From positions 13,016,653 to 13,080,652 of the forward strand of contig JARFYF010000061.1 in assembly GCA_030265395.1 (NCBI GenBank): a DNA stretch of 64,000 bases. The letters run 5' to 3'. The position numbers and the translations under genes are program-made. This document shows, piece by piece, positions 1 through 64,000 of the stretch (positions within the stretch are counted from its first letter, which is position 1; the number at the start of each line of letters is the position of its first letter). The stretch comes from Rhina ancylostomus (lineage: Eukaryota). The notes under the pieces are model-generated. The model was not told the DNA's origin. It worked only from the letters and a program-made list of their open reading frames with translations, and made no database searches.

Positions 1-1369
1 TGAGGTCTTGACTGGGGAAGGCTGCAGAATGGTTGGGTCCACAAAGGGTGGGCTCAAAGCCCTGGGCAAGGCTGGTGCTGAACTCCCCCGTTTCCCCATG
101 ATATTGTATGCAGTCTTGCAACCACATCAGCCAATACTCCCAGCATTTCTTGGTACATATACATCAGCTGCCTGATTGAAGTCTTTATCTGATCCCTCTA
201 TAGTGGGATTTGTATGCAGTCTCTCTCTAGGGCACTGGTAGCTGATCCGGGCTTGTTACATGGTGGCTGCAGATCCCCCATAAATGCTTGTGTGCACCAG
301 GATATTTGAAGGATATTCATTGCACCCCAAAAATGGGTGGCAATTATCTCCGTATCTGACCAACTGGGGCTTGGAAACTCTAGCAGGTCCCAGGACTTTT
401 GATGCTTGGTGGTACACAGTAGCCACTGGAACACTGGAACCTGCCAAGCTGCTTCACCTAGTCCTGTTGTTCCTCAGAAAGGGCATCTTTCTCTTGTTCA
501 GAACTCGCCTGGATTCGTTGTTTTGTGCACTGGCCTGAGAATTGGAAATCACTACATGACAAATTGAAGGCAAGTACAAAGCTTTACTACAGATGTCTAT
601 GATGGGACAGATTTAAACTTTAGTCAGTCTCCAGGAAAAAATGAACAAAAAGCCTGGTGGATCATCCTCAGCTACACCAGTTAATGGGGAACTCAGTTTC
701 TTTCTTGCTGGGTGAAGCCTTGATGGTGTGGCTAGCATTAGGGATATTTACAGTTAGATTAAAGTACATCCTGTTCTGTCTAAAAATAGAGATTGAAAAT
801 TATAGTTGAAGAAATAGACTCAAACACAATTGGATGTTTGATTTGAATTCCTGATGAACTTAACATTCTGTTTCACTGATTGGGGGCGGGATGGAATCCA
901 TTTGGGTGCAGAGCTGTTGAAAAAATTCCAATAGATCTGTACACATTGGAGGGCATTCGGGTCCTCCCCTGCTTAGAAACACTGACCTATCTGCAGTCTG
1001 TGGATATGAACGAGCATTTAGCAGAGCAGCAGGATGGATGTGCTGGCTGCTGCCGGGCTGCAGGTATCTTCTGCCTGGTGGGAACTCTGCTCACGGCCGC
1101 ATTTCCGGCTTGTGAACTGTTCACAGGAATGCAACCCTGTCCTCCCCTGACCCGGGGGAGGACCTGTATTAAGAATATTTATTGTATTTACTTTATTCCA
1201 TGTATTGGAAGATGGAATAAATATTCTTAATATATCCTCCAAGAAGTATAGAGCTATTTCCTATCATGTGTTACAGGTCACATGATAGTTTACACTGAGA
1301 GTTTTTAAGAACTAAATTTGAAGCCTGGTGCTGTCCCATGTACCACTGCACTTTTAATTGATTCAATTT

Positions 1370-2110
1370 TTATGATCTGAGCATCACTGGCAAGGCCATC
1401 ACTTATGGCCCTAGAGAAAGTGGTAGTGAGCTGTCTTCTTGAACCACTGCAGGTCTTCTGGTGGAAGCACTCCCACAGTGCTATTGGGTAGAGACTCCTG
1501 GGATACAGACCCAGACGTTGAAGGACATTTCNNNNNNNNNNNNNNNNNNNNNNNNNNNNNNNNNNNNNNNNNNNNNNNNNNNNNNNNNNNNNNNNNNNNN
1601 NNNNNNNNNNNNNNNNNNNNNNNNNNNNNNNNNNNNNNNNNNNNNNNNNNNNNNNNNNNNNNNNNNNNNNNNNNNNNNNNNNNNNNNNNNNNNNTGGGCT
1701 ACTTTGTCCTGGATGGTATCGAGCTTTTTCAGAATTGTGGAAGCTGCACTCTTCTGTGCATTTGGAGAGTATTCCATAATGCTCACTACTGGTGCCTTGT
1801 AGATGGAGGAAAGGCCATGGGGTGTCAGGAGTTGAGTCTCTTGCTGCAGGATTCCCAGCCTCTGACTCACTCATTTAGTCGCTGTATTTATGTGGCTGGT
1901 CCAGTGAAGGTTCCAGTCGATGGTGGGGCACATGGTGATGATAATACCATTGAATAACAATCTAACTCTCTTGTTGGAGAGATGATCATTGCCTGAGACT
2001 TTTGTGGTGTGAATGTTGCTTGCCCCTTCTCAGCCCCTGCTGATATGTTGTCCAGGTCTTGCTGCATGCAAGCATAGACTACTTCATTAGCTGACGAATT
2101 TAATGTTGGA
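1370..2110 (-). mobile_element. Decayed CR1/L2-group LINE, RT C-terminus and 3' end (split by N gap)
   Basis: Minus-strand peptides QQDLDNISAGAEKGQATFTPQKSQAMIIS and SIMEYSPNAQKSAASTILKKLDTIQDK are typical of non-LTR RT ends. Confidence 0.75.
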
Positions 2111-3327
2111 ACCTGATTTAAATCATAGGACTGCAGAGAATTAGTGTGGCCTTGAGGATAGTGTGTAGCGAGAGGGTGGATCAAGCACAATCCAACCTGG
2201 TAGAATTGTAACTGTGAATTAGGTTCAGAGTAAGTCAAATTGTTATGTATTTTGTTTTTTTAAAAACAACTCCTGTTAGAATCTGGCCCTGCCTTCTAAA
2301 CTGAACCCACCCCCAGAGTTAATGAATCAACTTTGGAAGTTCCTGCTCATTTGTGACTCAGCAAGGAGAATGTTGGAATTAAGGTCATTCTTTTGAATGT
2401 CAAGAAAATATCCTAAACAATTTTTATTCTACCTTGGTATAACTAGCAATTTTTTGTTTTCCCCGGTCATTTTCAGCCTTTTAAAATTTGGACTATCACT
2501 ATTGATGGAATGACACCATGATTTAAAAGCTTATTCTTTTGTGAAGAACCAATCTTCAGTGTACCAGTCAATGAGCTTTCTTAAGTACATGGAGGAGTTT
2601 TTTTCTTTAAACAAATATTGAGCTAAAGGAACTTCTGAAAACAATGTTTAAATAGAATAGCCCTAAATGTTCNNNNNNTGAAGCATGTGGACTGGTTGTT
2701 TTCAAATACTGCTACAAAAAAGTATTCTTCAATCATATGCAAAACATTTTCAACTATTGTCATGCTAGGTTTTATTATAATGAATTGATATAGAATGGTC
2801 AGATAGATCAGCTGTTCTCTTGTGTATGAATCCATGCAGGAAGAATATCATTCTATTGCAAGATAATGGAGGACTGGCGGTGAGATGGAGGGGAGTGATT
2901 CAATTATACTGCTTCAGCATCATACCACTTCTAGTTTATGGATGTCAAGAGAACCATGAAGTGGAATTCCATCCTAACACTCACTTGGAAATTTCACGTT
3001 ATTGACATTATTATAGTCTCAAATTCATTTTAAAGTATTCATTTTTTTTACTTGCTCCTCTCTAACAGGCAGCCCAAACATGACAGCAATTCAAATCTCT
3101 TTCACTCTGAATGAGAGAGGGGAAAGGGGAATCTTTCTCTTAAAGTGGATCTCTTCCTCTCTTCCTTAAGTGGGAACATATGTACACATGCTCACTCACT
3201 CTGATCGGCACAAAACACAATACAATTTGAGGTGAAAATGGTTCAAATGTTGTTAGCTTTTTCCCTTATCCAATACAATCAGTCAGTTCAAATTCCCCAG
3301 TAACTGAGAGGTGGTTGATCGATAAAA

Positions 3328-3555
3328 GAGGGTTTCCTCTGGGTACTCTGATTTCCTCCCACATCCCAAAAGTGATAGTATTTGATCACTGTAAGTTTGC
3401 AAGAGTATGTTGATGAGTGGTAGAATCTGAGGGGTGGGGGAGCAGATGGGAATGTGGGAAGAATAAAATGGGTTAGGAAGTGTCAGTGTAAATGGGCGCT
3501 GGACAGTTGTTGCTGAGTTGGTGCGTGCAAGGGCCTGTTTCCTTCTCTCTACTCA
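3328..3555 (+). mobile_element. HE1/V-SINE, 5'-truncated
   Basis: V-domain-like gggtttcctctgggtactctgatttcctcccacatcccaaa and CR1-type tail gggcctgtttcc. Confidence 0.75.
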
Positions 3556-5002
3556 GTGAAGTTTACCTCTGTCCTTTTTGTTATCATTCAACGTCAAGTA
3601 TCTAGGATTCAATATGCAATAAGGAGAACCTTGTCTTTATGTAAAACCTTCTATTCTCAGCAAAACAATGGGAGAACTACCATAAGTGCATCTAACACAT
3701 GTTGCCTGACATTATATTATGATCCATCATCACAAATTTGGCATATTAATTATAAACAAATCTTCAGTTGAATTTCTTTTACCTTGTATAGTATTCATCA
3801 ACCCATGAATTGAATCTAGCTGGTGTCAACATGTGTGTTCAAGGTAACAGTATAATTTCTAATTAACTACTTAAAACCATCCTAATGGAAAATAGCTTGC
3901 AGTAATGTCCTTATCCTTATCTTTATTCATAAATTTACTTGTATGGTCTTCTGAATATCAGGAAACAATTTCTCTGCTCCGGAGGCTCAAGATATAGTTT
4001 TTGTGTCCACTTGAGCAGAGTCCTCTTACATCACTATATTTCTACTTTATTTCCAATATCTTGCTCATAGTGCCTGACCTTCTATAATTGGCATTAGACC
4101 TGGAGACCAAAATATGAATTGTTTTTACTCTGCCAGTTTGATGAAGGAATGTGCAATTAAATTCTGATTGACCTGAGTTCTGTTTGATCAACTGTAGAAC
4201 TTAACGACCTTAAAAAGCACAACTCCAACAAGGTAGCCAAATGTATTTTTACATTTATAATGTAAAACTCCTAACCTTGCACATCAGTATCTCATTGGAT
4301 CTGTCATGAGCAGTGCCAATGTTGTTCAATTGGAAGAGGTGACTTGGCAAGGTTTATGATTATAGCAGAAATACATTAGATCAATTCATTAATCTTAGGA
4401 GAAAATGCTATAGATTCTTTCGTAAAACAGTGACCATCTTTCTTTGCATGTAGTTTTCTTTTAATATGCTGCCACCATTTAGTAATTTTCTGCTAAGTTG
4501 CGAGAGTATTTTTTGATCAGTTTGAGGGCATTATTTTCTTGGTTGCTAAATAGTGTTGGTATATTGGAGTAATTTGCTTTAGGTTATCAGTAATATCTGA
4601 TCTATTACAGTGAGTATCAGCAGAATCAGGGCAGCATCCTGACTGAACCAGCTCTTGTATTTACCAAAGGTCCGCATACAATCAATGTCCTCAGGACTGT
4701 CTTGTGTTCCCCAACAATGCCTGAAGTAGATCTTTCCACTATTCCTTCTTCCCTGAGAATTCCTTACTCATAGAGTGTAGCAGTGGATTCTTATTCTTTG
4801 GAACTCAGCACCTTTTGTTCATAGAATATGGGCATTGCCGACAAAGAATTTATTGCCCTGAGGAGATGGAAACAAACAGCCTTCTGCAACCACACAGGGA
4901 AGTTTGTGATAACAGTGACTGTTTCACAGGGCAGTCAACCACTGTTACCGGAATCACATACACTTCAGACTGGGCAGGGGCAGCAGAGTTTCTTCCCTGA
5001 AG

Positions 5003-5196
5003 TAAATTAGTGAACAGATGGATTTTTATTAGTTTTGCGGTCACTTTTACTGATGCAAGCTTTTTGTTCCAGATTTATTTAATTAACTGAATATAAAATC
5101 CCCAGCTGACATGGTGGGATTTGAACTCTTGTCTTTGGATCATTAGGCTGGGCCTCTGGATTATTTATCTAGTAATATAAGCACTTGGCTACTGTG
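5003..5196 (-). mobile_element. tRNA-derived SINE, 5' part
   Basis: Reverse strand has a B-box-like GAGTTCAAATCCCACCATG; same family as the 43660-43940 copy. Confidence 0.65.
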
Positions 5197-7529
5197 CCAT
5201 TTATGGAGATGGATCCACCTGGAGTATTCAGAAATTTCCATGTAAAATCCTGAGTCTTCGGGAATTCTTTGTTCATTCATTTGTTTTCATTGCGGAATAT
5301 TGCATAATGATAGTACCGCAGCAGGGTCTACTCATTTATCAATGGTGTCATAAAACCTTTCTCCCTCTCCCACCATCACCGGCTTCTCGTTATTCCATTT
5401 CCTACTCTATTCATTTTCCCTATGTGAATGCAGGCACTGTGAATGGGCTATTTGATTGTATGGGGGCATCATAGTTGGGTTTGTGAGCAGGAGCTGCTGC
5501 TGTTTTATTTCCCCATTCAGTTGGGGAGGTCTGTGCTTGATGCAGTATCTGAACCGTGGGGTTGTGATTGAATGAGGCGAACTCCGAGCAGACACTGGGA
5601 CCTTTTGTGACTTAATGACATTTTCATTATTTTCACTGTCTGGGGCATATATAGGAAATTAAGTTTGACTGTTTTTGGAGGTCCATATTAATCACATGCA
5701 AATTATGCACAGACATAAGCATCCTTAATCAGCATAATTATTATTGATGTCAGGGCCCCTAGTGGCTCTTCTTGCATTGTCCTCTGTGCCTATTTAGTAC
5801 TTTGACATCTTGGTAATGGTAGTACGGAGATTGGCTTTGTGAGGAAGCCCAGCTTTACACTCCTGTTATTTTTAAAACTCAAATGAGCAAAGGTGAAAAA
5901 AAATTGTCTTTACCTCCTCCTCCCCGATTTATTTTCCACAAGAGTAGTGGTGTAATCTTCCAGAACGATTGCAGCAATGATTTTAATAACTACCATGTGC
6001 TGTGTTCCTGGAAACTTACCGGTGCTTTTCCAACTTTGTCCATTCATTCCATTCTTTCTATGATTCATGGAAAACCCATTTATGAATGCAAAGTGGCCTT
6101 CTGCACTCCACCTGAAAGTTTGGAGTTTGTCTTAACCAATCTGTAGGAACTAATACTGGCACCTGTGGCCATCTGTGCAGTAGCACAAGCAACGTTTCAG
6201 CGAAGCGTTTTCAAATCCACATACAATGGATCTCTTAAGTTTGCGGCAGGATTGAAATATTTGAATTAACTGCTCTCAGTCAAAGACGATTGTTTCTGAC
6301 AACGATGTTCAGAGTTGGGAAGCTCAGCAGTCAGTCGCCGGCAGTCTTTGACCTTCCAATTACATTCTTAGGCCATGTGAATAAAAACTCATTTCTTCAG
6401 TGTTTTCTGCAGCTGTGTCTATTCATCAGTTTATAGAAATTCTACATCAGCCTGCCCTGGAGGAGCAATCTACCCCATTGCAACCCATAGCTATCCATGC
6501 ATGAGCCCAGACTCTGTTACATATAGTGTGCATATTTGTGCTAACCAGATATGGCTGCTTTATATGAAGATGGTAAGCCATAATGGACCAGGATTTGCAG
6601 TTGGAAAAAGGCTGACAATGTTTGCCATAATATTTGCATAAATTGTACTTCAGACAAGGAACAGATGTACAGTTAAACTCCATCATCTAAAATACTTTCC
6701 CAGTTGTGCAGCTTTGATGTAAGCTTTGCAAAAATTGCATTTTACCATCTGTCCCTATTTGTCATTGTTTTATACCTAAAGTAATACTTCTGAAGGGTAG
6801 CCAATGTTGTGATGAAGGACAGGCAATTTGTTCACAGCATGGTGATCAGATGACTGTTGAACGTCATGAAGTTGTGATGTTTGTCCTGTAGAGATGCACT
6901 TGAAACTTGCCGTAGAAAATTAGATTNNNNNNNNNNNNNNNNNNNNNNNNNNNNNNNNNNNNNNNNNNNNNNNNNNNNNNNNNNNNNNNNNNNNNNNNNN
7001 NNNNNNNNNNNNNNNNNNNNNNNNNNNNNNNNNNNNNNNNNNNNNNNNNNNNNNNNNNNNNNNNNNNNNNNNNNNNNNNNNNNAGTGTATCATTTTGATT
7101 TTGGAGAGATTTGTCCAATCTTCAGCAATGGTTCTTTAACAAGTGGCTCTGTTGAAACACAGTGCAGTTGTGCTGTTGGTGCAGTCTGTGAGCTGAACAC
7201 ACAACCAGAATACCTCTTCCTCTTGTTTTCATTTTGAATACCTGCACCACTTGATGACTAAAAATTCCATTCATGTGGATACATCTCAAACCTGCAGGGA
7301 GCCAACAAAATTGGCATAACTTGGTAGGGAGGACCTGAAATGCAGGCAGCATTTGCAGACGCAGTCTTAACATGCATGTTTGTGGAAAACAAGTGGACTG
7401 CTTCGTGTAATGCTGATCAAAATCTAAAATTTCCACTGCAGGGGAGCTTGCCATGCACTAATTTTGATTTTGAACATTGAAAATCTGAATTTCTGAGAGT
7501 AAGGGGGAAATTCTTTAGGGGGAAAAAGA

Positions 7530-7810
7530 AGGGATGGTTCACTCGAGCAAAATTTAGGAACAGGAGTTTAGACCATTAAGCCTCTTCATTGAGATTATAG
7601 CAAATCTGTGACCTATATCAACCTTTGTTCCCTAATCCATTACTGCCTTTAGATAGCAAAATTCTGTCAACCATAGCTTTACAGTTAATTGACGCATTGT
7701 CAATTGTTGATTGCGTCAGAGTTCTGAATATTGAATATCCACTTGGTGGAGAAGTGTTTCCTAAACTTATGACAAAGACATGGGTTTAATTTTTAAACAA
7801 AGGTTCCCAT
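7530..7810 (-). mobile_element. Decayed CR1 3' end
   Basis: aggaacaggagt...gaccattaagcc...ggagaagtgtttcctaa matches the reverse complement of CR1 tails elsewhere in the window. Confidence 0.55.
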
Positions 7811-7909
7811 TCCTAAACCTTCCCAAACCCGGCCACCCACCAACCAATCGATCCTAAAGAAGCCAATCTATCCATGAGACTGGGTGAAGAGTTGGGATAA
7901 GGTCCTTCA

Positions 7910-8600
7910 AGGAAAAAACTGAAGATGCTGCAAAATTCAGAGCAAAGAGATAAAAATGCTGGAAAAGCAGGTGAAGCAGCTTTAGTGGTGCGAGAAACAG
8001 AGTTGATGTTACAGATTAAAGGCCCTTCATCGGAAATGGAAAAATGAGGCAACAAGCTTATTTTACTTTGCAGAGAGGGGAAGGGGTGCAGAGAACAGAG
8101 GGCAAGTCTGTAATAAGTACAGACCACAGTTGTCAAGGTAGAAATGCTTTAAAATCTGGCATTTAGAGATGGTAGGAAAAAAAATAAACTGACTGAAATA
8201 GAAAGTACAGCAACATCTGTGGGGCAAGGAACAAGCAGTCAGCTAAAATTGTTACACTCAATGTTGATTCCTGAGAATTGTGGCAGAAGATGATGTGCTG
8301 TTATTGGGTTTGTGCTGGAATATGGAGGAAGTCCTAAGACAAAGGGGTCTGAGTGGGAGTGGGGCCGAGATAAAGTGATGGGCAGCTGGAAGCTCAGGAT
8401 AGGTCTTGCATATTGAACGGAGGAACAAAGTGGTCACCCAGTCTGTCTTTGGTTTCTCCAATGTACAGGAGGCCACATTGTGAGTACCAACCTCCACACA
8501 GTAAAATGGAAAAAGTGCAAGTAATTGCTGCTTCACCTGGAAGGACAGATTGGGTCCTGAGAGGAAGTAAAAGGACAGGTTCTGCATCTTCTGCAAGTTC
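7910..8600 (-). mobile_element. Penelope-like element fragment (GIY-YIG endonuclease plus terminal repeat)
   Basis: Peptide SQCGLLYIGETKDRLGDHF is a PLE GIY-YIG signature; terminal repeat toward 7910-8040. Confidence 0.8.
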
Positions 8601-8619
8601 CTGGTTCACTCTTCCATCT

Positions 8620-9300
8620 CAACTAATCACACACTGTCCCTTGCATTTTCAGGAGGTTTTGTACCTGCCCTTCTAACTCTTTCTGTCCCTTTTTTCAGGG
8701 ACACAGATATTCCTTCCAGGTGAAGCAGCATTTGCACTTCTTCCAAACCTGTGCATTCAAATTGATGCCCCCACAGTGTGATCTCCTGTGCTTCAGAGAA
8801 ACCAATCTGCTGCAGATTGGCTAACTGCTTTGCAGAACACCTTCATTCCATATGCAAGACCCACCCTGAGTTTCCACGTCACTTTAATTCTCTATGCCCC
8901 TCTGACCTCCTTGTTTGTAACATAAACATCTTTCCAATGTAGTTGAGGATCTACAACTCATTTTGCATCTGGGTATGTTCAGCTCTTGGGACCCAACATT
9001 GCACTGAACAATTTCAGGTAAACCTTTTCTCCTCTCGTCACAGATGTGGCTGTATCTTTCTGTTTTGGTTTGTTTCCTTTTACTTATTCTTTTACTAACT
9101 GCCAGCTTTTAAAATAATTGCTTCCTTGACTATTTTGGCCTGCCCCCGACCACGATGACCTCTTTATTCTCTCCACCTTCTCTGCAAGTTAAAACACGAT
9201 GATGGGTCCTCGACCTGAAATGTCATCACCGCCTCTGTTCCCTCTGATGCTGCTTGACGTGCTGAGTGCTTTCAGCGGTCTTTATAGTTATTTCTGAAAG
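8620..9300 (+). mobile_element. Penelope-like element fragment, inverted relative to 7910-8600
   Basis: tccttccaggtgaagcagca...gagaaaccaa...actgctttgcagaacacc mirrors the minus copy; terminal gatgctgcttgacgtgctgagt. Confidence 0.7.
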
Positions 9301-9896
9301 ACAGTAAGTCTTACAGTCCTGCTTCCACTGTCCTTGGTATTAAGTGAGTTATTGAGGAGAGTATGAGCAAACCACAAATGCTCAAAAGAAAACTTTAAAA
9401 TGTACTTGAGGTAGAAAAAAACTTTGGGCAAACCAGAATCTCGATGGATCTCAGGGTGGAAATGGTGGAGCAATGCAGTGTGAATTTAGGGAATGGGAAT
9501 TGTGCCTGAGGGCTGGAGGTTGTCAAATTCTACTCTGCTGTTTTATATAGAGAAAAGGTACAATCCCAGAAATGATAGACCAGTTCATTTTAACAGTGCA
9601 GCACAGACTACACTTCAAAAGTAATTTATTGTTTGGAATTACAAAGAATGCTGAATAAGTATGCAGTTCCTTGCTTTAATTCAGCTAAACTTCCAGAGTT
9701 CAAATACAGGTTGAAATTGGCAAACAGAAAACCATTCAATGATCATAATAGCCTAGAGTTATAAAAACATGGATTATGTCTGATAATTCAGTTAAATATT
9801 TGAAGAAATCAAAATTGAAAAGAAAATCTTGTATTTTTTTTATAGTGCTTTTTTAACCTTTGGCTATTTCAAAGCCTTTACACCAAATAAGAACCT

Positions 9897-10250
9897 GGAT
9901 GGCACAATGAGGCAGCTAGTAGAGCCGCTGCCACACAGCACCAGAGACCTGGGTTCAATGCTGTCTGTGTGGAGTTTGCATGTTCTCCCTGTGACTGTGT
10001 GGGTTTCCTTCCCTGTGTTCTGGTTTCCTCCCACATTCCAAAGTCAAGTGGGTCGGTCGGTTGATTGATTGGCCAATGTAAGTTTTCCCTCATGGGTAGA
10101 TTAGCGGTAGACTCTGGGGGGAGTTGATGAGAACGTGGGAGAATTTTAAAGAATGGGATTAATGTAGGATTAGTGTAAATGGGTGTTTAATGGTTGGTGT
10201 GGACTCAGTTGGCCAAAGGACTTGTTTCCATGTTCCATCTTTCTATGACT
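9897..10250 (+). mobile_element. HE1/V-SINE, near full length
   Basis: tRNA-like head (tggcacaatgagg, gggttcaat), V domain gtggagtttgcatgttctccctgtgactgtgtgggtttcc, CR1-type tail ending ctatgact. Confidence 0.88.
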
Positions 10251-10259
10251 CTACTTTGG

Positions 10260-10610
10260 AAGTATAAATACTTTCAGAATATAGGGAACACTGCAGCCAT
10301 TTTCACTAAGTAAGCTCCCACAAACAGAAATCTGATAATTGTCAGATGATCTCTTTAGTGATGTTAATATAATCTGGGAAGAACTTCTGTGTCCTCTCAA
10401 ATAATGCCAGGATATCATGTCAGTACACCTGATAGAGAAGTTATGGCTCTGGTTTAGTGAGCCATCTGAAAGGTGGCTCCTCTGGCAGTGTAGCTTTCTC
10501 TCAGTAGACCACCAGAACATTAGTCTGCAGTTTTGTGATCAGATCTCTGGAGTGGGACTTCAACCCATAACTTGGAGGCTGGAGTGAAAACTCAACTAAC
10601 CAGCTCAAAT
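10260..10610 (-). mobile_element. DeuSINE (SacSINE1-like), decayed
   Basis: Reverse strand resembles the Deu core (ctttcagatg...aaaccaga...caggtg...tgtttgtgggagctt) with a tRNA-like head gggttgaagtcccactccagaga. Confidence 0.7.
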
Positions 10611-10723
10611 TGACGATTCGGTAAATGATGAAGATCGCTCAACTCACAAGAGATTAACTTAAGCNNNNNNNNNNNNNNNNNNNNNNNNNNNNNNNNNNNN
10701 NNNNNNNNNNNNNNNNNNNNNNN

Positions 10724-12115
10724 GTGATAGGTTGTCTATGAATAGGAATTTGATCAGAAGTGGTCCCTGTCTATTCCCAAAAGCAGAAAAGTCAGAGTTT
10801 CCAGGATTGAGTAATAAACTGAAAGAAGTAAGAAATCTGCCACATTATAAATACCAGTCTGATAATTCAACAGAGAATTAAGATGAACACAAGAAATAGT
10901 TGAAAGACTACACCAAATATGTAGGTTCTTGACATCTTCCTTCTGCATCTTAACGACCTAGGGTTTGACAGTGAGGCCCAGTGAGGAACAAAATGGCGAT
11001 CAATTGGTGAAGGTGGAGGAATGTCTGACGTACTTTGCATTGGGATTTACTAACATAAAGGGCTTTGCCGAAGCCACGTTAAACGGTTATGCCAAAGGGC
11101 TGGATGAAAATGGAAGAGTTATTGATGGGCTTGCACTTCCTGCAAATGATGTCACTAACTTCTATAGGATGGAGCCTGAACTGCTGAGTGGAATTGAGTT
11201 GCTTGTCATCTTCTTCCAGTTCTTCTCTGACATAGGAGTGATGCCAAAGGTTCCAAATGTTATGTCCTTGTTCATAAAAAGTGTGGCGAAGGATGAACTT
11301 GGTAATTCTATAACATCAGTCTAATCGTGGTGTTAGGGAGGCATTTAGGAAGAATAAGCTAGGAGAATAATAACATTGTGACAAACATGAACTAATGAAG
11401 GAGAGCTATTACAGATTTAAGGGCAACTCATGTTTGATTAATATGATTGAATTTTTTGATGAAATGATGGAGGGGAAGGGTTGGAATAGTGTAGTTGATA
11501 TCGAATATACATTATTTCTAAAAAAAAGTTTGATAGTTTTTAGATAAAATTTAATCCTTTGGTATAAAAAGCGCAGAAATGGCGGGGCTACACTTGTCTA
11601 AGGAATAGAGAAAGAGTTCTTGTGAGTAAATTTGGATCAGTGGAATACATGTAATTTCCCAGCCTCGGTTCATGGAACTGCTGTTGTTTCCGATATACAT
11701 CAATGAGCTGGAGTTGCATTTGCAGGTCACAATCTTGAAACTTGTAGAATAACACAAGTTGGAAGTACAGTAAGTAGTAAAGAAGACACAAATGGATCTG
11801 AGCAGCACAAAAACAAGCCAGTGTAATGGATCAACACAAAGGCGATGAGATCACCGCAGGAAGGTGACAGATGATACATTTTGGTAGAAAGAATGAAAGG
11901 AGATGGCAGCTGTTGAATGGCGCAGTTTTACAAAGGGTGTGGAAAATGCATGAAGGTGTTTGCGTAGAAATCTTTGAAGGTGTAATGATAGCTTTAACAA
12001 AACATATAGGATGCTGGGCTTCACAAACAGAGGTGCTGTGTACAAAAGCCAGGAAGTGACACTAAACCTACACATCCACCATTCACATGCCCCTGGAATG
12101 TTGAGTAACATTTCC
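10724..12115 (+). mobile_element. Old decayed CR1 ORF2 (host of nested insertions; continues at ~13575-13690 and ~15012-15340)
   Basis: Peptide LTYFALGFT...IFFQFFSDIGVMP...NVMSLFIKS..KDELGN resembles the CR1 pre-RT region; IHFGRKNE follows later. Confidence 0.7.
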
Positions 12116-12129
12116 AAGAATCATGCAAG

Positions 12130-13570
12130 AACGAGCGAGGGAACTACAGGCCAGTGAACCTAACAACATTGGTTGGAAAGTTACTGGAGGAGGTTGAATG
12201 GCAGGATTTACCAGTATTTGGAAAGGCAATGACTAATGGGGATGGTCAGCATGGCTTTGCACATGGGAAATTGTGTCTCACAACTTTGAATTTTTTTTTT
12301 GAAGAGATAATGAAGAGGATGGACGAGGGTGGGGTGGTGGATGTTTCGCAAGGCCTTTGATAAGATCTCACTTGGTAGACTAGCCCAGAAGGTTAGATTG
12401 CATGGGATTCAGAACGAGCAAGCAAATTGGATACAAAATTAACTTGATGAAAGGAGTCAGAAGGTGGTCGTGGAGGAGTTTTTTTTTCAGATTGGAGGCT
12501 TGTGACCAGTGATGTGCTGCAGGGATTGGTTCTGGGTTCCCTGTTGTTTTGTCGTCTAAATTAATGATTTGGATGAGAATGTAATTGGCATGGTTAGTAA
12601 GTATGCTGATGACACCAAAATTGGTGATATTGTGGAGAGTGAAGAGGGTTATCTAAGACTACTACCAGATCCAGATCAACTACGGAAGTGGACCAAAAAA
12701 TGGCAGATGGATATTAACATGGACAAGTGGACTTGCNNNNNNNNNNNNNNNNNNNNNNNNNNNNNNNNNNNNNNNNNNNNNNNNNNNNNNNNNNNNNNNN
12801 NNNNNNNNNNNNNNNNNNNNNNNNNNNNNNNNNNNNGGTCATGTGGACTTGCACTGTAAATGGAAGGGCTCTGCAGAGTGTTGGAGAGACCTGGGGGTAC
12901 AGGTACATAGTTCCCTGAAAGTGGAGGCACAGGTAGACAGGGTGGTGAAGAAGGCGTTTGGCACGTTTGCCTTCATCGGTCTGGACATTGAGTATAAGAG
13001 TTGGGACATCACATTACAAATGTACACATTGTTTTTGAGACTGCACTTGAAGTGCTGTGTGTGGTTCTTGTCACCGAGCTATATGAATGATGTCATTAAG
13101 CTGGAAAGGGTGCAGGAAAGATTCACAAGTATGTTACTGGGACCAGAAGGCTTGGGTTATAGAAGAGGCTGAGACATTTTTCCTTAGACCATAGGAGGGG
13201 TGAACTTAGAGGTGTATAAAATCATGGGAGGCATTGATTAGATGAATGGTCACAGTCTTTTTCCCAGGGTAGGAGAGTCTAAAACTAGAGGGCTTAGGTT
13301 TAAAATGAGAGGGGAAAGATTTAAAAGGGACCTGAGGGGCAACCTTTTCACAGAGAGGGTTCCAGTAATATTGAATGGGCCGCCAAAGGAAGCTGTAGAG
13401 GTAGGAACAATTACAACATTTAAAAGACATTTAAACAGGTGTATGGATAAAAAAGGGTTTAGAGGGATATGGGCCAAATGCAGGCAAATGGACCAGCTGA
13501 AATAGAAAACTTGGCCAGCATGGCTGAGTAGGGCTGAAAGGCCTACTTCTGTGCTGTATAACTCTTACGT
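12130..13570 (+). mobile_element. Younger 5'-truncated CR1 (HER1-like) LINE: RT to 3' end
   Basis: QHGF, SKYADDTKIG, LERVQERFT and SKTRGLRFKMRGERFKRDLRGNLFTERV motifs; tail ctgtgctgtataactct. Confidence 0.92.
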
Positions 13571-13691
13571 TTTATGAACCTTTGAAAAGGGTACAGAGGG
13601 AGTTTCATCGACCAATTCCAGCTATGTTATGGCCAAAGTTGTTTGGATGGGTTAGAGATGATGGGGGTGTTGGACTCCTTAAGGGAACAGA

Positions 13692-13992
13692 GTGGTGCCA
13701 CAGTTAATGTTGCTACCTCACAGCTCCGGGGGCCTGGGTTTACTCCTGACCTCAGCTGCTATCTGTCTAAAGTGAGCACGTTCTCTCCATGGCCTCCTAT
13801 ATGTTTCCTCCCACCTTCCAAAGACTTGGTGCTAGGTTAACTGGCTAGCAAAACATAGCCTTTAGGACAGATAAATGGCAAAAAGAATCCAAGGGGAGTT
13901 GATGGGCACCTGTGAAAGATGAATTGCAGGGGACAGGAAAATAAAGAGAGGGGGACTGGGACTTGTGGGATTGCTCTCTGCGGTGCCATAAG
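13692..13992 (+). mobile_element. V-SINE variant
   Basis: tgctacctcacagctccggggg head and tttcctcccaccttccaaagac V-domain end. Confidence 0.7.
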
Positions 13993-14357
13993 ACATAGAA
14001 CATAGAACATCTACAGCACCATTCAGGCTCTTCGGCCCACAAAGCTGTGCTGAACATGCCCCCACCTTAGAAATTACTAGGCTTACCCATAGTCCTCTAT
14101 TTTTCTAAGCTCCATGGACCTATCCAAAATTCTCTTAAAAGAACCTATCGTATCTGCCTCCATCACCATTGCTGGCAGCCCATTCTACGCACTCACCACT
14201 CTCTGAGTAAAAAACTTACCCCTGACATCTCCTCTCTACCTACTCCCCAGCACCTTAAACCTGTGTCCTCTTTTGGCAACCATTTCAGCCCTGGGAAAAA
14301 GCCTCTGACTATCCACACAATCAATGCCTCTCATCATCTTATACACCTCTATCAGGT
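13993..14357 (-). mobile_element. CR1 3' end running into N gap
   Basis: catagaacatagaacat tail repeats and the reverse complement of the CR1 ORF2 C-terminal region. Confidence 0.85.
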
Positions 14358-15379
14358 NNNNNNNNNNNNNNNNNNNNNNNNNNNNNNNNNNNNNNNNNNN
14401 NNNNNNNNNNNNNNNNNNNNNNNNNNNNNNNNNNNNNNNNNNNNNNNNNNNNNNNNNNNNNNNNNNNNNNNNNNNNNNNNNNNNNNNNNNNNNNNNNNNN
14501 NNNNNNNNNNNNNNNNNNNNNNNNNNNNNNNNNNNNNNNNNNNNNNNNNNNNNNNNNNNNNNNNNNNNNNNNNNNNNNNNNNNNNNNNNNNNNNNNNNNN
14601 NNNNNNNNNNNNNNNNNNNNNNNNNNNNNNNNNNNNNNNNNNNNNNNNNNNNNNNNNNNNNNNNNNNNNNNNNNNNNNNNNNNNNNNNNNNNNNNNNNNN
14701 NNNNNNNNNNNNNNNNNNNNNNNNNNNNNNNNNNNNNNNNNNNNNNNNNNNNNNNNNNNNNNNNNNNNNNNNNNNNNNNNNNNNNNNNNNNNNNNNNNNN
14801 NNNNNNNNNNNNNNNNNNNNNNNNNNNNNNNNNNNNNNNNNNNNNNNNNNNNNNNNNNNNNNNNNNNNNNNNNNNNNNNNNNNNNNNNNNNNNNNNNNNN
14901 NNNNNNNNNNNNNNNNNNNNNNNNNNNNNNNNNNNNNNNNNNNNNNNNNNNNNNNNNNNNNNNNNNNNNNNNNNNNNNNNNNNNNNNNNNNNNNNNNNNN
15001 NNNNNNNNNNNNTTTAGACAGGTTCTATTTATTTACCCTCTTGAGCTTTAAGAAGGAAAACTAGATCGAACAAATGAAGGAATATGATGATATTTCTCCC
15101 ACAAAAAATGCATTGAATTTGCATGAACTACCTGTTTGCTTGGTGGCTGGAGGTGTTGGAGGATGGTGCTTCAGTAGAAGCCCTCAAAAGGGAACTGGAT
15201 AAATATTTGCAGAAGTTGGAGGGAAAATGAGGAAAAGGCAAGGGAATGGAACTAATTATGATTCTCCTTGAGAGGTCTGGCCCAGTCTCAGTGTCCTGTT
15301 TGACCTTGTCTATACTGGTGATCATATAATCATTCTATGATCAGCAAATGTAAGAAGAAACAACTCTGTCGTGTCAAAA

Positions 15380-16055
15380 ATAAGCTAGGTGTGATTCATC
15401 GTGGGGAAGTATGAAACGGTATATTGTTAAAAAGAAATAGAGAAGGAACGTATACCTTGAGTGGTAAGATTTGTGAATGGAAGAAGATTGATTGCTGCTG
15501 TCTCAGTTAAATGGATATTTAAGATTCACGGAGTGGAAGAGAGGCACTAAAAAGACAAATTTGCATTCTGGGCTTTACACCCAGAGCTTGGATGAATACT
15601 CTGAGCTTATGATGAATTTGCACAAGACCAGTTAGACTATAGTTTTGATCATGTAAAGAATGAATGTTAGTACCACAAAAGATTCACCGGAATGATGCTT
15701 GGAACAATGGGCAATAATTATGAAGCAAAGCTTGAAAAATAATTTTGTTCCCTATTGGAGCAGGGAAGATTAAGGGAGCCTGTAATGAACCTTCCAGAGT
15801 TATGAATAGGCTCAGTGCAATGAATAAAACAATGAGATGAATAAAGGGGAGTTAAAATCTGATTCTCTCTTTTATTGAAAGTTATTTAGTGCGTGGAATG
15901 TTTTGATACAAATGGCCAAATGGACAGCAGTATAACCAGGTCAGTGTTCGATGCAGGAAATTGTATCTGGAGCTGCAGAAAGGGCAAACGAAGGGGATCA
16001 GAGCAGAGATAGCACTGACTCACTTAGGATGTGGCGGGTGTCTCCTGTGCTGTTG
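15380..16055 (+). mobile_element. Very old CR1 3' half
   Basis: gattcaccggaatgatgc...ttgttccctattggagcagggaagattaaggga resembles the CR1 RFTRM..LFSLE.RRLRG region. Confidence 0.55.
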
Positions 16056-16572
16056 TTTGGTTTTGCAACTGTAGTTAAATCTGTTATATTAAACTAATAA
16101 TAAACCTAAAAAATCAACACTAGATCTATATGTTTGGAAATGTATTTTATTCAACGGTTGTAATCGATTGTATTTTTTTTAAAAAACGTTTCTCTTCTTC
16201 ACAAGAATAATCACTGCTTGCTCTATCCTCATTTTTAAAATTGATATGATTATTAACTCTGTTTTTCTTCCTGTTCTCTCAGTTCCCCACTGCCTCATAA
16301 AACATAATAATACAGCTAGTCTGAGCAGCAAATAAATAAAAGTAACCAATCTAATTTCATCTCAGTTCCTCCAGAGACGCAGTCGGTAGGTTTACTCATC
16401 AGTCAGGAGCTGAAGCACTCGCTGTTCCAGACCCCCAATTGGTCTCACTAATCTCTGGTTTCCCTTAGCCAATGAGCCCAAAGAATCTCCAGGGGTTTGT
16501 GGTCTTGATGTTTAACTCCTTTTCCCCAGCAGTCTGTCAATCTTTTCTGTACCCACCAATGCCTGAACCTCT

Positions 16573-16916
16573 GGGTGGTACAGTGATGCAGCTGGTAGAG
16601 TATAGTTCCAGAGAGCCAGGTTCAATCCTGACCTTGGGTACTGTTGGTGTGAAATTTGTTTGTTCTCCCTGCAACACTGTGGCTCTTCTCTTGGTGCTCT
16701 GGTTTTCTCTGGCATACTAAAGTTATGTGAGTTGATAGATTAATGGGTGACTGTAAATAGCCCCTAGTGTGTAGTGAGTACTAGAATCTATGGAGAGTTA
16801 ATGGGACTGCTGGGAGAATGGAGGATTAGGGAAGGATTAGTTTACAAGTGGGTGCTTGATAGCATGGACTTGAAGGGCTGAAGGGCCTGTTTCCATTCTG
16901 TGTCTCTCTATGACTA
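16573..16916 (+). mobile_element. HE1/V-SINE
   Basis: ggtggtacagtgatgcagctggtagag head, ggttcaatcctgacc B box, tail gggctgaagggcctgtttcc...ctatgact. Confidence 0.82.
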
Positions 16917-16919
16917 TTA

Positions 16920-17525
16920 TTGTCACAACACTGAAATGGTTTTAATCAAAATCACAAATAGCACCCGATGTTCCCACAACCCTGATGCACCATCCACCCG
17001 GATTAGTCCTGACCCCTCTGCATCAGCTGATACANNNNNNNNNNNNNNNNNNNNNNNNNNNNNNNNNNNNNNNNNNNNNNNNNNNNNNNNNNNNNNNNNN
17101 NNNNNNNNNNNNNNNNNNNNNNNNNNNNNNNNNNNNNNNNNNNNNNNNNNNNNNNNNNNNNNNNNNNNNNNNNNNNNNNNNNNNNNNNNNNNNNNNNNNN
17201 NNNNNNNNNNNNNNNNNNNNNNNNNNNNNNNNNNNNNNNNNNNNNNNNNNNNNCATGGTCTGTTGATTTGGTGCATTCAAATCCCAAAGTGGCCTTGTTA
17301 CCCAAGCCCATTCCAACCTCGCTACCCAAACCCCTTCCAATGCCCCCCAACCCCTTCCCTAAAATTACCACTCTTTAAACCTTTGTAGAGCCCTGGATTC
17401 TTGGCCATTGCTATAACCCACACTTTACCAATGGTGTGAATGCTTTCAGACATCTAAAACCTAACCTCTGATATTCTCTCCCTAAACCCCTCCAACTTCT
17501 TTAAGATGATCTTTACAATGTACCT
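16920..17525 (+). mobile_element. L2 LINE remnant (RT fragment plus 3' region, N gap inside)
   Basis: HNTEMVLIKITN...PDPSASADT resembles L2 HSTETALVKVTND...LDLSAAFDT. Confidence 0.65.
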
Positions 17526-17529
17526 GAAG

Positions 17530-17710
17530 TAAAAAAAAATGCAGATGCCGGAAACCTGTAACAAAAAGTCAAACATGCCAGAAACACTCAGCAGGTCAAG
17601 CAGAATCTGTGCTGATGAAGCATTGCTGAGCTGAAACGTTGACTGTTTCTCTTGCCACAGATGCTATCTGACAGTTACTGATTTTCCTTGCATTTTCAAA
17701 CATCTACACA
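17530..17710. mobile_element. Miniature fold-back element made of Penelope terminal repeats
   Basis: Left arm cactcagcaggtcaagcagaatctgtg is inverted relative to right arm cacagatgctatctgac; central CTGATGA..GAAACGTT. Confidence 0.65.
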
Positions 17711-18769
17711 TAGTATTTATTTTTTTAGGTTTAATATTTAGTTTAATATAACAGATTTAACTGTGCTTGCAAAGTTTGACAGAGCGTTCTAATACTGTTT
17801 CCTATTTAGTGTTAATCTTTTTGTTTGATTACTTTCTTATGCTGCATTATGGAACCTTTTGCTATGTTAAGCACTCTGTATAAATGCAAGTCATTACCAA
17901 ATGGTATTTTCAAGGAAGTGCCAACGTGTAAGTGCTGAATCAGTGAGTAGTCTTGGCAGTGATGCGTCCTGATAACCGACTCAGAGTTGCTTAAACCCAT
18001 GTGTATAGAAAGAGCGAATGTGATAATACAGGGTCACTGATGCTAATGGAGCTGTAACCCACTGGGTCAATATCCTTAAGACTTGACAGTTAAAAATCAA
18101 GGACAAAAGGCCCAGTGTAGATTTTCATATCAGATTCACTTGTTTGTTAATGGCAGGGATCAAAAATAAAAGAAATTTAGCTTTAATTTTAGTTCAGTTG
18201 TTAGAAATTCTGGAGGTGAGGAACAAATTAACTGAAGACTACTGAAAATTATTTTAACATGAACCGTCTGTTGCAGTATGTGCAAATAACCTTGGAGATT
18301 CTGTTTAAGTGTTCAATTCTGTGCAAGTGTTTAAAGATACAATGCATTTTATTCTTTAGCATGGCATCGTTTGAGTGATGGTTGGGGACTTCGGTGAGGA
18401 AAGGGGTGATTTTGGTTTCATTTAATAAATTTTGTTCAGTTTTGCACATAAATTCTCTTGGGCTTGTTTAATTTGCAGTGATATGAAGTGGCAATCAAGG
18501 AGCCTTTAGTTTCTCAGGTAATTGGGTAATCAGCCAGAATTGTTTAATTGAAGTCAGGTGATTCAACAGTAGTGTAAAATAAGTCCATGGAGCTGGTGCT
18601 AAAAGCACCATTTTTTTTAGTACATTGTCAAAACAATATGGAATTTGGGAAAAGCTCTTGTGTATTTTATTTATTCACGTATTGTCGCTGAGGTTAGGGT
18701 AATAGCGGCAGAATGACCGATTAGCATTTAAATAGAATTAAGTAAATTGATTAATTTAAATGAGGAAAT

Positions 18770-21700
18770 TACCTTCAGCAGACATGAAAGGACAGGCGAT
18801 ATGTATAGGGGCAGTGTGTGGGAGTCGAGGGAAACCACATCTGCAGTAAGTGTCTGAAGCTTGAAGACCTTTTGGTCAGAGTTGATGAGCTGGAGCCTGA
18901 GATTCAGACACTACATTCCATCAGGGAGGGAGATCCTTGCATACCTATCTATTTTATTCCAGGGGCAGTCACATCCCTTAGATTAAATGCTGCAATATTG
19001 GTTAGTTAAGATGGATGAGGGTGTATGTATGGTGATCTAGGTATGGGGATCCAGAAGGGAGTATCGAAGTAGCCTTGTGCTTGCCCAAGTACAAGTTCCA
19101 GTGGACCGTATGGATGAGAGCAGAGGCTGCAGTGTAGATGAACAAACTGACCACATCTGTGGTACAGAGTGTCACTCAATTTGGTGGAATGAACAGGACT
19201 GTAGTGGTAATAGGGGATAATGTTATTGCACACTTTCTGTCCTCAGCAATGACAGGTATGAGCTCTAAAGGCTGTGTTGCCTGCCCAATGTCTGGTGTAA
19301 AGCTGGAGACAAACCTGGAGAAAGAACCTAGTGTCCAAAATAAANNNNNNNNNNNNNNNNNNNNNNNNNNNNNNNNNNNNNNNNNNNNNNNNNNNNNNNN
19401 NNNNNNNNNNNNNNNNNNNNGTGAGAGAAGTGGGTTTCAATTCGTGGGCCACTGGCACCAGTACCAGAGAAAGGAGTTGGGATCAGTCTCACTTGAATTG
19501 GACTGGTGCTGATGTCCAAGAGGATCAAATAACCACGCCTGTAGATGAAGCTTTAAATTAAGTAGAGGGGTAGGTGTGGGAATAGGGTTCCGATAAGGAG
19601 GTTTTGAAAGTTAAAGAGTAAGGATTCTGCAGTGGACAAGATAGCGAGATGGGTAATGATAATAGTCAGATTTAGGAAAAGTGGTGAGAAGACAAATTAG
19701 AAAGCTTTTTCTCTGAGTTGCAAGTAACATTTAGAGCAACATAGATGAGTTAATGGGACAAATATAAATAAATGAGTATGATAGAATAGGCACTACAGAA
19801 TTAAGGTTGCAAAATGAAAAAGATTGGGAATCAAGTTTTCCACAGTACTTCTCTTTTGTAGGACTTGGGCAAAATGAAAAAGGAAGTGGCATAAATCTAC
19901 AATTAATGAATGGGATAGCTCGGAAATTTAAGACATAGAATCAATTTTGGGTGGAGTTATGGAAAAGCAAGTGACAGAAAACATTATTGGGAGTTGTATA
20001 TTGGTCCCCAAACAGCTAATGCAGGGCATAGTATAAATTATGATTTTAGAGGTCCATGTGATAAGGTTAATATAGTCATCATGGGGACTTCAATCTATAT
20101 ATAAACTGAGCAAACCAAATTAGCAGTATGAGGTGAATTCACGGAGTGTATAAGAGAGAGCTTTCTAGATCAGTGTGCAGAGGAAATAGGCTATTTTAGA
20201 TCTAGTGTTGTGTAACGAGCAAAGGTTAAGAGATAATTGGGTAGTTCAGGAGCCTTTAGGGAAAAGTGATGATAATATGACAGAATTTTATATGAAGATT
20301 GAAAGTGATGTAGTTCAATCTACCCAGTGTCTTAAATCTGAATAAAGCAAATTGTGCAGGCTTGAGGCACAAGTTGGGTGTGAGGACTGGGTAACTATAT
20401 TTAAAGCTACAACAGTGAATAAGCAATATTGGCTAACAAGTTAAAGAATTACTACATAGTTTACAAGTACAGTAGTATATATTCATTTAAGGATAATCAA
20501 CAAGAGAATAGTCCAGCTGTGGATATGCAGAGAAGCTGAAGATAGTATTTGAGAAAAGTCTGCCAAGTAAAGCAATAATCCTGAAGATTGAAAAAAATCA
20601 TAGAATTCAGCAACAGAGGATCAAGGTATTGAAAATGAAAGGAAAAGTAGAATACGAGAGTAAGTCAACTGACAAAACAGCCTGTAAAAGCTTCTAAATA
20701 GGTAGAAAAGAAATTGTTATCTGAAGTTAGTGTGTAAAGAACCCAGATTGTGATTGGAGAAATTGATTTGGGGATTAAGGAAATGGTAGAGAAATCAAAT
20801 ATATTTTGTTTCTCCATGGAAGAAGGCACAGAAATTCTGGAAATAGCAGTGAACCGCAAATCTAGAGTGAATAACAAGGTCAAGTAAATGAGCATTAGTT
20901 AAAGATTAGATTTGGAGAAATTAATGGGAGTGAAAGGCAGACACAAGAAATTCTGCAGATGCTAGAATCTGGAGCAATATACAAGAAGTGCTGGGGGAAC
21001 TCAGCAGGTCAGGCAGCCTCCATGGAGGGAAATAAACAATTGACATTTCAGGCTGAGACCCTTCATCAGGATTGGAAAGGAAGAGGGCAGAAGCCAGAAT
21101 AAGAAGGTTGGGGGAGGGGGAGGAGCACACGCAGGCAGGTGAGAGGGGGAAGGTAGTGGGTGGGGGAGGGGTAGAAGATGTAATAAGCTGAGAGGTGATA
21201 AGTAGATGAGGCAAAGGGCTGAAGAAGAAGGAATCCGATAGGAGAGGGCAGTGGACCATGGAGTAAAGGATGGGGAGGAGAGGAGATGGGCAGGTCATCA
21301 AGGTGGGGGAAGGGAGTCACAGGAATAAGGGAAGACAAAGGAGTCAGGGAAAGAAAAAGAAAGGATGGGGTTACTGGAAGTTAGAGAAATTGATGTTAAG
21401 GCCATCAGGTGGGAGACTCCCAAAGTGAATATGAGGTGTTGTTCCTCCAACCTGCGCCTGGCCTCAGTAAAGGCAATAAAGCCCTTGGGCCATTTGACCT
21501 GCATCCTGAAAGAGGTGTTGTTGAGACAGTGGATGCACTGGTTGTCATCTTCCAAATTCCATAGGTTCTGGAATGGTTCCCACTGATTGTAACATAGCAA
21601 ATGTAACCCCTCTGTGTAAGAAAAGAGAGAGAGAAAAAAGACAATCACTGACCAATTGGCCTGACATCAGTTGGAGGGAAAATGCTTGAGGTTAATTTTA

Positions 21701-22785
21701 AGGAATTCGTAACAAGTCACTCAAACAATAATGAAAGGATGGTCAAAGTCAAAGATTTATGATAAGGAAATAGCATTTGAAAAACTTCTTTTAGTTTGTA
21801 GCTACTAGAATGGTTCAGGGGAAAATAGTTGATGCGGTGCATTTGGACTTCCAGAAAGCCTTAAATAAGATGCCACACAAAAGATTATTAAAGAAAATGA
21901 GCGGACACAGCATTAGGAGTAATCTACTGGTATGGATTGAATATTGGTTACTAGAGAGAAAACATAGAGTCTGAATAAACTGGTGATTTCTGGGTTAGGG
22001 TGGGATGCTGTGATTGGTGGAATGCCACAGAGATTGCTGCCTTGGCCCCAGCTGTTCATGGTCCATATGAATGATAAATGATCAAGTGTATTATATCCAG
22101 GTTTGCCAATGATACAGAGTCAGGTGGCAGTGTGGGCTGTAAGAAAGATGGAGAACAGGTGAGGCAGAGATTGAAAGAGGCTGGTGTACAGCATGAAGGC
22201 AAATGGTACGTTGGTCTTTAGTGCAACATTTTGAGAACAAAACAGAAACATTTTACTTCAATTTCATTACAATATAGGAGTTGCTTGCAATATAGGGAGT
22301 GCAGCAATTGCTCACCAGATTGTTTCCTGGGATATTGGGTTTGTTGTACGAGGAGTGATTAGGCAGGCTGGCTTTTAAACTCTGAGTTAGGAGAATGAGA
22401 AATGTTTGCATTGAAAGGAACAAAATCCTTATTAGGCTTGAGAGGGAAGGTGGGATGTTGCTTCCTGTGGCTACCATGTCTAGAACCAAGGATTACAACC
22501 TAAAAATAAGGGATAAGGAATTCCGAGCACACAGGAGGAGAAATTTCTACATCCCTGCACCCCTTCCCCAGGAGAAGTCAATCTTTGGAATTCTCTGCCT
22601 GAGAGGGGTGTGGAAGTTCAATTTCTGAGTATATTAAAGACTAAGATATTAAAGGAACTTTAAGATTATGGAGTTGGTGCAGGAAAGTGGTGCTGACTAA
22701 AAGCAGTCATGAGCTTATTGAATGGTAGAGCAGGAAGAAGGGGGTGAACAGCCTACCCCCACTTTTATTTCTTGTGATTCTATTT
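18770..22785 (+). mobile_element. Near full-length decayed CR1 LINE with ORF1 (zinc finger/leucine zipper plus esterase) and ORF2
   Basis: ORF1 remnants HICSKCLKLEDLLVRVDELE, RTVVVIGDN, GFQFVGHWHQY, HLNWTGAD; ORF2 endonuclease atgggggacttcaa-like (MGDFN) at ~20080, RT ttggacttccagaaagcc (LDFQKA) and tttgccaatgataca; CR1 tail at ~22700-22785. Confidence 0.85.
20940..21468 (-). mobile_element. Penelope-like 3' fragment inserted in the CR1, 7-bp target-site duplication AAAGGCA
   Basis: Peptide EARRRLEEQHLIFTLG; aaaggca at 20933-20939 and 21469-21475. Confidence 0.85.
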
Positions 22786-23994
22786 TCTCATGTATGTGCA
22801 GTATCATTTCTCACATTAAAGGTCATACCAACAGAGTTCAGGCATGAAGCGCATTTTTCAAAGATTTATACAAAGTATGCAACAAAAGAGTTATAACATA
22901 CAGTCAACCAGATGAAATGGGTACATGGCCCAGGGCAGATATCCTGAATGTGTAAAGGGTAATTTTCTAATGAAAATACCAGTTAAGCAAACTGTCTCTC
23001 CGAAATGAATTGTCTATTGATTTTGTCCTTTCTTCAATGAGTAACGTTAATGTGAAAACGACGCAAGTGAAACAAGCCTTTGGATTCTCACTGAGGACTA
23101 ACAGTAACTTCTAATTCTGGCAAGACCTTGCTCCAAAAATAAATTTTAATTCTAGCTTTTTAGTTTAAAAGAGGCCTCTTCCTTTGGAAAATTAGCTTGG
23201 GAGAGGCAGAGAGCCTAGAGCAAAGCATATTAGCTTTAAAGAAAGACATTTGGGTGCCCAGAATAAATATAAATATCTTGGCTCCTGTTCAATCTGATAA
23301 TGATTCAATAACGTAATATTTTGGAATGTGAAGTGATTTGGAAATAGAAATTTAGCTACTTGTTTCCAATTTGCTTCAGTTCAAACCTCAACACTTTGGA
23401 GGTATAATGGTCCAGAATTTGTGGCTGCAGTAACGGTGAAACTACCTTGACCCTGACGACTGCCATCAGAATATGTGCAGTCAAATGCGGAAATCCACGT
23501 TGACCATAATGCTTTGCTCAACTACAGTCTGTTGGTGTCTTTGCTGAGGCAATTTACACAATCAGTGATTCAATGTGAAACTGAACCTTGTCTGAATTAT
23601 TCTAACTGTAAGTGTCACTGAAAGTGTATAGCCTTACTGAATGAAATGCATTGGAATACTAAGACTTAATTCCTTCCGAACAATCTAATTTTAAATGAAT
23701 GCATTGTCATTCTCTTAGAATACATAAGGTGTTCAACAGTAATTTAAAAATAAATACTTCCTTTGCAAGTCTGATAGTTCAGCTTCCATCTGAATCTCAC
23801 ATATATCCAAAATTTCATTTCACTTTCCCTCAAATTCCTAAATAAGCAAGAGTGCATTGTACTTCCTGATTTGAGGTGATTCATTTCTTCAGTTTGATTG
23901 GCTGCACAGCTTGCTTGCTGATAGCAATGTTGTTGGATGCTATTATTGCCTGTAAATCCTGCCCAATTACTGATCCCAGTTTACAACTTCCTCA

Positions 23995-24610
23995 GGAAAC
24001 TCACCAGTGCCTCTACTTCCTCAGGAGGCTAAAGAAATTTGGCATATCCCCTTTGACGCTCACCAATTTTTATCAATGCACCATAGAAAGCATCCTATCT
24101 GGATGCATCAGAACTTGGTAAGGCAACTGCTCCGCCTAGAACCGCAAGAAACTGCAGAGAGTTGTGGACACAGCTCAGCACATCACAGAAACCAGCCTCC
24201 CCTCCATGGACTGTTTAGACTTCTTGCTGCCTCAGTAAAGCAGCCAGCATAATCAAAGACACCACCCACCCCAGATGTGCTTCCTTCTCCCTTCTCCCAT
24301 CGGGCAGAAGATACAAAAGCTTAAAAGCACACACCACCAACCTCAAGGACAGCTCCTGTCCTGCTGTTATGACTATTGAATGGTTCCCTAGTATGATAAG
24401 ATGGACTCTTGACCTCACAATGTATCTCGTTATGACCTCGCACCTTATTGTCTACCTGAACTGTACTTCCTCTGTTGATTAATACAAGTTGTAACACTTT
24501 ATTCTGCATTCTGTACTACCTGCACTGTGTAATGAATTGATCTGTATGAGCAGTATGCAAGACAAATTTTTCACTGTACCTTGGTAAATATGACAATAAA
24601 CCAATTCCAA
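23995..24610 (+). mobile_element. Rex/Babar-type LINE 3' end
   Basis: HQCLYFLRRLKKFGISPLTLTNFYQCTIESILSGCI; tail tgacaataaaccaattcc. Confidence 0.85.
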
Positions 24611-25819
24611 GTCTAGTAAAGGATGGAAATGATCTCAGTCAGTACAACACAAGTGGGTGCCATTTGTTTTTCACCTGTGGAAAAACAATTCATAACACTT
24701 GAAGTGAATAATGATCATATCTGGGAAAGAACTAGTCATTTTTAAAGAAATGACTGATTCAATCAGAATTTATCTTGTTTTCAACTTGCCCATTCACTTG
24801 GCTACCCACAAGCAGACCTGCTTTTAATACTTAGCTTTATAACCGGTGTTACTTCAAGTTCAGTGGAAATCCTAAGGCAAATACCACACCCGTTCCAAAC
24901 ATGAGCTTGATTGGCTTTTCATGGCCAAGAAAATAGATGTGATATAAGGATCCTTTTCTTGCCTTTCAAACAGTTTGGCAGCTAGTTTACTGGCTGCAGC
25001 GAATCCATGGATGTTGAGACGAAACTTAATTAGGGTTGGGAGGTAAAACACAAAACCAGTGTCACTTGCAGCTCTATCACTTCAGAGTCATGTAATCACA
25101 TTGTGCAGACAGTGGATGTGGTGCCTGTAGTGAGATGAAGTGCATGGAGAGTAATGAAAGTTTCCAATATGTCGTTTTATGAAGAGATTACTACATTTAA
25201 TCCAGAGGTCAGACTCAGTTGGTTCTGTATGGGTGGCTTAATCAGATGGAATTTCCCCTTAATTAACCATCGGGTTTTTGCATGTGCTATATTGAACATT
25301 GTAAAATTACACCACAGAGTCAGGAAAATTAAACTTGAAAGCTGCTTAATTTCATTAAACCTAACATTGTCTCAATTTGTGATGTTGCTTTGAGCATAAC
25401 ACTGCCTTTGTCACCACTTAGTCTGCTCTAGTGCCTTCACTATCTCCATAATCAAACACAATTGGATATTTGCACAACAGCTCCAGAGTTGCTCTTGACT
25501 GCCACTGCAATAAGTTGAGGGAAGCTTCCCTTCCCATTCCACCTAAATGCAGAAGAGGAAATCCCTTTGGAAATTTATAAGCTTGCAAATCTTACCAGTT
25601 CTGCTAAATGGTCACCAATCATTATTTTTTTTTCTCTTTTGGCATATATTGAGATTTTTGAGCAGTTTATAGAGTCAGAGAGCACAGGACCAGGTCCTTT
25701 AGCTCACTATGACCTTGTCAACAATTAAATACACATCGATGCTATAATTTGTTCTTATTTCGGACTTTACTGTATTGAGGCATGAGTGTGAAGAGACTCG
25801 TGTTTCTTTGCAGTTAATT

Positions 25820-26100
25820 TGTTTGACAAACAAATAATTAGAAATGGGCACAGAAAATAATAGCCTAGATTTTGCAGTTAGTGGTGAACCATCACCCCCA
25901 ATGTTGAATGCCAATATGCAAGAAATTAGCAAGGCAAATGGAGTGATGGCCTTTATTACAAGATGATTTGAGTATAGGATTAAACATTTCTAGTTGCAAT
26001 TATATAGGGCCTTGGTGAGATTGCACCTGGAGAAGTATCTACAGTTTTGGTTTCCTTAAAAAAAGATACACTTCTCAAAGAGTTAATGATTATGGATCCT
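25820..26100 (+). mobile_element. CR1 internal fragment
   Basis: aaggcaaatggagtgatggcctttatta...tatagggccttggtgaga..cacctggag (KANG..AFI, YRALVR.HLE). Confidence 0.65.
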
Positions 26101-26124
26101 ATGGAGGTGGAAGAATTAAGGACA

Positions 26125-26365
26125 TCTACTTCTGCATTTCCAGAAATCCTCGTGCATACCTTTTGCTTATCAGATTGCAGTGAAGGTTGTCCTCAATTGT
26201 CACTTTAGCATTTATTTTTGTACTACAGATTGCATGACAGTCTTTGCACCATTCTTTGTGCTCATTGCTGTGTTTCTTATTCCCGTGTATGCTGTTTACT
26301 CTGAGTTTCATACAAGAAAGGAATTTTATTGCACACTGGTGTACATGACAATAAACTAATCTGAA
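26125..26365 (+). mobile_element. Rex/Babar-type 3' tail
   Basis: aaggaattttattgcacactggtgtacatgacaataaac, similar to the 24540-24610 tail. Confidence 0.55.
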
Positions 26366-27469
26366 TGTCATTGATAGGGTCACTGTCATTCTCATCACAC
26401 ATTCTGACAATAACTAGTGATTGCTTTTGTACTGTTTTGGAAAGATTGTGCTGACTGGGGTGGAACGACATTGACCAACCACATCCCCACTTTGCGAAAC
26501 TGAAACCACAAAATGAGGGTTATTAAATGGCAGTTTGACTTCACTTGTGTTTCAAGAACTGTCAAACACCATTGAGAATAATGTGCAAGGTCAGTCATGC
26601 TGGTTTGTTTTATTTCCCAGGCTTCAGGGTTCTGTTAGCTCAATCTGTATCTAATGTTTCTCTGTCAGAGTTATAAAACTGAACATCTGATTAACTTTTA
26701 AGAGATGAAGCACATGGAATATTACTTGAAAGGTTGCCACTGGAGCTGAGTTACATAAAATAGCAAGAATGTGTTACATCGCACGATGGAAAGTTATAAT
26801 AATGTGGGCACAAGACGGATGGCAATTAACTTGAAAGCATTACTGTGTGTTGTGCATGGCGCTGTTCTATCATCTGCTCAGTGACTTTCATGCTTAAATA
26901 ATTTGTAGGGAAGTGCTAAATGAGTGAAAGTCTGAAATGTCGAATGTCAAGAAAACTTATTCTGATTTCATTAATGCGTTTAATGTGCAAAAATGCTGCT
27001 TTCCCTTTTAATATTCTGCCCTATCCAAGGACCAATGGACTTTTAGCCAACAGTAGTGAAAAAAAGCAATTAGGGAAAAGCAATTACTGACTGCCAAACT
27101 CGACGACTGGAAGCTGCAAGAGGTGAGCTTTCGCAAAACTTTTCATTTAGCCCAAAGGCCAAATTCTCTGGAGGACTGGAGTTTATTTTAAAGAATCTGA
27201 CAGTATTGTATGGCTTGAGCTAGGATTGACAGCAGAAGAAAAACTTTTATTGGCATATTTTGACCAATTTGGTGCTACTACTTTATGTTGAGGGCTATTA
27301 ATATTGACGAAGGAATCTTGGCTTGCAGTGATACCTCCGTTAACTTTAAGCAGAAACATGATTTAAGAAATGGCATTGCTTTACAGTGTCTGTAAATAAA
27401 TAAATAACATGAAATACAAGCTGGGCTCAATATTCATCATCTTTAATGATGTAAACACCAACAGATAAA

Positions 27470-28172
27470 ATTATGCCAAATATTTTGTAGCAACATTTGG
27501 ATAGACAAGATCTAATTAGGGATAGTCAGCACAGCTTTGTGCATGGGAATCCCATCTGACAAATCTCTGAGTTTTTTTTTTGAAGAAGTAACCAAGAGGA
27601 TAAATGAGGGTAGGGCAGTTGATGTTGTCAAAATGGACTTTAGCCTTTGACAAGGTCCTGCATGGCAGGTTAGTCTGGGAGCTTAGATCCCATGGGATCC
27701 AGGGACAGATAGCTAATTGGATTCATAATTAACTTGATGGTAGGAAGCACAGAGTGATGGTCGAAGGTCATTTCTCAGACAGGAGGCCTGTGACTAGTGG
27801 TTTGTGATAAGGGTTGGTGCTGGAGCCTTTGTTTGTTATTTACGTAAATGATTTGGATGTACATGTACAAGGCATGATTGGTAAGTTTGCCCATGACACT
27901 AACATAGGTGGTATCACAGACAGTGAAGAAGCTTATCAAAACTTCCAGGGGATCTTGATCACCTAGGTAAGTGGGCCAAGGATTGGCAAATGGCTTTCAA
28001 ATAGCAACATTCAAAAGACATTTGGAAAAGTACAAGAACAGGAGAGGTTTGGGCTAAAACAGGGACATGGTCCAAACAAGGGCAAATGGGACCAGCTCGG
28101 TGGGCACAATGGTCGGCATGAATGAGTTGGGCAGAAGGGCCTGTTTCCATGCTATATTACTCTATGACTCTA
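27470..28172 (+). mobile_element. CR1 (HER1-like) with internal deletion
   Basis: RT region (gtcagcacagctttgt; aagtttgcccatgacact) jumps to the 3' tail near 28000; ends ctctatgactct. Confidence 0.85.
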
Positions 28173-29759
28173 AATAGATGGGATTTTGTCCAGCTACAGA
28201 ACACCAGGAATAACATTGAAGGTAGACAACATAGGATTCTAGGATGATTTGAAATGGAGCATTATCTGCTTGTTTACCTATTTTTTACCTGCTTAAAGTC
28301 TGGACTTTTGTTGGGTGGGGCCACTACCCTGTTGATTATGTTTTTATGTAATGCCAGCACTTGCAGTATTCTGATGAAACGCATAGACCCAGGCAAACAT
28401 TCCCTTCTCCAACACGTGGCTTGAGTTCAAAAGAGAGTTCTCTGCAGCAATCTAGCTGAGGACAGACAGGTTGTCCCTTTGAGCAAGCCCAGTACCGAGG
28501 TCAGGGACAACCTACAGCAGCTCCTCCAATCCACTGGAAGCGGACGTTGATTGTTGAGCAAGAGTCGTAGTCCGACCCAGAACGCTGGGAAAAATATAGA
28601 AGTGTGCTTGCTCTGAAAATTGGCTCTTCTGCACAACGTGGAGAAACCACAAGTGATTAAAAGGGAAAGTGTGTGAAATGAAACCATCCTCCTGGATGGG
28701 GCCATCCCAGCAGAGGCAGTAGAAACAGGAGGAAATCCAGCACTGGATCTAGCTAACCATCTGAGAGGAATAGTGTGGCTTTAGTAGCAAACTATATTTT
28801 ATGTCCATTAATACTTATTAATTGCTGCCTGTGAACCATGGAGCTTGAACTAAATATTTATGAGAGATTCAGAAGCTGTATGTGCAGTGGAATCTAATCA
28901 GTTGTATTCCCATTTAGTCCACCTACTCAGTACAATACAAGTCTCCTGTTGCTAAAGCTCTTGTGATTGTTAATGTGGGTGGGTCCACATTTCCATTCTC
29001 AATGCTAGTCACCTGGCAAATGTTTTAAATGTCAAGCTAATTATATGATGTGTCAAGACATGCTTCCTGTGGACCAGGAGTTGAGGCAGAATGTTTTCGT
29101 AAATAATGTTAGCAGAAAGTTAGCATTCCTGAAGTTGACATCCTGTGGTGTATTGTAGAAAGTTATACTGCTGGCATTAGAGAGCTGATTTCTGCAATAT
29201 CCCATTACTTCACTCCCTTGACTATTTAAAATTCTAATAGAGAAGAACAAAAGGGTTTCTTACCTCCATGATGGCTGAAGAGTTGGCAATCCTGTCCTTC
29301 CCTTACCCTTCATCTTTTCTCGAGGACGTGTTACTGCAGCGATTTTGCCTACTTGTAGCTGGCAGCAGAGATGCGCTGAAACATCACTTTGAATGTGATC
29401 TGGTTTATGCTGATGATTTGTAGGAAAGCATTTAATGATTAACTTCCCTTTGCTTATAATGAACTCCTTCTAATGGGTTAAGAGAAGAAAATTTACAACA
29501 TCAGATATCTACTTATATAGCAAGAATATTGCTGTATATGTTTTAACGTTCATACTTTAGTGTAGGCTAAACAATCTCTCGAGTTGTATTTGCAATGAAA
29601 ACATCCCTACATGGGTGAAATTTGGCAGCATTAGAAAGTAACAGTAAACACTGAGTTACTTCAACATCAGTAATTAATAAAAAGCTATAATTTAATATGC
29701 TGTAGGCTGAATTATGAGCCTAGTGTGGCTCTAATGTGTAGGATATGCAAGAGAGTCAA

Positions 29760-30000
29760 CCACTTGCACATTCTGCTGACTCCAATTCTGGCCAAAGTGT
29801 GCGAGGACACGGCAGCAGATTTGAGGCCAAGCTTTGGTCTGCTGTGGATAGCCCAGCTTGTTTCAATGAACTTAAGACACACAAATGATACTTTATATGG
29901 ACTTCTCTGGGCTGGTGCCATCTGCATGTTGGATGAAAGACCACTTTCAATATAGGCAGTGTTTTAAGACTTTGACTTTTGTTAAGTAATTGTTGGATGT
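29760..30000 (+). mobile_element. Ancient non-LTR RT fragment
   Basis: ILLTPILAKVCE resembles the RT pre-motif ISLTPILAKVFE. Confidence 0.4.
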
Positions 30001-30649
30001 GCCCCAAAGGTCCCCAGAAGGCCCCTTAATACAAAATCCTGTTGAATGATTTAGCTTTGGAAAATTTTGTGGCATGTGTGATTCGTTTGGTAATACAATT
30101 TCTGCAGAAAGTCTGTTGAAAGTATGTTGCTTTTTGGTGGATGAATCATACATATTAAAGCTTCTACACTACCAACTCAATAAATGCAGAAGCTCACATT
30201 ATTATTCGAGGCAACGTACCTCCCTAGCTCCACTTCAATAAAAATTAGCTAAATATTGCACGACACTGCCTTGATGCCAAGCCCTGTCAAACATCCAGAT
30301 TGAAGAGCTGCTCCTAATTGGGTTTATGCTTTCACTAGAGTCTATTAGGACTCTGTGCTTCTCCCAGCATCACTGCGCTGAACTCAACTTGAAGCATGGC
30401 TCATAGAGTTGGAGAGGTTCCCATTCCCTTACCTTCTCTGGTGTCTGCATTGTGAGATTGCCTTGTGTTGTCTGGGTTACATTGAGCTGATGCCCTTCAG
30501 CTAATGCACCTTCAACTCTCTCTCTCTCTGCTCGTGGTTAAAATAACCATTGCTTGAGGTACTAGATCCTGGCAGGAATGGGCATACTGAGAGTAGAAGT
30601 CCAGAGTGCCCAATAAAGACACGGGTTTGGAAGATATTGCTGTGGTGAT

Positions 30650-31620
30650 TAAAAACAACAATTTGTATTTATGTAGTGCTTTTCACGTGTTTTGGTTTCT
30701 TTTTAAATATTCACACTGAGCCAAAAGAAACAAAAACAGAAAATATAGGAAATACTTGGCAGGTCAGGCAGCATCTGTGGAAAGAGAAACAGTTAACTTT
30801 TCAAGTTAAAACTCTTTGTCAAAAGAAATATTGGCCACAAGCTTGGGCACAGATATGGGTTTAAAAGAGGTGTGCAGGGACTTGGAGAAAACTGCTGCTC
30901 AGAAAGCTGAAGTTAAAGGTGGGGTAACGTGGAGGGAACAAAAGACAGAGAATTGGGGGGGGGGGGTGCTTACATATGAGAGGTTGGGAGGGATCTGTGA
31001 AGCTGGGATGTCAACCTAACATGTGATGTGCTCAGATGAGGTATCAGGGACTTGGTGTGGAATATGAACTGGATGGTTTAGCTTGACACTTACAGGGTGG
31101 GAGTGTGGCGAGGAGAAGATTGGAATATTGGAGTCTCCAGATGATGGATTTCAGTGAGAAATGGGCAGCTGATGCCACTGAGATGGAAATGGGCAACCTT
31201 GGAGTTGTAAAGGCTATGGGATTGGAAACTTTGGCTGGGGTCTCTTCTGACTCAGATATTNNNNNNNNNNGTGGTGAGGATCTGGAAGTATGGAAACGGG
31301 GGGAAAAAAAACAACTGCATTGCTTTTCCTGGTGGTTATTTGGAGGAAACTGTGATTCTTTGACGACATGATGGGAAGAAGTAGTGGAGGTAGTGTTGGA
31401 ATTGTGTGGGTTAACCCTTTGTTGGTGGGATGATGTCATGAAAAGGCAGCATTTAGATACACAGCAAAAAATGAATAAAGACAAATCCTGGAGACTCCAT
31501 AGATACAGGGGATAGGGCAGAGTATGAAAAACCAGGTCCTATCTGGGTAGCTTGCTGTATGTAGGGGATATGTAGAGATGGTAGGAGCGGCAATGGAAGA
31601 TTGAGATTCATGGAATTATT
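30650..31620 (-). mobile_element. Decayed L2 LINE with a Penelope terminal piece inserted (~30725-30825)
   Basis: RLQYSNLLLATLP resembles L2 RLDYSNALLAGLP; the insert ggcaggtcaggcagcatctgtgg is the Penelope terminal repeat. Confidence 0.6.
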
Positions 31621-31654
31621 GTATAGCAGTGAAATGAATATGTACAACAGGTGT

Positions 31655-32110
31655 AATAAAAACAGAAGCTGCTGGAAAAGCCTTGCAAGTTGGGTAGTAT
31701 TGGTGGAAATAGAAAGCATTAACATTTCATGTCTAGGACCCCTCATTAGAACGGAGATAAAGAGAAACAAGTGAGCTTAGGTAGTGCGGAGGCAATGGGT
31801 GGAACAAAGGGGATTTCCATGATGGGGGAAATAACATGGCAGTTAAAGGGCAATTAAAATCAGATTAAGCTTCTTTGTGTAACATTTTGCTGATGTTGAA
31901 TAGTCTGGTGTACTGGGACGTGTCGAGCAGACCAGACTTCACAAAGAAAGGAAAAGAGGAAAAGGACGATGGGTTCCCCATTCCTCAGTTCTGACTAAGG
32001 GTGCAGGACCTGAAACATTAACTGCCTCTCTTTCCGCAGATGCTGCCTGACCTGCTGAGCTTTTCCAGCATTTCTGTTTTTATTTCAGATTTCTAACATC
32101 TGCAGTTTTC
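31655..32110. mobile_element. Inverted pair of Penelope terminal repeats
   Basis: Minus arm 31655-31830 (aacagaagctgctggaaaag) and plus arm 31970-32110 (gatgctgcctgacctgctgagcttttccagcatttctg). Confidence 0.7.
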
Positions 32111-33149
32111 TTGTATAAACTTTTGTATACAACAGGCATGACATCCAGCAGGACACAATGAGTCATGACCATTGTTAGATCCTGTTTTGAAGACATCTCA
32201 GAGAATGACAGCAAATTACAAAACAGGTCCATCCCTGAGTAATGCACATTCCGTTTAAATGGGCATCCATAACTGGATTTTTGTCTGTAAGTTGGAAAAT
32301 ACGCAAAAATCACTTGAGATGGTAACCATACCTCTGCAGTATTGTAATCAGTGGCATCAAAAACACAAGACCAATTTTATAAAAAAAAGAATAATTGCTA
32401 AAAGTGGGGAGAGAGAGAGGAAACTAGTTCTGCTGTTTGTAGGAATGAATGTAGGTATGTATGTCGGACTTCTGAATTTAATAATATTATGGGAGCTGGT
32501 TTGTATATAGGGGTGTCCATGAGTTGGGCGTTCATAACCCAGGGATGGCCTGTATAGCAAATGAAATTTAGAGAACCAAGTGGATCCAGACCAGCCTGTA
32601 GAACTGATTTAAGATCTGTTATACCATTGCTCTCAGTGTGAAGCAGCTTCAGGATCACACTGTGGAAGGTGATTTACTAACTTAGGATTTGGGTCTTGAT
32701 GCAGCTTCTAGTTCAGTGAAGGAGAAAGCAGTGAGAACACTTCCAGGTAATTGTTTCACATCACCCAGACTCTGGAGCTGGATTGTGCTCCATCTGGGTC
32801 ATGCGTGATCTTGGCTGCTTCTCTCCTCAGCCCCCACCACATTCCTGCAGCCCTGTGTACTCTTTGTGGCTGATGGACTGATGGAGCTCTGGGTCCAATG
32901 GCTGTGGGCGTCCCATGGAGCGAAGTGGTGGAAGAGCGATGACTGGCATCAGGTGATGGATCCTGATGCCTTGCTTCCACTGCACTGATGGTTCTCTAGC
33001 AGCTTGTGCTGTCCTGGATACTTCAGTTGTTTCTCAATGGATATGACAGTCAAAGCAATAAATAGAAATAATTAAAAAATAAATTACAAAGCAAAATAAA
33101 AAATGAACAGAATAAATTTACTTTAAAAATCAATTTATGTCAGAAATTA

Positions 33150-33680
33150 ATTAACATAGCATAAGAAGAGAGAGTAGCCCCTATGACCCTTAATGCCTGC
33201 TGTGTCTTTCATCAACATCATGATTGATTTTCCTCAGTGCTGCTTTCCTGTATTCTCTTCACGCCCCCTAATTCCCTTAATATACAGCAATCTATCGGTC
33301 GCTGTTGTGGGTGAACTCAATGGCTGAGGGTAGAGAACTTCAGTGTATCACCTTTCTCTGAGTGAAGAACTTGCTTCTCATCTCGGTCCTAAATGGCTTC
33401 TCCTTTGTTCTGAGACTGTGGCCCCTCATTCTAGACTCCTCAGCCTTCAGAAACACTTTCCCTACATCCACCCTGTCTAGCCCTTTAAGAATTTTCATTT
33501 TTACTGAGATCACCTCACATTCTTCAGAAGTTCAGGGAAGCAGGCCTAGTTTACTCGATCTCTCTTCAAACAGCAACCTGTCATCTCAGAAACCAGTGGT
33601 AAATCTTCATTGACCTCTATGGTAAGGAGAGAAACTCTGAGTAAGCAGACAGACCACACACGTTATTCTAGTACACTCTC
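33150..33680 (-). mobile_element. CR1 3' end
   Basis: ctgagtgaagaacttgcttctcatctcggtcctaaatgg...ctgtggcccctcattctaga is the reverse complement of CR1 TRGH...FFTQR. Confidence 0.78.
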
Positions 33681-34339
33681 TATAGAATGAATAAAATCTA
33701 CCCTGACTGCATCCTTCCTGATGCATTTCCTTCTCATCCGTGACACCTCTGATGCCCTCTGACAGTTCCACCATGGAAAAATATTCTATCTACCATATCT
33801 ATGCCTCTCATAATTTTATTTTCTCTCTGGCACAGATCTGATTTGGGCATTTCTAGCATTCTCCTTTTGGTTTCAGGTTTCACAGCTTAGACTGGCATTT
33901 CACAGGTTACCATCTCCTTTGACCGTGGCTGGCAGAATGTTGAGGAGCCAGGTGGGAAGTGCATCAGGCCCTTAGCTCAGCATGACTAAGCTCTGCCCTG
34001 CATTCAGGCCTGAGTCTAGTGATGGAGTGGTAGGACATCTGACTGCAAAGTATTCCAGACTTGTGCATTCCAATGCCCAGGTGGGGAAGTCGAAAATGTA
34101 CTGACTCATGCACTGTGGTTAGTCTGCAGTTCTCCATGGATCTGCTGATTAACAATCAACATAACTGGGACCCATTCATCTGATTGTAAAATTTCAAATC
34201 ATGTGCAAGCCCTTGTAGGCACATTAAAGAAAAAAGAAGCCAATGTATTTTGCTCAGGCACAGCCTGCATTGCCATTACCTGTATCCTGATTCTTAAATT
34301 CTAAAATAACTGTTTTTGTATTCAGTTATGTATATAAAA

Positions 34340-34830
34340 AACAAAATGCTGGAAGCACTCAGCAAGTCAAGTATGCATCTGTGGAAAGAGAAATAGTTTT
34401 GAGTCAGGGATGTTTCATCATTTTGAATTTCATTTTTTGTTTAGTGAACCGACTTTGTTTTTTTAAAAATTGGACTGAATTTTGAAGGTTCAGTAAATAG
34501 CACTCTTGTCTTAGAATTAATAACAGAAAATGCTGGCTTGGCAGCGTCTGTGGAGAGAGAAACTGAGTTAATGTTTCAGCTTGCAGACCCTCCGTTAGAA
34601 CTGGGAAAGAGAGAAATGTTTAACGTTGCAGTGAGAATGGGAGAGGGGTGGATAGGAGAAGGGAAATGTCCCTGGTCATGTGGGGTTGGAATTGTCACGA
34701 TGATAAATTGTTGTGAGAGAGAGAACGAACAGAGGGACATGGCAAAACTGTGCAATGCAGGTTACAGCTGTTGGAAGTGTCCAGCAGATTAGGCAGGGGA
34801 GAGAGAAAACTTGAGTAATACTACAGAATC
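34340..34830 (-). mobile_element. Two tandem Penelope terminal-repeat fragments
   Basis: aaatgctggaagcactcagcaagtca (~34345) and aacagaaaatgctgg..gcagcgtctgtggagagaga (~34522). Confidence 0.6.
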
Positions 34831-34889
34831 GTCTGTAGCATTCCATCAGTAATATTTACTTCTTTCTCTCTAATATCCCTAAAACTAAC

Positions 34890-35145
34890 ATTTCAGGTTA
34901 TTCACTATTTTGTGGGAGCTTCCTGTGTACAAATTCTACTTAAATGCTGGTTCCACTTCAAATGTTATCTCATTGGTCATAAAGTGCTTTGGAATTCNNN
35001 NNNNNNNNNNNNNNNNNNNNNNNNNNNNNNNNNNNNNNNNNNNNNNNNNNNNNNNNNNNNNNNNNNNNNNNNNNNNNNNNNNNNNNNNNNNNNNNNNGGA
35101 ATTCCGGAAGGGCATATGAAGGGTACAATACAAAGCAAGTCCTTA
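34890..35145 (+). mobile_element. DeuSINE 3' part, spanning N gap
   Basis: tgtgggagcttcctgtgtacaaatt...cacttcaaa...cattggtcataaagtgctttgg. Confidence 0.6.
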
Positions 35146-35249
35146 TTTTGATTTGATAAAGTGCCATTTTACATTATCCTTATTTTTTTTAAATTTATGA
35201 ACCAGATCCTCAGAGCGTTAACATATCCTATGGTATATATATCCTTTGA

Positions 35250-35385
35250 TACATATAGAACACAGAACACTATGACACAGTACAGGCCCTTCGGCCCACA
35301 ATGCTGTGCCGACATTTTATCCTGCGCTAAGATCTATCTAATCCTTCCCTCCCACATAGCTCCCCATTTCTCTATCATTCATACC
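35250..35385 (-). mobile_element. CR1 tail
   Basis: tagaacacagaacac...caggcccttcggcccacaatgctgtgccgac. Confidence 0.7.
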
Positions 35386-36609
35386 AAGGTGCTCACTTAG
35401 CTTTTCAGTTCTGCAGGGCATGGGTATATAGATGGGTACAGTATAATCACATTTACGTGTGAAGGCATTTACTTCTGCTAGCTGACTTTGTACTCCTGAG
35501 TGGGCCTTTTGTGCTCAGACTGCAAATACTGTTTGATTTTGCTGATTGTCCCTTTCCCCAGCTATTTATACTCAAAAAGAATTTGAGTATTGAAGACATT
35601 TGGGGAGTTGGGTGGCGAGCAGTTCTGACAGAACAACTGTGGAACAGAGCGCCATGAGTAAGGGAAATGAATGTGAGGAGAGAACAAATGTCCTGTTACT
35701 GGAGCAGGTGGGACTGAAAGATTTGGATTTTCAGTTGGTTTGAATGTAAGCTCTGGGATCTGCTCTGTACGTGGTGTTTACTGTCCTGGTAACCTTCTGA
35801 GGCAATGTTTGGACTTGAACTGCTACAGAGATATCACAAGTTATGGGTATTACAGAATCCCACATCTATATGAGAAGGGCTGATGTTATCATTATTGAAG
35901 GGTGATTTTTGGGAACAGTAAATGCATGTTTGAGCTGGCTCTAACCCCTCTTCACTAGAATTTTTTTTATGTGAGTGATAGAATACTGCGAATTTCCTCG
36001 CTCTTTGCAGATTTATTCATTTCTAACACAAATTGCATGGGTTCCAGTTCTGACTAAGAGATAATGAGTGGGTGCAACTACTCTCAGGGAGATTGATATC
36101 TAAGAGTTTGGAGAACNNNNNNNNNNAAGTTGTGTTTAAAATTAATTACAGTCACAGTTAATATTTCAAATTTATTCACATCTGCATTAAGGGTGTTAGT
36201 TCAGTCAAGTGGAGCTTCACATCCAGCACATCCACCAGTGTCTTTTTCAGCTAAACATCACAAGCAAAGGCCATGCCATTAACTGTGATCTTGTTAGGAT
36301 TGGGCTTATTTGTTTTATTTAAAAAAAGCCACTTGATGCACAAATGTTTTAATTAACATTCATTACAGCACACACATTTATAGGCATATAATTAATTGCA
36401 TTTGAAAGATTTACAATTGTTTAACTCTGTATAATTTGGAAGAAACATTCACAAAAAAATAAAGCATTGATCTGGCAGACTTCAAGACTAGGTTCTCCAG
36501 TTTATGATGTATACAAAGTCGGCAGTTTGTTAAGATTGAAATGTTCAATGTTTGAACTGTTGCTGCTTCGGTGTGCTATGTCACTCGGTTGGTTCAAGTA
36601 CAAAATGAT

Positions 36610-36800
36610 TTCGCCATATGGGACTGGAATGGAGGGCACAATGGTCGGCATGCATGAGTTGGGCTGAAGGGCCTTTTTCAATGCTGTATTACTCTATGGG
36701 TAAGCCTAGTAATTTCGAAGGTAGGGACATGTTCAGCACAACTTTGTAGGCCAAAGGGCTTGTATTGTGCTGTAGGTTTTCTATGTTTCTATGACTCTAT
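36610..36800 (+). mobile_element. Two tandem CR1 3' tails
   Basis: ggtcggcatgcatgagttgggctgaagggcc...ctctatg followed by gttcagcacaactttgtaggccaaaggg...ctatgtttctatg. Confidence 0.7.
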
Positions 36801-36959
36801 ATCAGTAGTTTATTGGCTCAATGGTTCTGTCGCGGGCCTTTCCTTTACCAGATTGATGTGTTTTGGGGAGCTGAGATCACACAACCACTGTTATATGATC
36901 ATGAGATTTGAGTTCTATATTTGGCTAAAAAAAAGAGATTAATTTGATATCATCTGTAC

Positions 36960-37255
36960 AGGACAGAAACAGGGCCCTTATCCCACCATGTCTGTGATAA
37001 CCATGAAGGACCCATTTACACCGACATATTATTCTCTCCAGATTCCGCCACTCACCTACACACTAGGGGAAATATACAGTGGCCAATTAACTTACCACTC
37101 TGCATGCCTTTGAGATGCAGGAAGAAACTGGAGAGCACCTGGAGGAAACCCATGTGGTCACAGGGAGAACATGCTAACTGAGGTCAGCATTGGATAGGGG
37201 TCACTGGAGAAGTGAGGCAGCAGGTTTACTACCTTTGCCTCTGTGCTGCCCCTAA
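36960..37255 (-). mobile_element. HE1/V-SINE
   Basis: gaaactggagagcacctggaggaaacccatgtggtcacagggagaac is the reverse complement of the V domain. Confidence 0.8.
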
Positions 37256-37289
37256 ACTAATGACTTGCAGTAACTGGGAACCTCAGAGA

Positions 37290-38045
37290 CACAGGTTTCT
37301 GATGCAGGGCTTTGGTCTGAAATGTCGACAATTCCATTCCCACCCCATAGATGCTGCTTGACCTGCTGAGTTCCTCCAGCAGATTGAACTGAGAATCTCT
37401 TTGTTCAAGAGTGTTCAGTCTAACATCAGATTCATACTTACTCACAAACCAAAATATGTGGATGTGGGAAATCTGAAATGGAAATAGAAAATGCTGGAAG
37501 TACTCAGTAGTTCGGGCAGCATCATCCGAGGGAAAAAGAGTGTTGGAGATCAATGAGATCAGAACTGGGAATGGTTGAAGATAAAGTAAGTCTTAGGGTG
37601 CAGAGAAATTGGGGGTGTGGTAGGAGGAGAGAACAAAAGAAATGTTCTCTTAAAGGGTAGAAGACGGGAGAGATTAAGCAGAAGGGTGATAGCCAGGTGA
37701 AAGAGGGCAATAACAGGAATAAATGGAGGTCCATAAGTGATGTAAATCCAGAATAGTTATCTAAAATGTAGAATGAGTACTCAAAATCATAAATAAAATG
37801 CTGGAAATATTAATTATCTAAAATTGTTGAACTCCCCAGTGAGTCTGAAATGTAATGTGTTCAGTTGGAAGATTTTGAGCTGTTCCTCGAGCTTGCATTG
37901 ATCTTTGTTGGAATAGTGGATGAAGCCAGGGACAGAGCGAGCAGAGATGGAGGGGAATGGAGGATTAAAGTGCTGGACAATTAGAAGCACAAGATCACTT
38001 TTTCTGACCAAATAGAGGTATTCTGCAAAGTGGTCACCCAATCTA
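37290..38045. mobile_element. Penelope fragments, tail to tail: plus terminal repeat 37290-37385 and minus GIY-YIG piece 37445-38045
   Basis: Minus peptide GDHFAEYL..VRKSD...HFN...CKLEEQ is the PLE endonuclease C-terminal region. Confidence 0.72.
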
Positions 38046-39139
38046 TATACGAGTTCCCACTGTGATCTTACTTCCAGTTTTAGCTGTTGTATTTTGTTCA
38101 GTCACAAAGCTTTCAGCATGCAGCCTCTTTTAGCTCTTTGCAAATTCCTGCTTGATTGTCCCAGTGGAAGGAATCTCAGCTAATTTGTCAGTCTCTCCTC
38201 TGCTGGAGATGACTGGTACTCATTTGCTCAACTGCCAAATGGCACAGTTAACTTCAGGAGAGTTAATTTGCAATTTACTGATCCATATTAGATCAACAAT
38301 ATGCTAATCCACCAATAAATTGAATCCAATGGTCTTGCTACTCCAACTGGAGCAGAAATAATAAATGACTGCTCTTATCCAATGAAGCCCAAGGCCATTG
38401 AATGTGATTAAAATCACCCTATACAGACTATATTCTAAGAGATGAAATCTGACTCAGTATCACACCATCACACAAACCAGCCTCCCCTTCACTGACTCGA
38501 GCAGAAGATATAAAAGCTNNNNNNNNNNNNNNNNNNNNNNNNNNNNNNNNNNNNNNNNNNNNNNNNNNNNNNNNNNNNNNNNNNNNNNNNNNNNNNNNNN
38601 NNNNNNNNNNNNNNNNNNGGTGGACGTGAACAGGATTTATATCTGTAATTTGACAGTCATATCCTTTTAATACTTTTAGTATGTGGGAGGGGAGAACAAT
38701 ACTAATATTAAAAGTGAGATCAAATTAAGGGTGCTCCTGATGAATCTTAAATCAGCGAAGGCAGATTTAGGATCTATCAGGACCAACAGCAGAGGCCCAG
38801 TTAGAGTAATTGAAGGCTGATGTTGCTGATCCATTACAGCAGACGCTGCAGAGGATCTGAAACCACAGAAAAGATCATCGCCGCTACAGAGCTGATGGCA
38901 AAGCAGGGAGAGAGACTGGGTCGTATTAATGATTCATTTACAGCGACAATCCCAAACCTGAAATGATTACAGCAGCAACTGGAGTGATGGGAATGTGCTG
39001 CTGAAGGCAGTGTGCTGGGGGAGGAAATTACAGAAATTTAATTAACAGACCAGGAAAGAAACTCTGGAACTTTCACTAGTTGGTCCCTTGTGGCGCTGTT
39101 CAGAGAGACATCGGGGAAGTTTTCTTCCAGCAATATATC

Positions 39140-39835
39140 ACCCACCTTCCTGTCTCTAATTCCTTCAGCTTCACTCTCTCTGTCACTGTCTTGTTCATGC
39201 TCTCTGATTTGGTTCCTGCCTGCATCTCCTTCTCTGAATGGACCTCGTTTCCTCTCACACTCTCACTCAATCTCTCTTTCCCTCTATTTCTATCTGTCAG
39301 TGTCTCAGCTACACTTTGATCCTCTCTCTTCCTTAGTCTTTGGCTCTCTCTCATTCTCTGACCCTCTTTATCTCTTGTCCTCTGACTCTCTGCCTCTGTG
39401 TGTGTGTGTGTCTCTCTCTCTCTCTCTCCTCTGTCTGTCTCTCTTTCTGTCTGTGTCCCTCTCTTACTTGTTTTCTCTGCCCCTCTTTCTTTCCTGTTTT
39501 CTCTGCCTCTCTCTTTCCCTTTCTCTGTTCCTCTCTCATTCTCTCTCTCTCTCTCTCTCTTTTTTCTCTCTCCCTCTGCCTCTCTTTCTCCCTCTTGTTT
39601 TCTCTGCTTCTTTCTTTCTCTCCCTCTCGGTCTGTCTGTTCCTCTCTCTCCTGTTCTCTGTCTTTGTCTGTGTCTCTTTTTTTCTCTCTGTGTCTGTCTC
39701 TTTCTCTCAGCCTCTGTTTCCTTTCCCTTGTTTTCGCTGCCTCTCTTTATTTCTCTCCCTCTTTCTGTCTGCTCCTCTCTCTCTCTCTCTCACCCTCTCT
39801 CTCACATGCTTTCTTTTGTTCTCTCCATCTCTCAC
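39140..39835. repeat. Degenerate (CT)n polypyrimidine tract, ~700 bp
   Basis: Almost pure C/T on plus strand with short (GT)n; source of spurious Leu/Ser ORFs. Confidence 0.95.
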
Positions 39836-40099
39836 CCATGTGCTGGGGATTATAAATATTTTCTGCTTTAGTGTCCAAGTCTTCCTTTGTTTCTAATTCC
39901 TGAGGTTTGATAGACCCTTCCCTCCCCGGTCCTCTCCATGATGCCTCAGTAAAATTTGCTGTTTATGACGACCAGGCACGAATTCCCTGTTCCACGGAAT
40001 GGCTATACAACAGAGTACAGCAGAGGTGGGCAGCACAGAGCGACAGAGACAGTGAGGTTTAGGAGCTTGAAGGACCTGGGCTTCCGAGTGAGTGGAGGT

Positions 40100-40920
40100 C
40101 AGCTGATCCCGGGTGAAGACAGGAAGGGTCAGAATTGGCACACAATATCGCAGAGGACCCAAGTGCAGAACCTTGGTACGAGACTGGAGTCAGGATGCTT
40201 CCTCAGAACCGAACACAGGCAGCGACCAGAAGGAATCTTGCCTCAGGGTTCTGAGACGGAGTCCCGACACAGAAACAGGATTTTCAAGGAGATACAGTGA
40301 AACCAACACCACTCTAGAGTTGAAAGCTCCAAGCAGCCACGACACAAAGGATACCCTGAGGTGGACCAATACTCTGGCAACTAGTGCCAGTGAAACCAGG
40401 GCTCTTATGCTCGTCTCCTGATGGGGCTGAGGAGCGTGTCGTTATGCGATCCATGTGCTGCACAACGAGGCACCATCAATGGGGCCAAATTGAGGGCCAG
40501 CACTCGGAACCATGACAGGAATGGACGAACACGAGGGATGGGCAAGAGTGGACTTGGGATGTGACAGCTGGGGTGAATGTGTAACTACTGAGGAAAGGCG
40601 GTGGACTAAATTAGCTGGTTGCTTTGTCGTGAATGAAAATGTCTTCACAGCAGAGGATGGGGAGGACATTCCCCGGACATTGATCGCACTGGAACACTCC
40701 AGACCCGAGGAAGGCTTGGATCGGCGGGGGTTCTTTTCTCCACAACCGAGGAGGCCGTTGAAGGACCCAGTAAACGGCAAAGGGCTTTTTACCCTCAGCA
40801 GAGGGTCAAAAACCAGGGACCACAGACTTAACATAGTTGGTGGAAGGATGAGAGACGGGGAAACACGTTGGGGGTCTGGAACCCTGGCCTGAAAGGGTGG
40901 GAGAGGCAAGACCCCTCCCC
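40100..40920 (+). mobile_element. Highly decayed, deletion-rich CR1 remnant, CpG-rich
   Basis: EEGLDRRGFFS..RR..D.VNGKGLF.LSRGSKTRDHRLNIVGGR resembles the CR1 ORF2 C-terminus. Confidence 0.6.
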
Positions 40921-40959
40921 ATGGTTAAACAGTACATGGGAGTTCGCTCAAAGCTCCAT

Positions 40960-41545
40960 TACAACAACACCTAGACTTCCTCAGAAGGCCAAGGAAATTC
41001 AGCACGTCCCCGATGACTCTTGGCAATTTTTACAGATGCACCATAGAAAGCATCCAATCAGGATGCACCACGGCTTGGTACGGCAACTGCTCGGCCCCAG
41101 ACCGCAAGAAATTGCAGGGAGTTGCAGACAGCCCAGTCCATCACACAAACCAGTATCCCCTCCACTGACTCCATCTACACTTCCTGCTGCCTCGGGAAAG
41201 CAGCCCTCCCACCCTGGACGTTCTCTCTTCTCCCCCGGCATCAGAAAGAAGATATAAAAGCTTGAGAGCATGTACCACCAGGCTCAAGGACAGCTTCTAT
41301 CCTAGTTATCAGACTCTTGCACGGGCCTCTCATACACTAAAAGATGAACTCGTGATCTCTCAATCTACCTCATTGTGGCCCTTGCATTTTATTTGTCTAC
41401 CTGCGCTGCACTTCCTCTGTAACACCACGTTCTGTTTTCTTTTTACTGCCCCAATATAATTATGTATGGAATGACCTGTCTGGATGGCACATAAAACAAA
41501 AACTTTTCACTGCATCTTAGTACGTGTGACAATATTAATAAACTA
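40960..41545 (+). mobile_element. Rex/Babar-type LINE 3' end
   Basis: caatttttacagatgcaccatagaaagcatcc...ggtacggcaactgctc; same family as 23995-24610. Confidence 0.85.
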
Positions 41546-41554
41546 TCCAGTCTA

Positions 41555-41725
41555 TTTGTGCTGGGTCATTATCGTTCTGCTATTCTGCCATTGATGGAAG
41601 ACTGTTGCATACAAATTGGCAGCTGTGTTTTTGATATTACAACAGTGACTACACTTTGAAAGTACATCACTGGTTGTAAAGTGTTTTGTGATATTCTGAA
41701 ACGGATTACAGCATACAATCTTCCT
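41555..41725 (+). mobile_element. DeuSINE 3' part
   Basis: caaattggcagctgtgttt...attacaacagtgactacactttgaaagtac. Confidence 0.65.
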
Positions 41726-42199
41726 TAACGTTTCCTCACTGGAGGCCTGCATGGACATCGCAGCAGCTGCATGCTGAAGGAGTACCAGCTGGTGTGTGTG
41801 CAGCAGTGCAAGAAATGCTTCAAACCAACTGTGCAGATGGCACAATATCTACTTGCAGTGCTTATGTGGATTGATACTCTCAAGTTCAACATAATGGAAG
41901 GCAAATCAGTGACATGAGTGGGATAATTTGATTTTAGACGTTCCAGGATTTTTTTTACAAGCTTTCTGACTTGCTCCATTAATTCCTCTGTCAGACCAGG
42001 TACAGTGGTTACTCACTACATTGGTGTGGGAAGATTTACAGCAGATGCTATTACTGAACCAGGCATTATTAGGAATTACACTGTGCCTGTTCTCAAGTCC
42101 ATGTTCCATCCATGTGTGCTTTTTATTGAAAAATATGGCATTTTATACAGCAGTGGCTATCTCCCCTTTTGTATCTTACACAGTAATCGGCTGCTCATC

Positions 42200-42525
42200 T
42201 GCTTCCATGAGGATTTAAAAGATTCTTTTGTTTATAACTTGCTTGTTGTCCAGGGAACATCGGTAGATAACTGGAAGTTAAAATCAAACTATCTGTACAC
42301 TGGGGTGAGGTGAGAAATCATTTTCACGGTGTTGTTAGAGCATGGAATGTTTACCAAAGGGAGTAGTGGAGACACAGCCCATTGCATCTTTTAAGGGAAG
42401 TGTCAATAAAGCTGTGAAGCAGAGAAAGCCTGGGACCTGGGGAGAGAGCAGGGCATTCAAATTAAATATGAGTTGCTTTAGCAGAGACAGATTGGTCAAA
42501 TTGTCTTTGTGCTGTAAAGCTCAGT
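42200..42525 (+). mobile_element. Old CR1 3' end
   Basis: gagaaatcattttcacg...gcatggaatgtttaccaaagggagtagtggag. Confidence 0.55.
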
Positions 42526-42714
42526 GTTGGTATATGTGTGTGTGTCTATCCATACAGCTCATTGAAACCTTTTTTTTATTTAAGTCTGGTATCTTAATAC
42601 TAAGGAGTAAGTACTCAGGGATTTGAGGGGGTTAATTTCTTGAGGTACTTGCATTCACTGGGAAGTTGTGCATTTGTTTTGGTTTTCAAGAGTAGATAAA
42701 AGTTGATTAATATA

Positions 42715-42865
42715 AGTTGTAACACTTTATTCTGCATCCTGTTATTGTTTTACCTTGTATTACCTCAATGCATTGTTTTAATGAATTGATCTGTATGAAC
42801 ATTATGCAAGAGAAGATTTTCACTGTACCTTGGTACTTGTGACAATGATAAACCAATTTACTAAT
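42715..42865 (+). mobile_element. Rex/Babar-type 3' tail
   Basis: Very similar to 24485-24610 (gtaacactttattctgcat...ttttcactgtaccttggta). Confidence 0.75.
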
Positions 42866-43659
42866 TTATTTTATTAGAATTGTTGCCAGTTTCTATTATG
42901 TGACTTATAGACTGGAACTTTCTGCACTTTTCCACTAATCTAGCTGCTATGTCCATTATTTACCTTCAAAGCATCTTCCAGTGGTAATTTCCACAGATCC
43001 AGGTTTAGCTGGCTGTCAAAATATTCCAAATGATTCTGATGTGTTCCAGAACCATTCAACGGGACTCCACAACCATTAAAAATGAATTAAGAATTATTAC
43101 ATAAGAAAACCAAAACACACTTGAGAAACAGGAAAATTAAAAAGTCAGTTAATTCAAGAATAAATATAAATTGCTTAGTGTCACACAAATGTTCCCCTCC
43201 ATTGAAATCACAGGGTTTGCCGTAACTTTCTGCAGTTGATTCTGTAGGCAGGTTCTCCATTGCTGGACAGTCTGTTGTAGAAGTTTCGTGCTTCCTCCCT
43301 GGACTCCATAGTAGCGCACCAGCAGAATGTAGTCAGAATGATAGGAGCAACCGGCTGTCAGATTGGAAACCTGGAACTTTTTGTACTTACATTTGGGAGG
43401 GTTAGGTTGCGGATGGGAAATGCTGGCAGATTCATGTGGAATTGTTAGCATTTTTCAGGAAAATCTGGACCAATGATAACACAGCAATGACCTGTGGGCA
43501 GCCATACTTCCATCGATAAAATTGTGATCCAGGCTGTGGGCCAGATTTGAGATTTTAATTACTTTCCACCATTTCACCTTTGGACTTGCATGTTTTATGT
43601 GATACTCATTCATACACAGCACAATAATGCTTTCGCCTGGAGGTATCCAAATATGCATT

Positions 43660-43940
43660 GGGGTATACAGTTGGTTGTTACTCGACTAGCAATCCAAAGG
43701 CTTGATCTGGAGAGAGGAGTTCAAATCCCATTACAGCCACTGGGGAATTTAAATTTGGTTAAGTAAATCAGAAATGGTAAAAAAAAATTCAGTGATAATG
43801 ACCATGGCACTACTGGTTTTGTTAACCTCCAATTGATTCTCTCGAGTTGTTTAAGAAAGGAAACCTGCTATCCTTATTTTCCAGCCCTCACTCTTAGTGG
43901 TCTAGCTAGGCATGCAGTTCAAGGACAATTATTGAAGGGT
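43660..43940 (+). mobile_element. tRNA-derived SINE
   Basis: gactagcaatcca...gagttcaaatccca...gaatttaaatt; same family as 5003-5196. Confidence 0.6.
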
Positions 43941-45479
43941 GTACTATTGCTCAATGGTAGTCAACTTACAGCAATTGCAATGTTTTTCTTTATAAGTATG
44001 TGTTCTCTGTGACCCATTCACTTCTGAAAAAACCTCAGACCTTTGCTGAAATTTGTGCATCTGTGACATGCTCACAAACCTGTACTGCTTTTACTGTATT
44101 TGGAAAGCTATCCAGTTTGATTATAGAATTTATTGTTAAATCTAAAAAAAAGTGTCTGTTGGAAGTGACCAGATATAGCAGAAATAAGTTGCAGTGTTCC
44201 TACGATCCTTGAGGATTTTTTTGGTTTGTAGCCTGTCTGAAGTTCCACTTAGGATTTGTTTGTTGATTGTCTAATTTTGCATGCATGCCCCTCAAGTTTT
44301 GCTGAACTATATTCAATATACTTGCTCCTTTTGGGGTGGGGACAGTGTTTAAGTTACCCGTCATCTCCCTCACAGCCCCCCAAGACTAGGAATTTGATGG
44401 TTCTTCTGTGCCAGATTTTCTTTCCACTTTATATAAACACGTGCAGAACTCCTGTTTTACAACCAAATATCAGTGGAAAATCCCACTTCCTGAGATCCAG
44501 GGATAAGAGTTTGGGCAGTTGTGATTAAAATAAAGCAGAGTGGGAAAGTGGAGGTGAGATGTCAGGATATCTGATTAAATGCTGACTGGGCCTGAGGAAC
44601 CCAACAGTCTACGCCTCTCATCCTTGTGTTCTTAGCTGTGATTTTCTGCTTTTTTTTCCCCTTGAAGTTTCTTCTATCCTGAAAGCAATGAATGATTCCA
44701 ATATGGTTTCAGCAGTCTCCTGGATCCTTCAGCACCTCATTGGAGGTTGTTCATCACATGGAGTGAGTGTCGGAAGGCTGTGTGGGTGGAAGCATTGCAC
44801 TCCTAGAGCCCAGTCTGCATCTATTTAGAATTCAGCAAGAGTGGCCGGGCATTGAAAGGCTATGGGAGGGTGAAGCTCCTCACCTTGGGGGCAGTGGGTT
44901 TTGCTGGGTTAGTCATTCTCTGTGATCCTATCTCATCTGTACAGTGCAGTTTTAGCTCAGACCAAGGATAGACTCTGTCCTTCTCAAACCCTGGTGATGG
45001 TAGATGGCCCCATTGTATTGAGCAGTATTTGAGTGATTCAATTTACAAACTCCAGTGATTCAGTATCTTTCCTTCATTGTGTCCTGCTGTTACCCAAAAC
45101 CTGGAGAATGATGCTGCACACCATGGATGTTATAGTTCTTTAGGTACAGCCCACAAGTCCTGAAGTGATATCATAGACACGTGATTGTTTTACATTATTT
45201 TCCTCAAAAAAATTAAGACTTAATTTTTAAAGAAAAACACTTTTGTTAGTCAATAATAATGGTCTGGAATTTCTGCTAAACACTCCCCTAACTACTGCAG
45301 GACCCAGGCTGAACCGGCTGTCAAAGTTGACATTCACAAACACCCAAGAACTAAACACAATATCACAAGATTAAGATGCAAATTCTAGAAAGCACAAATT
45401 TAACTTAAAGTTGTAAATTACTTGTCAAGTTAACGCTTCCCTTGCAGGCATTGCATTCCAATGAAATACATATGCTGCA

Positions 45480-45730
45480 TGGCACGCTGGTGCATTTAGT
45501 AGTCAGCTGCCTCACAGCTCCAGCGACCAGGTTCAATCCTGACTGCGGGTGCTGTCTGTGTGGAGTTTGCTTGATCACAAGATTTCCCAATCCCAAAAGA
45601 CATGGACAACAGTAAATACACCCTGGTGTGTATGTGGGTGGTAGAATAGGTTACAGTGAAAATTAGTCACAGAATTCTCTGTGAGTTGGCATGGACTCCA
45701 AGGGCCAAAATAGTTCCCTCTTATGTCTGT
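45480..45730 (+). mobile_element. V-SINE, internally deleted
   Basis: gctgcctcacagctccagcgaccaggttcaatcctgac...gctgtctgtgtggagtttgc. Confidence 0.75.
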
Positions 45731-46139
45731 GAGAAAATAATGGATCTGCACTAGGTTTAACCTGATGCAGGTTCTCCAATGTAACTGCTGGAAAATGAAT
45801 TAGACTCCATTAGTACTCCAGCAGAGGGGTGTGGGGCACTTGGCAGAACTGATCAGTTCTGCAGATGTTCAGGACCAGAAGTCCTGAACTCCCTGCGAGC
45901 TGAAGGTTCAAAACCTGACAGGTTTTTGCAGTAATTTTAAGCCATTTAGATATATTACTAAAATGACTGTGAACTTGTAAGTTAGGATTTCACTCATTGA
46001 CTGGTGAACAGTATTTCTAGGTATTGTGACAAACAGTACTCATTTTGAGACAATTTATACCTGCTGTACTTGAACTCTGGAAATGGAAACTGTGGAATAT
46101 TTACACATGGAAGGATATTAATTTGCAGAGAAATAGAGA

Positions 46140-47997
46140 ATGGAATATTCTGTTGGATTCTTTTATTTTGACTTTACATGCGGTGTTAAAAACAAAATGT
46201 ATGTTATGTACACTTCCACAGTACAAGTTTACAAGGATTTTCTATACATGTTACTTCATAGGACATTATACAACAACAACAATCTTTTATTTTAAAAAGA
46301 GTTAGCTTGCCAATGTACCATAAAGAGATACGACCTGGGTTTACCTTAACACAAATGGAGAAAGTAGTTGGTGAATTTACTGTAAAGGCAATACAGGAAG
46401 TTAAAAATGGCAACATAAAATTGAGCAAGTGCTCAAGTAGCAATTTACAGTGCAGCATTGTTTAAGTGATCTGGGCTCTTTTTACCTCTTTTATAGCCAG
46501 TATGGGTACAAAATCACTATTTAAAATTTTTAATAGTATTGAAATAATTGTAGCAGTTTGTTCATTGGCTGGAAAGGATTCTACAGCATCATGTAGATTT
46601 GGTTATGGTGAATTAATTATTCCACATTATCCGTAATACCTTTATGCAGTTAGTATTTAAGCCATGCAGCTCGACTCGCCTGATCAACGTCAGTAAGAAG
46701 AATGGGTTACCTGTGCATGTTGGTGCCTTGACATTGTCTTAAATGTGGTACACCAGTTAACCTTTGTTCTTGTCAAAAACTGCAGTGGAATGTTTCCCAA
46801 CATTGGGGTGTAACCATATATTCATCAATCTTTTCTCTCCCCACTTATTTAAATGGCTGCAAGTAGCCTTTATATCTTAGGCCGTGATTTGATCTATTTC
46901 ATTTTATACAAAACCATTTAAAAATAAAATACAACTGGCACACTGGAAAGCAGCTTCTCTGTTTGAGAACACTTGACAAGAATTCAATATCGATGATAAT
47001 GCTTATTGAATAAGGCACAAAATGCACAGAATCCAGGTGAACACAGATACGCTATTTACAGAACATTGTCATTACCTGCATGACTCTTCTGGATGCCCCA
47101 CCAATCACATTTAACACTCCTTAACAAAGTGATTGCACTATCCTTTATCTTGTGTACTGCCCATCTCTGTGGCAGGGCAGCTCCTTGTCTACAGACTGTA
47201 CGATAAACTGACTGTATGAATTTACAGTAAATGGTGCAAGTGTAGAATGGAATGGATGTCACATTTGATTAAGCTACATGGACACTATTCCAAAGGTCCA
47301 TGGTTGTAGACAGGTAGCTGCACTCAACACAGTGATATGGTCCAAGTAAATTTGCAGGAGGACAGGTTCAGGTCATTTTCGTCGTGCTCAGTATATCAGG
47401 CAACACAGCTTAACAGCTGCCACAAGAACCATTAAGTGCATCCTAGTCTGTGTAGTTCACACAGCACTTATCTGTGACCTTCACAGGGAATGCCACAAAG
47501 TATTTGTCCTTGCTACAATTGGGCTAGAGTGGCAAGTTGTCAAACCAAAAGCACATTTGTTGAAATCAAAATTTTTATGAAAAGTCATTAAACATCTGTG
47601 CAAGCAACAAGACAAATGCATGTACTGTCATTAATACCGTTCACATTTAACGGGGAGACAATGCTCAACAGCAGTGAGAATGGAACCATTGTTCAAGTAT
47701 TTCCTTCTACTTGGATGCAAAAATCACAGGATAACTTCCATGTTGCTCTTCTCCAAGGCTCCAAATCTTAACAGTAACATTTTGTATTACATAGCATCTT
47801 CTTTGCCCAGCAGGAGAACAGTCCTGCTTTCAGTCTTGCTGAAAGATGCAACTTGAGGAAACATAGCTACTTTGGCCACTTGTTCTGTGTGTTTATCAGA
47901 GCATTATCACTGGTAGTTTCAAGCAACATTGATCTTAAATGTCCTCCCACATCACATTTAGCTGAGATACAGAAGTTGCTCGTAGCTGCTCGTCCTG
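46140..47997 (-). other. SEMA6D: Probable SEMA6D 3'UTR
   Basis: Repeat-free AU-rich sequence after the stop, with AATAAA (minus strand) at 46286-46291 and 46162-46167, plus miRNA-seed and Pumilio motifs. The 3' end is inferred. Confidence 0.65.
46162..46167 (-). promoter_or_regulatory. Candidate SEMA6D polyadenylation signal AATAAA
   Basis: tttatt on plus strand at the distal end of the UTR-like block; alternative hexamer at 46286-46291. Confidence 0.5.
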
Positions 47998-49316
47998 TTA
48001 GTAACTGTACTTCTGTAATGGTTTGACCGGAGTTGTGGGTTGACCGAAGGATGGCTTTGGTGGCACATCTGGTTTAATGGATGGTGTTCTCTTTATTCCT
48101 GACCGAGGCAGCGTCCCATTGCTGGTGTAACTGCTCTGGCGGGACAATGAGCCAGGTTGTGGTTGAATAACAAGAGGAGTCCCGTGTACAGAATCCATCC
48201 TCATGGGCGGTGCTGGGGGAAAATATCCTCCCCTATTAAAACTGGGATGCCGTGACAACACAGCTCCATTCAATGAACTGATAACATTTTTAGGGAGCAC
48301 AGATATTGAGTGCCTCTGTGAAGAATTTCGGGGATAGCCTCGTTCTCTCTCTCTCTCTAAACTTGACAGTTGTATATTAGAGGTTGAGGGAACGTCCACG
48401 CGCTTAGTTGGGCTGTGTCTCGGGAGGGTAGAAGAAGGAGAATAGAGTGAAGCCTCTCTGTTCGGAACCTTGGGAGGTACTTCCACTATTTTGGTCATTG
48501 GTTCTAACATTATATTTTGACGAGTCATAGGGATGTCCCCCAAGATAGCTTTAGAACTGGTTCCACTTTCATTGAGATGTTTCAGGAGGTCATTTAATGT
48601 GTTTCTTGCTTCAACAGCTCTTTGCTGTTCTTTTTTACCAGAATGGCCAGTAATCGACATTTCTATATTTTGCACCTTCCTTTCAGCCTTGTGGGCATTA
48701 GAATTTGAGAAAGACATGTTGTAGGCATGGGTTGCATTGGGAAGTACCACAGCACTGGGTATCTGGCTATTGTGGTTTATGGGGGAATGGGAAGATGGAC
48801 TTGATGGAATAATCTGGGGGCTTTTTAAAGGTGATTCCTTTCTTGTCGCATTAATGTTGTTCTGGGCTTTCTCCCACTGGTTCTTAATGGGTTGAATGCT
48901 TTTCTGATGAAGTACGGGTGTAGACTCGGGTGTTGGCAAGGCTGCCAGTTCAGGAGGTTGTCCGTGGCTATCTACGATCATGGTCTTTGCATCACTGCTG
49001 GGTGGCAGCTCTTTACCATTAGATAGCAGATTTGTGTAAAGCTTGGGTGTGTCGATGCTTTGTGGGTACTCCTTGACTGGACTATCAAATAGTCCATTAA
49101 ATTTTGTGAAACTTCCACTTGAGTCAGTGCAGGACTGCGCAGATTCTGCATCCTTGTTCATCTTTCTGGCCTTGCGCAAGTAGGTATCGCGGTGACAGTA
49201 CACAGCCACACCAGAAATGAAGGCTCCCAGAACAAAAGCAGCCAAAACACAGGTGATCAGCACATTCATGTGAACCATTTGGTTTGCATCTCCGGATTGC
49301 ACTTCCCATCGAACTC
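47998..49316 (-). CDS. SEMA6D: SEMA6D last coding exon: TM helix and Pro/Ser-rich cytoplasmic tail
   Basis: ttttgctccag|GA then VRWEVQSGDANQMVHMNVLITCVLAAFVLGAFISGVAVYC, PPELAALPTPESTPVLHQK, KRTPSIKPDVPPKP, ending KYSY*. Stop at 47998-48000. Confidence 0.98.
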
Positions 49317-52300
49317 CTGGAGCAAAATTAAGTTTGTAAAAACGTTAAAGTGTATTTCCTATGTCAATGATCCCTATTATGGAAGAGAATATGTTAAAAA
49401 ATTAAGCACTTTTGTTGAGAAATAAAATCCTAAAACACTACATGAGAAAAACACCTGAACTATTTTCAGTTCTGTTAGCAGACAGTTTTGGTAGCTATTG
49501 TTTTCAGTGATTTTTAATTTGATTCCAGGAAACTCATGTACATCTTAACACTTGTGCACAGAGATCCCTAAATGACTTAAACATGGTTGTAACCACAAGT
49601 GCACACAAGCTCAAGATTTCCTTATGGAAGGGCTTTGTGCCTAGTAGTATAAATAAGTGAATTCAAAATTCATTACCAATTTTTCAGCACAGTTAAGACA
49701 TTTTGCAAACTGTACACAATCCACCCTTTCTGAATTTATCATGTTGGGTATTTCAGTGTATGGAACTGATTGTTGTAACACTGCTAGCAGACCTAATTTT
49801 TAAAGGATTATTTAACAGATTTTTCTATTCTTATCACCTGAGAATAAATGGGCTGCAACAGACAAACTGGTCAAGGAGTTTTTTTCATCAAAGGCTCACC
49901 CTCTCTACTGACTGCCAGGCATTTGTTCTGCACGTCTCCCTCTGCTCCAGCTAGCTGCCCAACCAACTACATGTCCTTGATTATGGTGTGGTTTAATGCT
50001 TTGGCAAATTTAGCTCTGTTCTGTCTGAAATGGATGAAAAGGAAAAGATAGCAGGAGGAAGTGTAGTGTTGGGAACCGGGTAGCATTGACTGTAGATGAG
50101 AAGAAATGGAAATTGCCTTTCTACTGGGTGGCCAAGCAGTTTAAGATGATACAACATGGGATACTTGATGGCTGCATTCTATGCCTAGAGCCTGGGACCA
50201 CAGGTGTCTGAATGTGGAAGGCTGCCCCGCATTCAGACATCATCACAGGAAAGAATTCATTAATGGGGGAAAGTTCTGACAAGATTCATATATCAGTGGT
50301 GATCTCAAACTTGAGATAAATTCCTTGTTCTCTCATTGTGCCCATTTTAATCTAGACATTAAGGACTCAATAGATTTAAATACAGAAAAAAATTGTGACA
50401 TGTTGGTCATTTCTCCATTTTTAGGGCCTTCTTGAAGAATGTAGTTTTAACACTTTCCTAATATAATCTGGTAGTTAATGTCACATGCATCTCCTAAATG
50501 TTGTCAAAAGTGGCCAGCATTAAGCCACTATATGAACAAAATATAGTCCAAACATGTTTTCACTCAATGGTAAAAATAATTTTCTGAAATTTAACTTTGT
50601 CTTTTAAGTATATGGAGGTTTTACAATAATTGCTGTATTCTAAGGATACCAAAAATAGTTGAGGATTTTAATAATAGGCATTTTGTGTAGAACTGTGGCA
50701 TTTTGAACACAAGGGGAAAAACTAGATGTGCAGAACAGTTGATTTTAGTTGGCCATCGTTTCTGGAACAAAATGCCATGGCTCTCTAAACCTTGTAACTT
50801 TACACTGTTGTTACACTTTGTCAAGCAAAAGTAATGTTTCTTTGCTGTGGCCCACAGTAATCAAGTTAGGACTGATAAATTTTAATTGGGTTATTTGCTA
50901 GCTCAGTTTTGATATAAAACATCATTATTTATCCACAATAAGGCAACTTTGGTCAACTTCCATTGAGGTTAACATTCTTCAAAAATGAAGGGGTTTGCTC
51001 TTCCTCTAGAGAAATCCAGCACTATCAATGTGACCTGTTGTGTTTATCTTATTTTTCATCTTTTAAAGTGAGCACATATGTGATCTCAATTTTAATTTAA
51101 TGCTGTCATATGGTGTGCAATATGATCTTCCTTTCCCGTAGTCTCATCGTTCTGAACTCTTGCCTTTTTTTTGGGATACTTGAGGCATTTGTTGTTGCAT
51201 TAAGGCACTCAGTTTATAGATACTACATATCTTTCTTTAGACACTTTTCATGTACTATAGATTGGGAAGGTGATATCAATAAGTGAGGGATTGTAATAGC
51301 ACAGGCTGCTATGGAATTTGAATTTTGCACACATAATTTTACTGTATCATTATGGACTGTCACTGTTCCTGTCAGCTGAGAATTTATACAAGCAATTGAT
51401 GGGGCTAAAACATCACTGAGAAATGATTAAAATGACATTTCCTTAAGAGCAAAAAGGCTGTGTTCATTATTCCCCATTTTACCATCAAAAGCTGAGAAAG
51501 ATTATAATTGAATTGCCAGCGAATCCAGAATTAATCCAATCTCTCGCTAAAGAAAGTCTATTTGTCCCTGTAGAGCAGCTAGCAGGGTGCTTGCTGGATA
51601 TCACAGTCCAGTAAGTGGAGGGACACCATGGTCCTGCACAATATACCTTCTCAAAAAGTGATATTTAAAAAAATATTGAAGCACCAACTACTTCACCTCT
51701 CATCAGGAATTGCATTCCTAGAGTATGAATGCCCAAACAATGGCCCAGAAGTCAAATTTGGCCAATAGCAGCATCTGGCCTGGCTGCTCTAGGGCAAATA
51801 CTATGATATTTTACTGTGCACACGGCATGGCATTTGCTGGAATTTCCTCATATGAGAGGGTAGAGCAAGTGCTGAGGAGCAGCTTACCGAGGATGGTCAG
51901 AGAATCGAGACCTGGGAAAAGGTTGGTAGAGTTGAGCCTTTTTTTATGCATTAGAGTTTGGCACAAGTTCAAATGACTGTTGGTGCACATATCCAGCAGC
52001 CTCTGTGTACTTATGCATCTTATGCCAGGAAGTACTGGCAATAATTTCAGCCCATAACCCTAAAAGTGACCCTCTGGCCTCTGAGGGATGTTTTTTGGAC
52101 AGAATTTCAACTCTTGCCTCACACAGCCCCAAGGATGCCAATGCAAACCTGGTAGATTTGCTTCTGTGGCAGAATGTCCTGCTGGTAAGGGGAGCAGTTT
52201 AATTTAATGAAACTAAGGTTCCAGAATAGTGAAAATTGGGAGGAAATACTATTATGTTGTGGAGTCCAGGATCCACACCCAAGGAGCAGAATGCATTTTG

Positions 52301-53547
52301 TTTAAAAAAAGTCAAAAGAGTACTTGTTAAATAAATTGTGCACAGTAGAATATCCTAGTAGGAGTGAAATTTACAATTACATTTCAAGCCGTCAGCAATG
52401 ACGCATGAACAATTAACTGATCCTTTGAGTAAATAAGCAATGACTTTTTCAGTTAACTAACAGGATGCTATTTGATCTCATATTACATTATAATGCACCA
52501 TTTGACCAATTAGCAGGCAGCATATTTTAAAAAGGGTCAACTGTAATTCATATTAATGCCTTGGCTTGATACAAACCAGAAGTAATAAAGCGTGCAGTTT
52601 TCCCAGAATAGATTCCCATTATTTGCAAATGGAGTGTGGATGAGAAGCTCTCTCATCACCTCTGATATGCTCCCCTCAAAACAGCAGCCCTGCCAAGAAG
52701 CAGAGCCAACTGTGTGATGTTGGTAAAATTAGCACGAAGTGCAAGGTAACTGGCATGGTAAAGTGATTGACAAATTGCTAACAGTAACTAGGATTTTAAG
52801 TAAAACGCATGCCTTGATTTATTTTTGGTATATTAATAAAACATGAGTTAAAATGAAATTATTATGGTTTATGATTGTAAACTTCTGGTCATAAGGGTGT
52901 ATCCTGCAACAGAATTGTAAATGCTTCATAACTAGATTGACAATTTCTGTGACAGTAAGGATAGATGGGGCAAGAAATCAGTCCAGCAAAATTCACAAGT
53001 ACTGGTCACAAAAGTATTACTCATTAATGCATCCGGTTCTAATCACATTAGCAGAGCTGAATGTGCGGGAGGCAAGTACAACCAGAGGCTGATTTTCTCA
53101 CAGTAATTTAGCACTGGCAGATGACAGGCAAATTTTTCTCACTTGTATTGTGTTTTGAATCCATGCCCTTTTGTTTTCCATATCTTCCTCCCCTTCCTGG
53201 TTTTGAACAGCCCCCTGAACAAGATGCCACTTTCTAATTTCTCTATTTGAACTCAGGAAAACATCTGGTTGCGAGTTCAATGCTGCACTTTTAATTCCAT
53301 CAGGCAACCCTGTGCCAACAGATACGTTTGCGTGCGAGATACAGAAATACTCTCAGTTGAAATAGAAAAAAATATTAGCATTGGCACTTTTTGAAAGTAT
53401 CCCATGTTGGTAGAATTCCAAACAAATAAAATAACACATTCCAAGTAAAATACCCAAGTATAAAGAATTTGAAGCTAAATCAAGTGTAGTATAGTATGAA
53501 ACACATAACCAAATAAACAAAGCAAGGAAATAGTTTTCTGCTCATGG

Positions 53548-53571
53548 TTAGTCGATAGCTTAGTCGATAGC
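53548..53571. repeat. Perfect 12-bp tandem duplication (TTAGTCGATAGC)x2
   Basis: Read directly from the sequence. Confidence 0.9.
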
Positions 53572-54833
53572 ATGCAAATTAAAATACAATTTACAAGCAC
53601 GATACTTTGCAATTATTTCAGTCACGAAAATCAAAGGCACCTAACAAAGATTTTCCTATTAGTCTCTTGTCTAAACTGAACATGAGAAGTAGTTTATATC
53701 TCAATGAATTCCTCAAAAGAGAAAAATTGTTAGAAGATAAAAATATTAGATCAGTTAATAAATTGAAACAGAACACTTAGCTAAATGGCTGATATCCATT
53801 GGAGTGATTGTAAGGGACAGTTACTGGCTTATAATAATAAGGTAGATTTCTCCAACATGCAGAATTTCCATCACATTGGTTAGTGAGATGCATGGGTGAT
53901 TTGATTTTTTTTTAAATATAAAAATCAGGCAAGGCCTTTTGAACATTTTATCCATCATAAATGGTAAAATGTTCAGGGTTAGAACTGTAATGGCAGTGAT
54001 TGACAGAAGGAAACATCAAGAATCAAACAATGGCATTGACTATTCCACAACAAAAAGGTACAAATGGAGGAAGGAATGAACTGAAACTGAAGTGCAATAG
54101 ACCAACTTAAATAACAGCATTTGTATAACGATCGCCAACACATATCAGAAATGTGCACGTCTTAACTGAGGTAAAAGTAATTAAAATAAAAACACTGCCA
54201 ATAAAACTGAGAAGAAACCTGCTTTAGCTGCTTTTTTAAAAAAATAATCTATCTGAACAGGATCAGAGATTTATAAAAGGCAAAGAACTGTCCTCTTTTC
54301 CCATGCACTTTAATGATTTACTTTCTTGAGTCCAAATGCTGTAGATTGAGCAAGAGTCCCAGCATGTAAAAGTGAATGGTAGCTGATTATTAACGCTTAA
54401 ACTCTAAGAAAATCTCGGCCTTTGTAATGTGCATTATACACATGACATACTATAGTTTTTGATTAAACTTGCTCCCAAATTTAACTTTACACATTTTACA
54501 ATAGTTTGACAGAATCATAAAACCAGGCTGTCTGAAAGAGAGTTCAGGGATTCCTCAGCATTAGGTACAAAGGCTTTGTTATTTGATACCTGAAACAAGT
54601 TGGAATAACCAGCTTCCACTTCACACAATGCAGACTCAGAATTTTAAAAAGTGCAGAGTTTCACTCCATCAGCACCTGTCCTGATCGGTATTGTTTTACT
54701 TTGAGGCCAGAGGCTCATTTGAAAACAAAACAGAACCATCTTCAACCATTTTGATTAACTGAATATATATATGGCAGCTTTTAATAAACAGGTTTCCATT
54801 CAGTGGAAGAAAGTTTCCCTTCAAAGGCCTTAC

Positions 54834-54977
54834 CATTGGGGACAGCAGATAATGTTTCAAAATAATCAAAAGTGTCCACATCATCTTGCATTGTAACTTT
54901 TCGTGAACCGATCACATTTGGAGATACTATCGGATCACTTACAGCAGTGGAAGCAGAGGCTGCTGGAACATCCATTT
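54834..54977 (-). CDS. SEMA6D: SEMA6D long stalk cassette exon, 144 nt, phase 1-1
   Basis: catcacag|AA then MDVPAASASTAVSDPIVSPNVIGSRKVTMQDDVDTFDYFETLSAVPN; donor G|GTAAGG. Resembles the mammalian DMEVSSSS...SRKFVVQDD...LSGIPK exon (recalled). Confidence 0.85.
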
Positions 54978-55577
54978 CTGTGATGACAGATTTAAGTTAT
55001 TTGAACAATTAATGGGGTGGGGATGAAATTATGGATAAATTAACTGTTAATGCCAAATTACAGCAGAGTAAAGGTCTAAAGCCATATTAAAATGTGCAAG
55101 TAACACAAAGGCCCTTTGACCAAATGAACTTGGTCTGAATTATACCTTTAAAAGTATAGGCGAGAGATTGGGCTGTAAGTTGTGCAGAGCCTTCTGATAC
55201 TTGTACACCTCCAGCCTCAATGTTCTGTATGGAGAGTCAGATGACAGAAAAGAGGCCATTTGGCTCACTGAGCCTGTGCTGATTTTTTTTTTAAAAAGAG
55301 CTACAACATTAGTTTGAATAATTTACTTCAAGTTACCCCCAAACCCACAACATCTAAAGGCTTTCCTAATCTATCTGATTCAGGACATTTTCAAAAGTGC
55401 ACTATTCACTGAACCCTGTCCCATTTCAGGATCACCTGATTGACTTGCCAAACCTCCACCTCTGGGAATGCCTTGATAAAGGAAATTTCAGATTTTCCAT
55501 GATTCAAAAAGTGTTTCCTTTGCTCCCACATCCTCCCCAGAGTCAGCACCTTGACTTGGGAATGGAGACATTTTCAC

Positions 55578-55578
<1 letters not shown>

Positions 55579-55616
<38 letters not shown>
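55579..55616. repeat. (GT)19 microsatellite in SEMA6D intron
   Basis: Read directly from the sequence. Confidence 0.97.
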
Positions 55617-55617
<1 letters not shown>

Positions 55618-55814
55618 GTGGCTATGGCAGGTACTACTTCCCACACTAACTCCTCGATGAGCAGAGTGACAGGAATTGATAATGAACTGAAATCTAGCTG
55701 TGGATGCCACAAAGATAAGACTTCAGAACATCAGCTTGATGTGTCTCCATTTAGAAATAGCTAAAATAAGGATTTTCATGGTTTGGCAGAAATGGCATTA
55801 ATTTGGGAAACCTG

Positions 55815-56910
55815 TCAGTCAGCGTGGATCGGTAATACCATCTCCTCCTCGCTGACGATCAACACAGGCACACCTCAAGGATGCATGCTTAGCCCACTGG
55901 TCTACTCATGACTGTGTGGCTAGGCACAGCTTAAATGCCAAATTTGCCAATGACACCACTGTTGTTGGCAGAATCTCAGATGGCAATGAGGAGGCATATA
56001 GGAGTGAGACAGATCAGCTGGTTGAGTCGTGTCACAAAAACAACCTCATACACAATGTCAGCAAGACCAAGAAATTGATTGTGGACTTCAGGAAGGGGAG
56101 GTCAGGAGAACACACAGCAGTCCTTATTGAGGGGATCAGCAGCTTCATGTTTCTGGGCATCTCAACATCTCAGAGGATCTTAGGCCCAACACATTGATAC
56201 AGTCATGAAGGCGGCACACCAGCAGCTCTACTTCTAATGAAGTCCTAATGGTTTGAGGAGATTTGGTCTGTCACCAAAGACTCTTGCAAATTTCTACATA
56301 TGTACTCTACTCAGGGGAGAGCATTCTGACTGGTTGCATCACCACCTGGTATGGAGGCTCCAATGAGCAGGATCAAAAGAGGCAGCAGAGGGTNNNNNNN
56401 NNNNNNNNNNNNNNNNNNNNNNNNNNNNNNNNNNNNNNNNNNNNNNNNNNNNNNNNNNNNNNNNNNNNNNNNNNNNNNNNNNNNNNNNNNNNNCATTCTG
56501 ACTGGTTGCATCACCACCTGGTATGGAGGCTCCAATGAGCAGGACCAAAAGAGACTGCAGAGGGTTGTAGATTCAGCCAGCTCCATCGTGGGCACAATCC
56601 TCCCCACCATGGAGTACGTCTACAAGTGGCGGTGCCTCAGGTGGCGGCGTCCATCATTAAGGACTCTCACCATCTGGGACATGCCTTCACGTTACCACCA
56701 GCAGCGAGGTGGTAAAGGAGCCTGAAGACTCGCACTCAGTGTTTCAGGAACAGCTTCTTCCCCTCTGCCATCAGATTTCTGAACAGTCCACGAACACTAC
56801 CTCATTATTCCTCTCTTGCACTATTTATTTTTGAGTCTTGCACTGTACTGCTGCCGCAAAACAATGAATTTCATGACACATGTCAGTGATGATAAACCTG
56901 ATTCTGAATT
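55815..56910 (+). mobile_element. Rex/Babar-type LINE (RT to 3' end), antisense in SEMA6D intron
   Basis: GTPQGCMLSPL, KFANDTTVVGRISDGNEEAYR, NVSKTKKLIVDFRK, ESILTGCITTWYG. Confidence 0.9.
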
Positions 56911-58303
56911 GATGGATGCCTGGAAATAATGCTAGTATCTGAAGTCAACTGGGAGACCCATTCTGGTGTGAACTATACACAAACAAAGCAGCAACTTCAT
57001 TTGATTAAGATTCACAACCATGGCCCAAATGATATTTACATCTTGCTGTAAAATGTCTGGGTGAAAAATAATTCTTGAAATGAACACATGGGCCACAGTG
57101 GGGGGGGGGGGGGGGCNNNNNNNNNNNNNNNNNNNNNNNNNNNNNNNNNNNNNNNNNNNNNNNNNNNNNNNNNNNNNNNNNNNNNNNNNNNNNNNNNNNN
57201 NNNNNNNNNNNNNNNNGGGAACAAGATGGACTAATGGCTATTTTCACACACCGAAAAGAAATTAAATCAGTATTACTGCATTATGGAATTTACATTAAGA
57301 TAATGTATGAGGGTTTTGCGAAATGTCCCTTTTAAATCTGCAGTGTTTTGCTGAATAGCAAAGAGAGCAGCTTACAGCTTGACATCAATCTTAGTGGTTG
57401 ATTCAGGACAGTTGGTGTCAGCAACAGTGTGTAGCAAATTACTTCTGAAATTGCATGGAGTGTGCATCCCATCATTTTTTTTTGCACCCAGTTTGCTTTT
57501 AACAGGCCCTCATCTTATTGATCCAGAAATCCTCAGGTGAATTAAGGCCACACTAGGATGGGTGTCATTTTATACCACGCTACTCTTTCATTATCAGTGG
57601 CAGAAAGTCAGCCTCTATGGGTTAGGAAGCTTGGGGACTAGATGCCACAATTATCTGGATCAAGTGCAGGTGCTCATCAGTTTGGAAAGTCCGTTACAAT
57701 AGATTTTGAACTTCCTTAAACAGCAAAACACTGACCACTGCACAGACCTCATGACTTGCTCACAATCTAAGCTGCTGGGGGATATAATGGTTATCTAAAC
57801 TGGTGCTCACAGTACAATCTGTATCTCAACACGAAGTATTTTAACATTTTCACAGGATTACATTCTTTTAAATTGAGAGTGTAGCTTAAAGTCCAACAAG
57901 ACAACAATGTGTTAACATTTCATTAATGAAGCACAGATCTGGATTTCTGAGGAAAAAAAGATAAGCAGATTAGCAGTTAACCAGTGAGATGCCTTCACAT
58001 GCTTGGGAAGCAAAGAAAACTGGGCTGCTACAAAATGCATCAAGTGTCGTAGAGCAATGTGTTAAAAGGTAACCCCTTGGGTAAGAAACCTGATTAGTCA
58101 GCGGAGGCGGAGAAACGTGCTGGGAGCCACTAGTGATTGAGGAGGAAAGAATGATTAGTTTGCTATATCGTGCTTGTGGCTGGCAGATGGAGAACAAATC
58201 ACATGTGGCCATCTGCCAAGTGAGCAGAAAGGGAAAAGGGTAAAGTTTGCTGAGGCAATGGAAGGAGGAATAGGCAAAAGCAAACAAAAACCCCAAAACT
58301 AAC

Positions 58304-58354
58304 CAGATGTTGGATCACCAAATGATTTGTAATCTGGTGTAGCGACCAAGATTT
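58304..58354 (-). CDS. SEMA6D: SEMA6D short stalk cassette exon, 51 nt, phase 1-1
   Basis: ttcttctag|AA then ILVATPDYKSFGDPTS; donor G|GTTAGT. Resembles the mammalian alternative exon EILPTSTTPDYKIFGGPTS (recalled). Confidence 0.85.
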
Positions 58355-58729
58355 CTAGAAGAATTAAAAGAAAGATTAGTAGGGAAAAAAACAGTTCAAA
58401 ATAAAGATAACGAACTGAGCAAATGAAATGGTTTAATCAAAATCAGCTGTCGACACCACGTAAACAAGACTTCAGAACATCAACTTGATGTGCCGCTGTT
58501 TAGAAATTGCTAAAATAATAGATTTTCAGCTCTGCAAACTATATTAGGATGATCAAAAAGTTGGCTCTTTTGAAAGTCTACATGTTATCTGGTTGAAATG
58601 TTAGTCATGCATGAAATTACAAAGTGGGACTCGGTAACTGAACATCAGAGTACCTGTCTATTGGCTTGTGGCTTCAAATCCTAAATTCCCCCCATATTAA
58701 TGGAAATTGGTTAGAGAAATCTCACTTAC

Positions 58730-58788
58730 CATGACATTCTCCAAGATGTGCTGTATTGCCAGATTCCACATCTTGTTCAAACACAGTG
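58730..58788 (-). CDS. SEMA6D: SEMA6D coding exon, end of PSI, 59 nt
   Basis: caccag|C then TVFEQDVESGNTAHLGECH; donor G|GTAAGT. Confidence 0.93.
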
Positions 58789-58916
58789 CTGGTGATTAAA
58801 AAGCAAAAATCTGAGAAATTGAAATTTAGCGGCAAACAGAAGGGAGAATATCAACTCTAAGTGTAGTCTTGCCAAAGTTATCAGAAATTCAAGTGTTAAT
58901 GAAAACACATACTTAC

Positions 58917-58994
58917 TTCATACCAGGTCTCACAGCTCCACATTATTTATTATCCAGCCAGGCACAGTATGGATCTCTTGAACCAATACAAGCT
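58917..58994 (-). CDS. SEMA6D: SEMA6D PSI-domain exon, 78 nt, contains in-frame TAA at 58943-58945
   Basis: ttactcag|A then ACIGSRDPYCAWLDNK*CGAVRPGM; donor AA|GTAAGT. The PSI motif CxxSRDPYCxW is clear. Confidence 0.93.
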
Positions 58995-60240
58995 CTGAGT
59001 AAAACAGAAAATAATGGGCATCTCTGTGGGTATAGTTCAGTTTTAAATCAGCACATTAGTGGTGTGGGTAGTAACTTGATTGTGTGGTCTGGCACTCACA
59101 GGTACAAAGTCACAGGCATAAGAGTGCTGGCTCAGAGAATCACCCTTTACATCAGTACCCATGAACATTTTGCCTCATGGTTGGTCTCCAAACTTCTGAA
59201 AACATTCAATCTTCCCACAACTGGAAATGCAATTCCCTTTTCTTGGTAACATATTCTACAACGATCTTACCCATTGAATGATAAATGTACAACTTTCATG
59301 CTTTTACCTTCCTATTTCATTTTTAATCTTTCATTCTGGCACTTGAACACTTTCCCCATGGAGGGAGATTTGTCTAGATGGACAATATGTGCATAAATAG
59401 TTTAAAATGCAAACTCTCCTCCATGCAAGGGACAGATACATTGAAATATTCTATTAATTCCACAAGTGATATAGTCTTAACAAGTCACTTCATATAAATT
59501 AAGTTTTTAATATTTTATAGCATTTGTGATTTTTCTTTCTCTGAACTCTGGCTCTTTTTATGTGGTTTATTATAATCATAAAAAGCACATTAATGATCTT
59601 CATTGCCACATAATCCATTATGTCTAGCGACCTATCCTCAATGCTGTGTCACCCCTCAGCAGCCAGCTGATCTGAAAATCTCCAGATGATAAAATATTAA
59701 ATTGAGATTTAACTAGGTTGAACATCCAGGTTCCAGTGAGAACTTCAAAGCCGATATTGATATTTTAGTTCCATTAGCTGATGCATATTTGAAAGTCATA
59801 AATGCAAAACTGCAATCAGTTGCTGCACTAGAAGAAATTGTTTCTGAAAGATGCAAGTAGGACACGTACTGAAAAATGGCAACTTTTCCTGCCGCGACTC
59901 TTCCCCCCCCCCCCCCACCCCNNNNNNNNNNNNNNNNNNNNNNNNNNNNNNNNNNNNNNNNNNNNNNNNNNNNNNNNNNNNNNNNNNNNNNNNNNNNNNN
60001 NNNNNNNNNNNNNNNNNNNNNATAATTCTGCCTGCCTCTCATGCTCCTAAATGTCAAGTCTGTTCCTTGTTATGTGAACTCATCACAATGAAGAACTATT
60101 TGTTTACATCCAATTTGTCAAACCTTCACAACTCCTTTCCATGTCAATACACTGCCCAGTTTAGTTTCTGCAAAAGGATGAAGATGCTTGCTGTTATCAT
60201 ACACTGTTTAAATACTATTATAAAAGTAAGAAACACTAAC

Positions 60241-60381
60241 TTTTTGCAAGTGCCATAATGTTCGCAGTGACTGAGTGGTACACGAATGACACAGCTGGAA
60301 AAGGCCACAAACAAGGCATGGTGATCTTTATCGATCTGCAATCCCAGTACCTTTCTGTCATCTTCGTTTGCAGCATTACAC
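60241..60381 (-). CDS. SEMA6D: SEMA6D coding exon, end of Sema domain and start of PSI, 141 nt
   Basis: aacag|G then CNAANEDDRKVLGLQIDKDHHALFVAFSSCVIRVPLSHCEHYGTCK; donor AA|GTTAGT. Confidence 0.95.
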
Positions 60382-61119
60382 CTGTTTTGTTTCAAAGAAA
60401 GACTCGGTCAGGCACACAGAGGATAATTCAGTTCTTTTAGCTAAAAACTATTTATTTCACATTATCAAAAGAATGAACCTGATCTCACATCTGGAAAGCT
60501 ATGCAATTTCTTTAAATTATCCCCTCAATTCCAAATGATCTAGGAAAATTACATCCAGAGTAAAGTTCTTAGCTCAAGCAATGTTCTGCATTAATGATAC
60601 ACTCCTGCATTGTTAGCAACCTAAGACTGCAATACAGAATACAAGATGAATGAAGGATTGTATTATTTAAAGTACTTAGTAGCAGAAGTATTTTATATAT
60701 TTAAACTAAAGGAGAAAACAGACTGAAAATCTAATGCCCTATTGGAGGTGTCCTCATTTAGAATATTCATTTTCAAGTTGTCTCAAATCAGGCAACTGAT
60801 GGCTTAAGGCAATAGTGTAACAAAGCCCTATAATTGGAGGTATGCGGTGCCTTAATACCTAGGTGGAGGTGCCCACGTTAGGGGAAGTCACCCCAAAGAA
60901 ATACATAACTTGCACTGGCTTATCTCAGATCAGGTATGACTGTAGTGGCATTGGTAGTCATTCAAAATTTTCATGCTGCATCCATTTCTTGACTCGCCAT
61001 TGGACAAGCTAGCAAAGGGCTGAGGGGAATAGTTACCATAAAACCTGTTGGAAGTTTTTAACTCCTTTGATTAATATACTCCTAATAATGCAGAATTAAA
61101 ATAATAAACCTTTACATAC

Positions 61120-61293
61120 TTTAATGGGTTAAAAACATCTATTTCCTCCAGTAGTATGCTGTCATTGAGTGAGCTGGGACTTGTTTTTGTTAATACTTTA
61201 AGCAGCATGCCTGCTTCAGAACCGATAAAGATAACCGTGTAGTTCTGATGGGGACCGGCAGTGTTGTCAATAGCAATTGCTGTCAGGCGGTAC
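61120..61293 (-). CDS. SEMA6D: SEMA6D coding exon, Sema domain, 174 nt
   Basis: tttacag|G then YRLTAIAIDNTAGPHQNYTVIFIGSEAGMLLKVLTKTSPSSLNDSILLEEIDVFNPL; donor AA|GTATGT. Confidence 0.96.
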
Positions 61294-61383
61294 CTGTAAA
61301 AGTGAAACATCATTGAGGAGTTGCAGGTCAATAACTCAACAGGAAAATAGACATGTGTTACTACTTGATTACAAATATCCTAC

Positions 61384-61539
61384 CTGACCCGTGTCTTGGT
61401 GAACCAGGGCTCCTCTATGAGCGAGGGGACAGCTGAGTCCATCAGGGGATGGGATTTGATGAAGGAGAGTGTTTCATCAGGGAAATCAATGGAGGTTTTG
61501 TAAGATTCTGCTGGTGCATGTCCTGCACAGCAACCAGGC
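61384..61539 (-). CDS. SEMA6D: SEMA6D coding exon, Sema domain, 156 nt
   Basis: taaag|G then PGCCAGHAPAESYKTSIDFPDETLSFIKSHPLMDSAVPSLIEEPWFTKTRV; donor AG|GTAGG. Confidence 0.96.
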
Positions 61540-61700
61540 CTTTAAATTAAACACAGTGCTTTAATGGAATTAAAGCTGCTTCAGCACTTTAAGAGAACAT
61601 CCTGAAATAGTTACATAGTGGGAAGATTATAAATTGTTGAATAAGCTTACAAAACTGAGCCTGTTGCTAAAAGTAACAAGTGACCACAAGAGGACTGTAC

Positions 61701-61832
61701 CTTGGCTGTGGTATCCTGTCTTCTGGAACAGCAGTCCAAACAGAGTCTGGTGTCTTTTGCTCCTTAAACCTTCCCTTGAATGATTTTTCAATGTCTTCCA
61801 TATTAAAGGCACACACTGCTGACCCAGGGATA
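61701..61832 (-). CDS. SEMA6D: SEMA6D coding exon, Sema domain, 132 nt
   Basis: tttag|T then [43 protein letters not shown]; donor AG|GTACAG. Confidence 0.96.
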
Positions 61833-62049
61833 CTAAACACAGTGAAAGGATATTGCCATAAAAATCATTTCCTCCACCTTCCATCTTAATGCAGAATACA
61901 GTGCAGAACAGAATATAGCACTCAAAAAAATGTTGGGATTGGGCGAGACACTAAAAATTTAAATAGCTTAAGCCCATATCTAATCCCTCCACTTCTGGGA
62001 TGTACACCAAGAGGACGGGCAGTTAATCTGTCCTTGCCAGACAAATTGG

Positions 62050-62305
62050 CAATTTATTGGTATTGGTTTATTATCATCACTTGTTTTTCACTGTACCGAG
62101 GTACAGTGAAAAACTTGTCTTACATACCGTTCATACAGATCAATTCATTACACAGAACAGATACACTGAGTTAGTACAGAGTGCATTGAGGTAGTACAAG
62201 GTAAAAACAACAACAGAATACAGAGTAAAGTGTCACAGCTACAGGGAAGTGCATTGCAGGTAGGCAATAAAGTACAGGGTCAAACAAGTTAGATTGTGAG
62301 GTGAC
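62050..62305 (-). mobile_element. Rex/Babar-type 3' tail in SEMA6D intron
   Basis: gtaccgaggtacagtgaaaaacttgtctt...cagatcaattcatt is the reverse complement of the 24540-24610 tail. Confidence 0.8.
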
Positions 62306-62741
62306 TTCTGGTTTAACCTGCTTTACAGATTTTATAGCATCTGAGTAGATTTCATAGGCATTCAGGGAAGGGGAAGGACAGTTCAGGTAGAAGGTAAATG
62401 CCCCAACAACTCTCATGGGCCAGAATTACTTTCCCCAGCCGCAAGTTCCACACCCATCTCCACACAACTACTACTGGCTTGGGTCTGCACACTGCCCTTC
62501 CCACACTGGTACTGCCCGCTTCAGAGTCTATCCCACTGGACTGAAAGCCAAGTCTTTTAACTAATCCGACTTAGTAATGGGAAATCCGTCAAGTACTAAG
62601 GATGCATGTAATGGAATTAAAGCATCTCAGCACCTGGAGTAAACCAAACTTCCAAAACACCTTACTGCCTACAAAGCTCCTGCTTGTTGTTGTGCAGGCT
62701 AAAGAAACAGTAATTTGAATCCAGTTTTCTCCATTCCTCAC

Positions 62742-62959
62742 CTGTTAAGCTGTGTTGTAAATACTCCAATAATAGTTGGGTACCCATTGATTTGTATAAT
62801 ATCTGTGACAGATTGCAATACATCAAAGTAGAAGAATGAATCCCCAGGAACTGAACAGTTTAATCGAGCTTTTAGAAAGGATGTCCAGTGTTTTTCCAAC
62901 ACCCTCTGGGATCCTCCCATGTCATTCTTACAAATTCTTGCCACACGTGAATAAACAGC
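62742..62959 (-). CDS. SEMA6D: SEMA6D coding exon, Sema domain, 218 nt
   Basis: ttcacag|[72 protein letters not shown]; donor AG|GTGAG. Confidence 0.97.
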
Positions 62960-63638
62960 CTGTGAAGAAATACAAACAGTACACTAGAGCACACCCACTA
63001 TATTAAAGAATTGATTTATTAAAAATTAAAAATAGATGCAGGCACTAACAGTAAACAATGCTTTCTTTGGAGATCAGAATTTTTTCATGGGCTTCTACAT
63101 AAGCATTACACTCTTAGGCTTGCCCTACAATACTCCAAAACATATGGTCAATGGGCTGAAACTGCTTTAATTAACCATGAGTAAAAGGTTTAATAATTTA
63201 CAGTGGCAAATCTATGTGGGATTGCAAGTAACATGAACAGCATTAGTGGGACTAAAATATTTATTAGTCTGAGCCTTTAGAGAGCAGAGTAATTTCAAGA
63301 AATCTTTCTGCAAAATTGATCGTAATGTCTGTAAATCTTGGATTTCTACTTATAGAGCAAATGTATAAGAACAGACCAAGCAAAAGTGATCTGCACATCA
63401 AATGCAATTAGAGATCAATCCCCTAAATGTTGATTCTTACTTCAGAAGGAAATATCTGCCAATTTATAACCTCTTTCTAAATGTGCAATTCAGTTTAGTT
63501 ATTATAATTATTCATAAACAAAGTTGCCATATGTTTATTGAATATGCAGTTATAAATTTAGGATTCCACTTATTTAAACAAAATTCATTAACATTTCCAA
63601 TGCTTATTTGTGACTGTGTGTTGAGAAGAGTCACTTGC

Positions 63639-63727
63639 CTTTCCAAGATTGTTGTGCTCAACAGCTATTTCTCTGAAGAAGAAATAGACAAAATTTCCAT
63701 ATTCAACAGCATGTAGGAAGTGTGGTT
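63639..63727 (-). CDS. SEMA6D: SEMA6D coding exon, Sema domain, 89 nt, GC donor
   Basis: tttttaacag|AA then PHFLHAVEYGNFVYFFFREIAVEHNNLGK; donor AAG|GCAAGT, phase 0. Confidence 0.95.
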
Positions 63728-63895
63728 CTGTTAAAAACATTAAGCACAACTTTAGATTTCTGACATTTTCAGCTCCACTTAAACTCTACTTTTCTCAAGC
63801 ACTTAGACATTACTAATAATGTTGCCTTAATGTCAAGGACCAAAAGGTTATTATGTTTGATATAGTCTTGAATGCATGTACAATTTTTGCATTAC

Positions 63896-64000
63896 CTTTG
63901 ATCCATTTTGAATCATATTTTATAGTCCTCAGAGCCGAACCATCTCCCATACTGCGGTAGATGACTGCATCGCTAGCTAGGAAATCTGCAACAGTTGCCG
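63896..64000 (-). CDS. SEMA6D: SEMA6D coding exon, Sema domain (5' end outside window)
   Basis: Translates to ATVADFLASDAVIYRSMGDGSALRTIKYDSKWIK; donor G|GTAAT, phase 1. Confidence 0.95.

Follow-up and report, generated by a model that had tools for sequence, protein, structure and literature searches.

The assembled sequence of SEMA6D in Rhina ancylostomus is interrupted by an in-frame TAA codon, and we conclude that this stop is most likely not a real feature and that probably no gene has been lost. With a probability of roughly 0.9, the TAA is a one-base consensus error, a wrong rendering of TCA in an assembly that is gappy and has low coverage; SEMA6D in the animal itself is likely normal and full-length. 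This reading is favored by the serine that orthologues carry at this position, the TCA codons found in contigs from two relatives, the lack of any other lesion in the gene, a hole at the site in contigs from the best-matching sequencing run, and the gaps in the assembly itself.

A Lone Stop Codon in an Otherwise Intact SEMA6D Gene

We analyzed 64,000 nucleotides of contig JARFYF010000061.1 (hereafter the window). On the minus strand, the sequence ...TGG CTG GAT AAT AAA TAA TGT GGA... places the TAA, in frame, at positions 58945-58943. It occupies codon 544 of a 1,076-codon, 18-exon SEMA6D model and is the sole internal stop. The exon that contains it encodes part of the PSI domain (58917..58994, minus strand; 78 nt, phase 2-2, ag/gt ends) and translates to ACIGSRDPYCAWLDNK*CGAVRPGM. 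A spliced contig from a relative (X9) confirms these bounds through its joints and its loose ends, and the full gene model, together with these splice joints, rules out a wrong frame or exon boundary. A second copy or haplotig was also ruled out: when 58700-59100 was used in a DNA search of the 2.2-Gb, 65,984-contig assembly, the only match was the window itself, and the stop exon is thus single-copy. The preliminary description, which reported a TAA in the PSI-domain exon of an otherwise intact SEMA6D and gave the size and phase of that exon, was correct on each count. What is confirmed is a letter in the assembly and not a variant in the animal.

Twelve exons of the gene lie in the window, all on the minus strand, and the 11 that lack the stop are open and in phase, as had been described; six further exons upstream (locus L002) are likewise intact. 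Exon 7, within the Sema domain, occupies 63896..64000 and starts at 64015, just beyond the window. It is followed by exons 8 (63639..63727), 9 (62742..62959), 10 (61701..61832), 11 (61384..61539), and 12 (61120..61293), which were placed by the gene model, and by exon 13 (60241..60381), which encodes the end of the Sema domain and the start of the PSI domain and matches a loose end of the relative's contig. Beyond the stop exon, the 59-nt exon 15 (58730..58788), supported by both the gene model and the relative's contig, completes the PSI domain. Two in-frame alternative exons sit between the PSI domain and the membrane anchor, one of 51 nt (58304..58354; gene model, protein alignment, and relative's contig) and one of 144 nt (54834..54977; gene model, with a matching loose end in the relative's contig), and the relative's contig splices in both. 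The last exon (47998..49316) encodes the transmembrane segment, which we recognized by eye, and the cytoplasmic tail, both downstream of the stop. It remains open for at least 437 codons, to a normal stop, and shares 99% identity with P0001, the nearest protein in the database. Across the model, the 17 exons other than the stop exon are open, and splice sites have ag/gt ends throughout save for one GC donor, at exon 8, which gives a GC-AG intron.

The gene is a typical orthologue of SEMA6D, a class-6 transmembrane semaphorin. The window model and P0001 are identical at 997 of 1,011 aligned residues (98.6%), and comparison of the two revealed no frameshift or splice defect in any of the 18 exons. 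Pfam finds PF01403 (Sema) and then PF01437 (PSI) on P0001, whose best solved match is Semaphorin 6D (PDB 7y4o), at 1,092.6 bits versus approximately 814 for Semaphorin-6A. Weaker, paralogous loci were found on contigs C104 and C57 of the assembly.

Relatives Encode Serine at Codon 544

A protein search with the last exon gave 1,707 matches, 120 of which were listed. We aligned the closest 70 rows (P0001-P0041, P0069, and the cluster members P0121-P0148), which come from at least 20 assemblies as judged by distinct contig sizes, and set aside the other 78 listed proteins. In the column of the stop, 68 of the 70 rows have serine, and the remaining two are gaps in aberrant models.

The nucleotide at this site could be read in contigs from two relatives. 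In a single contig (depth 4.4) from X2, a DNA-sized run that belongs to the closest relative listed, and in the contig from X9, a probable RNA run of another relative (depth 15.4), the plus strand has G at 58944, which makes the codon TCA; the assembly has T. At the other listed differences in the stop exon, 58924 and 58935, X9 agrees with the window, and among the listed sites only at 58944 does the window stand alone. The stop is therefore not shared with the close relatives examined (X2, X9, and the 68 serine-bearing rows). Judged from these sequences, the ancestral codon is TCA (Ser), from which the one base at 58944 gives TAA; TCA was among the sense codons put forward as candidates when the stop was first described.

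Contigs of the Best-Matching Run Have a Hole at the Stop

Twenty-four sequencing runs were listed, all in the form of assembled contigs, and four were compared with the window over 58250-59500. No run recorded as RNA was among those listed, a result that has no bearing on expression. The best-matching run, X1, contains 0.89 of the words sampled. Over 1,070 of 1,251 bases, its four contigs show no differences from the window, and X1 is thus likely to be the source sample of the assembly or to come from the same species. Its word depth is only 4.2-6.7. X23, a small run from the same organism as X1, has no contig at 58250-59500 and offers no evidence either way. Among the contigs compared, TAA came from the assembly alone and TCA from relatives alone, none of them the source species.

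The X1 contigs break off after 58899 and begin again at 58979; the 79-base hole between them (58900..58978) contains the stop and reaches 44 and 34 bases to either side of 58944. Further holes lie at 58553-58651 and 59173-59175, and the three total 181 of 1,251 bases. As holes make up 14% of the compared stretch, the coincidence of hole and stop is worth only about tenfold. According to PMC12424806, Logan removes words that occur only once, as well as isolated contigs shorter than 150 bp, and any contig island within 58900-58978 would be below that length. Since filters may also drop contigs, the X1 hole alone proves nothing.

To interpret the hole, we used a simulation matched to X1 in the fraction of words present (0.86-0.89) and in word depth (5.6-6.4), with reads of 150 nt and an error rate assumed to be 0.2%, in place of an uncalibrated Poisson version. 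In this simulation, the chance that a site is left uncovered was 0.07-0.10 for a homozygous site and 0.11-0.13 for a heterozygous one, and it rose to 1.0 where there was only one read. Simulated holes of 50-120 nt had a read depth of 1-2 in about 80% of cases, and 3-5% of covered sites were at depth 1. The hole thus fits one or two reads at the site, with X1 as the presumed source. We presume the following course of events: with X1 as the source of the assembly, or a run comparable to that source, the site would have been covered by just one or two reads, one of which would have carried a wrong base call that passed into the consensus.

Assembly Quality and Background Stops

SEMA6D allows 9,675 different single-base changes, 413 of which give a stop. 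At the assumed error of 0.2%, the model predicts spurious stops in about 1% of genes of this size, or of the order of a hundred across the genome. The assembly is visibly gappy: 73,347 bases contained 19 N-runs, and the flanks of two of these are duplicated. N-gaps lie inside four of nine Frizzled reading frames (L003, L004, L005, and L010, with 704, 100, 348, and 15 bases, respectively), and the gap in L004 has duplicated flanks, a scaffolding artefact. Within the window, the two flanks of a 100-N gap (56394-56493) have a 51-base word in common, a false duplication at the join. A long CT-rich simple repeat was also seen at ~39100-39900, and, by eye, stretches at ~12100-13500, 39100-39900, 40800-41450, and 55850-56720 resemble fragments of LINE-type retroelements.

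As a control for background stops, we examined approximately 45,000 codons of the assembly, comprising 147 GPCR, 26 connexin, and 10 long Frizzled matches. The GPCR set (7tm_1) was scored from 2,367 candidates, all 26 connexin matches were used, and the Frizzled search gave 16 matches; 111 ANF_receptor matches were left out, as many are likely pseudogenes or exon-edge matches. These codons yielded no further case of a lone stop in an otherwise clean gene. The long control matches that do contain stops have other explanations: intron read-through (L014 and L016), multiple lesions (L012 and L013), or frameshifted duplicates (L015). L012 (C50:34951500-34953300, minus strand) is a GPCR gene that resembles a melanin-concentrating hormone receptor. 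It carries a TAG in frame, what looks like a frameshift close to its start, and altered conserved motifs, and may be a real pseudogene. L013 (C84:90292000-90293800, minus strand), which we take to be a chemokine-receptor-like gene, has three stops within eight codons and is open elsewhere. At L015 (C55:2001200-2005800, plus strand), two near-identical connexin copies lie in tandem, both frameshifted.

Spurious lone stops are thus not common in the assembly, and the control gives no support to a high error rate. Since the model expects only about 0.5 lone stops in ~45,000 codons, and best-scoring matches favor intact genes, this null result neither confirms nor refutes a base-call error. A separate point counts against a consensus error: premature stops are among the least frequent causes of false gene losses (PMC9516821).

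Could the Stop Be Real?

The preliminary description had offered a consensus error, a segregating nonsense allele, and a recent lesion without ranking them. The ancestral TCA and the low-depth hole favor the first, and the other two are less favored.

The better of these two is a heterozygous Ser544-to-stop allele in the sequenced individual, picked by the assembler, with a normal second allele. We regard this as improbable, even though it is compatible with all the same-species data, would lack other decay as a young allele should, and makes a contig hole slightly likelier (0.11-0.13 versus 0.07-0.10). Allele splitting alone would end the contigs beside 58944, whereas the hole spans 44 + 34 bases; as it is wider than splitting gives, local coverage was probably low for another reason. 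Nonsense alleles are rare in strongly conserved genes, and the ~1% of spurious stops per gene expected from the model is well above the prior for such an allele in a constrained gene. If the allele were real, its transcript would likely be lost to nonsense-mediated decay (NMD), as first predicted: the gene model puts the stop 85-280 nt upstream of the last junction, and the rule for NMD is 50-55 nt.

Less probable still is that the Ser544-to-stop change was very recently fixed or is at high frequency in the species. This would be a natural vertebrate knockout of SEMA6D as a membrane-bound ligand and receptor, and what is left might be only a secreted Sema fragment or a protein that lacks the skipped exon and, with it, a complete PSI domain. 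In its strict version, to which we give very little credence, a homozygous or fixed, very recent loss yields either a null or a secreted 543-residue fragment consisting of Sema and half of PSI. The sole copy of the exon in the assembly does read TAA, and Sema6D is described in PMC9021825 as able to release a Sema+PSI ectodomain. The 543-residue product, however, would end before the last two of the six cysteines of the PSI region and would have neither the membrane anchor nor the tail. A homozygous site would have an X1 contig 90-93% of the time in our simulation, and the long last exon is 99% identical to its nearest relative, with no further lesion. When examined as a unitary pseudogene, the gene showed one stop, canonical splice sites, no frameshift, and 997/1,011 identity to P0001, which is not the pattern of further lesions. 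In zebrafish, vessels and motor axons are reported to be disturbed both after knockdown of sema6D and in F0 knockouts (PMC9021825).

Lastly, a real stop could be circumvented or put to use, if the 78-nt exon were skipped in frame, if the stop were read through, or if polyadenylation took place at the adjacent AATAAA, a set of possibilities that we consider barely credible; fixed loss and bypass, taken together, are unlikely. Skipping was originally noted to restore the frame. The frame would indeed be kept (78 nt, phase 2-2), and exactly these 26 residues are missing in five of the 120 listed proteins, all of more distant vertebrates (P0052, P0053, P0054, P0070, and P0109), which may be annotated exon-skip isoforms. 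However, skipping removes three of the six PSI-region cysteines, the skipped form that we tested (P0052) loses its Pfam PSI match, both splice sites of the exon are canonical, and there was no clean skip in the 41 closest rows inspected.

The AATAAA (58946..58951, minus strand) does directly precede the stop, as described; the hint that it might be a poly(A) signal is not supported. It consists of Asn-Lys codons in the conserved motif WL[D/E]NKS, is unchanged in X2 and X9, and shows no sign of such a role. The 2,234-nt spliced contig of X9 retains the stop exon, runs past the AATAAA, and includes the 59-nt and 51-nt exons before it reaches the 144-nt exon; in this relative, the contig thus gives no indication of a secreted isoform made by internal polyadenylation. 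Readthrough and RNA editing were set aside on general grounds, and UAA-U is not known to be a leaky context.

Implications and Comparison with Known Systems

If the TAA is an error, as is likely, it serves as a caution: a single stop in this assembly needs support from reads before it is taken for a gene loss. A real and fixed stop, by contrast, would mean that a conserved gene for axon guidance and heart development had been lost naturally and would test whether reverse signaling by Sema6D through its tail is dispensable. A literature search with one combination of terms, aimed at SEMA6D loss or a SEMA6D pseudogene in sharks, gave no mention of SEMA6D among the 10 of 265 matches listed, and our searches found nothing citable on the lethality or viability of mouse SEMA6D knockouts or on a named secreted isoform.

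The stop resembles segregating loss-of-function alleles in wild vertebrates in being a single nonsense change without further decay, and differs in that SEMA6D is strongly conserved and the TAA has no read support here. Compared with solved SEMA6D (PDB 7y4o/7y4q), the window encodes the same Sema and PSI domains, followed by a hydrophobic segment and a long tail. The difference lies at codon 544, where the window has TAA, orthologues have serine, and the solved chain reads WLSQGVC. PMC9097209 and PMC7066498 supply general background only.

The closest likeness is to the false premature stops described in short-read vertebrate assemblies (PMC9516821). Whereas those errors were confirmed with a better assembly and mapped reads, ours is inferred from contigs; the two cases have in common a single in-frame stop in an intact gene, apparently low read depth, and Ns in coding sequence.
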